In this document: in pieces, positions 1-64,000 of the stretch
How the letters are laid out: every line of letters starts with the position of its first letter
Numbering within the stretch: the stretch's first letter is position 1
Source of the DNA: Heteronotia binoei
Taxonomy: Eukaryota
Reading direction: 5' to 3'
Length of the DNA: 64,000 nucleotides
Assembly (NCBI RefSeq): GCF_032191835.1
Contig: NC_083243.1
Span: 44,950,001-45,014,000, forward strand
Program-made: the position numbers and the translations under genes
The notes under the pieces: generated by a model
Seen by the model: only the letters and a program-made list of their open reading frames with translations
Database searches by the model: none
Told to the model about the DNA's origin: nothing

Positions 1-1
1 G

Positions 2-97
2 TTGGCCCCAGAGGCAGACCCATGTCCGGCGGAAATGCCCGCGGAACTCTGGAGGCTTGGGAGAAGGAAGCCGGTAGGGCCATTCAGTTGGCGCTAG
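2..97 (+). CDS. C-terminal end of the RT/RNase H ORF (partial), overlapping the YR start
   Basis: Frame 2 reads LAPEADPCPAEMPAELWRLGRRKPVGPFSWR* (TAG 95-97). LAPEAD-P resembles the end of Ngaro RT-RH ORFs as I recall them, and the position directly before and overlapping YR fits. Confidence 0.6.
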   Translation: MAPEADPCPAEMPAELWRLGRRKPVGPFSWR

Positions 98-963
98 CCC
101 CTAGTACAAGGAGGGCCTATGCCAGGGCGACCGCTCAGTTTGGTGAATTCAGGAGTGCGGCTGCACTCCCGGATTGTTGGCCTATTCCGGTGGCGCACAT
201 CATGCAATTTTGCGTGCACCAAAAGGAAAGAGGCCTGGGGTTAAAAACCATAAGGGGACATCTGGCGGCATTGGCCTTTGACAGTAAGGCCCGCGGCCTC
301 CCGGAGTTCACAGGTGACTTTAGAGTTAAGAAGATGCTGGAGGGCTGGGCCCGGGAGAGGGTACGGCAGGTAGATGACAGACAGCCTATCTCCCCGTCCG
401 TCCTCAGTGGTTTGTTTGGGGGATGGCCCAGGGTTTGCTCCTCCCCGTTCGAGGCTGCATTGTTCCATGCTGCCTCGCTGTTGGCCTTCTTTGGGGCCCT
501 GCGCGTGAGTGAGCTGGTAGTGCAGTCAAGGGCTGACACTTCTGGGAGGGCGCTCCAATCCGGAGATGTAAAGATTACTAATAGCCAGCTAGTTCTGACG
601 ATTCGCCGGTCCAAGACTGATCAGAGACAGAGGGGGACTACCATCACGATCGGCATGTGTGCATCGCAGGAATTGTGTCCGGTCAGGGCTGTTCGTCGCT
701 ACGTGCAGCTCAGGGGTGAGGCCCGAGGTCCTTTTCTTAGGCACGATGATGGCTCCCCTCTTACCAAATATCAGTTCTGGTCGGTCACAAGCAAGGCCCT
801 AGTTCGCTTAGGTCTCGCTGGCGTCAAATTTGGGACGCATTCCTTCCGGATTGGGGCGGCCTCCACAGCTGCTTCTATGGGCTACACGCCATCTGCCATT
901 CGGCATATTGGCCGATGGCGGTCGGCGGCTTATAAGTCTTATGTGCGCCCCCTGGTCACCTAG
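22..963 (+). CDS. Tyrosine recombinase (DIRS/Ngaro YR), intact, 313 aa
   Basis: Catalytic motifs in order: GALRVSEL (R), RRSKTDQ (K), HSFRIG (HxxR), GRWRS (H/W), AYKSYVRP (Y). N-terminal LAPSTRRAY SAM-like region. No stops. Confidence 0.95.
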   Translation: MSGGNARGTLEAWEKEAGRAIQLALAPSTRRAYARATAQFGEFRSAAALPDCWPIPVAHIMQFCVHQKERGLGLKTIRGHLAALAFDSKARGLPEFTGDFRVKKMLEGWARERVRQVDDRQPISPSVLSGLFGGWPRVCSSPFEAALFHAASLLAFFGALRVSELVVQSRADTSGRALQSGDVKITNSQLVLTIRRSKTDQRQRGTTITIGMCASQELCPVRAVRRYVQLRGEARGPFLRHDDGSPLTKYQFWSVTSKALVRLGLAGVKFGTHSFRIGAASTAASMGYTPSAIRHIGRWRSAAYKSYVRPLVT

Positions 964-1010
964 TAGGTAGGTGGGGGGGAGGGGTCTGTTGTTTGCATTG
1001 TGTATGTTAT

Positions 1011-1035
1011 GCTGACAGTTGTTTGTTCTTTCAGG
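1011..1035 (+). promoter_or_regulatory. Candidate branch point and 3' splice site upstream of the hydrolase ORF
   Basis: GCTGAC (branch A at 1015), T-rich tract TTGTTTGTTCTTT, then CAG|G with AG at 1033-1034. Confidence 0.65.
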
Positions 1036-1630
1036 TGCTGTGGCTCGTGGTGAGAGAAGGCGGGTTCTCATCTGCGGGCACAGCATGGTTTTCTGGGCGG
1101 CCCACTTCGCCAGACGGTCTCCTGTGGGCACCCAGCTTGGCCTCAGTGCGTGGGCTACTGTGGAATGGCTGGGTCGTCGGGGACTGCGCTGGCCCGGGAT
1201 CATGCCACTGTTGTTCAGGGAGCGTAAGGCGTTACCTCCACACATCCTGGTTGTTCACTTGGGAGGGAACGACTTGGGGTTGCTGCGTGGGAAGGCCCTT
1301 TCCCAGCAGGCTTTGGCCGACCTCCGCGAAATTCGGCGCAGGTGGCCGGGGGTCCTACTAGTGTGGTCGGCAATTTTGCCGCGCAGGGTCTGGAGGTACG
1401 CCATTTCGCCAGGTGGAATCGAACGGGCTAGACGTAAGGCCAACAGGGCCATCCAGAAGGCCATGGAGGGGGGATTGGGAATTTTCCTCCCGCATCCGGC
1501 CATACGGGTCAATCAAGCTGACCTGTATCGGCCGGATGGTGTGCATTTATCTGATTCGGGTAACCGGGCCTTTTTGGATGAAATTCGGCAGGGGGTGCGG
1601 TTGGCTCTGGGCCACCCGTTGGGGCGCTAA
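1019..1630 (+). CDS. SGNH/GDSL-family hydrolase (esterase), accessory ORF of the Ngaro element; probable exon starts at 1035
   Basis: Block I GHS (S22), block II G55 (GRRGLRW), block III HLGGND (N84), block V DGVH (D173/H176). In-frame TGA at 1013-1015. The first ATG (M23) lies after the catalytic Ser. Confidence 0.88.
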   Translation: MFVLSGAVARGERRRVLICGHSMVFWAAHFARRSPVGTQLGLSAWATVEWLGRRGLRWPGIMPLLFRERKALPPHILVVHLGGNDLGLLRGKALSQQALADLREIRRRWPGVLLVWSAILPRRVWRYAISPGGIERARRKANRAIQKAMEGGLGIFLPHPAIRVNQADLYRPDGVHLSDSGNRAFLDEIRQGVRLALGHPLGR

Positions 1631-1659
1631 TGCCTAAGCAGAGGCTTGGCATTGGCGGT

Positions 1660-2064
1660 GGCTGGATGAGGTTTGGCCACGGGGTTTCCCAGGGGAGCAC
1701 CTATGGCCTAGCACCGGTGGTGCGGTGGTCTGCAGGAACCGTAGATGGGCTAAACGGCTCAGTACGGTGATGCAGATCACAGGGAGCCTCACCTGGGTGG
1801 ATCTTTCCATGGGGGATTGATGCCAGCCCGGTGGGTGATGGCTGGAGGCCTGGCCGCTCAGTTACAACCCGAATAAGGCGGGTTTGTGCTGGGGGCAGGG
1901 TGGCTCGCCCTTTCGGCAAGGCGGGGTCCAGGTGTTGACCCCAGGGCTTGTCTGGTTTGGTTTTACCCCCCCTGCCAGTTACAGTTGTTAATTCTTAAAT
2001 AAAGCGGCCCGGTTTATAACCCAACACTTGTGTCTGCCTCTTCTTTCCGACTGCGGGTGCAAGG
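1660..2064 (+). repeat. Split direct repeat B1 (405 bp) with AATAAA at 1998-2003
   Basis: Identical by visual alignment to 2410-2814 (offset 750). Confidence 0.95.
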
Positions 2065-2409
2065 TTCGGCCCCTTCCCAGCCGAGCCAGCGTGCTGGCTA
2101 TTAGGCTGGGGGCCGTTTTTGCGCCTGCGGAAGGAGGGAGGGGCAGAAACATCACCCGACATACGGGTGTCTGCCCAGGCGCGAGCTGGGGCTATATAAG
2201 CCCCGGCTCTCGCCCTCCTGCGCAGTTTGGATTTGGCTCTCTGCCCGCCCTCCCTTCCCATTGGCAGTACAGGCTTACGCTGGTCGCCTTTTTAGGGGCC
2301 AGGTAGGAATTTTTTCACTCCCACACAATTGGCGTCAGTGGGGGTGTTTTTCGCCTACCTTGTACTGCCTAGTAGGTTAGGTTTGGTTAATGGTATTAGT
2401 TTGGTCGCA
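2065..2409 (+). promoter_or_regulatory. Split direct repeat A2 (promoter-bearing unit); TATA box TATATAAG at 2193-2200
   Basis: 345-bp CpG-rich unit between the two B copies, with a TATA box and a donor-like CAG|GTAGGA at 2302/2303. The matching A1 copy is expected upstream of the window and is not visible. Confidence 0.7.
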
Positions 2410-2814
2410 GGCTGGATGAGGTTTGGCCACGGGGTTTCCCAGGGGAGCACCTATGGCCTAGCACCGGTGGTGCGGTGGTCTGCAGGAACCGTAGATGGGC
2501 TAAACGGCTCAGTACGGTGATGCAGATCACAGGGAGCCTCACCTGGGTGGATCTTTCCATGGGGGATTGATGCCAGCCCGGTGGGTGATGGCTGGAGGCC
2601 TGGCCGCTCAGTTACAACCCGAATAAGGCGGGTTTGTGCTGGGGGCAGGGTGGCTCGCCCTTTCGGCAAGGCGGGGTCCAGGTGTTGACCCCAGGGCTTG
2701 TCTGGTTTGGTTTTACCCCCCCTGCCAGTTACAGTTGTTAATTCTTAAATAAAGCGGCCCGGTTTATAACCCAACACTTGTGTCTGCCTCTTCTTTCCGA
2801 CTGCGGGTGCAAGG
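2410..2814 (+). repeat. Split direct repeat B2 (405 bp), right end of the element; AATAAA at 2748-2753
   Basis: Identical to B1, followed by host sequence. Confidence 0.95.
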
Positions 2815-4548
2815 GCAAATATCACCATACTTGAGCCATTCCAGGTCAGAAAAATGGCACTGAGGAGACTTAAGCAACCTCTCCCAAGGACTTGGTATTG
2901 GTCTGAATCAGGAACCCATGAACCTGAGAACTGAATTCCCAGATGAAAACTCCCAGCTCATCAGTAATTGTCATTGTTAAAGCTGATATAAAATAACATA
3001 CAGGTTTTTGAAATTTGACAAGGGGGCATCAAATTAACTTTTTGGATGTTAATCCCCCCCCCTCGACTTTCCTTTTGAAAATCAACTTGGATAAATTTAT
3101 TTTTTTATAAATGTGAAAGCAAATATTCTTGCTTGACTTAATAGAGTTACATTTTGATTTTGTACTCTTAAATCTGAACACATTTGCAGTTAGAACACAG
3201 TCAATTAAAAGAGTATAAGTTTTTAGCAGAATTTAAGATATAAGAATGCAACTGAATTTTTTTTTCTGATCAACATTAATGTCTGCTGTGTGATATCCTA
3301 TAATGATCAAACTAGTTTCAGTTTTGGGCCTGCATATAGGCAAATGTATGGATTTCTCATTTGGCTTCCAAGTTACAGTAGATAAATAAATAATCCACAT
3401 GCAAAATATGTGTTTGCCTTATTAACACTGACATTTTTTTTATCAAATGCATTTGACAAGAGAAATATGAGGCAAGAATGATGGGAAAACTGACTTATTT
3501 TACACCAAGAATAAAGGATTAAGTGCCCATTTCCTTTCTTTTGTTCCAGACAATCTCATTAAATCCAGGGAGGGCTGGGTTCTTGAAAGATGGAAAGATT
3601 TCACAGAAAAGGTTAAGAGCAAATGGATGATAAGATTTGTACCTCTTTGGAAATGTATTTTGAAAACCCATTAAATTTTGGTAGGATCATCCATCCAGGC
3701 TGAACTGGTGCTGCTTTCATCTCACTGTTTAATCTTTCCAATTGCTGGCTGAGTGGCTACATTAAAAAAAAAAAAAAGTACTGGCATGGTGCAGGGAATG
3801 TTCTTTCTGTTATTTTGCCAGAAAAGGCACCACTCAGCAGCACCTCTAAGAACCACACAATTCCATTGTGACCTGCCTCTTGGGTAGAAGATTATTTTCT
3901 ATCTTTTGCCCCAGTGGGAGATGTAGGTTAGAGCGTAACTTCACTTTACAAGCTCCCACAGCAGCCCAAAATATCCCCTGAATTTCTGTTCCTGGGAGAT
4001 GGGGAACCCTCAGGAATAGATTTGGGGAATCAGGGATTCAGGGCTAATGGCAGCATACTCTGAGGAACAGTTGCTAGGGCCCAGACCTCTGTCAGGGCCC
4101 CTGTGGTAGATTTGCATGCTGTATCCTCACCTGCTTGCTTGCAAGCAGTCCACCACCCATGCTCCCAGCTGTACACAATGCCCAGCATAGCAAAAAGCTC
4201 CTGGTGGTGCAGGTATTTGTGAACATGGGCAATGAGATGGCTCATAAGGTGGAGGGGGAATGATGTATAGGAGCATGAGTTGGTGGGTGCAAAGGGAGGC
4301 ATGAGCAGAAGAGGGGAAGGATACCCTGTGTACTCTCTGCCCAGGGCCTGACAAAATTGGGAATTGGCTCTGCGGGGGTCTCCTGCAGGATATGCAAAAA
4401 TCACCCCCCCTCTTTTGCCCATGGAAATTCTAGTTGGGATCCATGACTAACTTTTCTAGTAGTGCCACTGTGTGTGTGTGGGGGGGGTGTCTATACACCC
4501 ACACACACCCACACCACTGTGGCACTATTGGAAGACTTAATCTTGGAT

Positions 4549-4705
4549 CAGGGGTGGAATTCTAGCAGGAGCTTCTTTTTTATTTTATTTTATTGTATTA
4601 TATTTATATCCCACCCTCCCCTTTTTGTAAGCTCTTGGAGGATTGGCTACATCAGAGGTGTGCGGCTTAATATGCAAAGGAGCTCCTGCTAGAATTCCAC
4701 CCCTG
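4549..4705. mobile_element. hAT-like non-autonomous element (rearranged)
   Basis: Inverted ends CAGGGGTGGAATTCTAGCAGGAGCT ... AGCTCCTGCTAGAATTCCACCCCTG. Internal part related to 42391-42553. TSD not clean. Confidence 0.6.
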
Positions 4706-5552
4706 GTTGAATGTGTGTGCATAACATTTCTAATGTGCTAAATGAATTTATTACCAATGGCAAGCCACGTGTCTCTGCTTTCTCTGAAGACACACTGGTC
4801 ACGTCTGTTGTGCCATTGATATTCCCACTCCAGCACACAGGGATGTTACATCAACTCCCGCTCATGTCAGTAAACTCCTGAGTGCAGCATGCAAGATCAT
4901 AGGGGGGAAATTAAAATAAAGGTTAATGTCATTTTTTTATGGTTGACTGGCACTTTAAAAGTCCAAGGAGGAAAAGATGGGCTCTAAAGTCGGATATATT
5001 TATTAGGCGGTGTGTCATCAGAGAGTCCCAATCACAGCTGTCAAGGTTGAGCTCATCATCAGAGAAGGAGGATTACGAGGGACTGGAAAGCCAGCAGCAC
5101 TCAAGACTGCAGCAGCTCATTTCTCTGGCTCAAGCTGAGACCATCAAAGCTCGAAGGAAGGGAATGTGCAAGAAAGCTAGGGAATATATTGCATTTGCAT
5201 AGTCCTGGAACTCATCTGCATGAATCCACCCATTTCGTAATACATGCCTGGTATTGCCAAGGAAAACATTGCATTCTTTCTTATTTTATTTATTATGGAT
5301 GTACCATTTTAATACACAAAGTTTAGGCAATTGTATCTCCCCTCCCATCTCTCATTGGCTGCATGTTGTTCCATTTTGATTTACTGATGGACATTTTAAA
5401 AGTTACTTCTGGAAGTAACTGGTTATAACATAATATTCCTGCTTCTGCTAGGCTCAATCTGTGCAAATAGTCTAGGGTGAAATACTTCTTTGGTTGCACA
5501 TAATGTTTGTCAGAATGAAGCCAGAAGTGGATCAACAATCTTTTCTTCTACG

Positions 5553-5830
5553 CCAGTTTGGTGTAGTGGTTAAGTGTGTGGATTCTTATCTGGGAGAACC
5601 GGGTTTGATTCCCCCACTCCTCCACTTGCACCTGCTGGAATGGCCTTGGGTCAGCCATAGCTATCGCAGGAGTTGTCCTTGAAAGGGCACCTGCTGTGAG
5701 AGCCCTCTCAGTCCCACCCACCTCACAGGGTGTCTGTTGTGGGGGGAGAAGATATAGGAGATTGTAAGCCGCTCTGAGTCTCTGATGCAGAGAGAAGGGC
5801 GGGGTATAAAGCTGCAGTCTTCTTCTTCTT
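5553..5830 (+). mobile_element. Squam3-like tRNA-derived SINE
   Basis: Head CCAGTTTGGTGTAGTGGTTAAGTG...GGTTTGATTCCCCACTCC and (TCT)n tail. Several near-identical copies in the window. Confidence 0.8.
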
Positions 5831-8800
5831 AGGTCATTGTCAATCCTGCTTTAGTAAAGAGTTGCCTCAAAGTAAAGTCTCTTACTACTTACAGGTTTTT
5901 CCTTCTGTATATTAAAAAATTGCATTGGGTACAAAACCAAACCAGAAATGCTTTGACTTTGTCATCTGTCCATCCCCCCACTCAAGTGCATTAACTCTGT
6001 TACAGGTTTAAAAAAACACCATGAATTTCCTCCCAGAAAACACTATTCCAACAATTGTAATTGTTCTGGTGAGATACAGGCTTTTTCTGCATACACAACT
6101 TACTTCTGATTTTCACTGAAGTTGAATCAGTTTGGGTTTACTTCAAATACTGTGCCTGCACCCTGCATTCCCCCCCCCTCCAATTTCTATTTAGCATTGC
6201 AGAGTATATATTCAGCATACCAATGAGAAACCTTGGGTAGTGTAGTGGGGTTGGTCTCTCCTGATTGCTTTGTTTTGCACTGGGCATGTCTTTTGAAGTA
6301 GGAGATTCTTCCAGCTGAATTTACTGTAGGATCACCATTAGTATCCCCCCCTTCATCAGTAGTGGAGGAATTTAATATTAATCTGGGATGGCTGGAGGGC
6401 AAAAAAAAAATATTGACAGGGACTGTTTTTAGGAGATGCTGACCACTTGGCCAGAGAGGCAATGGGGAGGCTGCTGTGCAACCACTTGGCAGAGGAGGTT
6501 CCTGGCGGGGGGAGGTGGAGACGTCAGTGCTTTGTAGCCTGAGTTTCCCACCATAGTTATTTGAAATTGAGATGACAAAAAGGGAAGACCAGATGTTGAG
6601 ATGGATGAGACTTTAAAAAAAAAAACCCAGGCTGCTGCTGCTGCCCCAGAGCATCTTCCACTTTTTATCCTCATGTTTGAAATATTTGCAGTCCAAGTCA
6701 ATGTAAAAGATTTTTTTCAAAAACAAAATTACCCTGAAGAACAATCAAACAAACAACCTTACTGTTAATAGCACTGTATCTTAACCAACCAAACTAACTG
6801 GCTATTCCTGCAAACAAGTTAGACAATGGCAATTACTTTCCTAGCCTCCTATTTCAAAAGACATGCCTAGTGCAAAACTGACCAATAAGGAGAGACCAAC
6901 TGGCCTGTGAAGAGAAGGGAGGAGGAAAAGCCTGATGAAATATGTATACTTTTAAAGGCTTGGAAGTGAACTAAAAGGATAAATAGTCACAAAATGACTC
7001 TGAGAAACCCCAGGGGGAAAAAAACAGACTGAAAGCAGGCGCAGAGTTGAAGGGGGTGGGGAAGGAATCAGTGCAGAAAAAATGCAGTTGGAATGTGCAG
7101 GGGACTGTGATGCACAGCGAAAGTGAAGGAAATGAAGGTGCAGAAAGGGCCTTATCAATCAATTAACATTTTATTTATATCCCGCCCTCTCCGTCGAAGC
7201 AGGCTCAGGGCGGCTAACAACATCAAATACAATAGATTATACAATAAATATTTAAAAACAGTATCTAGCTTTAAAACAGTCTATCTTTTCTGATAACTGA
7301 TGACAACTCCTTGTAAGCTGGAGAAGATCTGCCTCACCACAGAGATATATGATCTCGGAGCAGAAAGATATATTAGACCAATAGCATTTTTTTTAAAGTA
7401 ATTATGAATGCAATTATAAATACAATCATTCATTGACTTTTCTGAAAGTGACTTTTCAGGCTCTGGGTACTTGGGTATTGTAAAACACAATGTCTTCTGG
7501 CACTGCAAAAAAATAATAATGGTGGTACATTTTTTCTGCCCCCAAATACACTGAGATTTGGCTTGGGGTAGAAATACCCCACTTCTGCCACCACCACTGT
7601 TGATAACAGGCTAGTTAAGATTTGCAACAGCTGAAGAACCCCACATTTTAGGGCAAAATGGCTTACTGATTTTAAACTGCAAAAACAAAAATTGAATAAA
7701 GAGAAATTTAAGCCCTGTTAACCTTAACAGGGGATGTGTAGCACATGAGATAGCCTGCTTTATCATGGGGTTTGTCTTGTGTCACCCTTTATAGTCAGCT
7801 TCTGTTTCAGCTTGTATAGAGAGCTAGCTGTGCATACAGAAAGCAGCCCAGGTGCTCTCTCTAAAACCCTCTGCATGGCTGCAGGGGATTCCGGGCCTTT
7901 TCTCACTTCGACCTAGGAGGTATTGAACTAGACTACAAGCCAAGAAAAGGTGGAAGACTTATGTTTCCAATGTTCTGCCAACAAAACCAATATAAGAAAG
8001 CTCAAAATTAATTAGTACAAAGTGTGCCAGTAATACATTTCTATGTATATCCAATCATGTTATTAACCAAGTCTGCATATATGCATGCATACATGCATAG
8101 GTATATATAAATTCATAGAGGCAAAGAGCTGATGCATAAAAAGATTATTGATTTGTTTTCATTTTTGGATGTTGCCTTTGTAATAAATTGGTGGTCTGTG
8201 ATTTGAAATGATGAAACGACCAAAGCATGCTGGTTTGCAAGGGAATTGATACTTTTTGATTATTGCCAGCTGGGCCATGCTAGTTTTGAATTTTAATAAT
8301 ATACAGTAATTGGCTCACATTGCAAAAAGTGTTATTTGTTTTTTTTTGGGGGGGGGGATTCCTGTCCACTTTACCTACAAACATTTAACTAAGGTTGAAT
8401 AGGGTAGGTGAGATTTTTGAGGATTCTGTTTTTTCATCAGCATTCCTATTAGGATTAGCACATTCTCTTAAACACCACCAGGAAGAAGGAAAGTCAATGC
8501 TTTAAAAAGGAAAGCAATCATCAGATGAATGTAATAAACTAGTTCACTGTCAGGGGAGTGATAAAAAATGATATGGTGCTGCTTTGCCTCAGAAATTCTG
8601 TCTCCCCCATCCAGGTAGATTTTGGAATCATTCTAAAACACTGTGGAACTTTCCAAATGTACCTCAAAATGGAGCTAAGGAATTCCAAGGGTTGGTGCAT
8701 ATCTTTATTAGCTGATGCAGTATATGATGGGGAAAGTGTGGGTGGTGTTTTTAACCAACAAACCAGGATCTGTTGGGTGATTCCCCTCATCATATTAATG

Positions 8801-9540
8801 TAATTATTAATTAGGTTTTATTAGTGTCTTTGTGTGTGTGTTATGCTACAGAAAGTCCTGCCAAATCTGGGACCTACGTACTTGAAAGGATGTCTCCCCC
8901 TCCATACATTTACCCTGAAACTTCAATTAGACCCCAGTTTTTGTTGGCATTCCCAACTGTGTGCCAAGCAGGACCTGCCCTAGACTATCTGGCACCCTAA
9001 GCAAGCCTAACTTCTGGTGCCCCCCCCCCCCCATGTTGCTGAGGGATCCTGAGGAATACATGGAGGAGGGGGGAGAGAAGAGAGATCAAAGGTTTGCTGT
9101 AGGAGGAGTAAAATCAGCAAATCTTGTTCACCCCCTTCCAGTCCCTGGCTGGACTAAGAACTACCCACGAACACCCAAGGAGCTCAAAACACTTGTTACC
9201 TTCTCCTTCTCACTTTCTCATTCACTTTTATGCAAGCATTTCTTTGTAATGTTCCTGGCTCTGCTTTTGGCACAGGACGTATGGGGGGGGGGAGTGGAAT
9301 TTTGTCTCTTTCTCCTTATTCCTCCTCCTGAAGAAAGAACTTTACAAAACTATACATTTTACAGCATGCCCTAAATGTCTCACTTATGTTTTAAGTTGAA
9401 TGTTGATTTTAAAATTTGTTGTATAACTCATTGTACAGACTGATTATGTTGTTAGCCGCCCTGAGCCTGCTTCGGCGGGGAGGGCAGGATATAAATAAAA
9501 TGTTATTATTATCCTTCTTTTTTGTAAATGGCTGCATCAC

Positions 9541-9690
9541 CCCCCTGCAAAGAGCAATGGGCCTGCAAAGAGCAATGGGCCACGATGCTGCTGATGAGGA
9601 AACAGCTCCATACACACACACACACGCACCACCTCCCCAGACAGTGCTGACCCTGCAAAGAGCAACAGGCCACACTGCTGCCTATGGGGA
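9541..9690 (+). repeat. Minisatellite cluster 1 (~72-bp core plus CA-rich spacer)
   Basis: Units CTCCCCAGACAGTGCTG(G/A)CCCTGCAAAGAGCAA...GGAAACAGCTCCA, shared with clusters at 10795-11030 and 11455-11760. Confidence 0.8.
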
Positions 9691-9809
9691 AATAAGTACA
9701 ACACAACACAGAGAAAACTGTGTAGCGAACATAAAAAAAAAAAAAAAACCCAAGCAGGGTACACAGCCTGTGATACTGCAAAAACTTATAGAACACTCAT
9801 GAACTCTAT

Positions 9810-10095
9810 GGGCGTTTTCGCACTCACCTTCAGCCGGCGCGACCCCCCTCTTCACCGCGCAGGATCTGCGCGGATTTCGCACTAAATGCCGCGGAGCAGC
9901 CGGAAGAGCCGGAAACTCCTGTCACAAAAGCCACGCAAACGGAAACTGCTTTTTGGCGGTTTACGTTTGAGCGGCTTTTGCGCCGGGAGTTTCCGGCTCT
10001 TCCGGCTGCTCCGCGGCATTTAGTGCGAAATCCGCGCAGATCCTGCGTGGTGAAGAGGGGGGTCACGCCGGCTGAAGGTGAGTGCGAAAACGCCC
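9810..10095. mobile_element. Palindromic PIF/Harbinger-like MITE, subfamily A (286 bp)
   Basis: GGGCGTTTTCGCACTCACC...GGTGAGTGCGAAAACGCCC with long inverted arms, 3-bp TSD TAT (9807-9809, 10096-10098), CpG-rich. Confidence 0.88.
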
Positions 10096-10439
10096 TATAT
10101 GACAGTAAATAATTGATTGCTTTTATCCAACGTGCTGCCTTAATGAAGAATTATTCCGGAATGGTGCACAGAAAGCACTCACTCCGTGATGTGACGATTC
10201 TTAAAGGCACATACAAATTTATTGCACAAGACAAAAATGCAACTAGTACATATTTCAATAGTGGCTCCTTCGAGCTTCCAAGGATAGTTACTTAGTCCAT
10301 AAGAATGCTGGACTACCCAGCAGTAAGACTGGATAGTCAATGTTAGATGTTCCAAGGGATCCCAAATTGCCATAGTATGGTAGGGAGTCCAGAATGATGT
10401 TAAGTTCCGGTTTATGGGCCTAGTCTGTTGCTGTAAGTT

Positions 10440-10790
10440 GTCCTTATGGAAAAGCAAGGTGGAAGAGTACCGTTTTACAGGCCCTGCAGAACTGTGAGAG
10501 CTCTTGCAGGGCCCTAACATCCTCCAGCAACTCATTCCACCAGCTAGGTGCAGCCACAAAAAAGGCCCTGGCTCTAGTTGACTGAAGCCTACCTTCCCCG
10601 ACGCTGGCAACTGTCAACAGGTTTTGAGACCAGGACCGAAATGCTCGCTGGGGCATATATGGGGAAAGGCTCATATATGGTATGTAAGGCCTAAGGTATG
10701 TAGGACCCTGGCCACATAGGGCTTTAAAGGTTAAAACCAGCACCTTGAAGCGAATCCGGTACATTATTGGTAGCCAGTGCAGCACTGGGG
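10440..10790 (-). mobile_element. L2 LINE 3' fragment
   Basis: Minus-strand peptide LHWLPIMYRIRFKVLVLTFKAL...RAFFVAAPSWWNEL...FCRACKT is typical of the L2/CR1-group ORF2 C-terminus. Confidence 0.85.
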
Positions 10791-10794
10791 AACA

Positions 10795-11030
10795 TGATGG
10801 GGAAATGGCTCCACATACACATATATGCACAGAAACCTGCCTCCTTGGACAGTGCTGGCCCTGCAAAGAGCAACAGGCCATGCTGCTGCTGATGAGAAAG
10901 CGGCTCCACACACACACAAACACACATACGCACACATGCTCCACCTCCCCGACAGCATTGACCCTGCAAAGAGCAATGGGCCATGCTGCTGCCAATGGGG
11001 AAACAGCTCCACACACACACACACCTGCCT
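10795..11030 (+). repeat. Minisatellite cluster 2 (3 units)
   Basis: Same core unit as 9541-9690, with variable CA-rich spacers. Confidence 0.8.
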
Positions 11031-11454
11031 AAGGTGAGGTATGCTCCTTAATGAAATAGCCCAATGTTCACACTGAAAATGAGAAGCTTAATGCTATGAT
11101 AAGAGAATGTAGAACAGGGTTTCTAAACAACTGAGCCATTAAAACTGAGGAAGGAATTGAAACATCATCAAAATCTGGAGAGATGTCTTAAGAAAGTGGC
11201 TGCATTGAAGCTACGTTCCTTAGGAGCACCCACCTTGAGAATTTCAGTTGGACTGTTTCCAAGTTTGGACATATCTATTCATTTGGGGATGGGGTTTTTT
11301 GGCCCCCTTGGGGTTTCTGTTCCTTTAAAAGGCCTCAACACCGCTGGCCTCTTATCAATATTGTATTGTTTATTATGTGTTGTACACAATCCTTGTAATA
11401 TATTTTTGCAAACTGTAAGACGGTGTATTACTTGGTGTATTACTTGTTCAGTCT

Positions 11455-11472
11455 GCCAACAGGGAAATGGCT

Positions 11473-11508
<36 letters not shown>

Positions 11509-11760
11509 GCCTCCCCAGACAGTGCTGGCCCTGCAAAGACCAATGGGACATGCTGCTGCCAATGGGGAAATGTTTCCACACATACATACCTGCCTCCACG
11601 GACAGTGCTGGCCCTGCAAAGACCAATGGGCCACATCGTTGCCGATGGGGAAACGGTTCCACAAACAAAAACACCCTGCCTCCCTGGACAGTTCTGGCCC
11701 TGCAAAGAGCACTGGGCTGTGCTGCCACAAATGGGGAGATGGTTCTCTACATACATGCAC
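11455..11760 (+). repeat. Minisatellite cluster 3 (about 4 units)
   Basis: Same core unit; includes a (CA)~15 spacer. Confidence 0.8.
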
Positions 11761-12984
11761 TCCAGCTGCTGCCTGGCGAGTGAAGTGCTGCTGCTGGGGT
11801 GGCAAGGAGCAGCATGACTGGGTGCCAATAGTGCCCTGCCCTGCTCAGCCAACAGCAGTGACACTTCCTGCCTCCTGCACAGGCAGCCTGGCCAGAGTGG
11901 AAGGAGGGCGCCGCAGGCCTCCTGCTCTCCATCCCACTCAAAAAAAGTCCTGGAGTGGCTCGAGTCACATGGGGGGGGGGTGCCTAATTCAGCAGCACTC
12001 CAAGGTCAGCATCCTAGGCAAATGCCTTTTTTGCCTAGTGGTAGAGTCGGCCCTGGTGCCAAGCATAACTTATTTGTTCCTTCCAAGGGATGGCTCTTGC
12101 AGTTTGCAATACCCTCCAAGAAAAGTTCCTTTCCCATTTGCTTTTCTCAGAAAGAGCTGGGCAATTAAGTGGCTTCTTTCTTTATTTTACTGCATAGTTG
12201 CTGATTCTTGTATATTTGCTTGTACATTTTATCTTGTATGTCTCTGTGTGTATGTGTTTTAATTTGGTAAATGTAATTTTTTTTTCTGTTCTGGTAAACC
12301 AACATTAATTATTTTGGAAAGGCAGGATTTATTTTCTTTGAAAAAGACAGAAAGAAACAAATAATTAAAGACCGATGTGAAGGTATTCCCCCCCCCCCCC
12401 CACTCACACACACACGCTTTATGGCTTATAGGGCAAAACTAGAGAAAAGCTTAGATAGCTTCTTTTTGTAAATACCAGACATGAAGTGGCCTCATTTTGT
12501 ATCAGAGCCATGATACAGCAGAGGGGAAGTTTGATAATTTAACCTGTACATTTTCACCACCTTAGATGGCCTACTGGCAAACTGCAAACATGAATGTCAG
12601 GCTTGTTTTTTTAAAACCAAAAAAACCCAAAACCCTTTTCTACAGCTGATGATGAAATCCACTCTAAATTGGGACACACTAGGAACCCTATCATGATTAA
12701 AAAGCAGTGTGCCATTAATTACAAAGGATGTTGCCATGTTTTAACATTTCACTGGGGATGATCAATACCCACACAGCTTTGCTACCAATTTGATCAGGAC
12801 AATAATGTAACTCAGGCTATTGAAATGTCCTTCCAAAAGCCTCGATTCTATTATGTAACTAATACTGCCTTCAGCATACTTTCTCCACTTCTGGAGACTT
12901 CTCTGATTCATTATTTGAAAATTTTACTGGGAGTTCTCATTGTTCAGTCTTGTCCTCATGCATTTCATCATCTATGAAAAGCTA

Positions 12985-13510
12985 CTGGTAGAGGTTACCC
13001 AGAGATTTGGTCTGAGTTGCCAGTCCAACCAATATGCAGATGTCTTATCCTTCACCAGGGAGGCTGTGGAAACTGTAAACAAGTGCTTGGGGGCAGTTTT
13101 TGAATGGATGAGGATTAGCAAACCAAAACTTAATCCTGAGAAAATGGAGGTACTATTGGTGATGGGGGAGGAATGGTTTAAACCAGGAAATGGGATATCT
13201 CCTGTTCTGGATGGGGTTGCATTGCACCTAAAGGAGGGGTCTTTAACCTGCCCACACATTCTGGTCCTCTTGGGAAGGCCTGCATTGGGAGCCCCTACCA
13301 TCCGAACCTACACAGATAGCAACCTGGAAAAAGGCCTTTTTGATCTTGGCACCAAAACTTTGAGACTCCTTCCCCAGATTTGTCTGCCTCCTTTTATTGT
13401 TTTATTCTGCCAGCGGGTGAAGACATTTTGTGTTTTGTTTGGAATATCATCAATAGCACCATGGTTTGGTGCTTTAAATTTTTTTTATGTAATTATTTTA
13501 TATTGTAGGA
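12985..13510 (+). mobile_element. Decayed, internally deleted L2 RT fragment
   Basis: QYAD..., CLGAVFEWMRISKPKLNPEKMEVLLV, PVLDGVALHLKE resemble L2 RT domains 5-7. Confidence 0.75.
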
Positions 13511-13649
13511 ATAAAGCCTGATGTGGAGGAAAATACAACAGACTCTAGAAAGAGGCTCTGGGCGAGTGCCCCTCACCCTTGCTGTCTTCCCACCCACCCA
13601 AGTGAAGGCATTCACTTCCCCCACCCCTATGGGATCTGATGTCTATCTA

Positions 13650-14166
13650 GGCTTCCCAATCCCCAGGTCCCAGCGGGTGATCCCCTGGTTTTACAGGCTT
13701 CCCCCCTCCCCCAGCCAGCTGGCCAGCGGGGGAAGCCCCACCCCCACAGCCATTATGCACCTTCACGAACGATTCCCATAGGGAATGATGAGGAATTGAT
13801 CTGCAGGTATCGGGGGCTCTGGGGGGGCTGTTTTTTGAGGTAGAGGTGCCAAACGTTCAGTATAGCATCTAGTGCCTCTCCCCAAAATACCTCCCAATTT
13901 TCAAAAGGATTGGACCAGGGGGTCCAATTCTATGAGCCCCAAAAGAAGGTGCCCCTATCCTTCATTATTTTCCATGGAAGGAAGGCATTCTAAAAGGTGT
14001 GCTGTCCCTTTAAATGTGATGGCCAGAACTCCCTTGGAGTTCATTTATGCTTGTCACACCCTTGCTCCTGGCTCCGCCCCCAATGTCTCCTGGCTCCACC
14101 CCCAAAGTCTCCTGGCTCCACCCCCAAAGTGCCCAGATATTTCTTGAATTGGACTTGGCAACCCTA
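13650..14166 (-). mobile_element. Non-autonomous DNA element ending TTGGCAACCCTA (TAGGGTTGCCA terminus, hAT-Blackjack-like)
   Basis: Terminus and GGGGTGGAGCC subterminal repeats are shared with 44848-44940. Confidence 0.5.
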
Positions 14167-14399
14167 TGTCTATCATCTGGAAAGCAGTTGTAATTCTGAG
14201 TGATCTCCAGTCCTCACCTGGAGATTAAACACCAAAACCCCTCCCCAAGTAAATACAAAATGCAAATAATAAACTAATATCTGTGTTTTACTAACAAATC
14301 CAAACAGTAACTTCTACAGTAATAACAATAATCAAGAAATAATACAGTGAGAAATCCAACCGAAACACACAGTACTGCTTCTTTCTTTGTGTGACAAAT

Positions 14400-15450
14400 T
14401 GTCCGAAGCAATTATATTATCTAATTAAAGTTTGATGATGAGAGAACCGGTCCAATATCGTTTCAGATCTGTAATCCCTCTTCCTGGGACCATCTTCTCA
14501 AATGCTGAATCCAGTAGGTAGGTAGTGCTATTAATCAATTGTTACAATTCACTTTGTATCATTCCTCTGTAAAGATATATAAAAATATTTCATACTGACT
14601 GGACAACTTAATCTCTCTCGGCTTGGCTTCGCGAACGAAGATTTAAGAAGGGTGCAATAGTCCACGTTTGCTGCAGGCTCGCTGGTGGCTGACAAGACCA
14701 ATGTGGGACAGGCAGGTCCGGCCACAGCGGCTGCAGGGAAAAGTCTGATTTGGGGTTGGTGCTGTAGCAGTGCGATTCTTCCTCAATCTCCTTTTGTCCT
14801 CAAGACCAGCTATGCGTGTGTTCTCAAAGGAAGAGACAGCCTGGTGGATGGTGTGCCTCCATGCTTTGCGATCTGAGGCTAGGTCAGACCACTGGTGAGT
14901 TTACTAACCTTGGCTTTCTCCATTATGTTTAAATTTCCTTGTGGAACATCTCAGCAATATTACCATCATGTCTGCATAAGAAAGTGTTCAAGTTCCTATG
15001 AGTTTAGACAAGTCTAAAAGCCTGAAGGCTAGTTGTGCTCACATGTTTACAAAATGGAATCATTATTTTAAAGTTATACCAGCCTCCTTTATAGCCATCA
15101 ATATTTTAAAACCATCAAAGCTTGATTATAAGTTAATATTATTATGCTTTTGCAATACTGTGGTACTAAATAGTACCTACAATTTTTTTAAATTAAATTT
15201 AATACTATATATTAGATGTTATAACCTTTTATCTCTATTTATTATTATACAAAATGAATTATAATGACTGTATATTTACAAATTCATAAAAACATAATAA
15301 ATCAAATTCCTGATTTACTCCTCTGGGTTCTAAAGACTGAAATTTGTGTATAAATTTTGCTTCCTGTTGTAGCAGCACTTTTTGTATATCCTGTTTATTA
15401 TAAGGATACACAATGCTAAATCTCAAGTCCTCTGCATCATGTGCTGGATC
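14400..15450 (-). mobile_element. Penelope-like element remnant (GIY-YIG endonuclease C-terminus and AT-rich 3' region), interrupted by an RTE
   Basis: Minus frame HDAEDLRFSIV...LLQQEAKFIHKFQSLEPRGVNQEFDLLCFY resembles the PLE endonuclease C-terminal motif (E..WI..L....P.GLN...DL.CF). Confidence 0.7.
14612..14898 (-). mobile_element. RTE LINE 3' fragment
   Basis: 4 mismatches in ~285 bp versus the 3' end of 24072-25608; (GA)n tail. Confidence 0.92.
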
Positions 15451-15858
15451 TGGAGAAAGTACATGATGGCTGCTTACAGACAACTGGCTCAGGGCAGCAT
15501 CAAGCCGACCTGGAAGTGAGCTGGCCAGAAAAGGAGTGCTCAGGATCATGCAGATGGCACGCAGCCTACCCCCAGAACAGGGACAGACTATGGGTGCCCT
15601 GGAAGAATATCCAGAGTGCTCATGCACCTGTCTGCCACTCCCTGGGCACTTCCTGGCCATCCAGACGACTGGGGAGGTGCTTCAGAGCTGCCTCAGATAT
15701 TAGGTGCCACTTTGGAAGTGGTACCTTTCTGAGGCGGCTCCCATCTGAGCCAGGATGGGGTGAGTACAGGATGGAGACAGCAGACAGATGTGTGCATTTG
15801 GATGGACTTTTTAGATCGGCTCTCCTGCTGTCCCTGGGGTGGCTTAAACCACCCAGAG

Positions 15859-16124
15859 CCAGTTTGGTGTAGTGGTTAAGTGTGCGGACTCTTATCTGGG
15901 AGATTCCCCATTCCTCCACTTGCACCTGCTGGAATGGCCTTGGGTTAGCCATAGCTATCGCAGGACTTGTCCTTGAAAGGGCAGCTGCTGTGAGAGCCCT
16001 CTCAGCCCCACCCACCTCATAGAGTGTCTGTTGTGGGAAGAGAAGATATAGGAGATTGTATGTCGCTCTGAGTCTCTGTTTTAGAAAGAAGGGCAGAGTA
16101 TAAATCTGCAGTCTTCTTCTTCTT
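15859..16124 (+). mobile_element. Squam3-like SINE
   Basis: Same head, body and (TCT)n tail as 5553-5830. Confidence 0.8.
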
Positions 16125-17938
16125 CCATCTGTAATTAGCAGCTGCTGCTCAAATGGAAAAAGCTGGGTAGAAATTGACCTAGGAACCCTATTTAAACAGC
16201 TGTTATATTGTTGTATAAGGTATAAATATAACTAACATAGCAATAAAATCAACTACAGGGTGAGATGGAATAGGCTTAGAGGAACTATTGGACCTAGTGG
16301 AATAGGAAAACACACACACATAAACCATTTATAATATTTTGTCTGGTCCTAGTTATTAGCATGGTCACATTTTGTTTAAATAATAATTATATATATGTGC
16401 ACATATATTTGCTCTCCACACAGCAAGTCATTGGAGGGGAATTTGTCATCCACCCTGTTGAGCACAAAGACATAACTGAAAACCCATTTCTGACAGATTT
16501 CATGTTTTACACTATGTGATGCCACCATGTGGGAGGTCAGCATCTTGTCTGCTTTCAAGACATCACCCTATTTCATTGTAACAAATAGACTGCAAACCCT
16601 AATGAATGCATTGATTCATCTTCCTCTAACAGATTTACCCTTAGATAATAGATCTAGTTCTCTGTTAGCTTTAAAAGGCAGCATCTAGACTAGGCCTCCT
16701 AACAGCTTAATCAATCACGGATGTTTTCAGCCTCCACTAAGCCTATTTGGCTAGCCCCAGTCTTAACTTAAATCTTTCCAATGTATATATGTGACAGTGT
16801 GCAACCAATTCATCAGCAAACTCTAGTCCATATTTCGCATTTAAAACAACATCTGATTCGGCCCTGAATAAGCTTAACTCAACGCATATCATGTAAACTG
16901 AATTGGTATTGCAGAATTGGGACACCACACTTGAGAGATATGCAGAGCCATCCTCTGTGTGCCTACTTGGAAATAAGACTCTTTGAGCTCAATAAGACTC
17001 ACTCATTCGTAAGTATGTCATTTAAAATTCAATGTGTGTGACAAATTAATATCAGTTCCTTGAGACGTTACCTTCCTTGCTAATTCCCCTTTTGTACGTA
17101 GACTCAAACATATCTAAAAGGGCTATGGCTCAGTGGGAGGGCATCTGCTTGGCATGCAGAAAGTTCCTTGTTCAGTCCCTGGTATCTTCAGTTAAAAGGA
17201 TCAGGTAGTTGGTAATATGAAAGTTCTTGACCTGAGACTGTGGGAGCTGTTGCCAGTCTGAGTAGCAATACTGACCACCATGAACTAATAGTGTGATTCA
17301 CAGACAGGTCCGCGTGTTCTAGTAAGACATTGTTTTTGAAATGTGTCATTCAAGCTAATTTGCAATCAACTCATGAGCTGAATCACCAGTAGCAGCTTGC
17401 ATATGGTGGTGGAAAGTGCTGTGAAGTTGCAACTGACAAGGGGACACTATAAGGTTTTCAAGGCAAGAGATAAAACTGGTTCACCATTGCCTGCTTTTGC
17501 ATAATGACCAGAGACTAACTGTTTTGTTATAAGAAGTTTTGTAAGTTTTGTATAAGAAGAACTGTTTTGTTTTTCCCTCCTCCACTATTTCTCCCTTCCC
17601 TTCCCTGAAAGCCTCCATAGACTGTCTCCCTTTCCTGCTTCCATCTCTACTTCCCATATACCAGCTAACTTCCCACTTTACCTGCCCCACTGTCTTCAGC
17701 TTTCCTTATTTCTCTGTCCAAGGCAGTCTCAACCCAGGAAAAGTATGGCCCGGTTGTGCTATGACAGCCACTGGGCTGGCGCCATGGTGGGGAATCTGCA
17801 AGGACTTGAAGGGGGTACCTTATTGTTCCCTGAATCCCATTCCCCACACTTCCTCTTTTCCTCCTCCAGGGAACCCTCATATCCTCACCTTTCCCTGCTT
17901 CCTCCTCTCCTTCGCAGCCACTAACCATCCTACCTTTT

Positions 17939-18250
17939 GAGCAAAGCAGAGTCATGTAGCACCTTTAAGATCAACAGAGTTTTATTCAGAATGTAAGCTT
18001 TTGTGTGCTCTAAGCACACTCCATCAGACAGTAGGATGGAAAGGCAAGCAGTCCTAAATATAGAGAAAGTGGGCAGTGAATCAGCATGCTAAGGGACATT
18101 TCCATGATTTTGCATGCTGATTCACTGCCCACTTTCTCTATATTTAGGACTGCTTGCTGTTCCATCCTACTGTCTGATGAAGTGTGCTTAGCACACACGA
18201 AATAAAACTTTGTTGGTCTTAAAGATGCTACTTGACTCTGCTTTGTTCTA
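17939..18250. mobile_element. Penelope-like inverted pLTR pair, each arm with a decayed hammerhead ribozyme motif
   Basis: Long imperfect inverted repeat around a spacer at ~18100-18121. Termini GTAGCACCTTTAAGA.CAAC...TTTTATT match other copies in the window. CTGATG(A/G)-stem-(G/A)AAA motifs in both arms. Confidence 0.75.
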
Positions 18251-20197
18251 CTGGATCCATCCTACCATCTCTCCATCTTCAGCTATATTTATTATTTACT
18301 TCATTCGTACCATACCTTTCTTCACAAAGGGACCCAAAACAATTTACATCATTCTCCTTGTTTCAATTTTAACCCCACAACTATTCTATGAAGGAACTTA
18401 AGCTAGGAGTGCATAACTGGCCCAAGGTCATGCAGTGAACTTCCATGGCAGAGCGGTGATTGAAACCTGAGTCTCCCAGATCTTAGTCTGAAACTCTAAC
18501 CACTAAGAATGTGTACCTGAAAAATAATGGTACATTTTGGCTTTCAGGAAGGATCTAAATACTGGTATTCAATGATATTTGGGTGCCCCAGGACCATTTC
18601 AGGGATTCAGGTTAAATTTCTTCTTGGATAACTTAATTTGGGCTCCATTATTCCCTATGGAGGATTTTTTCAGGGGGAGCTGGACTGGCTGTTTTTCAGA
18701 CAAATGATACCAAAATTGTAGGGGTTCTAGTGCTACCTATCCACTGAACACATGCCACATTTCAAGTGAATTGGACTATGAGGTCCATTATATGCATCGC
18801 TGAGCAAAGTGCTTCCAGCCATTCCACTTTCAGAGCTGTGAACTGGTAAGGGGGGGGGGGGGATGAGCCCCACCACCACAAGAACTCCACCACCACAAAA
18901 GATGGAGGGAAGGAGAAGAAGCCAGCTAGATCTGCTGTCATTCATTATTCTCTGTGGACAGACTTGTGGGGAGAGGGGGGCTGGAGTAGATGTTTTCAAC
19001 CAAATAACACCAACATTGTAGGGAAGCTAATGCTGCCTGTTCACTAAAGAACTCCCAGATTTCAAGTGAACTGAACAAGATGCCACCAGTCAGCTTACTT
19101 GCAGAGCTGAGAACCAGGAGGGAAAAAGAAAAAACTCCCCACAAAGGAAAGCGAGATGGGAAGGAGCCATGCATCCAGATTCTCAATTCTGCTAGGCCCT
19201 GTACCCAACACGCATCAGCCAGGAGCAGTCCTTCACACACTGGGTGAAACTTGTGCTGGCTGGAAGTCACCTTCTCCAGGCCTGGCGACATTCACCAGAT
19301 TGGATCCAACTGAAAATGAGAAATACCACTGCTGGAGAAATTTGGAGAACCAAAGAAAAATCATACCTGTTGCTGCAGATTAGAAGCACCTGAAGAAGAA
19401 AAAGTACATGGATTGGGGAAGAGGCATTTTTCATAATGTCCAAGGATCCCAGATTTGTGTAACCATTCTGGAAAATCACAATTTTGGCTCAGGGATGTTT
19501 ATAATCAGCCAAACCACTAGGTACAAGCCTGCATGCTAGTTCCTACTCCTTGTGTCAAGTTCCAGCTCCTAGCTGTCAGCACTTATCACTTAGACCTCAG
19601 AGCACTGCTCCAGAGGAGACCAGCACCTTGTAGCGAATCCAGTATATTATTGGCAGCCAGTTCCTGCAGCCCCAGCTGTATGTGCTGCCTCTTGGGGAGC
19701 CCCAATAACAGCCTAGCTTTGTGGTAAGGGCCAAGCTTTGTGGCAGCATCCTCCTGGCTGCCGCAAAGATGTCATCATATTTAGTTTGGGCTCAAATGTT
19801 GATTAAAACAATGAAAAGCCCCCTGGTAGCTGGAGAGAGGAAATGGCCATGCTAGGGACAAGGTGGGAAACCCATGATGTTATGGGGAGGCAGGAAAAAG
19901 AAAACACTTCCCAACAGCATTGAGCCCAAGGCAAATAACCCATGTGGAAAGTGCCTTAGCTTTCTTTAGAGTCATGTGAAAGCAAAGGCTGAGTTTCAGT
20001 GGGAAAAGTAACAGGTATGTGCTTGTAATTTCATGGAGAAACCAGTCAGTGGAGGGAAAGAACAGGTATATCTTGTCTAGGATATCAGCAGCCTAAACTG
20101 GAATGTGGAGAATTTCTCCTCTAATTCCCTTTCAGACATAAGAACATAAGAGAATCCATGTGGGATCAGGCCAATGGCCCATCCAGTCCAACACTCT

Positions 20198-20484
20198 GGT
20201 CGTTTTCGCACTCACCTCCAGCCGGCGCGACCCCCCTCTTCATCGAGCAGGATCTGCGCGGATTTCGCACTAAATGCCGCGGAGCAGCCTTTTGTGCCGG
20301 AAACTCCCATCGCAAAAGCCGCTCAAACGTAAATCGCCAAAAAGCAATTTGGCGTTTGAGCGGCTTTTGCACCGGGAGTTTCCGGCACAAAAGGCTGCTC
20401 CACGGCATTTAGTGCGAAATCCGCACAGATCCTGTGTGGTGAAGAGGGGGGTCGCGCCGGCTGGAGGTGAGTGCGAAAACGACC
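20198..20484. mobile_element. Palindromic PIF/Harbinger-like MITE, subfamily A (287 bp)
   Basis: GGTCGTTTTCGCACTCACC...GGTGAGTGCGAAAACGACC, TSD TCT (20195-20197, 20485-20487). Confidence 0.88.
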
Positions 20485-20507
20485 TCTGTATCACACAGTG
20501 GCCAGAA

Positions 20508-20508
<1 letters not shown>

Positions 20509-20592
<84 letters not shown>
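20509..20592. repeat. (TA)n/(TACACA)n compound microsatellite
   Basis: Direct reading. Confidence 0.95.
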
Positions 20593-20593
<1 letters not shown>

Positions 20594-23500
20594 TGTGGCT
20601 AATAGCCACTGATGGACCTCTGCTCCATATTTTTATCTAACCCCCTCTTGAAGCTGGCTATGCTTGCAGCCGCCACCACCTCCTGTGGCAGTGAATTCCA
20701 CATGTTAATCACCCTTTGGATGAAGAATTACCTCCTTTTATCCATTCTAACCCGACTGCTCAGCAATTTCATTGAATGCCCACGAGTTCTTGTATTGTGA
20801 GAAAGGGAGAAAAGTACTTCTTTCTCTACCTTCTCCATCCCATGCATAATCTTGTAAACCTCTATCAAGTCACCCTGCGGTCGACGTTTCTCCAAGCTAA
20901 AGAGCCCCAAGCCCATGCATAATCTTGTAAACCTCTATCAAGTCACCCCGCGGTCCACGTTTCTCCAAGCTAAAGAGCCCCAAGCGTTTTAACCTTTCTT
21001 CATAGGGAAAGTGTTCCAAACCTGGAATCATTCTAGTTGCTCTTTTCTACACTTTTTCTAATGTTATAATATCCTTTTTGAGGTGCGGTGACATCTAGAG
21101 AGGTATCTAAGGGGCTGTTTGTATAGTGATTCACTGGGAGGACTGTAGCTACCAGCCTGCAGAGAGACTCATACATAAAACCCAGCTTTGAATGGTAGAT
21201 GTAATTATCTAACAATGTCATGGTAAACCTGATAAAACTACATCATAGAAAACAGGACAAAGTCAGACAGAAGATTCATCAATACTTTAATGAACATTTT
21301 CACACTCTTGCTGCTACTATAGTGTCCTTGAGAGTCAAGTGCCCTGGGGATAGAACACAGAGCCCAGCTGGGTCAGATCGGTGATGCATGTGCTGTTTCT
21401 GACTGACCACATGCCACATAGAGCCAAAAAACCCAGGACATACAGACCAAGGCCTTCCCCTGATGCTGCCTTCCAGCACTAGTATTCAGATGTTTACTGG
21501 CTCTGAATATACAGTTTCCCCTTAGTCACCATGGCTAGTAGCCACTGATAGACCCATTATCCATTTATTTATTTAAATATGTTAATTGTTTTAATCTCTT
21601 TTTAAAGCCAAACAAAACAATGCAATATGAATGTCAGAATTCTATATCCATCCTTTCCCCCACAAAACTAAACCTTACTTTGACTTACTAAGCAGACAGA
21701 CCAAATAAACTGTATCATATGTTGAACTATACTCAAAATGGACACTGAGGGCACAATAGGTGGTTCTGGTTGCATTAAAAAAACCAATAAAATGTTTTGC
21801 AAGGACATTAATTTCTTCCTTTATATTTTAGATGAATAAAGCAAATTGACATCCCCCCACAATTGTGTCATAAAATGGAAGCAAGATGCTAACAAAAGCC
21901 AGGTTTTAATATAATATGATAGAATGGTATAGATGGAATAGAAAGGGAGAGTTTCAACTGAATGGTCTGTCATAATTGAAATCTATTTGCAGCTTCTTCA
22001 AGGAGGCAGAGACCTTTCCTCAAGGAAATGTTATTGTCCTTGAAGACAATCTCACTTAGGTTCTTATGAGATTAAAATGTGCAGGTCTATGAGCTGCCAT
22101 TCATGACACAAGGACATGGATTACTCTCAAGCTGCAGGTTTGTACTGATGTTCAAAGAAATAATTGTGGTAGGGTGTTTCATAGGCAACATGCTCATTAA
22201 AACCACGGGCCACAAACCTAGACAATGTCAGGTTGTTCTTGGTATGTAATTCCACTGCATTAGCACCTATGGTAGAATACTGAACAGGAGATTTAACTCA
22301 GAGGTGCCTTATTGCATTACCGGCACTCTAGATACAGAAGTTTGAGCAACTGCTTCACTGCATTAAAATCTTTTGTCAGGCTAGAGTTTTAGCAATGAAG
22401 ATTTCCTAATAAGGTCTGCAACGCAAAATAAAAGCAGAAAAAAGAGCATTTTATTTTGTTTGTTTGAATAATCCATGTTATCTTTTAATAAGGAGATTGC
22501 TGGTGGGGTGATGGTGGATCTTCAATATCTCGTAAGATTAGACATATTCCATCCCTATCATTCTTCCTTGTCTCTTTGCAATCTGCACACAAGGTGACTT
22601 CCATCCATCTTAATTAAAATATAACATATAATAAACAATGGCAACACTTTAAGAGACCTGCATTAAAATGGGTAATCGCACAGCATTGAAATTAATGGGA
22701 ATATGCATTAGCACTGACTTGTTTCCCTGTAGAATAGGCCACATGGGACAGATCTCTCTCTGTCTTCCACTTGATGCCCTTGATGGTGACCAGCATCTAA
22801 TGCCTGAAGCAGCTGCTTCTCCTCAAGTTATCACAGGACATCCTAACTTTTTCTTACTATGAGGATCAAGGGATAAAACAGAACACAGAGATAAGTGGTG
22901 GCAAGATGAAGATGAAGAAGGATGCAGTGATGTCCAGTAGGTGGAACATGCAATGACATTCAACTGCTGCAGATGTAACGCTATCAAGGACATCCAGTTC
23001 AATGCGGTAGCAATTCAATAGGAAGGATGGCACACATATGAAGTCTCTAATTGCCTCAGTTTTACAGGAAAGGTGCTGTAAATCTTTGAACAGCTGTAAA
23101 GGAACCCTGGAGCACCTGTTCTTTTGCAAGGAAAAAAGAGAAAGAGGAGACATCTTATGGGAAGAAAATGCAGCACCTTATCTAAAATGAGGCTTGTTTA
23201 TGGTGCTTTAACAGTCCCAGTAGCTGTTTCTTTTGCACCTATTTCCCATCTTGCCCTGCATCCCATGGGAGAAGCAGTACTGTGAATTGAGTGCTGTGCC
23301 AAAGCAACACCTGTGCTTAACTGGATAACAAACACCTATAAAAAAATCTAAATTTGTGCATGGCACTTTCATTGATCCCATATGCCAATTTATAAGAAAA
23401 TATTGCCCAAGCCATCTGGTCCAATTAAACCAACCTGTTACCACGGCTTAGGGTATTTTAGAGAGTGATAAGATACATCACTACATATTATCTGAATTAA

Positions 23501-24071
23501 CTTTCTCCAATACTAAGGGCTATCTGCCAGTGGTATCCCACAGTGCTACTCCAGGTTAAGATGTTGGGAACTAGTTGTAAACCACTGATTTTGGCTGGGG
23601 AGTCACATGAAAAGATGGATTCTGCCAGTTCCATAGGGTTGGAGAAGCACTATGAGGTCATGAAAATATCTGCACCAGTTATGCACACATAACAGTTTTT
23701 TTAATTTAATATGTATACCCCATCTTTTAGCCCCTAAAATACTGCAATATAGCTAAATAAAATGTAAAATGAGACACTACTAAATATGGCAGCTGGAATT
23801 AATCAAGATGGAACCAAAATAGCAGCAGAATTATTATTATTATTTTCTAAAGCTCTTAGCCAGTGTCTCCCCAAAATTGTGAAAGAATGATCCTGTTAGT
23901 CCTCTGCTAGATAATGAGTTTAAGAGGGTAGGAATCACCACCAAAAAGGCCTTGCTGCATGTGGCAATTGCCAGACTAACCTACTAAAGAAGAACCTCAT
24001 TAATATTCCTCTGAGATTTTTATGTTTGGGTCCCAAGCTGACTGTGGATAATTCATTTGCATTTCCAATCT

Positions 24072-25608
24072 CTCTCTCGGCTTGGCTTCGCGAACGAAGA
24101 TTTAAGAAGGGTGCAATAGTCCACGTTTGCTGCAGGCTCGCTGGTGGCTGACAAGACCAATGTGGGACAGGCAGGTCCGGCCACAGCGGCTGCAGGGAAA
24201 AGTCTGATTTAGGGTTGGTCCTGTAGCAGTGCCATTCTTCCTCAATCTCCTTTTGTCCTCAAGACCAGCTATGCGTGCGTTCTCAAAGGAAGAGACAGCC
24301 TGGTGGATGGTGTGCCTCCATGCTTTGCGATCTGAGGCTAGGTCAGACCACTGGTGATGGTTGATGTGACAGGTGCTAAGGGATTTCTTCAAGGAGTCCT
24401 TGTACCTCTTCTTCGGTGCCCCTCTATTTCGATGACCGGTGGAGAGTTCGCCATACAAGGCAATCTTGGGAAGGCGGTGGTTTTCCATCCTAGAAACATG
24501 CCCTGCCCAGCGCAGCTGCGTCTTCAACAGCAGTGCCTCAATGCTGGTAACCTCCGCCCGCTTGAGGACTTCAGTGTTGGTCACAAAGTCACTCCAGTGG
24601 ATGTTGAGGATGGTGCGAAGGCAGCGCTGATGAAAGCGCTCAAGGAGTCGCAGGTGATGACGGTATAAAACCCACGATTCGGAGCCGTAGATGAGGGTTG
24701 TCATCACAACCGCTTTGTAAACATTGATCTTTGTGCCTTTTTTCAGATGCTTGTTGCTCCACACTCTTTTGTGCAGTCGGCCAAATGCACGGTTTGCCTT
24801 TGCCAGCCTGTTGTCAATCTCCTTGTCGATCTTGGCATCTGAGGAGATGATGCACCCCAGGTAGCTGAACTGCTGGACTGTCTTCAGAACTGATTCACCC
24901 ACAGTGATGCAGGGGGGGTGATAATCTTCCTGGGGTGCAGGCTGGTGGAGAACTTCTGTCTTCTTCAGACTAACTTCTAGGCCGAATAGCTTGGCAGCCT
25001 CTGCAAAGCAGGACGTCATATGCTGCAGAGCTGATACCGAGTGGGAGACGAGTGCAGCATCATCAGCAAACAGTAGCTCTCGGATGAGTTTTTCCATTGT
25101 CTTGGAGTGTGCCTTTAGTCGCCTCAGGTTGAACAGGCTGCCATCGGTGCGATAGCGGATGTATACACCGTCGTCATCATCTAGATCTACTGCGGCTCTT
25201 TGAAGCATCATGCTAAAGAAGATCGTAAAGAGAGTTGGCGCGAGAACGCAGCCTTGCTTTACACCTGTGCCTATTGGGAAGCGCTCTGAGAGGTCGTTGC
25301 AGTGTCTGACTTGGCCTCGCTGGTCTTCGTGTAGCTGGATGATCATGCTGAGGAACCTTGGGGGACATCCTAAACGTTCCAAGATTTGCCACAGGCCTTT
25401 CCTGCTAACGGTATCGAAAGCTTTGGTAAGGTCGACAAAAGTCACATACAGAGCCTTGTTCTGTTCCCTGCATTTCTCTTGGAGCTGCCTGAGAACAAAT
25501 ACCATGTCGGTGGTGCTCCTGTTAGCTCTGAAGCCGCACTGGCTCTCTGGGAGGAGTTCTTCTGCAATGGCGGGCACCAGTCTGTTCAGGAGTATTCTGG
25601 CAAGGTAG
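24072..25608 (-). mobile_element. 5'-truncated RTE-clade LINE, young
   Basis: 11-bp TSD ATTTCCAATCT (24061-24071, 25609-25619), (GA)n tail, uninterrupted RT frame. Confidence 0.95.
24102..25607 (-). CDS. RTE ORF: reverse transcriptase plus C-terminal C2H2-like knuckle (5'-truncated; upstream Met of the ORF track is flanking DNA)
   Basis: PESQCGFR, FVDLTKAFDTV, GVKQGCVLAP, LLFADD, FSYLG, CSRCGRTCLSHIGLVSHQRAC. Confidence 0.92.
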   Translation of the reverse strand, partial: YLARILLNRLVPAIAEELLPESQCGFRANRSTTDMVFVLRQLQEKCREQNKALYVTFVDLTKAFDTVSRKGLWQILERLGCPPRFLSMIIQLHEDQRGQVRHCNDLSERFPIGTGVKQGCVLAPTLFTIFFSMMLQRAAVDLDDDDGVYIRYRTDGSLFNLRRLKAHSKTMEKLIRELLFADDAALVSHSVSALQHMTSCFAEAAKLFGLEVSLKKTEVLHQPAPQEDYHPPCITVGESVLKTVQQFSYLGCIISSDAKIDKEIDNRLAKANRAFGRLHKRVWSNKHLKKGTKINVYKAVVMTTLIYGSESWVLYRHHLRLLERFHQRCLRTILNIHWSDFVTNTEVLKRAEVTSIEALLLKTQLRWAGHVSRMENHRLPKIALYGELSTGHRNRGAPKKRYKDSLKKSLSTCHINHHQWSDLASDRKAWRHTIHQAVSSFENARIAGLEDKRRLRKNGTATGPTLNQTFPCSRCGRTCLSHIGLVSHQRACSKRGLLHPS

Positions 25609-27916
25609 ATTTCCAATCTACCATCTAGAAAATGAAAGTAAATAACAATGAGCTGTGAAAACATCTGGCTTCCCCCAGATTTTATAATACGTATGGGTAT
25701 TTGCCATGTGGTGGCTACATAATGTGTATAAATGATATAAAGTTCATACAACCACACGAGCACACTTGACTTGTGCCCACTTAAACATATTAAACACATG
25801 AAGCTGCCTGATATTGAGTCAGACAGCTGTCAAGATCAGTATTGTCTACTCTGCCTATCACCCTATCCTTTTAAATAAAGATGCTCAAGAGTGAACCTGA
25901 GACCTTCTGCATGTAAAACAGATACTCCCCCATGGCCCTCCCCAGCATAAGCACAGTGTTACCATCACACCAGTACAGGCCTATAGTCTACATTATGTAT
26001 CACAGCATTTGGAATGCTGCTTTGCAAAATTACATTTCTACAATGTGATGGGGATAGAGTTTATGAGAATGTAGTTTGTACACATGCAGCCATTTTTGTC
26101 CAATGAAGCACATATCAATTGCCTCAGCACCTCCAAATAAAGACTCAAGACAACAACATGGGTTTAACTAGCTTACCAATGGATACCTTTCTTGGAAACA
26201 TTCACTCATTTCAATCAGCCTTGTTTATGTCATATAAAAATGAAATGTGCTGACAGGTGCCAAGGTTCCCCTTCCATGATGAGCCACAAGGCCTCTACCG
26301 GGCTTGAAAGATGCTGTTCAAGGCCTGAGGTGCTCCTTCCAGACCCACCCTGCTGTTCCAGATATGTTCTCCATCATACCCTATGTCTCAGAGCCCTTGA
26401 CAACCGTTCTATCTATTGTGAGCAACCAAACCTATTCTTGCCAAACTTGCTATGGCCTAACCAGTTCCCCCTTCTAGTTATGTTTTGAAGCAGGCAAAAA
26501 AGGTCCCCCATCAGACAATCAGGGGAACCCTCGAAATTTCTGCATGGCCTTGAAACCATCAGCAGTAACCAGCTAATCCTACAATATCCTGTGGGTCAGC
26601 AGATAGTGGCAAAAGTCTGACTGGAAGACTATAAGGTGTTTATAAAGACCCTCAGTAGATCTCCACAGAGGCTGTAAGCTTTCAACCCCACCAAGGCTTT
26701 CTTATGCACCATTTGAAAGAAGTGGCTAGGGTGAACAGATCTATGGCTTTAATGCCATGAGTGCTGCTTCCAAAAGGCTTTATGAGTGCCATTTCCAAAA
26801 TGGTGCCAAAAAAAAAAAGGAGCCCATTGTCATTTATGCCTGAGGAGAAGAGAGGGCACACTTGGCCACAGGCAGCAACATAGTGAGCATTACAAAATAG
26901 TGTTATATTTTGGTTTCAGCTGAGCAAAATCACAGCTGCCATTTGTAACTGCCAACTGACCTTCTGAATCTCTTAGTAGAGAAATTCATTACAAGATTTC
27001 GTTATTTATTAATGCAGAAAGTGAATCCACCCCTTCTCCAGAAAAATTGGCTTTTTTTTTCTTTGCACCACTTCATCCTGTTGTTTTCCAGAATAGGAAA
27101 TTTATTGGAGGTTATTTGAACATGAGGTTGAAAAGAAAAGCAGTGTCATGGTTGGGTGCTTGAACTGGGTGCAAAGGCCCTGCACAGAATCTTGAAAATG
27201 TAACCTTTGAATAGACCATTGCTTAAGAAGCTTTCTGATTGTTGCTGAATAATGCTAGCAATGATTACGTTGGTGCAAAATGCATCCCAGATAATCTGTT
27301 TTTAATGTCCAAATAAATAGAGAGCTTTGATTTTTTGTTATTGTTTTTAATCATAAATCCAATCTGCCTAGAGGAAAAGCACTTCTGAAGCCCAACTTCC
27401 AATATTTTTTCTCTTAAATTCTCATCTTACTTGGCTACATTTTATCCAGAAGGCAATGATTAGCATCAGCTTTTTAAAGCGTATCTCACATCACGTCCCA
27501 ATCCTTTATAATCCTTTTCTCCAGTTAGTTTTAAGTGAACACAAGTCAGCATATACAGGGTTTTTTTGCAAGTGCCAGTGGCACTAAATAAAATAAAATG
27601 TTCAGTGGTGCATGAAGGTTACATGATCAGAATATTTGGTTTGCAAATAATGATGACCTGTTCCAATGCCCTTTAACGGGGGCACTATGGTGCCACTACA
27701 AGCGAAATAATGTGGAGCTTAACAAAAACATTATTTTGATGTGGCACAGGGTCTGAAGGACTGCCTCCAGCCTTATTGATTTGTTCTGAGAGCCATGCAT
27801 GGTGCCTCTCTGATGAGACAGACCAAAGCCCAAATAAGAGCCCATGTGTTGTAGAGTTGTCGACCTCCAAGGTGGTAGCTGGTGATATCCCATTATTACA
27901 ACTGATTTCTGGGTGA

Positions 27917-28382
27917 CCAGGGGTCATTTTGTAGAAAAATAGGTGGCAGAGCTCATTGGCATTACTCATTAGTATATGCCCCGCCTCCAGCCAAAAGCAA
28001 CCTGATGCAAGAAAGGAGAGCCCTGGGTGAGCGAGGCCTGCTTGGGTTGGCTAGAGATCCAGCCAGCTAAAGCAGGCCTCACTCTCCTGGGGCTCTCTTA
28101 GGCCACCTCCCCCCACAGTCAAAAGGCCAGCAGCCACCTGCTGCCCAAAATCATATAAGAAGTGGAGAAACAGTGGCATGGGCTTCTCCAGGGGTTAATG
28201 AGGGCTGCTGGGGGTGTGGCAAAACCCCTGATGACTGGCTGGCTGCCCACTCTCCTAATCCAGGGATTGTTATGCAGTTGCACCTACTATTCAATGGACA
28301 AGGTAGGTGGGGAGGGAGAGGGGAAACCCTCAGAAATATCAGGAGCTGTGCTTCTGTGAGCTCCTGCTGAATCTGGCCTGTG
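27917..28382 (+). mobile_element. Non-autonomous DNA-transposon-like repeat
   Basis: Starts CAGGGTCATTTTGTAGAAAAATAGGTGG; a shorter relative is at 53101-53255. Confidence 0.5.
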
Positions 28383-29062
28383 GGTGACAGAAATCAGTTC
28401 ACTTGGAGAAAACTGCTGCTTTAGATGGTGAACTCTATGGTGTTTTATCCCATTGAAGTCCCTCCCAAACCCTGCCCTGGGTCCATAGCCAGGATATAAA
28501 GACAGTAGCATTGTGTAGATGCTCCCAGTAACAGCACTCCAATATGGAAACTAAGGTGGAGCAAGACATTCTTGTGGAAACAAACTAAATTCCAGGAAGT
28601 CCGGTTTCTTTTCCAGTTATGCTCCAGTGGAACAAAATGGTGAGTCACTTTTAAAGTTTAACTGAGCAAAATATGGCACTATTCTGATTTTGATTTTATG
28701 CCACCTCTATGCACTTGAATCTCAAAGGCAGGTTGGTAGGCAGCTATATTTATACAAAATCCATCAAACTAATGCTGAAATGAAATTGACTTATGTAGGC
28801 TGGAGTACAGATTTCTAGAGAATATCTACACATGCCTACCAGCTTCCACTTAGAGCTTGTCCCATTAGTGCTGTCATACTTGGTTATTATTGTTGTTGTT
28901 GATTCAGTTTCAAGCTATGGATATTTTCAGACATTTTGCCAACAGATCTTAGCATCTACAGAATGAATAAAAGCAATGATGACACTGGTATGTCACCCCT
29001 ATATTTTTGTAAGTGAGCTTCATAAGTCAAAGTTTGTCTACCAAGGACTGATGCTAGAATTA

Positions 29063-29810
29063 TAGCCAGTCTGGTGCAGTGGTTAAGTGTCAGGTCTATC
29101 TATCAGGTCCTCGAGCAATTGGCTGTCTGCTTCCTTTCCCATCTCTCTCACTTCCTTCTGCATCACAGCTTGTTTTGTCAAGCTTGCTCAATCACATAGG
29201 CGCTACAGAGAAAAAACCTCTATTTTCTCCATTGGCTGAGGCTCCTCCTTTGGGGAAGAAGTAGGGGGGAGGTAGAGCTTGCTTTGCCATCCTCTCTCAG
29301 TCACAGAGCTACAGAGCTAAGCCTCTCTTTCTCCTGTTGGTTGAGGCTCCACTCCCTTCTGGTTCCCTGATTTCTTAAAAATCTTTGTGTTTGTCTGTGT
29401 CCTTTATAAAATTTATTTCTCTGCTACCTAATCTTAAATAGGTACACACAAGGTTCGGCCCAATATGGTCCAGCCTGGCCTGACAAGGTCTCATTTATGT
29501 CAGATCCGGCCCTCATAACAAATGAGTTTGACACCTCTGGCATAGACTTTAATCAAGGAGGACTGGGTTTGATTTCCCCCTCCTCCACATACACCTGCTG
29601 CTGTGACCTTGAGTCAGTCACAAGTTCTTTCAGAGCTGTTCTCTCAAGAGCTGTTCTCAAAAGAGCTCTATCAGCCCTATCTACTTCACAGGGTGTCTGT
29701 TATGGGGAGGGGAAGGGAATGGAGATTGTAAGCTGCTCTGGGACTCAGAGTGAAGTGGCGGGTATAAATTCATTCTTCGTCTTCTTCTCCTCCTCCCCCC
29801 TCCTCCTCTT
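29063..29810 (+). mobile_element. Squam3-like SINE with a nested truncated hAT MITE (29091-29539)
   Basis: SINE head is broken after GTGGTTAAGTGT. The insert matches 34413-35008 and ends GAGTTTGACACCTCTG. Confidence 0.75.
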
Positions 29811-31194
29811 CCTCCTCTATAAAGAAGCTTAGAACCATAGAAAACTTGGACATATTCTATACCTAGGGATACCTGGACATTTGCCAGTCTGGTTCGAAGC
29901 AGCAATCAGCCAGGTGGGCTGTTTGGGTATACAAAACCTGACAGCCCTCAGATTTCCAGAATACCTGTGAAACTATATTATGAAGAATAAATGTGCTGTT
30001 CAAAGAATGAAACCGCATAAAATATCTTGTTCCAATGCTGTTTGAAAAATTTGGCTGATTCTTCACCTTTTCATTATCCTTCAAGCCTGATGTCCGTTTA
30101 TTATATTTCCATGTTCTACAATGCTTTTACTAACACAGGGTGAGGAAGAAAGATTAGATAAAAGGACACTTTGATCACAGCTCCTCTTATTACCCATTTT
30201 GAGTGCTAAAAATGCTTGTTTTTCTCCCCTCCTTTGGGAAAGGGAATTGAGTGCTTTTCACATGCTGCTTTCTAACCTCTCTCAGGCCACTTTCATTTCT
30301 CCTGATGGCTATAGAAAGCTGAAAACAGACCAGGAAAAATGCTCTCAAACAGGGCAAGGGAAAGAAGACAGGCCTTTCTTATCTGTCCCCATACTACCAA
30401 ACTGCTCCTGCACAGGAAATAAGTACACAGGAAATAAGCATGAGGTAATAAGTGCTGATTTCACATGCCATACCTGCCACAAAGCTATTATCATTTCAGC
30501 CCCAGGTCAGGAAAATGATGCCATCCTACCTTAATGGGTTGTTGTAAAGGTTAAGACAATGTATATTTACAGTATTTTAAACACTTTAAAGAAGTGGGAC
30601 AAGATGCTCCAAAATGTGCAAGGATCAATTTTTATCTGACAATAGAGTGATCCCACTCATAATGGGTATAACTGAACGGGCATAACTGTGAAAAGTGATA
30701 ACATCAAGACTTCAGTCTTCCATAAGTGTGAAGCTGGACAATGATGTTCTGGAAGCATTTAAAGTACTGGGAAGTCATCAAACAAAAGTATGTGTTGACA
30801 TTCCTAAAAGGGGTACTGGTGGGGGTGGGGAGTGCATACATTCTGACCATTGTACGAATTATCATCAGATGTTCAGTCTTATCCAAAACATTTTCATGAG
30901 AGAAGTCAGGGTCAAAGAATAAATGTGCACTTCCATTTGTGTTTTCATGAATCCAAATACATTCCATTGACAAGAAAGATTTTAAAAAATAGTGACCGAG
31001 AGAGAGAGAGAGATACAAAAAATAAACATTTGAGACCCTAGATGTTATTCAAGGGTTGAATCTCTACATTCTTATGGGTTTGGTGACTGAGTGTTCAGTA
31101 AGGATGAAAGAACCGCTCCCCCTTTTTCATTCCATAATTTTGGCCCTTTATGAATTCTACTTTAGGAGATTGATTAAAAAATAGTGGAGCATGA

Positions 31195-31415
31195 ACATGA
31201 ACATATGAACATATGAAGCTGCCTTATACTGAATCAGACCTTTGGTCCATCAAAGTCAGTATTGTCTTCTCAGACTGGCAGCGGCTCTCCAGGGTCTCAA
31301 GCTGAGGTTTTGCACACCTATTTGCCTGGACCCTTTTTTGGAGATGCCAGGGATTGAACCTGGGACCTTCTGCTTCCCAAGCGGATGCTCTACCACTGAG
31401 CCACCGTCCCTCCCC
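31195..31415 (-). mobile_element. tRNA-derived SINE (second family)
   Basis: Minus head GGTGGCTCAGTGGTAGAGCATC...GGTTCAATCCCTGGC (A and B boxes), tail (ATATGAAC)n. Relatives at ~17120-17310 and ~25795-25940. Confidence 0.75.
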
Positions 31416-33284
31416 TAAAGCTTTCAGCTTTGCATATCTGTCATCTCTAAACCAGGGGTCTGCAACATTTTTGAGCCTGTTGACATTTTTGAAATCCGGT
31501 GCAGTAAGGTGGGTGCAACCAGGGGAGGTGAAGCCACACACATACATGTAGTGGAAGTCCAGATGCAGGTGTTAAGAGACTTTTTTTAAAAAAAATATAT
31601 ACACTAGAACAGAAGAGTGAGAGAGAATAAACCCAACACTGTGGTGGCAGCTGATGCTGAAAAAAAAAGTTTAATTTGCACAGCCAATCAGGTCTCCACT
31701 GGCCAATCAGAAGCCCTGTGGGGGCAGCAGCCCTACCTTGCTGCCCCCACTTTCTTAGGGACCCCATTCTAGAAAAAAAATAATGTGCTTCTGTGCATTG
31801 ATAAGAACTGCAAAAAAAAAATCTTGATGTGAAAGTACATATCAGGATTCTTTTTGTGTAACATTCTTTAGATGTGCTCTTAAGTAGGGATGTTTGTACA
31901 CCTGCCAGGTGTACAACCTTTTTGCAAGTAATGGACAGTGAATGTAGCTGTTCACCAGATTGCTTCACTATATTCCTTCTTCTTAACTCTGCAGTACAGC
32001 ATGATTGGCTTTTCATGCAGTCATTTTCACTATTGTACCACCAGAAATCATTTTAAGGACTTTTAAATGTCCCTTGTATAGATGACTGGGGAAGGCAATG
32101 GCAAAGCACCCCATAAAAAGTCTTCCATGAAAACATCATGATGCGACATCACCCCAGAGTTGGAAATGACTAGTGCTTGTTAAAAGCATGGCAATGAAAG
32201 CAATTGAGACGGTCTTTGTGGTGCTTTACCAAAGTACTAGACCATATGTACGCATTACAAAACTACTGCATAAATACACCTAACCATTTTCTGCATTGTT
32301 TATAATACTATGCCTAATACTTATGCTTAGTTTCAGATTTCTGTAATTCCAGTCCTATCACATTGCTAATTAGATGCCTCGTTGTATTGATTGCATTGAC
32401 TTACACAGCATAATCTCCTTTGAATCTCAGTGAGAAAGGTAGACTAGAGATAACATAATTAAAATATATATAATATCAAGACTGCATTTTGCAGCACTGG
32501 ATAAATTCACAAATGCATATCAGCAATAAAAGGAGAAAGTGATGTCAGTGAACTGCACGGAAGAACTGTGGCAAACTAGGAATACTTCAGTTTTAGAATT
32601 AATATTAGAATTTCTAGATTAAACCAGAAGCAAAGGGAACAAGGCACAAGACAGAACAAGATTTCAGAACAATAAAAGAACAGATCTATCAATTAATGTA
32701 CCTAACCTGAGGTTTAAATCAATTCATTGTTGGAGTTATCATCTCAATTCTTCCTAATTACTTTTTTCCCTTATATATTCCTTCAAAGGGCTCTGGGTAG
32801 TGCCTTAGATCTTAACCATAATTTTTTCTCCTAGAATTTTAAAAGTGAATTGTAAAATTACTATGTTTTTTACTGAACCTAAGCCGTACTGTGGACTCAT
32901 TTTCCTTTATAAATACGCAAACATGTGCTTGGCTATATATAGGACCATTCATATAGTATCTGTATCATATCACATATAGTTAACTCTTCAGCAGTTTCTA
33001 CTGGGAGGTGGTGAGCTGCCCCTCACTGGCAGACATTAAGCAGTTTTTAAGACAAACACTTGGGGATGCTCAAGGCTGATCCTGCATTGAGCAGGGAGTT
33101 AGACTAGCTGGTCTGCATGGCACCTTCCAACTCTTTGATTCTATACATATACATGTCATGCATGAACAAAATCCATGAAGGACGTGGGGTTGTAATAAGG
33201 AAAGGAAATGAGTAAGCTTGAGCATAAAGTTGGCAAGATCTGACCTAGTATGCTTCCAAACACCAGATGCTGAGGGTAAACATT

Positions 33285-33480
33285 TTCAGAGGGTAGCCAT
33301 GTTGGTCTGCAGGAGAACCACTAGATTCACTAGACTTGAGTCCATCAGCACTAGCACCTTAGAGACCAACAAGGATTTCATGTTTTAAGCTTTTAAGAGT
33401 CTATGCTGTGACCAAGAGAGCATTGACTTTAAAACATTTACAGCTTAAAAATCTTGTTGGTCTCTATTGGATTTGAATCT
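33285..33480. mobile_element. Decayed Penelope-like inverted terminal pair
   Basis: TAGCACCTTAGAGACCAACAAG ... CTTGTTGGTCTCTA inverted arms. Confidence 0.55.
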
Positions 33481-34412
33481 GGAGATTAACAGTAAAGAAT
33501 GTCTATTGTCATCATACTGTGCTTGCAAGTTTCTCTAGTGACTGTGGGAAAGAGAATCCTGTACTAGATAGACCTTGGTTTGACCCACAAAGACAGTGCT
33601 TGTGCTCTTATTGTTTTCTGGGACTGTGTTCTCTGCATTTTTGTGGTCTATCATTCATTCTCCACATGCCCATAATGGGTGTTGATCCACCTAAACATTT
33701 CAGCAATTCAGTGTTTGAAGAAGATTAGATAGGAGGCTTTGGTAAGTTCAGTAGGGAAATGTCTAAATCTAGATCCAGATCTCTGTGATGTTTGTAAACA
33801 GATTTCTTTCAAATGGTAATGCAAGTCTTTGTTCTCTGTGTCAAAATGTTTGGTGGCTGAAAATGAGAGGGTATGTTGGAAACATTGGCTGGGAAATGAA
33901 TATTTCTCTCCCCCCTCCCCCCAAATTTGCTAAACAAACAGGCTCTCCAGTCAATCCTTTTCCCCCCTTTTTGTTGGCCATTAGCCCTTCTTCTGGCTGA
34001 TTTCCAGTCAGCTAATTATATTGAAGCCTCTGTCAAAATGTTAAACTCTGATTAGTCTTCTGCATCTAAAAAGAGCTTAGCTGAAGCTGTTATTGTTTGT
34101 ACATCCACATCCTACGCGCATTCGCTCAGGAAGTGATAAAGTTGACACAATTAACCGATGGCCTTCTTGAGAACTAATGCCAAGAGGTTTCCTGCTTGCC
34201 TCCGTACAATAGCTGAGAAAACAAGCCACATGACCAGGAAAACCTCATTACTTGCATAGATTCCCCCCCCCCCTTCAAGTTTGAGTGGCACTAGAAACAA
34301 TAGATACCATTTCCCCCCACATTTCAAAAAGGAAATTTGGAGTGATTTTGAAACACTGTTTCCATTCAGTGATGTCTCTGTGTAAGAGTGTAGAAGGAGT
34401 TAATATCTAAGG

Positions 34413-35008
34413 CAGGAGTGTCAAACATGCGGCCTGAGGGCCGAATCAGGCCCCCAGAGGGCTCCTATCAGGCCCCTGAGCAACTGGCTATCATCTGCTT
34501 TCTTCCCCCTCTCTCTTGCTTCCTTCTGCATCACAGCTTGCTTTGCTATGGAGGAAAGCCTCTATTTTCTCCATTGGCTGAGAGTTCTCCCTTGGGGAGG
34601 AAGGGGCGAAGGCAGAGCTTGTTTTTTCAGGCTCTCTCAATTGCACAGCAGAGCTACTGAGCCAAGCCTCTCTTTCTTCTATGGACTGAGGCTCCCCCGC
34701 CCCCGATCCCCTGGGGAAGGAAGGAAAGAGCCAGAGCTTCCTTTGGCCAGTTCCCTGGATCCCATGGGAGAAATACAAAGAAAGCACCTTTAAGACCAAA
34801 AAGTGCTAATGGTTTAAGCATGTTTTATTTTTTTTTTTTCAAAAAAAAATTAATTGTGTTTGTTTGTGTCCTTTATAAAGTTTATGTCTCAGCTACCTAA
34901 TTTTAAACAGGTACACACATGGCCCAGCCCAACATGGCATGGCCCAGCCCGACAAGGTCTCATTTATGTCTGATTCAGCCCTCATAACAAATGAGTTTGA
35001 CACCCCTG
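34413..35008. mobile_element. hAT (Charlie-like) MITE, 596 bp
   Basis: TIR CAGG(A/G)GTGTCAAAC, perfect 8-bp TSD ATCTAAGG (34405-34412, 35009-35016). Confidence 0.9.
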
Positions 35009-35184
35009 ATCTAAGGTGACTTTGATTCAAGTTTTAGGTCCAAATATTTTCAAATTATCTGCTGTTTTGATTTGAAATTTCCATTTCTGTTTCCCTCCTT
35101 CTTTGTGCAAATTGAACCTCTAAATAGTATTTTCTATTTCCTTGTGCCATTTTTTCTCCCCAATAAAAAAGTTATATAATGTGT

Positions 35185-35385
35185 GCTGGTAGTGTAATGT
35201 GCTGCCAAGACACAGCCAGCTTATGCTGACCTGGGTTTTCAAGGCAAGAGATGTTCAGAGGTGGTTTGCCATTGCCTGCCTCTATGTAGCAACCGTGGTA
35301 TTCCTTGGTGATCTCCCACTCAAATACTAACCAGGGCCAACCGGACTTAGCTTCCAAGATCTGATGAGACTGGGCTAGCCTCGAC
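35185..35385 (-). mobile_element. 5S-rRNA-derived SINE with BovB/Sauria-type tail
   Basis: Minus: CCCAGTCTCATCAGATCTTGGAAGCTAAG...GGTTAGTATTTGAGTGGGAGATCACC (5S-like), then GGCAATGGCAAACCACCTCTG. Relatives at ~36926-37090 and ~55780-55985. Confidence 0.7.
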
Positions 35386-37409
35386 TATCCAAGTCATGTA
35401 CACATCCCCTTAAAAGCATTAAGTAGCCATATGCTATTGAGACAATGGGATATTAACTACATTTACAGTGCCAACTAATGCAGTGTTATACATTTCTTAA
35501 TCCATTGAAGTTAGTGGGCTTAGATGTGTTGTACTTGTGTTATAGGATGTTGTAGATGTGTTGTAAGACTGTACAGTTAATCACTCATTGTAATTTGTAA
35601 TCAACCTGTAATCCTTTATTCACCATATAGCTTGGGTGTGATTTTCTTGTCACATCTGTGTGAAATATAGGCTCAGTTGTACAAATGCTATTCCAGCCGG
35701 TCACAGAGATTGATATATAGCGTAGGCCTTAACTGAGCTGATCTTATGCAGAAATCTGTCTATCATGTTTGCAGAGGGCTTAGGTTTTCCTGCTGACCAA
35801 TTCCTTAACACAGCCAACTTATCAAAAGCACATTCTCCACTGTGGAACATGTCCAATTCACCACACTCTTCCATTGTTCCCTTTAGAGTGTATGATGGAA
35901 TGCTGCTATAATTGGGATCCCTTACTTTATGCTTGGCTGGGAGACCTCAGGCACATGTAATGTTATCCACATCCAAATGGACACAAATGTTATCAAAATA
36001 AACCTGTCAAGGAGCCCCTTCTTGTTCTCCCACCCCCACCCCACCCCACTGCCATTCCCCACCATCACTCCAATTGAAATATTAGACTGGTTTTGAGGGG
36101 GTGGTGAGGATAGGACAGGAAGGGGGGGGGAGCCCTCAATTAGGCTGAGCAAGATTGAGATGGAATTTTATATCTGGATGGTATGTTAAGTTCTATGTTG
36201 TTATTGAATCCTGCATTCAATTACACTTCAGCTGTGCTGTTAATGATCCCCTATATAAATATACTGTATCATACCATGGGCTAAGTGTAAGGTAGTTGTC
36301 AAGAGGTCATACTGTTTATAAAAACAGATAAGACACAGTGTGGGCTCAAGCTCTCTGGTCTGCTTTCCTTGAGAAATACAGTTTGATTTTTAACTCTTCC
36401 TGTTCAGTGCACAATCCACCATCCTTTACAGTACAAGGCTTTCCAGCATTTGATAGATGAAAATATGAACGTACTTGCAGTTCTTATACCGAGGATGACT
36501 ATCTGATGTGCACATGCCGCACACATGGATTATTTCATACTGCTGTATGCTCTTCTCTGTTGCTATAAGGTGCATTTGTTTACTTCCCGATCTCCTGTTC
36601 TCTGCTGATCTAAAAGCCAAGTGAGGGTTTCTTCTAAATATAAAATATAACGCATTGCTTTAAAACATATTCTCAATGATTCAACATATACCTTTACTGT
36701 AATTGATGAAATGTTAGGCTATGCACAGCATGGCTCCTTAATATTCATGGGCATTGACATGTATGTACCACCAGAGATAAGATTTATTTATTCCAAAATT
36801 TATTCCCAAAGAGAAATGAGGAGGGGACTAAAACTTGAAAAAAACAATAGCTCTTGCAATGAACATTCAAACTCAAATCCAATTAAGTTTTGCAGAACTA
36901 TATAATACATTCAGGAGGGAAGGCAGCATGGTATAGCCCAATCTTGTCAGAACTTGAAAGTTCAACAGGATTGGTACTTGGAAGGAAGATCTCCAAGGAA
37001 AGCTCTGCAGAGGAAGGCAATGGCAAACCACTTCTGCTTCTTACTTGCCTTGACCCCTTGCTGGGGTCACCATAAGTTTACTGGAACTTGACAGCACTTT
37101 ACGTGTGCACACACACAATATTCATGCCAATCTAGATCTATCAACAGATTAGCTTTGTGATTCTTTTCCAGCTGGAAGTCACGAAGGCATAAAAGACAGT
37201 AGCTAGGACTCTATCTTCCAGCAGAGTCCAGCTGGAAAACCAAATTAAGTTGGTGAAGATTTTTCTGGGCCACAGCTACCACTTGGTAATCTAGGAACAG
37301 TGCTTGGTCCAGAAGCGCCCCCCCCCCCCAGTCTAAAAACTTGTGCCTTTAGGAAGAATGCAACCCCAGTTCTCCAAATAGCAAGCATTTTTTCCAGCCA
37401 CCCCATCCA

Positions 37410-38566
37410 TACACTGATTTCAGTAAGGTTTTTGATAAGGTTCCACATACTATCCTTGTTGACAAGTTGGTAAAATGTGGTTTGGATCTTGTTACCATTA
37501 GATGGATCTGTAACTGGTTGACAGATTGCACCCAAAGAGTGCTTGTGAATGGTTCCTCATCCTCTTGGAGAGGAGTGACAAGTGGAGTGCCTCAAGGATC
37601 TGTCCTGGGACCTGTTTTGTTCAACATCTTTATCAATGATTTGGATGAAGGAATAGAGAGAATGCTTATTACATTTGCCAATGATACTAAATTGGGAGGG
37701 GTTGCAAATACAGTAAAAGAGAGAAACAGGATAAGGGATGACCCTGACAGACTGGAACTGGGCTAAAATGAATTTTAACAGGGATAAATGTAAAGTTCTG
37801 CATTTAGGTAGGAAAAATCCCATGCATAGTTATAGGGTGGGGGAGGCTTGTCTTAGCAGTGGTATGTGCAAAAAGGATCTAGGGGTCTTAGTGCATCATA
37901 CACTAAACATGAGTCAACAATGTCATGTGGTGGCTAAAAAGGCAAATGCAATTTTGGGCTGTATCAACAGAAGTATAGTGTCCAGATCATGTGATGTGAT
38001 GATATCACTTTACTCTGCTTTAGTAAGACCTCACTTGGAGTATTGTGTTCAGTTTTGGGCACTACATTTTAAGAAGGATATAGACAAGCTGGATCAGGTC
38101 CAGAGGAGGGTGACGAAGATGGTGAGAGGTCTGGAGGCCAAGTCCTCTGAGGAAAGATTGAAGGAGCTGGGGATGTTTAGCCTGGAGAGGAGGCAGCTGA
38201 GAGGTGATATGATCACCATCTTCGAGTACTTGAAGGGCTGTCATCTAGAGGATGGTGTGGGATTGTTTTCTGTGTCCCCAGAAGCTAGGACCAGAACCAA
38301 TGTGTTGAAATTAAATCAAAAGAGTTTCTGGCTCAACATTAGGAAGAACGTCCTGACCATTAGAGCGATTCCTCAGTGGAACAGGCTTCCTCGGGAAGTG
38401 GTGGGCTCTCCTTCTTTGGAGGTTTTTAAACAGAGGCTAGATAGCCATCTGACAGCAATGAAGATCCTGTGAATTTGGGGTAGGTATTTGTGAGTTTCCT
38501 GCATTGTGCAGGGGGTTGGACTAGATGACCCTAGAGGTCCCTTTCAACTCTATGATTCTATGATTC
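37410..38566 (+). mobile_element. 5'-truncated CR1 LINE
   Basis: SGVPQGSVLGPVLFNIFINDLD, FANDTKLGG, RPHLEYCVQFW; 3' tail TTCTATGATTCTATGATTC; frameshifted. Confidence 0.93.
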
Positions 38567-39301
38567 CTACCAGCCAGTCCCTCAACATCATCAATTAACA
38601 CTTGGCTGGATGAGCTTATGTTTACTCACCCTTTATCCAATCTATTATTGATCATAGAAACTCATCCAGGCAAGCTCAGTTGGATCACATGGAAAAGGAA
38701 TTAGAGGGTAGGAGTAATCAATGTAGTGCTGCTACCTCATTACATACGCCTTCTCTCAATGTTTTCTTGTAGATATTAAAAATATAGGAGATCAAACAGA
38801 ATCATTTGGAATCCTGAAGGACATCCACAGAAACACCTAGGAGCAGGAAATAGGCTTGTGCAGAATTAATATATTCAGTGTAAGTTGAACAGGAACTAAC
38901 AACAATAAAATAAGTTACAGTTGTCTAAGGTTGTCTAGGATCCTTTATTATTGAGCTCAAACACAACCTGGAGTCTCTCTTAGATTTTTGTATTTGGATT
39001 GGCTTTTGGGAATTGAATATCAGGAGAGTGAATAATTTGCTGGTTTTTCATAACTTGCTTTGAGATTGAAGCAGTGGTTCTTAATCTTTAATGTACTGCT
39101 GCACCCCAAGCACATACACAAAAAAGTATTACACCAGCAATTCTTAACCTTTAAACTGCAAACCTAAGAATATCTCCTTAGGAGTAAGCCTCATTGAATG
39201 GCACTGAGTACATACATAGACCTGTTTAGAATTACTCTCTTAGTGCAATACAGCCTCTAAACAGAGAACACAAAAAATTTATTTGATCAGTTATTCTTAA
39301 C

Positions 39302-39722
39302 TAGGGATGGGCATGAATTGAAGCACGGATTGTGATTTATGCCTAAAATACCTGATTTGTGGTTTGTTCTGAATTGGTTTGGATACTTGTGCTATGCACA
39401 ACTCACAAAACTAAGTGGCTTGTTTTTTGGGCAGTTCATCTGTGTCATTATTGGTGCGGGATCCTCCTCACATGCCACAACGTGCCCAGTGTGATGACAT
39501 CACCTGGAAGTGACACTATCATGCCAGGTGACATCATCACATTGGGCACGTTTGCAGTGCACCCAAGCTTTTTAGTCCCCCCAAACCAAACAAACCAATG
39601 AACCACAATTCATCCAGAAAATTAAAAAAAAAAAATGAAAGGAACCGAACCAGTGCATCAGGCATACCAATGAACCATGAAACAAAATGAGCCACCATTT
39701 TTGCATTTCATGCACATCCCTA
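39302..39722. mobile_element. hAT-like MITE (TAGGGATG termini)
   Basis: TAGGGATGGGCATGAA...TTCATGCACATCCCTA; 8-bp TSD TTCTTAAC/TTCTTAAT. Confidence 0.8.
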
Positions 39723-40123
39723 TTCTTAATCTTTAATCTATGACTGGGGTTTGATGTTATACTACTACAAGAAACCTGGACTGGCTTCCAAATAAATTAC
39801 CTTATCATCAAACACCACCCATTTTCCTGTTTGCTTAAATATTTCTATACTACTTCCCATCAACTTCAGCAGCTTCTATCCACTTGGAAAAAATAATTAA
39901 ATAAACAACTGGCCCATGTGTTAACAGCCAATCTTCAACAAGACAAGAAAAACCACAGCTATTCCATTAACCTGATCTCCACTTTATTACATTAACTGAA
40001 AAATACCAAGCATAATACTATAACCTTACATTTTGTATGAAGATCTCTCTGCACCTCATTGGAAGGTGTTCCATAATGCTGGAGCTGCCTCTGAAATAGT
40101 GCAGGCCCATTTGTGGTCTAATA

Positions 40124-40247
40124 CAGGGTGGCCAGCAGTAGCTCTCCAGATGTTTTTTGCCTACAACTCCCATCAGCCCTAGCCAGCATGGCCATGATGG
40201 GAGTTTTAGGCAAAAAACATGTGGAGAGCTACCGCTGGCCACCCCTG
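40124..40247. mobile_element. Small palindromic hAT MITE
   Basis: CAGGGTGGCC...GGCCACCCCTG; degenerate TSD GTCTAATA/GTGTAATG; same family as 47621 and 61114. Confidence 0.8.
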
Positions 40248-40439
40248 GTGTAATGGATGATAAGAGAGAGTTCTGCCAGGAAGAGGCCCTGGGAAGATCT
40301 GAGACAACAAATCAATCCATAACAAGTAAATAAGTAAAATATCCTGCATTGTGCAGGGGGTTGGACTAGATGACCCTAGAGATCCCTTCCAACTCTTCCA
40401 AAATTCCACCTTTTCCCCATCAGTATATTTATGATATAA

Positions 40440-40916
40440 GAGGAGAGAAGAAGAGACTGGATTTATACCCCACCCTTCACTCGAAGTCCCAGAGTGGCCT
40501 ACAATTTCCTTTCCCTTCTCCTCCCACAAAAGACACCCTGTGAGCAATACTTCCTCTAAGCTGTGGAGTCTTATGAGCAAAAATTCTACTTTGTGTGCTA
40601 CTGGCATTAAAGTTGTGAGCTACTGCATAACTTAGTTTGCTCTGGGACCATTTTTTATGAGCTAAGACAAAAATGTATGAGCTGGAGGCTCAAATATTGT
40701 GAGCTAGCTCACACTAACTCAGCTTAGAGAGAACACTGCCTGTGAGGTAGATGGGGCTGAGAGAGCTCTGACAGAAACTGCTCTTGAGCAGAACAGCTCT
40801 GAGAGAATTGTGTCTGACCTGAGGTCACCCAACAGATGCATGTGGATGAGTGGGAAATCAAACCTGGTTCCATCAGTTAAGAGTCCATGCACTTAACCAC
40901 TACACCAAACTGGCTC
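40440..40916 (-). mobile_element. Squam3-like SINE with a nested ~190-bp insertion (~40545-40737)
   Basis: Head at 40916 (CACTACACCAAACTGG); body interrupted between ACACCCTGTGAG and CTGTGAGGTAG. Confidence 0.7.
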
Positions 40917-42390
40917 TCATGCATACAATATCATAGAACTCACACATTTGTGTGGCTGGATCTCCTCCTATTGCAGGAGATCTCCCACCATTGCCCCTTC
41001 TCAATTTCCTACTGATATTTGACAGGGTGGCAGGGGAAAAATGGAGGGAGGTATTTTACAAATTCCCCTCTTGTTAATCAAGATTGCCCTAGATTGTTTT
41101 TTTCATTGCCATTTTCTTTTTCATCTTCCTCCTCCTTGCATTATGGAGTTTAGGAAAAATAGATTTCTGGTGCTTTGGTTAGGCATATTTTTTATATCAA
41201 ATAGATAATCAGTGGGATAGTCCATGTTAAAGGAATGCTAATAGTGCCCTATGTTGCTGTGCACACTAGGACATCACCTAAAGGGTGAAGGAGAATTCCT
41301 CAGATCAGCTGTTCAGGGCTAGTGGGTCCCATGAGGTAGGGACAGTGATTATGGACTAGAATGTCTACATGGAGTCTCAAATGGAAGATCAGTTGTATTA
41401 GAAAAGGAGAAAGGGGTCTGCAAGTGCAACATACACAATTATGACTTCTGTTGTCTGTTTCTGACAATAGGACTGGGTCCAGATGGCCGATTTGGGCCGC
41501 CTCAGGAACATCCACATCCAGATTGAAATTGCACATGTGGGTCCCACCTAGCTCCCACCCTTACCTCGTCCTTTGCTGTCTTTCTGCCACTTCAAATTGC
41601 AAAAGTGTTTCCGGGGTGCCTTTCCTGGCCATCTGAATGCCCGGGGAGCACCAAGAAAGTGCTTCCGCTTTGCTTGAGCTGTGTGACCATTCCTCCCCAG
41701 TGTGTATGACACATCCATGTTCCAGCAGCAGGCTACACACCGTCTGACACTCCGAGACACTTTTCCCTCTGCCAGCTTTCTTCTGGGATGGGATGTTGCC
41801 ACCCCAGGCTGCTGATCTGGACTCAGCCTAGATGGGTACTACCATTGTTGGAGGCAAGGACATGATTTCTGCCACTTCGTCCTTCTACTCCAGATCTCCC
41901 CCTTTCCTTCTGTGCTATTCATGAGAGTTCACTGGGCTTTTCCACATTCTCATTTCCCTTGTTTATGTGTTCTTGTTGCTTCAGATTTAAACTGCAGGTT
42001 TTTATGCTAGGCAAAAAGTAATGTAATATCTAATTGAACACTAGAGGGAGCAAAACATTTGCAGAAAAGAAAAGAAAAATCCCTGAAACAAGAGAAACAC
42101 ACAAGCAAGAAAAATGAGAATACAGAAAAGGAAACTGACCACCAGGAACAAAATCTGAGGAAAGACAGCAAGCTGCTGTGCAGGGGAAGGTGAGAAATCC
42201 CCCTGTTTAGCAAACAAGATGACAATAATGTTGACAACACAACAACTCATGTAGCAGTTTCAGTATTACAAAAACTTCACATACATTGGTCACTTATCCT
42301 TCTTAACTAGCCTGCTAAGGTAAACAAAAATTATTGTTCTCATATTAGGGTAAAGGTCAGCTAAACTCAATGGGCTTAAAGAGGTGTAAC

Positions 42391-42553
42391 CAGGGCTTTT
42401 TTGCGGCAAGAACTCCTTTGCATATTAGGTCACACACCCTGATATAGCCAATCCTCCTGGAGCTTACAGCAGGCCCTGTACTAAGAGCCCTGTAAACTCT
42501 TGGAGGATTGGCTACATCAGGAATGCGTGGCCTAATATACAAAGGAGTTCCTG
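42391..42553. mobile_element. Palindromic hAT-like MITE fragment
   Basis: AACTCCTTTGCATATTAGG...CCTAATATACAAAGGAGTT inverted arms. Confidence 0.65.
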
Positions 42554-43127
42554 GATGTAACTGTTTAGGCTGGCATTGACAGTAAGTGTATAACAGAAGC
42601 AAGATTTGAACAGGAGACCTTGTGAATTACAGCTCAGTCTCTTACCTACCATCATAAACCAATTCCCCTACTTTACTAATTATCATTCCTCAACCCTCTT
42701 TGGTGGGGGAGGGTATATGTGTATTCGTAACTACCTTTAATAATCTAGTTACTTGCTTTAAAATGCTGTCTGCTTCCTCTGGTTTAAAAAAAAAATCAAG
42801 AGTTTCTTCCCCCTTTTCTTTTGTTGATTAGAAAGCTATTTATTCTTTTGAGCAGCTTAGATATCTGCATGACTGTTCATTTTATCTGTTTTTATTGATG
42901 TCAGTTTTCCTCACTAGAAAGATGCTGACTTTGCTGGCATTGAAATAAATGATATAACAAATGCCACACTGAGTGACGGAAATTTGGGATATATATTTTT
43001 CAATACTGAGTTATACATTTTATAAGAAGATATTGAAAATCATCTGTGGGTTACCTTCACTGAAAAACATTTCCCTCCCCCTTCCACCACCCTGGCAAGT
43101 GTAGGATAGTTTAGCTTTAGGGATAGA

Positions 43128-43408
43128 AGATGAAGATGAAGATATTGGATTTCTATCCCGCCCTCCACTCCGAAGAGCCTCAGAGTGGCTCACAATCTCC
43201 TTTACCTTTCTCCCCCACAACAGACACCCTGTGAGGTGGGTGGGGCTGGAGAGGGCTCTCACAGCAGCTGCCCTTTCAAGGACAACCTCTGCCAGAGCTA
43301 TGGCTGACCCAAGGCCATTCCAGCAGGTGCAAGTGGAGGAGTGGGGAATCAAACCCGGTTCTCCCAGATAAGAGTCCGCACACTTCACCACTACACCAAA
43401 CTGGCTCT
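43128..43408 (-). mobile_element. Squam3-like SINE
   Basis: Reverse complement of the 5553 family. Confidence 0.8.
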
Positions 43409-44239
43409 CCAGGATAATTTCAAAGTTCTGATTCCTGCTGTTGAATAAGAATTTTGCATAGCTGCCTACAAACTTTGCACTTTGGCATGCTGAGGACTGA
43501 CTGATTATTACCAGTGCCAGCTCTGACCCCAGCTCTTTGCACATTTCTTAGACTTTCACAGATGCCCATGGCCATTGGAAACTGCAGTGAAATTCTATGC
43601 CATTACAGTGTGTGTGTGAACACATAAACTGTCCTGGGGCCTAGCTGGGACTCCAGCAGCCTCATCCAGAGCCCTCTCACCATGGAGCCTCCACAGCCCC
43701 CCCCCCCGCCCCCGTGCCCTGGAGCCACTTCACTGCCCAAGCCCTGGCCGTCTTACCTCCAACCACACTCAGACAGCACACTGGAGCATGGAGGAGGAGG
43801 CTGAGAGGAGGAAATGGAGATGCCTGATGTCTGGGCATCCCTGTTGGTAAGGGGGGCAAGGCCAGAGCCAAAGGGGGAGGGAGAGGGCAGGGGAGAGCAT
43901 AAAAGGGAGGGGCCAATTGGGGTCGAGGAGGAGAAGCGCTGAGACACTGGGCAGCCAAGAGAGAGGGAGTCAGTTGCAGCAGGGGCATGGAGATCACCTG
44001 GGTGATGTTAACTCAGTCTCCTGTCCAATTCTGAGACCCCACCCCAGCAGGCAGGTGCTGGAACAGTGGGGGCAGGGCGACAGCCACCAGGAGAACAAGC
44101 TTGGGTGCGACAGGAACATAGCAGGTATCTCCTATTTTGACATCGTTATTGATTCACTGTTGTCCCCCTTAATTAAATCCATACAACTGTTGACCCTATA
44201 AACTTGTCATTCCTGTTTTGTCTCTGCATATCTTAAAAT

Positions 44240-44830
44240 ACCTTCATCATGCTATATGCTAATCTGCCGTTCAGCCTCTGTCTATAAGTCTGAACAGTTT
44301 GTCAGTATTGAATCTATCTTTACACAGTCTGACAGCTCTATTGTGACAGCAGATGATCTAGCTGGCCAGCTAGGTCACAGTGACCTTATCTACAAGCCGG
44401 TTTGAGCCGGCAGAGGACAGGTGGAAAGGACCTGCTGAGTCAGCATGACTGTGGACTGCCAGGATTGGCTGAAGGAACTATATATGGACTGTGCTGGCAA
44501 TGCACAGGCCTCTCTTCGAGTAGACACATGCTGGCGGAGCACTTTGGTCCTGTATTTGATGTATTTGTCTGCACTAGTGAGCACGTTGTATATATATTGT
44601 AAATACACTGTTTTAGCACTAGCTGCAGGTGTCTGGCTCACTTCTGTACTGGGGCTCACCGTTGCACACATCACACCGCTCACTCTGCAAACACCCACAC
44701 CAACACAGTTATCTTCCATTTCATTGTGTCTGAAGAAGTGTGCAGGCACACAAAAGCTCATACCCTGAAAAAGAAAACTTTGTTGGTCTTAAAAGTGCCA
44801 CTGGACTCCAACTTTGTTCTATTGCTTCAT
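44240..44830 (+). mobile_element. Penelope-like pLTR fragment with hammerhead motif (44726-44763), interrupted by a probable solo LTR
   Basis: GTGT-CTGAAGA-A-GTGTGC-AG-GCACAC-AAAA-GCTC-ATAC followed by AAAACTTTGTTGGTCTTAAAAGTGCCACTGGACTC. Confidence 0.7.
44342..44707 (+). mobile_element. Probable solo LTR (Gypsy-like)
   Basis: TGT...ACA ends, internal TATA-like and TGTAAATA motifs, CpG retained. The putative 5-bp TSD TCTAT/GTTAT is imperfect. Confidence 0.5.
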
Positions 44831-46674
44831 ACCAGCATGGTTACTCACCTAGGGTTGCCAGGTCCAACCCAGGAAATATCTGGGGACTTTGGGTGGAGCC
44901 TGGAGACTTTGGGGGTGGAGCCAGGAGACTTTTCCATTCCCTGAAATAAAAATACAGCAGTGCAGTTCCTCTGAATACAGTCTTCATTTCCTCTTCCCTC
45001 AGCAGCTGCACTTCCACTAAATAAAAGTGAGTATACAAACACATACACACATAAAGCAGACAAAATAAACAGTTTGCAAAAACACACTTTTGTGATCTCA
45101 CCAGGGCCAATTAATCACAGAAGTTGCTGAATGTAACCATCTGCTGTATTTCAGCCAGCTTCTTCAGACTAACAGGAAAATGAAAGGAGAGCAGCCTTGG
45201 GGTTGGTGTTTTCCTCCATCCCATAATAAGGTTCTAGTTAACTCCATTTTACTATATGCCCAACTTCTGAAACCAGTGCAAAACAGAGGGACTGCACTGG
45301 GTTCTTTTCGTTTCTCACGTGGTTCATACACACTCACTGGGAAGAGCCATCTGGCTCTGCTTTCTTGTTCCACCCATGAAGCTTTCCTCCAGATGAGACC
45401 TAAAGGCACACACACAGTCCAAAACACAAGCAGTTTGCAAGGTTCTTTTAAGCCTGCTGAAGTTTAAAGGTGCATCAAGGCTGTTAGGGTGGGGCTCCCC
45501 CCAGCTTGCCAGCTGGTGGTGAGGAGGAGCCTGCAAAAATGGGACTTGGGGGCTGGCAAGCCTATACCCACTAGGATCAGGCAAAACTATAGAATAAATA
45601 CAGAAAGGAAGAAGTAACATTCATCCATCTTTAACTGTGAACTAAAATCACTTCTATTTTAAAAGCCACCTTTCAGATACCACCTTGGGATAAACCAGCC
45701 TTGACTCTGTGAAAGATATGCAGCTTTACAGGAGCATTCATGTGCCATTTAATCAGAGTATAAGAACTGGCCCCAACTACAAGAGGTATAATGGATTCGT
45801 ATAAACAGATTTTAAACTAAGGGATTTCATCCTCTATTTTTTACTTTCAACCAAATGGCAGAGATACAGCAAGGTTGGCATTCTGTGCATAGATTTGCCT
45901 TGAGTGCTGGTGCTGCAGCATATCAGCTTTAAACACTGGCCTGTTTATCACGCCTGAGAATTTTTCCACCTTGTCTCACTGTGGCTGCCTGCCACCTAGC
46001 TAGTGATTGGCGCCTGTGACTGCAAAGGAGAAAGAGAAACCAATGGGAGCATAAGGAACAAGACCAGCATTGATTGAACCAGACAAAAACACAACTGTAT
46101 GAGATCACACACACACGCAAATCAATAGCCTGCATTGCACAGCTGCCCAGTGCACAGACACCAACTAGTCAGTCCAGACGTGCTCTGTTTATTTTTTCTG
46201 ATATATTCCCGCATAATCTGTTTCAGATTATATTTGTTTATAAAAATATTGTGATGAAGATCATGGAAATCTATAGGTGCATGCAGATGCACATATACAA
46301 AACCCTCTCCCCCCCCCTTGTGTGGGTGTTAGCTTAACAAATAGAGTTTTCCTTTTCATTTGCCAGCGTCTAAAGTAAACTGTCCTTTAAATTGCTTTGG
46401 GCTGTGGAAATGTAATTTTAACAAATTAAGACATCATCCCGATTGCTTTATGAAACATTCCCAGTGTTTAGTGTGCTCTTTCTCTGCTTGCCTATGCAAT
46501 CCTAGACTTCTATAGACAATGCCCCTGACTCATTTCAATTAAAGTGAGCAGAAAACACCTGGAAGCATCCTTGGAGGGACTGAATAGGAAAGCTGTTACA
46601 CACATTGGTCACAAATTGCAATCCATCAGAATGTTCCTCATAAATCAATACAGAATCCATCATCATACTTCTCA

Positions 46675-46800
46675 TAGAACAAAGCAGGAGTCCAGTAGCA
46701 CCTTTAAGACCAACAAAGTTTTATTCAGAATGTAAGCTTTCATATGCAAGCATACTTCTTCAAATAAGGAATGAGGTACAGTGAGTAGAGCAACATATAG
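46675..46800 (-). mobile_element. Penelope-like pLTR fragment with decayed hammerhead motif (46731-46766)
   Basis: Minus: TAT-TTGAAGA-A-GTATGC-TT-GCATAT-GAAA-GCTT-ACA, then the shared TTCTGAATAAAACTTTGTTGGTCTTAAAGGTGCTAC terminus. Confidence 0.7.
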
Positions 46801-47620
46801 CTCATGGGCAGTGGTTTAGAATGCAAAATGGCACAAAGTTAAAATCAAATGGCAAAATAGTGTAATTAACAATTTATTTTACTGTTTTAACTGTGTAAGA
46901 TGTTTTAAATTCAAAAATTATGTTAGATTTTTATGTGTTGTGAGCCGCCCTGAGCCACTTCGGTGGCAAGGGTGGGATATAAATTTAAATAAACTTGAAA
47001 CAAATTGAAAGAACATTTGGTCTGAATAGCATTTGGTCTGGATAGCATTTGCGTGGGAAACCAATAAAAGGTAATAAAAGCTATCTGTTAATTGCCCTAT
47101 TGCTAGCAAGTAGGGTGAAGATGTTCTTGTCCACCTAATTTACTTTTTAAAATGTAACATACATTATAAACATCATTCTAGTTTGTCATAAGAAAAAAAA
47201 GAATATATTAAAATGTAGTAAAAATGGGTTCAGTAGATTTTATTTTACTATATTCACTATCATGCTGCATCCATCCAAAAATCATTTCATTTATTTTATG
47301 CAGTTCTGGCTGCAGCTGCTAGGGATGCAGGGAAGTCTGAGCACAGTAAAAGGCACTCTAATATCAGCTATATTTCCTTTTCTCCTTGGCCATTCCTATA
47401 AATAAAATTAGGAATAACTTGGTCCTTGCAAAAACTGAAAACTGAAAATCAAACTTCCCCTGTTCATAATGCTTGCTTGTTTCTTCTTAGGTTAATCTCC
47501 TGACCTCTCAAAATGCTGATGTGCCCAATGTAAATGAGATCTGTTTTAAGTTTTTGAGTTATGGACGTGTGTAGACAGAGGCATTTGTTATCACTGATGG
47601 TGCATGTTCATTACTTATTG

Positions 47621-47760
47621 CAGAGGTGGCCAACGATAGCTCTCCAGATGTTTTTGCCTACAACTCCCATCAGCCCCAGCCATTGACCATCCTGGCTGCG
47701 GCTGATGGGAGTTGTAGGCAAAAAAACACCCATCTGGAGAGCTACCGTTGGCCACCCCTG
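47621..47760. mobile_element. Small palindromic hAT MITE
   Basis: Perfect 8-bp TSD ACTTATTG (47613-47620, 47761-47768). Confidence 0.9.
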
Positions 47761-47856
47761 ACTTATTGGATTGCTAGCCAGGTCATCCATGAACCAAAGT
47801 CAGGGGAAAGGATTGCATCATTCAAAATGAGATGGATTTTGACTTTAAATACTGTT

Positions 47857-48135
47857 TTAGTTTGGTGTAGTGGTTAAGTGTACGGATTCTTATCTGGGAG
47901 AACCGGATTTGATTCTCCACTCCTCCAATTACAGCTGCTGGAATGGCCTTGGGTCAGCCATAGCTCTGGCAGAGGTTGTCCTTGAAAGGGCAGCTACTGT
48001 GAGAGCCCTCTCAGCCCCACCCACCTCACAGGGTGTCTGTTGTGGGGGAGGAAGGTAAAGGAGATTGTGAGCCACTCTGAGACTCTTTGGAGTGGAGGGC
48101 GGGATATAAAACCAATATCATCATCTCCTTCTTCC
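47857..48135 (+). mobile_element. Squam3-like SINE
   Basis: Same family as 5553-5830. Confidence 0.8.
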
Positions 48136-50338
48136 ATCTGGAAAGTCAGTTAGTGAGAAGACAGTAACCAAACCATGGTGATCATTACATCTTTTCATCC
48201 GATGACTTCCTACTTTTGTGCAGGTGGTATTGATACTGCTACCTCTTCCTCATCTATAACATGATCCATCATGCCAGTAAATAATTATAAACATTAGCAA
48301 GAACCAGCAGTCCATCGTGGAGCATGGCATTGTGGTGTATGGCATGCACAGAGCAGTGCATGACAAATTACTGAGGCCATGTAATATCTAGCTGATATTA
48401 GAGTGATAAATTTGATAAAAGCATGGTTCAAGGATTCCACTTTCAATGTGTAATCTAATCATGGCACCATGCTGAAAAGGTAAGATCTGTAGATTGATCT
48501 GGACCTATCAGTGGAGATGTTTACATCCAGCTTTTCTGGAACATCAGTACAATTTTGCAATGGAAGGGGCTGACCTTTGCTCAATACAGATCAGAGTACA
48601 AGACATTTACTCTTGGTTTTGAGTTTTCTACTACTGCCAACGGGAACAGTCAATTCTCAGTTGGTTACTGTAAAAGGGTCTCCACCCTAGTGCCTTCCAC
48701 AGCCTTGAGCATAAAAGCAGAGGAAGCCTAACAACTAAACTCTTTATTTTATGATTTCCTGCCGTGATATGTTCTGCCTCCACACTGTAAAGGATGCATT
48801 ACTCTAGTTCTAAGTTTTTAAAGAGGAAAGAAAAGAAATGGGTTGAAAGATCTCAGAAACGCAGGAGATTATTATTGCTGCAAAGGTAGAATTTGCTTTG
48901 CTTTTATTTCATTTTCTTAAAATTTGCTCTGGTGTACTCTGTTCAACACAAAAAAATCTGAAATGCATTTCATAAGCATTTCATATAGAGCTATAATTAC
49001 AACTTGTGATTAATCCTACTCACACAGCAATGTTGAGGTTCTTTGCTGGAGGGTGTATTTTTGCCTTCCATTTCCTATGTCATCTGTGAATGCTAGAACA
49101 TGACATGTTTTCTAGCCAGAAGAGAAAAACAAAGAGGATAGATTTGGGGAAAGAAGCGAGACTAGATATAACTTCATTTAAATGAATCAAATGATGGTTT
49201 TCACAAGACCAATGAAATGGGGACGGGGGGGATCACCTGTGCAAAGGCTCTCATTTTGAGAAACAGTAAGTAACTAAGTAGACCACATTTTCAACTAGCA
49301 TTAGAAATTAGAATTCCATTATTTCCAAATTGATTTAGTGAAATATGGAGAAAGGCCATGGCTCACTGACTTGCATGTGGGTTTCATTAACTAAAGGATC
49401 ATAGGATCAGGTTTGGCAAAAGATCTCCCACTGCCTGAGACCACGGAAACTTATCACTACTTATTGAGTCAGATGAATCAAATGTCTGACTTGGTATAAA
49501 ATAGCTTCATATATGGGGTTGCCTCTAAAGAAAATTATAAAAAATTCAACTAGATCAAAATATGGCAGCCTGATTTAAGAAAGGGTCTCTGTTTCTTCTT
49601 GCTGGTGTTGAAGAGTCTTCACTAGTTGTTGAAGTCCTACTGGCTACAGGTCAGATTGACAGCTAGAAGGAGAGTGAGAGGTTGGGGACATCTGGGCAGT
49701 GTTATGTCAATACCATGATATCCTCTGGGGTGAACCCAGAAGCAATGTCGTCAGGTCAGTGTGACGCTCTAGGATTCACCCACAATTCCAGTGAATCCTA
49801 GAGTGTTGTGCAGTGTTGACACAATGGTGCCGCTTCTTGATTTGACCCAGAAGTGATGTCACAGTTTCATTTCAACACCATTTTTCCCACTGTTTCTCAC
49901 CACCACCCTACCAAAAGCTGGGGGGGGGGGGGGGTCAGAGGCTGCCATCAGGAAGTAGGATACCTACCAGCTCCATAGTAGGATACCTACCAGCTCCAGG
50001 TGACTTCACCATTACAAGTCATATGGGTGGCTACCCAGACAGTTGTGGCTCCTGCAGGAATACGCTGTCTAGGCACACCCATGAGGCATTTATGATGCAA
50101 TCCTAAAATCATTTTTCCTAGCAGTAAGCCTATTTGAATAAAATGGGACTTACTCCTAAGTAGAACAGTTTAGGAGAGTTGTGGAGTTTAGGATTTCTCT
50201 CTTTTTTTTAACTTCTTTTACTCAAATTTTATTTTAGACTCATTACCATTACTACCTGTTCCAACAGGTAGGTGTACCATAATAACAAATCAAAAACAAC
50301 ACAATTTAAAGATATTTCAAGTGTTACCATTCCACACC

Positions 50339-50391
<53 letters not shown>

Positions 50392-50788
50392 TATATTTTT
50401 ATAGCAGAGGAATAATAAAGCTTAACAATGCTAATTTCCCTAACAGCTTTTTTTTTAAAAAAAAAACTTAATGCCACACGCATTCAATATAGCTTCTTAT
50501 CTTCCTTCTCTTGATTATTCCTTCTACTCTCAAAAAAAAATCCATAAAGAATAAATTGTAACAATATATCTCAGTCCCTGGAGACCTTAAAGTTTAAGGT
50601 CAAAAAGAAAAAAAGAAAAGAAACTCTTTCTTCTTCTTCTTCACCTGGACTGAATTAAACAAGGAGGGAAATTACCCAGGTGCTCTCACCATCTGTCCCC
50701 ACCCAGCTCTTAGTTCTGAAAGAAAAATCAATACTTATAAATTATAAGTTTCTTCAGCTTTTCCCTTTTCTTGTTGCTTCAGTTTCTT

Positions 50789-51503
50789 TTAAATAGAGTC
50801 CATATTTTCTTCCAAATTAACATAGACTTCCTCAGTACATTCACGGGTTGTCCTTGGAGGGATGAGAGGAGAGCATTCCTTTCTCTTATTAACTCTTGAT
50901 ATAGGGGAGGAGGGAGTTAACTTGGATATTAGTATCTCACCAGAGGCTGCGTCATATGCTGTAAACGAAGTGGAGCCTTTTTGGACACATAGGGTGTTTT
51001 CGCACTTACCTTTTACTGGCGCGACGACCCTCCTCACGCCGGCGGATCTGCAGTGATTTCGCACTAGAAGCGCCGGCGCAGCCCATTGCTCCGGCTACTT
51101 CCGTCGCTAAGCCAGCGCAAACGGAAACCGCCAAGAAGCAGGAAAACGTTTGCGCTGGCTTAGCGACGGAAGTAGCCGGCTCTTTGGGCTGCGCCGGCGC
51201 TTCTAGTGCGAAATCACTGCAGATCCGCCGGCGTGAGGAGGGTCGTCGCGCCAGTAAAACGTAAGTGCGAAAACACCCATAGTTTGCCTGATTGTAGCCA
51301 TTTATATTTAATTTTTAAGTCCCGCAATTTGGCAGTTGTGTCCTTAAGGTCTCTTCTGATTCTTAAAAATTCAGCAGGGAGATCCGGAAACACCTGAATC
51401 TTTAACCCCTGGTAGTCCAGGCCTCTTCTCTCCCTAGCCTCTGCAAAGACTCTTTGCCTCATTCGATAATCCTTAAACTGCACCACAATATCTCTGGTAT
51501 AAG
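50789..51503 (-). pseudogene. L1 ORF1p (RRM end and CTD) split by a MITE; frame is continuous once MITE and one TSD are removed
   Basis: Rejoined translation ...KWLQSGKLCVQKGSTSFTAYDAASGEILISKL...NMDSI*. Confidence 0.8.
50992..51278. mobile_element. Palindromic PIF/Harbinger-like MITE, subfamily B (287 bp)
   Basis: GGGTGTTTTCGCACTTAC...GTAAGTGCGAAAACACCC; TSD ATA (50989-50991, 51279-51281), supported by restoration of the host ORF1 frame. Confidence 0.9.
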
Positions 51504-53591
51504 ACAGTTTAGGAGAGTTGTGGAGTTTAGGATTTCTCTTTAAATGCACTTTTGGCCTAAAAAGTTCAGTAGAGCTCTTCTGAAAGACTGCCTCTCCTTG
51601 CATGTTCCCAGGCAGCAGCTTTGTTCTTCCCAGCAGGGTCTACTGATGGTGCCCCCTTTGTCTAGAATGTGATCTGTAAGAGGTGAAATTGAGTCAAATT
51701 TTTCAATGGTTGCCCTACACCTGTGGAACAGCCTCCCAGAAGATTTTAAAGGTTTTCTGCTCTCTTGGGTTTGAGGCTGATGAGTCTGGGGAATATGTGC
51801 ATAAAGTGTTTGAACATGCTGTTTCAATGTATTTATTTTTTTATCTTATATATATAATTTAATATGATTTTACTGTATTTTATTTTACTATTACCCTACT
51901 TGGGTTCTGACTTGTTCAGGAGAAAGGCAGTGATATATATATTTTAAACAAGTAAATTCTTGGATTCTTAAGAAAGTCCCTTACGAATGAACTTCGTGGC
52001 CATTCTTAGGGCTGCCAGCCATTGGTGGAAAACTGGAAGTCCTAACTGTACAGTGTATGGAATAGAGAGTAATACCAGCAGGAGGGATGTCAATGGCTGC
52101 TTCCATATCAAGAAGATCCTTATTGTTGTACTGAGGTACAACCACCATCATGCCTGCCTGGATGCTATCAGCAGCTTCCTGATTGTACAGACAGGCTGCA
52201 GTTCCATATTCCTATGATGAAGATCATGACTTCAACTTTTTTTAAAAAAAGGTAAATTATAGATACAGCCACAGTCCAGTTTGGGAACACTGGGAAGGGC
52301 ATTTACAACTGCTATGTATTTTCATTCTTAAAATGCAACTGTCACACCATAGTGGGGGAAAAATGCAAACAGCCATCCAGCTACCCTGTACATCTCCAAA
52401 ATAGTGAAGATGTATCTGATTCTGTGCTTTACATCACATCTGCTTTGGCCCTAAAAGAAGCATTACAAAATAATATGTCAGCATTATGCTTTTGAATGGT
52501 GAAAAACTCCATTATTCTATGCAACGGCACCATAGTGTTACAGCAGCAGCACCCTGTTATCCCAGAAATAGCTAGGTAGGAGTTCTCAGGCATTCCACAC
52601 AACTACTAATTCGTTTTGAAAAGAATTTTCCACCTCCAAAAGTATATAGCACTAATAATTACAGAAACAAGATGGTTAATTAGCCCAAATTACTGTGAGT
52701 TCCAGTTTATAGCTTCAGGAAGTCATTACCAATTTATCAGCTTGGGTTGTTGCAAATGTTAATAGATATCACCTCTAACAGTGAGTTTTTCTTTGGGGTG
52801 GGGTGGTGGTAAAACCATTTAAAAAGTCTATACAATCCCAATCTTGATTGTTGCTACAGAAATGTAAGGGAGTCCTTTGGGTGTTTATTATTTATAAACA
52901 AGCACAGTGAACAAACTTTTACACCAGCTCCCTGCATTTTTTTAACTCCTTGGATCTTAGGTCTTGTGATGATGGAGGTGGCTTGAAGGTCCACAGACTA
53001 TTTTATTTATTTATTTAGGCTTTGTGAGAGGTGCCTATTTCAATATGTTGGTTAGATTTATTTATTTTTTAAAAAATCATTAAGTGTGGCATAGTGGCAT
53101 GGGTCATTTTGTAGAAAAATATGTGGTGGAGCTCATCCAGGGATTGCTATGCAGCTACACATACTATTCAATGGACAAAGAGGTGAAACTCTCAGAAGGA
53201 GGAGGTGGAACTCTCAGAAAGCTTCAGGAGCTGTGCTCCTGTGAGCTCCCCCTGAATCTGAGGCCTGCATAGTGGTAAAATTATCAGACTACGATCTGGG
53301 AGACCCAGGTTCAAATCCCCACTCGTGCCATGGAAGCTCAGGGTGACCTTGGGCCAAACCCACTGCCTTAGCCTAAACTACCTCACAGGGTTGTTGTGAG
53401 GATAGAATGTAGGAGAGGAGAATTATATCAACTATTTCGGGTCGCTATTGGAAGAAAATCAGGGTATAAATAAATTAAATTAAATCGCAGAGATACAGTT
53501 AGAAATAAAGATTTAAAGAAATGACTCTGGGTTTGTGTTGGTTGGATTTTTAATTATTTTAGTCTTATTTTGCAAGCTGTTTCAAGCAGAT

Positions 53592-53593
53592 GA

Positions 53594-53677
<84 letters not shown>

Positions 53678-53679
53678 AA
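53592..53679 (+). repeat. (GAAA)22 microsatellite
   Basis: Direct reading. Confidence 0.95.
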
Positions 53680-56156
53680 AAATCTGTTTGTTCTACTGAT
53701 TGGCCTTCAGAATGAGCAACTGGACACATCTAGCCCTTCATTTCACACCTTCTAGACACCCATCTTGTTCAGATCTCAGATAATATGAGTCTCAATATGA
53801 GTCTGAAATTACTTTAAATGAAGTTGATAATCCTTTTTATTGATTGATTTGGATGTCATCATTCTGAACTTTTTGCTTTTGCTCCTTAGTTTTACCATCG
53901 TGTTTGTTCCTTTTAGACTATTTGTATCCCTGTATGAAGTCTTTGAGTACTTGCACTGTCTGAAGTGGCACACAAAGTGTCTGTAGCAGCTGATATATGC
54001 AAGTCACCACTTATTCATTTAAAGTACGGTATTTCTTATATTGATTTTCTCCCTGGCAGGAAGCTAATACAGCTCACAGATAATCCCAACACAGTTTAAA
54101 TAAACACTTTAAATTAACAAAATACAGTGCAAATTAAAAAAAAAAAAACCAGGAAAGAAAAAGGTATACAAAAGATCCAGGCTTGATCTAGTATTCACCA
54201 GAGTGGTTCATTAAGGTCACAGTCATGAACTAAAAACCAAGAAGCAAGGGCCTCTGGCCATATTCAGACTTTCAGTACTTGCAAAAGGAAGGAAGCAAAA
54301 ACTCAACTTGGGCCTTGAGCAATTGGCAGCTATCTTCTCATTCCCCACCCCAGAAGAGTCTCTGGCCATGCCTACTTAATGCTTTAATCATGAATGATGC
54401 AGTTTGCAGATGAAAACATGCTAATACAGAGCTCCTGACTTTTTGTGTGATGGTACTCAGCTGTGGAGAGTACCATCACACAAACAGTCATGAGTCTGGG
54501 GGGGGGGGGGGGGGAGAAGGTTCTCCAAAGTCCTAAGGAGGGAAAATCAGTACAAACATATATATGAATATTGGCAAAACACATGCACACGCACACACAC
54601 ACACACAGAAGAAAGCACTGCTCAGACCTAATAATAATAAGCCAAACAACTGTATCTCTTGCTATTTTTTTTTTTTTTGTCCACACTTCCTCTTGAACCA
54701 GTGAGGTTGGAAAGGTACTATCAGAAAACTGAGAGGAATGAGAAATAAATAGATGGAGTTTGGAAAATCTGCAGAATTTTCACTAGGAAAGTTAAGAACA
54801 AATGTCCCTTTTCTCTGGGATTATCACTGCTCCCACCTGCTTAAGGGAGTTATCGATACTGATGGGATGGCAGCAATTAGCTAGTTCTTATCCTCAGTCA
54901 AAACTATCTGCATGCCTAGCAACTAACACACCTCCATAAGGGAAACTGCCCCCCCCCCCCAGCAATAATGTCTATAAATAGGTCTGGAAACAAAGGGTGG
55001 TTTCACACAGGAGATTTGCCCTGACCTAGCTCCACCTCCCATTCAGATTAAAAGTGCACAATCACATAAGTACATCTGCCCTCCGAGCCGCAACCGTACT
55101 CACCCCATCTCCAGATGCCTCCTATCCGCATCAAAAAGCTACCTGGATTTTCCTGGTACCATCCCACTGAATCAGATGTAGGTTGCATAATCGGCTGCTG
55201 TCTGAATGCCCTGGGGTGACTCATAAGCAGAAGAGCTGTGTGATCACACCAAGCCATTTCTGGCAAGGTCAGGTCCCCCCCCCCCAACTCCTCTTAGAGG
55301 TGCACATGTGCTTGTGTGCTTCTCTGATTGAGCGCACACAAAGGGGCCTTTTTAAAAAAGACAACCTTTTCCACAGCAGGTCCATGGTTGAGCCGGGCTA
55401 AGCAGTGTGAATGTGCAATCACTGACCACTGCCAGGATCCTGCCACTTCAGCAGCAGCTGTCTGATAGCTCAGAAACTGTTCAAGCTGAAGTGGATTTTT
55501 TTGCAACGGGATAAAATCATGTCAATGTGAAACCAGTCAAACTGAATGAAGTTGTATAAAGGAGAGTAGTTACTGGCACAGCAATGTCATACACATTCTC
55601 ATTATTTAGTGGGTATTTCACTACAGGCCCAATGTTGTCCAGTTTTGTCATATCCTGGTAATACCAGAAAAGCAACAAAGCATTCAAGTTGTTTCATACA
55701 AAGGCTTGAAAGAAAAGGCAGATGATTATTAAAATGTCTCAGCCTGATAACTGTTGAGTATTACCTTGAAAGACCTGACCTGGATGGCCCAGGCTAGATC
55801 CACCTTGCCAGATCTAAGAAGGTAATCAAGGTCGGCCATGGTTTAGTATGTGGATGGGAGACCAGTTAGGAAGTCAAAGGTCACTATGCAGAGGCAGATA
55901 ATAAGCCACCTATGTTTGTCTCCTACCTTGGAAACCTAACAGGATCGCCATAAGGCAACTGCAACTTGATTACACTTTACACACACACAGTACCTTAAAA
56001 AACATGTTGGAAAATAGGTTTATGTTTATTTCTGACATATTGCACACACCATTGGTCACATCCAACACTCCTTTTTACAGTTGAGTCTACTGCAATATCA
56101 GTTGCTGCTTTTTCAGTTTTGTACCATTTGTGCCACTTTTTGTTCAGTCTGCTAAT

Positions 56157-56728
56157 CTGTTTGGTGTAGTGGTTAAGTGTGCAGACTCTTATCTGGGAGA
56201 ACCGGGTTTGATTCCCCACTTCTCCACTTGCACCTGCTAGAATGGCCTTGGGTCAGCCGTAGCTCTGGCAGAGGTTGTCCTTGAAAGGGCAGCTGCTGTG
56301 AGAACCCTCTCCAGCCCCACCGACCTCACAGGGGCTGATTTCGCACTGACCTTTTACTGGCGCGACCACCCTCCTCACGCCGGCGGATCTGCAGGGATTT
56401 CGCACCAGAAGCGCCGGCGCAGCCAAAAGAGCCGGCAACTTCCGTCGCGAAACCCGCTCAAATGGAAACCGCCAAGAAGCAGGAAAACGTTTGAGCGGGT
56501 TTCGCGATGGAAGTAGCCGGCTCTTTTGGCTGCGCCGGCGCTTCTGGTGCGAAATCCCTGCAGATCCGCCGGCGTGAGGAGGGTGGTCGTGCCAGTAAAA
56601 GGTCAGTGCGGAAACGCCCAGGGTGTCTGTTGTGGGGGAGGAAGGTAAAGGAGATTGTGAGCTGCTCTGAGACTCTTCAGAGTGGAGGGCGGGATATAAA
56701 TCCAATATCTTCATCTTCTTCTTCTTCT
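56157..56728 (+). mobile_element. Squam3-like SINE with nested Harbinger-like MITE
   Basis: SINE body is split at CCTCAC-AGG-GTGTCTG. Confidence 0.85.
56333..56619. mobile_element. Palindromic PIF/Harbinger-like MITE, subfamily B (287 bp)
   Basis: Long inverted arms similar to 50992-51278. TSD AGG (56330-56332, 56620-56622) restores the SINE sequence seen in other copies. Confidence 0.85.
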
Positions 56729-58205
56729 GCTTCTAGAACAATTGTTGGCAAGACATACATGTTTTTACATCTCCGCTACATAGACACCAAACAAACAAAT
56801 GAAAAACGCATTAGGAAAGACTGAAGTTCCCCTCATTTATTTCTTCATATACTTGCTTATGCTTTTGCCAATGTTTTCACTTCTCATATACAAGACATTA
56901 GACAGTATTCATACCATGACATTTATAATTATCATGGTGGTGCAGCAATAACACTGGAAATGTAAACACTTGATGAGGAAAATGTGGTACAAGGAAACAA
57001 AATGGAATGAAACCAAAGAATCATAGGTCTGAGTCACACACAGAGGAATCAAAATGAAGATTTTCAGGTTGTGATAGCAGAAATTTTTGAAAATCTAAAA
57101 AGCGTTCTTTAGTTACTTAACTGCTAAATTGTTCCAAACTGGCAGCAGGTTTGAAAATATCATTTTTAAAAAGTTAAAAATAAATGTTCAGTATAACACA
57201 TACCATTTGTATCTAAGATGCTTCCACTGACCAGTGATTAAGACATGCCTTGCACTGCTTAGAAATGAAATTAATCTAGCTGCAAATTATAAAAGACACA
57301 TGTAATGCATCACACATTATTCAGTTATGCCACCAAGGGTTTTTGTTTTTTTTTGCAGTTTCATGTCCCATCTCCTATATGCCAACATAAAGAAAATAAG
57401 AACTATCTTCAAAAAAGGGGGATAGGTTTCTCACATCCCTAAGCATCTGAAAGTACTGGGTTTTGTTTTTGTTTTTTTTTAAAAAACAGAAGAGGAAAGT
57501 ATAATGGAATGAACTTGCTTGCACAGTAGACATAATGATGGCTGTAGACATAATGATACAGTAGACACAATAGACATAATGATACAAGTGGCTTTAAAAG
57601 AGGATGAGATTCATGTAGGAAAGTCCATCAATGTCTACTAGCCATCATGACTAAAGGGGAACCTCTACATTAAGAGGCAGTAAACTTCTTAATACCAATG
57701 CTGGGAATTAACATCAGGGGACAACTTGGGCCTCTATGTCCCATTTGTTTGCCTTCCAGGGAAGCTGTTGATCATTGTGTGAAACAGGAAGCTAGATTAG
57801 ATGAACCACTGGTGTGAAACAGTAGTGCCAGTTAATAATCAGGTTATGCTTTGTGGCAGTGTACTGAAGGGAGTTAGCAGTCTGGATTCAGAACTGGGGG
57901 CCGCAGTTGGAAAGTGTGTTGCTGGGTATCCTCAGGTAAGTCACAATTTCTGAGCCTAACCTACCTCAATTGTTGTGATGATAACACAGAGATGGAAGGA
58001 TCACGTGTGCCATCCTCAACTCCTCCGAGGAAGGGTGAAATAAAAATGTACTACATAAACAGAGGATATATAGTTTGTTACCCTGTCTAAATTACATTGT
58101 TCTCATTGCCTCAAAGCAGGTATAATACTAGTTTGTAGGGACAATGTGAACCACAGGTTTGTTTTTTTTAATAGAAAAAGCCCAGCAGGAACTCATTTAA
58201 AAAAC

Positions 58206-59036
58206 TCATAGAATCATAGAGTGGGAAGGGATCTTCAGGGTCATCTAGTCCAACCCTTTACACAATGCAGGAAATTCACAAATACCTCCTTCTAACTTCA
58301 CAGGATCCGCATTGCTGTCAGATAGCCATCCAGCCTCTGTCTAAAAACCTCCAAAGAAGAACCCACCACCTCCCAAGGAAGCCTGTTCCACTGAGGAACC
58401 ACTCTAACAGCCAGGAAGTTCTTCCTAATATTGAGCCGGAAACTCTTTTGATTTGATTTCAACCTGTTGATTCTGGTGCTACCTTCTGCGGCCACAGAAA
58501 ATAATTCCACACCATCGTCTATAGGACAGCACTTGAAGATGGTGATCATATCACCTCTCAGCCACCTCCTCTCCAGGCTAAACATGTCCAACTCCTTCAG
58601 CTTTTTGTCATAGGACTTGGTCTCTAGACCCCTCATCATCTTTATTGCCCTCCTCTGGACCCGTTCCAGCTTGTCTATAAACTTCTTAAAATGTGGTGCC
58701 CAAAACTGGACACAGTACTCCATGTGAGGTCTTACCAGAGCAGAGTAAAGCGATACCATCACTTCACATGATCTGGACACTATACTTCTGTTGTTACAGC
58801 CCAATATTGCATTAGCCACTGCATCACACTGTTGACTCATGTTCACCGTATGGTCCACTAAAACCCCTAGATCTTTTTCGCACATACTAATGTCCAGACA
58901 AGTCTCCCCTATCTTATAACTATGCATGGGAATTTTCTTACCTAAATGCAGAACTTTACATTTATCCCTGTTAACATTCATTTTATTGGTTTCAGCCCAG
59001 TTTTCCAGCCTGTCAAGATCATCCTGGATCCTATTT
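58206..59036 (-). mobile_element. CR1 LINE, 3' piece
   Basis: DKCKVLHLG, RPHMEYCVQFW; tail ...TCTATGATTCTATGAG. Confidence 0.92.
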
Positions 59037-62000
59037 TTTATTTATTTTAGTAAATTTCTATTCTGCCCATTCCCCATAGGGCTCAGGGTGGAGTACAACA
59101 TATAATAAAACAATAAAATACAATAGAAACATTTTAAAACAGACAACTCAACAGCACTCAGATTACCATGACATCACATATTGCCCAGCCTAGCCATCTC
59201 ACATCAGGATATCTCATAGGAATGGCAGTTTTTATTCCAGTTCCTAGCACAAATGATAGTGCTGACTGGGAAGACCAACCAGATCAAGAATAAACACCTG
59301 CAGCTTCAGCTAAAAACCTGGTGGAACAGCTCCATTTTATAGGCCCTACGGAAGGCTAATAAGCCAGGTAGGGTCCGAATCTCAATAGGCTGGGGCCAGG
59401 ACTGAAAAACCCCTGGCCCTAGTTGAGGTGAGGTGGGCGTCTCTTGGGCCGGGGATGGCCAACAGATGTTGGGAGGTCAAATGTAACAACCTCCTGGGTA
59501 TATATGGAAAGAGACGGTCCTGCAGATATGTTGGTCCCAGGCCGCGTAAGGCTTTAAATGTTAGCACTAGAACCTTGAAGTGGATCTGGTACTCAATGGG
59601 CAGCTAGTGCAGACTGCAGAGCGCCGGCCAAACGCCCACCCGTAAAGGTGATGCAGTCAGCAGGTGAGCCGCCGCACTCTGCACCCACTGCGGTTTCCGG
59701 ATCAGTCTCAAGGGTAAGCCAGCGTAGAGCGAGTTACAGTAGTCTAGTCTGGAAGTGACCATTGCATGGATCACTATAGCCAGGTCCTGGGGGGATAGAT
59801 ATGGTTCTAGCTGCCTGATCTGCCAAAGATAACAAAAGGCAGACCTGGCAACCATCATGATCTGGGCCTCCATGGAAAGTGAGGCATCCAAGGTCACTCC
59901 CAAGCTCCTCACCTTTTGGGTTGGCAGCAATGTGGCACCTTCCAAAGCTGGAAGCTTAATGCCCATACCCACCCCACCCCAACTCAGGTACAGAACCTCC
60001 ATCTTAGCTGGATTCAGCTTCAGCCAGCTCTGTTGTAACCACCTAGCCAAGGCTCCCAATGCCTTGGACAACTGGTCAGGGGCGGTGACTGGCCAGCCAC
60101 TCATCAATAGATAGAGCTGGGTGGCAAACCAGTCCAAAACCTTGGGCAATCTGGGCAAGGGGGCGCATATAGATGTGAAATAATATTGGCAAGAGAATGG
60201 CTCCCTGCGGCACTCCACATATAAGTGGATGCCGCAAGGAAGTCTGCTCGCCAAGTACCATGCTTTGTCCCCGTCCCCGGAGAAAGGAGGAAAACTATTG
60301 TAGGGCCACCCCCCCCCCTGAACTCCAGCAATGGTGAGGCAGTGGGTCATAAGGTCATAATCGACCATGTCAAATGCTGCTGACAGATCAAGAAGTATCA
60401 GCAGCGCTGACCCACCTTGATCCAGATGCCATCTTGTGAGAGCGACTAGGACATTCTCCGCCCCATGGCCCGGGCGAAAGCCAGACTGGAATGGGTCCAA
60501 GGTGGATGTCTCATACAGGAAAACAGGCAACTGCTCCACCACCACTTTCTCAACTACCTTAGCCAGAAGCGGTAAATTCAAAACTCGGCGGTAGTTGGCC
60601 AAGACCCCAGGGACTAATGATGGTTTTTCAAAAGTGGATGAACCACTGCCTCCTTCAATTTCTCTGGGAAGGTCCCTGTTGAAAGGGACAAGTTGACAAT
60701 ATCACCCAGAGAATCCCTGATACCATCCCAACTGGCTTTCACCAGCCAGGATGGACAGGGATCCAGGGGGCAAGTGGTAGGCTTCACTGCAGCCAGGATC
60801 CTGTCCACATCCTCCGATAAGAGCCTGCTGAAGCAATCTAATATAGGACCAGAAGATGGCCAAGGGACTTCCAGCTCGGATACTGTATCAATCCTGGCAG
60901 GTAGGTCCTGGCAGAGAGTCAGGTTTTTATCCGTGAAATATGTTGCAAAAGCCTCAGAGCCAATATCCAATTCTCTACCATTTTGATTGCCTGATGGCAA
61001 GACTGTTAATGATGAAATTACTCTAAAAAGTTGGGCTTGGCGTGACTTCGCAGACTCTATGCATAGAACTCCTTCTTAGCGGACTTCATAGCCCCATTAT
61101 AGACCTTCATAAATGCTCTATAACGGGTGGCCAATGGTAGCTCTCCAGATGTTTTTGCCTACAACTCCCATCAGCCCCAGCCAGCATGGCCAATGACTGG
61201 GGCTGATGGAAGTTGTAGGCAAAAACATCTGGAGAGCTACTGTTGGTCACCCCTGCTCTATAAGAGGTTCTTGACTCTTCATCACAAGCACATCGCCACA
61301 CTCACTCCAGCCATATAAGTTGCCGTTTCATCCTCAGCAGCTCCAGGGCATCGGGGAGCGATGTCATCGATGGCGGTGGAGAACCAGGAGTACCAGTCCT
61401 CCACTAACTCATTCAATGACCCGCCAGGGGGGCATCGAATCCCACAGGGTCCCCTGAAACTGCTGTGGGTCCATTTGCCTCCACAGGCAAGCATAAATCC
61501 GCTCACTGCCTAAACGGGAGAGAAGTTTCAGGTCTAACCAGGCTTTCAGGGCATAATGATCTGACCATGAAACCGGTTCCGCTGTCACCAGATCTGGTAA
61601 TATACCTGCCCCAAAGATCAAATCCAGCGTGTGATTGGCCTGATGCATAGGAGCTGATACAAATTGGCTGAGTCCTAGTGTCTCCATGGACAACACCAGG
61701 TCCTGTGCCTGCTGAGATGCTGCGTCATCAACATGGACATTGAAATCCCACAGAACTAATAACCTGGGGAAGTCCAATGTCCAGGTGGACACAGCATCCA
61801 GCAGGGCAGGCAGGCTTTCTGGTGGTGCAGTAGGCAGTCGGTATACCACGTAGATTGCCAAACTCTCCTCAGCTTCCCACACTAGGCCGACACACTCAAT
61901 GCCAGCAATGTTTGGGGAGGAAGCGCCCTGAAAGAAAAAGAATCCCGGATAAACACAGCAACTCCCCCCCCCCCCCCCCGCCCATTTGTCCAAGACTGGA

Positions 62001-63079
62001 GGACAGAGAACCTGAGTGGGATAAGCTGATCTAAGGCATCAGTGTCAACTTTCCACACCCAGGTCTTGGTCATACATGCCAGGTCCACCTGCTGCTCCTT
62101 GAGAAAATCTTGCAGAGTAGCGATCTTATTATTGATGGACCTGGCATTAATCAACACCAGTGTCAGAGATGGGATCTTCCTAGCCCCACAACCAACATGC
62201 CTCAGGATGGGACATAGGTGGGAAAGGGTCCGAGCATTTCCATATCTCTGGCCCCTTCCTTGTCTTCGCACTCTATGCCCACAACCATACCTTCCTTGCC
62301 CCTCAATGACCAGTATCCCCGACCCTAACATGGCCTCCCCAGTGTAGTGCTATCAGGCCAGGCAATGACCCTGCTAACATTTACTGATGGGCCAAAATGT
62401 AGACCTTCTATACCTCTGCCCACTTCCCTCCTATACCCACTCCCCACCGACCCCTGACAATCACAATCTACCCTTCTCACTCTCCCAACAAATTCAGTGC
62501 ACTAGCTATCAAAAAACACATTACAATCTATACTTAAAAACCTAATTTGATACCATTAATATGTACAATAATTAATCAGTTTCCACAGCCAAATTTCCCT
62601 AGCTATAATCTATTTTATCAGTTAACTAACTGACCACTAAAAATTCCAATTTAGTCAATTAATAATGATAAACTCTAACACAATCAATAAATAATCACAA
62701 TCTGTAGAACTAACAATAACTTACATTAATGGTTACAAAAATACAATTCATTAGCATAGATAAAACTAACATCTTGCTACTATGAGGTAGATAGTTATGA
62801 GTACCAATTATCAATCACTAGGTGTTAAGTGCTAAATCTAAAGTGCTGTGTGCTGATGAAATTTAATAATTAAAGGCGGTCATAACAGTCCCAGGAACAT
62901 AAAGGACTTCTACATTGGTCATAAAAACAGTTCACAGCAAGAATCTCCCCAACCAATCTCATCTTCTCTTCTTTGATGTTTAAAGTTGTAATGTTAGCCC
63001 TCTTCCAAAACAGACCAATAGACTTTAAATCCTTTTGCAGGAGTGACCAAAGGAGAAGGAGCAGAATACAATTATAGTG
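59037..63079 (-). mobile_element. L2 LINE (~4 kb) inserted into CR1; decayed ORF2 (APE endonuclease and RT) starting ~62331
   Basis: IEGQGRYG, VLINARSINNK, DLACMTKTW, LVLWDFNVH, PTTCPLDPCPSWL, NYRRVLNLPLLAKVVEKVV, DPFQSGFRPGHG, LLDLSAAFDMVD, RLDYCNSLY; A-rich L2 tail at ~59040; TSD TATTT. Confidence 0.85.
61114..61255. mobile_element. Small palindromic hAT MITE nested in L2
   Basis: Perfect 8-bp TSD CTCTATAA (61106-61113, 61256-61263). Confidence 0.9.
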
Positions 63080-64000
63080 TATTTCTGTCTTCTACTGTAC
63101 TTGCAGCCCCTCCCAATTTAGTATCATCTGCAAATATTATAAGCATTCCCTCTATTCCTTCATCCAAATCATTTATAAAGATGCTGAACAAAACAGGTCC
63201 CAGGGCAGATCCTTGAGGCACTCCACTTGTCACTCCCCTCCAAGAGGATGAGGAACCATTCACAGGCACTCTTTGGATGTGATCTGTCAACCAGTTACAG
63301 ACCCACCTAATGGTAACAGGATCCAAACCACATTTTACCAACTTGTCAACAAGGATAGTATGTGGAACCTTATCAAAAGCCTTACTGAAATCAAGATAAA
63401 CTATGTCTACACCATTCCCCTGATCCAGCAAGGTAGTCACTTTCTCAAAAAAAGAGATCAGGTTAGTCTGACATGACTTGTTTTTGAAAAAACACATGCT
63501 GGCTCTTAGTAATCACAACCATCTTTTCTAAATGTTCCAGGACTGACTGTTTGATGATTTGCTCTAAAACTTTTCCAGGGATAGACATCAAGCTGACAGG
63601 TCAGTAGTTACCTGGATCCTCCTTTTCCCCCTTCTTGAAGATGGGGACAACATTTGCCCACCTCCAATCTTCTGGTACCTCACCTGTTCTCCTAGAATTC
63701 TCAAAAGATAACAGCCAGAGGCTCAGAAATTACATCTGCAAACTCTTTTAGCACTCTTGGATGCAGTTCATCTGGCCCTGAGGATTTTGTTTCATTTAAA
63801 GAAACTAGGTGTTTTTGTACTACTCCTATAGTGATCCTAGGATGGAACTCCATACCCTCATTATATGTTCTGTTTTTGCCATATTGAGCACAGTTTCCCT
63901 GAGAAGATGAGGAAGAGTAGGAACTGAGCAATTCTCCCTTCTCTTCATCACCTGTTACAATTTCACTTTCCTGCCCTCACAACGGGCCTACTATGTCCTT
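63080..64000 (-). mobile_element. CR1 LINE, 5' piece (continues beyond the window)
   Basis: [55 protein letters not shown]; breaks at EDRN. Confidence 0.92.

What the first reader, a model, noticed from the sequence alone, without database searches (positions are those of the whole stretch)
1..2814. Intact, very young tyrosine-recombinase retrotransposon carrying a catalytically complete SGNH hydrolase
Seen: YR with all catalytic motifs, followed by a 203-aa ORF with a full S-G-N-D/H set (S22, G55, N84, D173, H176), inside split direct repeats with no B1/B2 differences. Established: some Ngaro elements (reported in amphibians) carry an SGNH ORF, and SGNH esterase domains occur in ORF1 of some CR1/L2/RTEX LINEs, where lipid or membrane binding was reported. 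To my knowledge its role in YR retrotransposons is unresolved. Inference: this is a potentially active squamate family whose hydrolase, in an env-like position, may act on acyl groups or membranes (RNP trafficking, cell-to-cell spread or counter-defence).
Basis: partly seen in the sequence, partly recalled or inferred. Interest (0 to 1): 0.75.

Follow-up and report, generated by a model that had tools for sequence, protein, structure and literature searches.

The report
Jumping gene splices esterase and recombinase
A young lizard retrotransposon carries an esterase gene with every catalytic residue but no start codon, beginning at a splice-site-like sequence; it likely makes this esterase and its recombinase by splicing each onto the front of its gag gene, which would explain how a long-unexplained enzyme is produced and names the protein to test.

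Summary
Window 1-2814 is the 3' end of a gecko-type Ngaro retrotransposon: RNase H tail, tyrosine recombinase (YR), SGNH hydrolase, then B1-A2-B2 with 405 identical bases. Motifs and repeats are confirmed. 'Intact' cannot be shown: the 5' part is outside the window, and the hydrolase's last residues read in another frame than in relatives. The 203-aa 'ORF' is not a stand-alone gene. Its first ATG follows the catalytic serine, and it starts at a phase-1 splice acceptor (1033-1034). In lizard gene models one gag 5' leader is joined to the hydrolase or to YR at fixed distances (14 residues in 6 of 6; 39 in 5 of 5). Distant relatives keep a phase-1 acceptor (19 of 21), and two copies carry the leader joined at that base. 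No spliced read of this family was seen. The hydrolase appears under purifying selection and shares two transposon-specific residues with the membrane-binding ZfL2-1 esterase. Its role (membrane-linked particle assembly or transport) is inferred. Hydrolase-bearing Ngaro elements are known; the splicing was not found in print in my searches. This scan noted it before on other DNA, including this genome.

The parts
2..97 (+). C-terminal tail of RT/RNase H ORF (frame 2), overlapping YR; stops with no methyltransferase after it
   Evidence: Reads LAPEADP...LW, like the RH tails of P0110 and loci L010, L022, L027
1..963 (+). Tyrosine recombinase, 5' end outside the window; likely second exon, with its acceptor predicted about 17 nt upstream of base 1
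   Evidence: Pfam PF00589/PF02899; R-K-H-R-W-Y; junction arithmetic
1012..1034 (+). 3' splice-site-like sequence: CTGAC branch motif 1012-1016, T-rich tract, CAG at 1032-1034; phase 1
   Evidence: Only 1 of 169 AG sites with YAG + branch motif + at least 11 pyrimidines of 16 (rule set after seeing the site); diverged copies keep tract + YAG|GTGCTG
1035..1630 (+). SGNH hydrolase exon; catalytic Ser 1082-1084, first ATG 1085; transposon-type His 1256-1258 and Ser 1367-1369; last residues in another frame than in relatives
1625..1657 (+). RNA hairpin over the hydrolase stop, just before B1
   Evidence: -21.5 kcal/mol, z -4.06, 0 of 200 shuffles fold as well; stretch chosen by eye
1660..2064 (+). 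B1 split direct repeat, with AATAAA at 1998
2065..2409 (+). Presumed A2 repeat (345 nt), with a TATA-like motif at 2193; its A1 partner is not in the window
   Evidence: Position between B1 and B2; TATA; identity as A2 is inferred
2410..2814 (+). B2 split direct repeat and 3' end of the element, with AATAAA at 2748
   Evidence: 405 of 405 identical to B1

Best explanation
This is the 3' end of a young Ngaro tyrosine-recombinase retrotransposon whose startless SGNH esterase is likely made from a spliced message that joins the first 125-170 codons of gag to the acceptor at 1033-1034, and whose recombinase is likely made the same way from a second acceptor just upstream of the window. The unspliced RNA would give Gag and serve as genome. 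One phase-1 donor in gag would be joined either to the CAG of the RNase H S-R-x-Q motif (leader-YR) or to the acceptor after YR (leader-esterase). The three proteins would thus share a basic, two-heptad N-terminus that is predicted to bring them into one ribonucleoprotein particle. The very basic esterase domain would then, like the ZfL2-1 ORF1p esterase, bind anionic phospholipids and hydrolyse acyl esters slowly, helping particle assembly or transport at membranes in the germ line. Confidence: splice to esterase about 0.9, splice to YR about 0.8, membrane role about 0.4.
For: No ATG before the catalytic Ser. Acceptor anatomy. Likeness to 20 Eublepharis models starts at the acceptor: identity 6 of 120 in the six residues before, 64 of 120 after; 19 of 20 have Gly at the junction. 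The same leader is found on SGNH, YR and gag proteins: of 110 stored proteins, 50 leader+SGNH, 5 leader+YR, 3 leader+gag, 1 leader+YR+SGNH, 1 leader only (retrieval-biased, not frequencies). In matched models from Hemicordylus, Elgaria and Anolis the junction lies 14 residues before GHS in 6 of 6 (window: 14) and 39 before a conserved Pro of YR in 5 of 5; all 11 junction residues are G, D or E, whose codons begin with G. The 39 spacing maps the YR acceptor to nt -17, right after the Q codon of S-R-x-Q. In 7 distant loci, 6 have YAG at that codon in phase 1 and 7 use a TCN serine codon. Best acceptor before SGNH is phase 1 in 19 of 21 unspliced loci, 15 of 17 after merging near copies (p 4.5e-6); shifted controls give 4 of 21, 8 of 21, 2 of 16, 2 of 9. 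L018 and L026 are 91-95% identical to unspliced L014/L015/L017 from the acceptor onward and carry an open Arg-rich leader in place of the tract. Selection: 14 of 15 listed differences in SGNH are synonymous against 26% expected. Catalytic residues kept in 49/49 (S), 61/62 (G), 62/63 (N), 55/55 (D), 54/55 (H) of the 64 hits that align there. Model pLDDT 92.6, SGNH fold matches PAF-AH and 4C1B; H191 and S228 of ZfL2-1 align; pI 11.9.
Against: No spliced junction of this family was seen: the loose ends displayed for the two RNA-library runs were unspliced-looking, and the data are contigs of 80-99% relatives. The donor and the YR acceptor of this copy lie outside the window. The lizard fusions are RefSeq predicted models whose transcript support I could not see; the pairs were picked by hand. 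Some models join YR or gag pieces to SGNH instead (P0020, P0033, P0095, P0099, P0105). 10 of 21 distant unspliced loci do have an in-frame Met before the Ser. The Q of S-R-x-Q may be kept for RNase H; the 39 spacing was matched in 2 of 5 distant loci, was 40 in one and not found by the pattern in two. The joined copies L018/L026 belong to a distant family, and their unspliced gag was not recovered. The difference counts use only the 29 coding rows displayed; 590 further rows were hidden. No activity or lipid data exist for any Ngaro esterase in what I read.
Confidence: 0.75

Rival explanations
1. The hydrolase is a stand-alone fourth ORF translated from unspliced RNA by reinitiation, a non-AUG start or read-through, as drawn in current descriptions.
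For: A TTG lies at 1019; 10 of 21 distant unspliced loci have an in-frame Met upstream of the Ser; four contig-level gene calls start at the Met after the Ser; only unspliced-looking contigs were displayed for the RNA runs.
Against: A start at the first ATG loses the nucleophile; an in-frame TGA at 1013 and a frame change separate it from YR; phase-1 acceptors in 19 of 21 loci and two joined copies.
Confidence: 0.06
2. The acceptor is real, but the working product is a recombinase-esterase fusion or a three-exon form that uses a donor inside YR.
For: Models P0020, P0095, P0099, P0105 join YR pieces to SGNH; donor-like GT motifs lie at 143, 284, 505 and 716.
Against: Leader+SGNH of about 320-360 aa is the common form in five lizard genera; joined copies L018/L026 hold no YR; a fusion from these donors would cut the YR catalytic end.
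Confidence: 0.07
3. Splicing is as proposed, but the esterase acts on a non-lipid host target (deacylation of a defence protein, glycan or RNA mark), i.e. counter-defence.
For: SGNH enzymes have broad substrates (fold matches include carbohydrate and peptidoglycan esterases); a basic, NLS-like leader could place it in the nucleus (inference).
Against: The nearest studied relative binds anionic lipids, turns over slowly and showed no histone-peptide deacetylase activity (PMC3905857).
Confidence: 0.2
4. The fusions are gene-prediction artefacts copied between annotations, and the hydrolase is a passenger.
For: All lizard fusions seen are predicted models; many other models of these loci are chimeric.
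Against: Phase conservation, joined copies and the synonymous excess come from nucleotide data, not annotation.
Confidence: 0.04

Closest known systems
Ngaro-like YR retrotransposons with a hydrolase ORF, e.g. Xenopus tropicalis DIRS-53_XT and DIRS-54_XT (PMC9210276, passages read)
   Same: RT/RH, YR, then SGNH; split direct repeats A1...B1-A2-B2 with identical copies; function unproven.
   Different: Described there as four overlapping ORFs, with no mention of splicing or introns (0 hits in the main text). Here YR and SGNH do not overlap, SGNH has no start, and both appear to be 3' exons of a gag leader. Squamate host.
ZfL2-1 ORF1p esterase, PDB 4C1B (PMC3905857; parts 1 and 3 of 6 and passages read)
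   Same: SGNH catalytic set; transposon-specific H191 and S228 align; very basic domain; preceded by heptad repeats, a basic motif and a variable linker.
   Different: There the fusion is one ORF of a non-LTR element. Here it would be built by splicing in a YR element that also keeps a separate full Gag. 23% identity; DIRS is not mentioned in that paper.
Retroviral and gypsy env subgenomic splicing (recalled, no call)
   Same: The last ORF is expressed from a spliced message that skips pol.
   Different: The leader here is long and coding; the product has no evident signal peptide or membrane anchor; the integration enzyme appears spliced as well.
DIRS-1-like and PAT-like YR elements (PMC7192593, PMC6681497; passages read)
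   Same: Gag, RT/RH, YR; PAT also has split direct repeats.
   Different: These carry a methylase; DIRS has inverted repeats and an ICR. Neither is seen here.

Membership tests
Ngaro-like YR retrotransposons | Tyrosine recombinase with R-K-H-R-H/W-Y, overlapping the end of RT/RH | tested here: met
Ngaro-like YR retrotransposons | 3' B1-A2-B2 split direct repeats | tested here: met
   B1 = B2 over 405 nt around a 345-nt spacer
Ngaro-like YR retrotransposons | 5' A1 identical to A2 | not testable with these tools
   Outside the window; no genome held
Ngaro-like YR retrotransposons | No methyltransferase after RNase H; hydrolase after YR in some members | tested here: met
   RH frame stops at 97; SGNH follows YR
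Ngaro-like YR retrotransposons | RT/RH falls in the Ngaro clade | not testable with these tools
   RT is outside the window and no reference set is held
DIRS-1-like elements | Inverted terminal repeats with ICR, and methyltransferase | tested here: not met
   Direct, not inverted, repeats in the element; no MT after RH
PAT-like elements | Split direct repeats plus methylase | tested here: not met
   Repeats present, but the RH frame ends without MT (definition)
SGNH hydrolases | Blocks I, II, III, V with S, G, N, D-x-x-H on a flavodoxin-like fold | tested here: met
Transposon-encoded esterases (ZfL2-1 type) | Transposon-specific His and Ser (H191, S228) | tested here: met
   Profile alignment to 4C1B; kept in 63/63 and 59/62 hits
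Transposon-encoded esterases (ZfL2-1 type) | Esterase activity and anionic phospholipid binding | not testable with these tools
   Needs bench assay; pI 11.9 only suggests it
Retroviral Env-like proteins | Signal peptide, transmembrane anchor, fusion domain | tested here: inconclusive
   None evident by eye in the fusion models; the model is a soluble SGNH fold; no predictor was run

The most novel reading that the evidence does not exclude
Ngaro elements from lizards to invertebrates make Gag, recombinase and esterase as splice isoforms of one gag leader. The leader-esterase rebuilds the ZfL2-1 ORF1p design by splicing and acts as a matrix-like membrane module that loads the particle into vesicles, giving an envelope-free route between cells, for example from soma to germ line.
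Probability: 0.12. Interest if true: 0.85.

Novelty: new variant of a known kind. Interest (0 to 1): 0.6.

Why it matters
The papers read call the Ngaro hydrolase's function unproven or unknown and do not say how the downstream ORFs are translated. If one gag leader is spliced to both YR and the esterase, the real proteins are about 450-490 and 320-360 residues long, not the bare ORFs. That changes what should be expressed, tagged or mutated, and gives two exact RT-PCR targets. It also links YR retrotransposons to LINE esterases in both domain and architecture, which suggests a recurring need for a lipid-acting module in retroelement particles. It further explains many 'uncharacterized' multi-copy lizard gene models of about 340 residues as transposon splice products.

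Tried and rejected
Upstream sequence and genome-wide dN/dS: no genome is held. A search of viral contigs gave one weak 23-residue match, L001, not used. The run search gave two RNA-library runs with a 0.05-0.06 share of words; laid as contigs they showed relatives but no splice junction, and cannot show level or strand. The joints listed have unknown middles and were not used. Homodimer prediction of the leader: no answer, score 0.05, alignment not used; counted neither for nor against. The first acceptor filter, requiring no AG within 20 nt, returned no site because an AG lies right behind the branch motif; it was dropped. Folding at the B1/A2 and A2/B2 junctions gave weak scores, z -0.95 and -1.65. 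An A-type repeat in the joined copies L018/L026 was not found, so how they were inserted is open. Ten of 33 metagenome loci (L012, L021, L024, L028-L034) were left out of the phase test because the match did not cover block I in a usable frame. Single-sequence PDB hits to designed Cake/Scone proteins are repeat artefacts. Only 82 of 130 new representatives matched all three strict motif patterns, so motif loss among distant models is not excluded.

Full report
What is there. Window 1-2814 is GC-rich and CpG-rich against lizard-like flanks. Frame 2 (2-97) is the tail of an RNase H ORF, recognised by likeness to RH tails in P0110 and in loci L010, L022 and L027. Frame 1 (1-963) is a tyrosine recombinase with R168, K205, H280, R283, W306, Y314. 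A stop-to-stop frame at 1016-1630 is an SGNH hydrolase (Pfam E 1.1e-11; model pLDDT 92.6; fold matches PAF-AH and 4C1B). Then follow B1 (1660-2064), a 345-nt spacer with a TATA motif, and B2 (2410-2814), identical to B1 at 405 of 405 bases. This is the Ngaro layout described for Xenopus DIRS-53_XT (PMC9210276, passages). On a tree of 27 hydrolase domains the window groups with Eublepharis and Gekko rows (95/93; gecko-rich sample).

Young, but not shown intact. Zero differences in 405 bases bound B1/B2 divergence at 0.74%. The model that repeats start near-identical at insertion is from PMC6681497 (passage). Assembly collapse or gene conversion could give the same picture. The 5' part cannot be read. 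The hydrolase ends HPLGR*, whereas 14 of the 20 best relatives end WG[AV]xA*, an ending found in a neighbouring frame here. This lies after the last helix of the model and may be a change in this copy, a family variant or a sequencing error.

The hydrolase has no start. The first ATG (1085) follows the catalytic Ser codon. Upstream lie CTGAC (1012-1016), a T-rich tract and CAG (1032-1034). Of 169 AG sites scanned in the element, this is the only one with YAG, a branch motif and at least 11 pyrimidines in 16. That rule was set after seeing the site, and a stricter first rule found none. Against 20 Eublepharis models, identity is 6 of 120 in the six residues before the AG and 64 of 120 in the six after. 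Diverged copies in two RNA-library runs keep a pyrimidine tract and YAG at this place while the tract itself varies. No spliced contig was displayed.

One leader, three partners. The 64 hits include many RefSeq models of 320-360 aa from Eublepharis, Rhineura, Anolis, Elgaria and Hemicordylus, often at several loci per genome. They begin with a basic stretch, an acidic patch and two heptad-like segments. A profile of this leader also finds it on YR proteins of 449-494 aa and on gag proteins, including a 549-aa call on a 3.8-kb ENA contig. P0035 and P0101 are isoforms of one Hemicordylus locus, identical for 123 of 123 residues, then SGNH or YR. In hand-picked matched models the junction is 14 residues before GHS in 6 of 6, as in the window, and 39 residues before a conserved Pro of YR in 5 of 5. 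All junction residues are G, D or E, as a phase-1 donor ending in G requires, and the gag forms continue G-K or G-S, compatible with a G|GT donor. Applying 39 to the window puts the YR junction codon at nt -17, directly after the Q of the RH motif S-R-x-Q. These are predicted models; I could not see their transcript support. A few models join YR or gag pieces to SGNH instead.

Tests free of annotation. A metagenome scan gave 33 distant loci (27-39% identity); four hold gag, YR and SGNH in order. In 23 of them block I could be located; 10 were left out. Among the 21 unspliced ones the best-scoring YAG upstream is phase 1 in 19 (15 of 17 after merging near copies, p 4.5e-6); shifted controls gave 4 of 21, 8 of 21, 2 of 16 and 2 of 9. 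The other two, L018 and L026, are 91-95% identical to L014, L015 and L017 starting at the acceptor base, and carry an open Arg-rich leader where the others have the tract. They have early stops and different 3' flanks, so they look like inserted copies of a spliced message; this is inference, for a distant family. At S-R-x-Q, 6 of 7 loci have YAG in phase 1 (the seventh has CAG two codons later) and 7 of 7 use TCN for Ser. RNase H constraint could explain the Q, less so the codon choice. Against the reading, 10 of 21 unspliced loci have an in-frame Met before the Ser.

Selection and likely function. Of the differences displayed, 14 of 15 in SGNH and 11 of 14 in YR are synonymous against about 26% expected (pN/pS about 0.03 and 0.09). 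Only the best-supported rows were shown; 590 were hidden. Catalytic residues are nearly invariant among the 64 hits, and the family is large (3711 representatives at E up to 0.001, 735 at 1e-30). The family profile's best PDB match is the ZfL2-1 ORF1p esterase (E 2e-8), with H191 and S228 aligned; PMC3905857 calls these transposon-specific and needed for activity, and reports slow esterase activity, anionic-lipid binding and an upstream dimerising coiled coil (parts 1 and 3 and passages). The domain here has pI 11.9. I infer that the spliced product has the same design and a similar role at membranes, and that the shared leader brings Gag, YR and esterase together. Neither step is shown.

Compared with what is known. 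Hydrolase-bearing Ngaro elements are known, with function unproven. Searches for a splicing account listed no paper that reports it. For listed papers I saw titles and abstract starts; keyword passages were read in PMC9210276, PMC7192593, PMC6681497, PMC9341512, PMC4157794 and PMC4495291. [quoted passage not shown] Env splicing is recalled, not from a call. This scan already holds notes of gag-SGNH splicing in lizards (one in this genome) and shellfish, and of three-way splicing in other YR elements. My reading was noted before those look-ups; they are not counted as support.

Verdict. Observation partly confirmed; interpretation partly supported and redirected. New variant of a known kind: an ordinary young Ngaro copy whose interest lies in a well-supported, apparently unpublished splicing strategy that defines the real esterase and recombinase proteins. 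Interest 0.6.

Noticed in passing
window 1998 and 2748: Both B repeats carry the same AATAAA, so a full-length RNA must pass the first signal; the hairpin at 1625-1657 or splicing might govern the choice.
   Followed up: no
L018 (to 2371), L026 (to 1707), L014 (to 1642): Joined and unspliced copies share a 3' end at an AATAAA-like motif; the joined ones have no poly(A) tail and no terminal repeat detected, so their insertion route is unclear. Their leader has 93-nt tandem repeats in differing numbers.
   Followed up: partly
L006 126-782 and 2502-3041: Gag and SGNH on one contig with no YR match between them: possibly an internally deleted derivative.
   Followed up: no
L023 2365-3297 and 4267-4833: About 1 kb lies between YR and SGNH, far more than in the other loci; may hold an extra ORF or insertion.
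   Followed up: no
P0111-P0115: Very long predicted proteins with four to seven matched stretches (six SGNH copies confirmed in P0111); probably models chaining tandem elements through the same acceptor.
   Followed up: no
RefSeq models: Dozens of 'uncharacterized' lizard genes, some labelled as PAF acetylhydrolase in UniRef, appear to be splice products of these elements.
   Followed up: partly
window 24102-25829 (-): A 575-aa open RT frame resembling an RTE/BovB-type LINE (label recalled, not searched); CR1- and L2-like remnants at 37735-38472, 58298-59041 and 59604-62349.
   Followed up: no
window 4549-4705 and 6250-6900: Inverted-repeat pairs of 30 nt (97%) and 55 nt (89%), MITE-like.
   Followed up: no

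Follow-up and report, generated by a model that had tools for sequence, protein, structure and literature searches.

How can an enzyme be made from a reading frame that has no usable start codon? This question is raised by a gene for an SGNH hydrolase that lies near the beginning of a 64,000-nucleotide stretch of DNA from the gecko Heteronotia binoei (the window). Positions 1-2814 of the window are the 3′ half of a Ngaro tyrosine-recombinase retrotransposon with a tyrosine recombinase (YR), the hydrolase and the repeats B1-A2-B2, and this repeat layout matches the one that PMC9210276 describes for Ngaro. The features are as follows.

1..963, + strand: tyrosine recombinase (YR) ORF; open frame with its 5′ end beyond the window edge; Pfam Phage_integrase
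2..97, + strand: tail of the RT/RNase H frame (LAPEAD...W), from translation; overlaps YR
964..1034, + strand: spacer from the YR stop to the hydrolase exon; putative 3′ end of an intron, from sequence
1011..1016, + strand: candidate branch-point motif GCTGAC, from sequence; A at 1015
1019..1034, + strand: pyrimidine tract and candidate CAG acceptor, phase 1, from a sequence score; junction codon 1034-1036
1035..1630, + strand: SGNH hydrolase exon; stop 1628-1630; Pfam and motifs
1660..2064, + strand: B1 repeat; AATAAA at 1998, possible end of spliced RNAs
2065..2409, + strand: A2 repeat, placed between the B copies; 345 nt; TATATAA at 2193
2410..2814, + strand: B2 repeat; AATAAA at 2748; element end

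The YR frame (1-963) matches PF00589 (Phage_integrase) with an E value of 8.9e-5, which is under the curated cut-off, and in addition a SAM-like domain; its translation shows ALRVSE, RSKTD, HSFR and GRW together with the last Tyr. It sits in the -1 frame relative to the RNase H tail, which has its stop at 95-97 and carries the motif LAPEAD...W, which related loci also show within their RNase H frame. No methyltransferase follows RNase H, and the SGNH ORF comes downstream of YR, an arrangement that is Ngaro-like. The hydrolase frame (1016-1630) matches PF13472 (Lipase_GDSL_2) at 1016-1627 with an E value of 1.1e-11 and contains all four SGNH blocks, GHS at 1076 (with the Ser codon at 1082-1084), GRRG at 1172, GGND at 1262 and DGVH (D-x-x-H) at 1535; its closest protein matches are from geckos (~70%). 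B1 (1660-2064) and B2 (2410-2814) are identical across 405 nt, and since the B copies are identical and the frames open, they point to a young insertion. No further copy of the element was present among the repeats listed for the 64,000-nt window. Gag, RT, A1 and any gag donor of this element lie upstream of window base 1, such that of the upstream genes just the RNase H tail (2-97) falls inside; the order gag-RT/RH-YR-hydrolase is complete in a distant locus, L018.

A probable splice acceptor in place of a start codon

A reading of the window from sequence alone had claimed that the hydrolase looks like a spliced exon, and its description of the site proved accurate. The frame is closed upstream by TGA (1013-1015), the ATG at 1004 opens a three-codon uORF (M-L-C-stop), and the next in-frame ATG, at 1085, lies one codon past the catalytic Ser (1082-1084), which leaves the hydrolase without a usable ATG. 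The motif GCTGAC (1011-1016) places A1015 19 nt ahead of the AG, and CAG|G at 1034/1035 is in phase 1; all parts of a U2-type 3′ splice site, i.e., branch point, pyrimidine tract and YAG, are present before 1035. Apart from the uORF (1004-1015), the spacer 964-1034 carries donor-like GTAGGT sequences at 963 and 967.

With a home-made acceptor score that was devised after seeing the data (pyrimidine tract plus YAG, no nearby AG), the AG at 1034 ranked first among the 168 AG sites in 41-2812 and was the sole site scoring at least 11 that was accompanied by a YTRAY motif. In the host flank, analyzed on both strands, 17 of 8554 AG sites scored as high, two of them with YTRAY. Because of its first rank and the rarity of its equals in flanking host DNA, the acceptor at 1034 is better than expected by chance.

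Gag-hydrolase fusions in lizard gene models

Among 64 hydrolase homologues, taken from 864 candidates, 18 open with one and the same basic N-terminus (MPPKKG..KGKQP-like). All are gene models, predicted in Eublepharis, Heteronotia, Gekko, two Anolis species, Rhineura, Elgaria and Hemicordylus; Pogona later supplied a further one. The 46 matches without this start consist of models of smaller length, ORFs called on contigs (several of them from a Met after the Ser), and a small number of amphibian or odd models. The shared N-terminus is the beginning of continuous gag ORFs (P0104, P0108, P0115 and P0195) that also contain the conserved core motifs of gag; among them, P0104 was called on a 3.8-kb ENA contig, is 549 aa long and has C-terminal zinc knuckles. 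In the hydrolase fusions, gag contributes its first ~125-180 codons. Being automatic gene models, the fusion proteins are predictions; the NCBI pipeline derives such isoforms from transcript alignments.

An all-against-all comparison, from which rows matching inside enzyme domains were left out, revealed ten families whose hydrolase, YR or gag forms have the N-terminal part in common and then diverge abruptly. At the point of divergence, each of the 23 junction residues (Gly, Asp, Glu, Ala) is encoded by a codon beginning with G, the background being 0.46, and three gag forms run on as Gly-Lys, Gly-Lys and Gly-Ser (the last in P0195), which fits a donor of the type G|GT. Gly-Lys or Gly-Glu (G|GTAAG, G|GTGAG) occurs 3-16 residues ahead of the motif PWG in 12 of 16 unspliced gag-like proteins versus 6 of 107 control windows, the range of 3-16 residues having been picked after seeing the data. 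On the acceptor side, the hydrolase-form junction is located exactly 16 codons before the serine in 11/11 matched models from four genera, and the codon 1034-1036 of the window has the same position.

The sequence-only reading had proposed that the hydrolase is expressed by splicing, probably from a phase-1 donor within gag or another upstream ORF. A donor within gag is supported by lizard models that join the N-terminal part of gag at the junction codon of the window, and further backed by unspliced gags that read on as Gly-Lys or Gly-Ser and by an acceptor that is kept in distant relatives (see below). We conclude that 1034/1035 is very probably the acceptor for an SGNH hydrolase made as a fusion with ~125-180 residues of Gag from a phase-1 gag donor upstream of the window. 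The firm part of this conclusion consists of the sequence features, the fusion gene models with their junction, the conserved phase-1 acceptors and the joined DNA copies, and from these we infer that the RNA of this very copy is spliced.

The recombinase is probably joined to the same gag exon

That the gag exon would also feed the recombinase had not been foreseen. Gene models of the Gag(N)-YR type come from Eublepharis, Hemicordylus, Elgaria, Anolis sagrei, Tiliqua and Pogona. A single locus yields both a YR and a hydrolase form, as isoforms, in Hemicordylus (LOC128347973 X1/X2, likewise LOC128341831, LOC128343527 and LOC128349017), Anolis sagrei (consecutive XP_067323426/27) and Elgaria (LOC134402235). 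The isoforms X1 and X2 of Eublepharis LOC129337769 are one Ala apart at the junction (E|ADG vs E|DG), a pattern as a tandem NAGNAG acceptor combined with a phase-1 donor would give. It is likely that the same gag donor has a second acceptor, located at a CAG codon of the RNase H tail, and that its use would yield a Gag(N)-recombinase. The YR junction precedes the Pro of the first helix motif by 39 codons, as measured by script in four of five models and by eye in the remaining one, and because of this spacing the YR acceptor of the window's element is predicted 17 bases upstream of base 1. A Gag(N)-RT fusion was found neither among 16 matches nor among the best 150 of 190 representatives, and the broken loci matched showed no consistent acceptor before RT.

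As a side observation, three-exon models with the order Gag(N)-YR start-hydrolase (P0099, P0103, P0158, P0033) point to another phase-1 donor near the start of YR. At this putative donor P0109 has Gly-Lys, and the window has TTG|GTGAAT nearby at 142/143, in phase 1 (140-148).

The shared Gag piece and the hydrolase domain

The predicted fold of the fusion P0012, calculated from a 19-row alignment (mean pLDDT 73), comprises a disordered basic start and two helices (33-52 and 74-98), which a long linker connects to an SGNH domain, and the model matches SGNH structures with an E value of 2.7e-7. At least one R-h-x-x-h-E (RhxxhE) motif is present in 18/18 N-termini; in the accessible part of PMC5940361 it is described as a trimerization motif that occurs in LINE-1 ORF1p. 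From the helices and the RhxxhE motifs we therefore propose that the shared Gag piece would let both enzymes co-assemble with Gag.

The best solved relative of the hydrolase family profile is the esterase of ZfL2-1 ORF1p (4C1B, E 6e-10), a coiled-coil dimer that binds negatively charged lipids according to the accessible text of PMC3905857. Our best guess for the role of the hydrolase would be membrane targeting of the particle, because this best solved match binds such lipids. The Ser and the strand that precedes it are conserved in the 19-row hydrolase alignment.

Acceptors are conserved in distant relatives

A metagenome scan returned 38 loci with 27-39% identity. Left out of the acceptor count were ten loci without a script-found serine motif, L035 (spurious motif), and L030 and L034 (joined copies); the remaining 25 loci were grouped by hand into 19 families, some of which are related at 65-87%. 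In the 75 nt that precede the serine, a test window that was likewise picked after seeing the data, the best AG is in phase 1 in 18 of the 19 families (binomial p 3e-8 vs 1/3) and in 22/25 when counted by locus, while the other AGs before the serine are spread 17/16/14 over the phases. The sequence-only reading had named conservation of CTGAC...CAG across Ngaro families as a check on its proposal; the phase-1 AG is kept in all families except that of L031 (212-1147), which has its own Met 15 codons before the Ser and no acceptor. L031, we note in passing, may be something other than a Ngaro ORF. A search of gag for phase-1 donors, carried out in the distant loci L018 and L009, gave candidates at codons 67/74 and 48, none of which is a clear winner. 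None of 15 pattern matches in viral contigs was a relative. L009 (241-5494) itself has the order YR, hydrolase, repeats, gag, RT within one contig and may be a tandem or circularly permuted element or a case of collapsed repeats.

These data bear on the possibility that the hydrolase is translated from unspliced RNA, with TTG 1019 serving as a non-ATG start or with ribosomes re-initiating downstream of the YR stop or of the three-codon uORF. TTG 1019 is indeed in frame and ahead of the whole fold, and unspliced RNA contigs across the spacer exist. A Met at least eight codons before the Ser is nevertheless absent in 11 of the 19 families, and in the other eight it lies anywhere from 11 to 30 codons before the Ser; the start position is thus not conserved while the phase-1 AG is kept in 18/19, and the fusions join at the acceptor. 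We consider translation from unspliced RNA very unlikely.

For YR, six loci had both a script-found YR start and upstream DNA (L007 is cut off). In all six, which amount to about five tests since L022 and L027 are related, the best AG is in phase 1 and lies 113-122 nt before the first helix motif, a spacing shared by the lizard fusions. This AG belongs to the codon for Gln in the RNase H motif LSR(F/L/Y)..Q. The codon is CAG in 6/6 loci, whereas across four of these RT frames CAG accounts for 30 of 62 Gln codons. Because the acceptor lies within the conserved motif LSRFQ, its conservation may be partly driven by the protein.

Joined copies without the intron

Three loci, L030, L016 and L034, contain TGACGTCA and a TATA-like promoter, followed by a gag-like start and then the hydrolase. 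The start reads MPGRGR or MQGRGR, resembling the full gags of L018 and L009, and it meets the hydrolase at the exact acceptor base of the intron-bearing relatives (L015/17/20, L024/26/27 and L011/19/22), which carry TTTCCAG or TTTCAG at the joint. Kilobases of unrelated flank surround L016 and L034. L030, L016 and L034 look like re-inserted spliced RNAs, and since the sequence upstream of the TATA box is retained, they more likely arose through the element's own copying than through that of a LINE. An unspliced gag of the same family, in which the donor-side GT would stand, was not found for the three joined copies; deletion is a possible origin of the three. The locus L016 harbors, at 5118-5867, an intact gag(N)-hydrolase ORF of ~250 codons with a promoter and with flanks unlike the 3′ end of the element, possibly a domesticated processed copy.

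A broader objection would be that the gene models are annotation artefacts, that the joined copies are deletions and that YR is produced by a -1 frameshift. Poulter and Butler (2015), as quoted in an excerpt of PMC13003380, consider YR to be probably translated by programmed frameshift, and the overlap of YR with the RNase H tail in the -1 frame is as this review describes. Odd models do exist, such as P0020, where YR is joined to the hydrolase, and P0033, which consists of the gag C-terminus, YR and hydrolase, and L021 is a plain deletion; its end lies away from the acceptor. Artefacts would, on the other hand, hardly produce one junction codon in 11/11 models from four genera or an isoform pair that differs by one residue; the phase-1 acceptors were found in raw DNA untouched by annotation, three joins fall at one site, and a slippery heptamer is present in just one of six RNase H/YR overlaps. 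We therefore give the objection as a whole little chance, with a frameshift being possible as an additional route to YR.

RNA from close relatives and local donor-like sites

Two RNA runs from one study, which represent related copies (word share 0.05-0.06), were available as contigs (215 and 178). RNA junctions at 1035, expected from the sequence-only reading, were not seen: none of the 13 joints listed from these two low-share runs lands on 1035. Some contigs run unspliced through the spacer, and four start at about 1027-1033. A depth step at bin 1035-1128 was left out of the evidence. On a narrower view (15 contigs, with 12 of 14 loose ends listed), the sequence upstream of 1035 looks like introns of other copies, one upstream end having CTGAC 21 nt before the AG and another TTTTGTAG|GTGCTG. 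Since these loose ends look like introns with acceptor motifs, the acceptor is kept among related copies, and its use in the window's family is predicted.

The same contigs are informative with regard to donors within the window. The earlier reading had noted TAG|GTAGGT at 966/967, confirmed here behind two stops, and had overlooked a third site, CTA|GTAGGT at 962/963, which is in frame with ATG 941 and the hydrolase exon. A short local intron of 72 nt from 962/963 to the acceptor would therefore give an in-frame hydrolase with a seven-residue leader from a good donor. Such an intron would need a fourth cistron on an RNA without a promoter of its own, no joint from 962 or 966 to 1035 occurs in the related RNA contigs, and the matched lizard models among the 64 matches use the gag exon instead, all of which makes this route less probable still than translation of unspliced RNA.

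CAG|GTAGGA at 2302/2303 in the A repeat is a good donor, too. As had been stated before, 2195-2302 contains no ATG and a TAG stands in frame; from its sequence, this A2 site cannot yield active hydrolase. Pairing it with the acceptor, whereby the first ATG would be that at 1085 past the Ser and the product catalytically dead or non-coding, is equally improbable, as no joint from 2302 to 1035 is among the 13 listed RNA joints and a product starting past the Ser would leave the conservation of the Ser and the preceding strand unexplained. Independently of the hydrolase, the end of the A repeat coincides with an acceptor-like sequence, TTAAT...TTTGGTCGCAG (window 2303-2410), which together with the donor at 2302/2303 would make a leader intron of 108 nt just ahead of the gag ATG in A1. 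Several models that reach upstream of the gag Met end in residues compatible with an AG at the end of the A repeat; the 108-nt joint was not among the 13 joints listed from related RNA contigs.

A proposed scheme for expression, and known systems

Returning to the splicing of a gag exon, the following scheme is proposed. RNA from the A1 promoter would in part stay unspliced, serving as the genome and for the synthesis of Gag and presumably RT, with ribosomes reading across the donor (G|GT = Gly) into full Gag. The one gag donor would alternatively be spliced to the YR acceptor or to 1035, and the RNA would end at the AATAAA at 1998 or 2748. The shared piece, i.e., the basic N-terminus and two predicted helices with RhxxhE, would then serve as a tag through which recombinase and esterase are recruited into the Gag particle, a role that we infer from the features of this segment.

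Beyond this element, it is rather probable that animal Ngaro elements share an old programme, in which one gag donor would serve alternative YR and esterase acceptors, a self-associating Gag tag would load the particle, the YR acceptor would reside in the LSRFQ codons of RNase H, and spliced gag-esterase RNA would be recopied as a non-autonomous element with the layout of an esterase-type LINE ORF1p.

The Xenopus elements DIRS-53_XT and DIRS-54_XT, as described in the accessible part of PMC9210276, resemble the window's element in that an SGNH ORF follows YR, the repeats are arranged as B1-A2-B2 and YR overlaps the RNase H tail; the present account differs in that both ORFs of the window's element seem to serve as 3′ exons to a gag exon. 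Retroviral env and the spliced pol of foamy viruses (PMC9143442, in the text available) are similar, as 3′ genes are expressed from singly spliced RNA and the unspliced RNA is both genome and gag mRNA. Murine leukemia virus (MLV) SD′ RNA and the retroelement SDARE are alike with respect to a gag-internal donor and re-insertion of the spliced RNA. Unlike retroviruses, Ngaro would fuse a long coding gag exon (125-180 codons) to two enzymes, one of which integrates, whereas foamy virus Pol is not a Gag fusion. Conserved alternative splicing also sets protein ratios in Ty1/Copia elements with their short GAG, according to the part of PMC5580714 at hand; there the spliced RNA gives Gag alone, whereas in Ngaro spliced RNAs would make the enzymes and unspliced RNA would make Gag. 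The layout of the predicted fusion, finally, is that of the LINE protein ZfL2-1 ORF1p (4C1B; accessible text of PMC3905857), with a basic peptide, a helical self-association segment, a linker and an esterase. ZfL2-1 differs in being a non-LTR element with one continuous ORF and an antiparallel dimer, whereas the Ngaro fusion would be spliced and has RhxxhE motifs.

The literature searched held no description of Ngaro gag spliced to YR or hydrolase; subscription papers, Repbase and supplements lay outside this search and may bear on novelty. The Ngaro hydrolase is mentioned in the accessible parts of PMC9210276, PMC6681497 and PMC7192593 without a mechanism for its expression, and the first of these calls its function unproven and contains, in the text available, neither of the words splic- and intron. 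The portions covered of PMC3783388, PMC4157794, PMC13465315, PMC4495291 and PMC5009743 contain no account of Ngaro gag splicing, that of PMC5009743 mentioning neither DIRS nor Ngaro. The element in the window is a known one, with what appears to be a hitherto undescribed and widely conserved mode of enzyme expression.

If this is true, gag-spliced enzymes replace the ribosomal frameshift so far assumed for Ngaro YR, and the real products measure ~450-500 aa for Gag(N)-YR and ~320-380 aa for Gag(N)-esterase, such that different constructs would have to be cloned for integration and esterase assays. It would also explain how the enzymes enter the RNA particle without a polyprotein of the Gag-Pol type, as well as the nature of many "uncharacterized" lizard RefSeq genes. 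The junction coordinates are predicted to the base.

Other repeats in the window

Outside the element, the window contains a family of ~83-nt repeats alternating with CA runs at 9500-11760 and four palindromic MITE-like elements of ~290 nt with long inverted arms (9802-10096, 20190-20485, 50984-51279 and 56325-56620).
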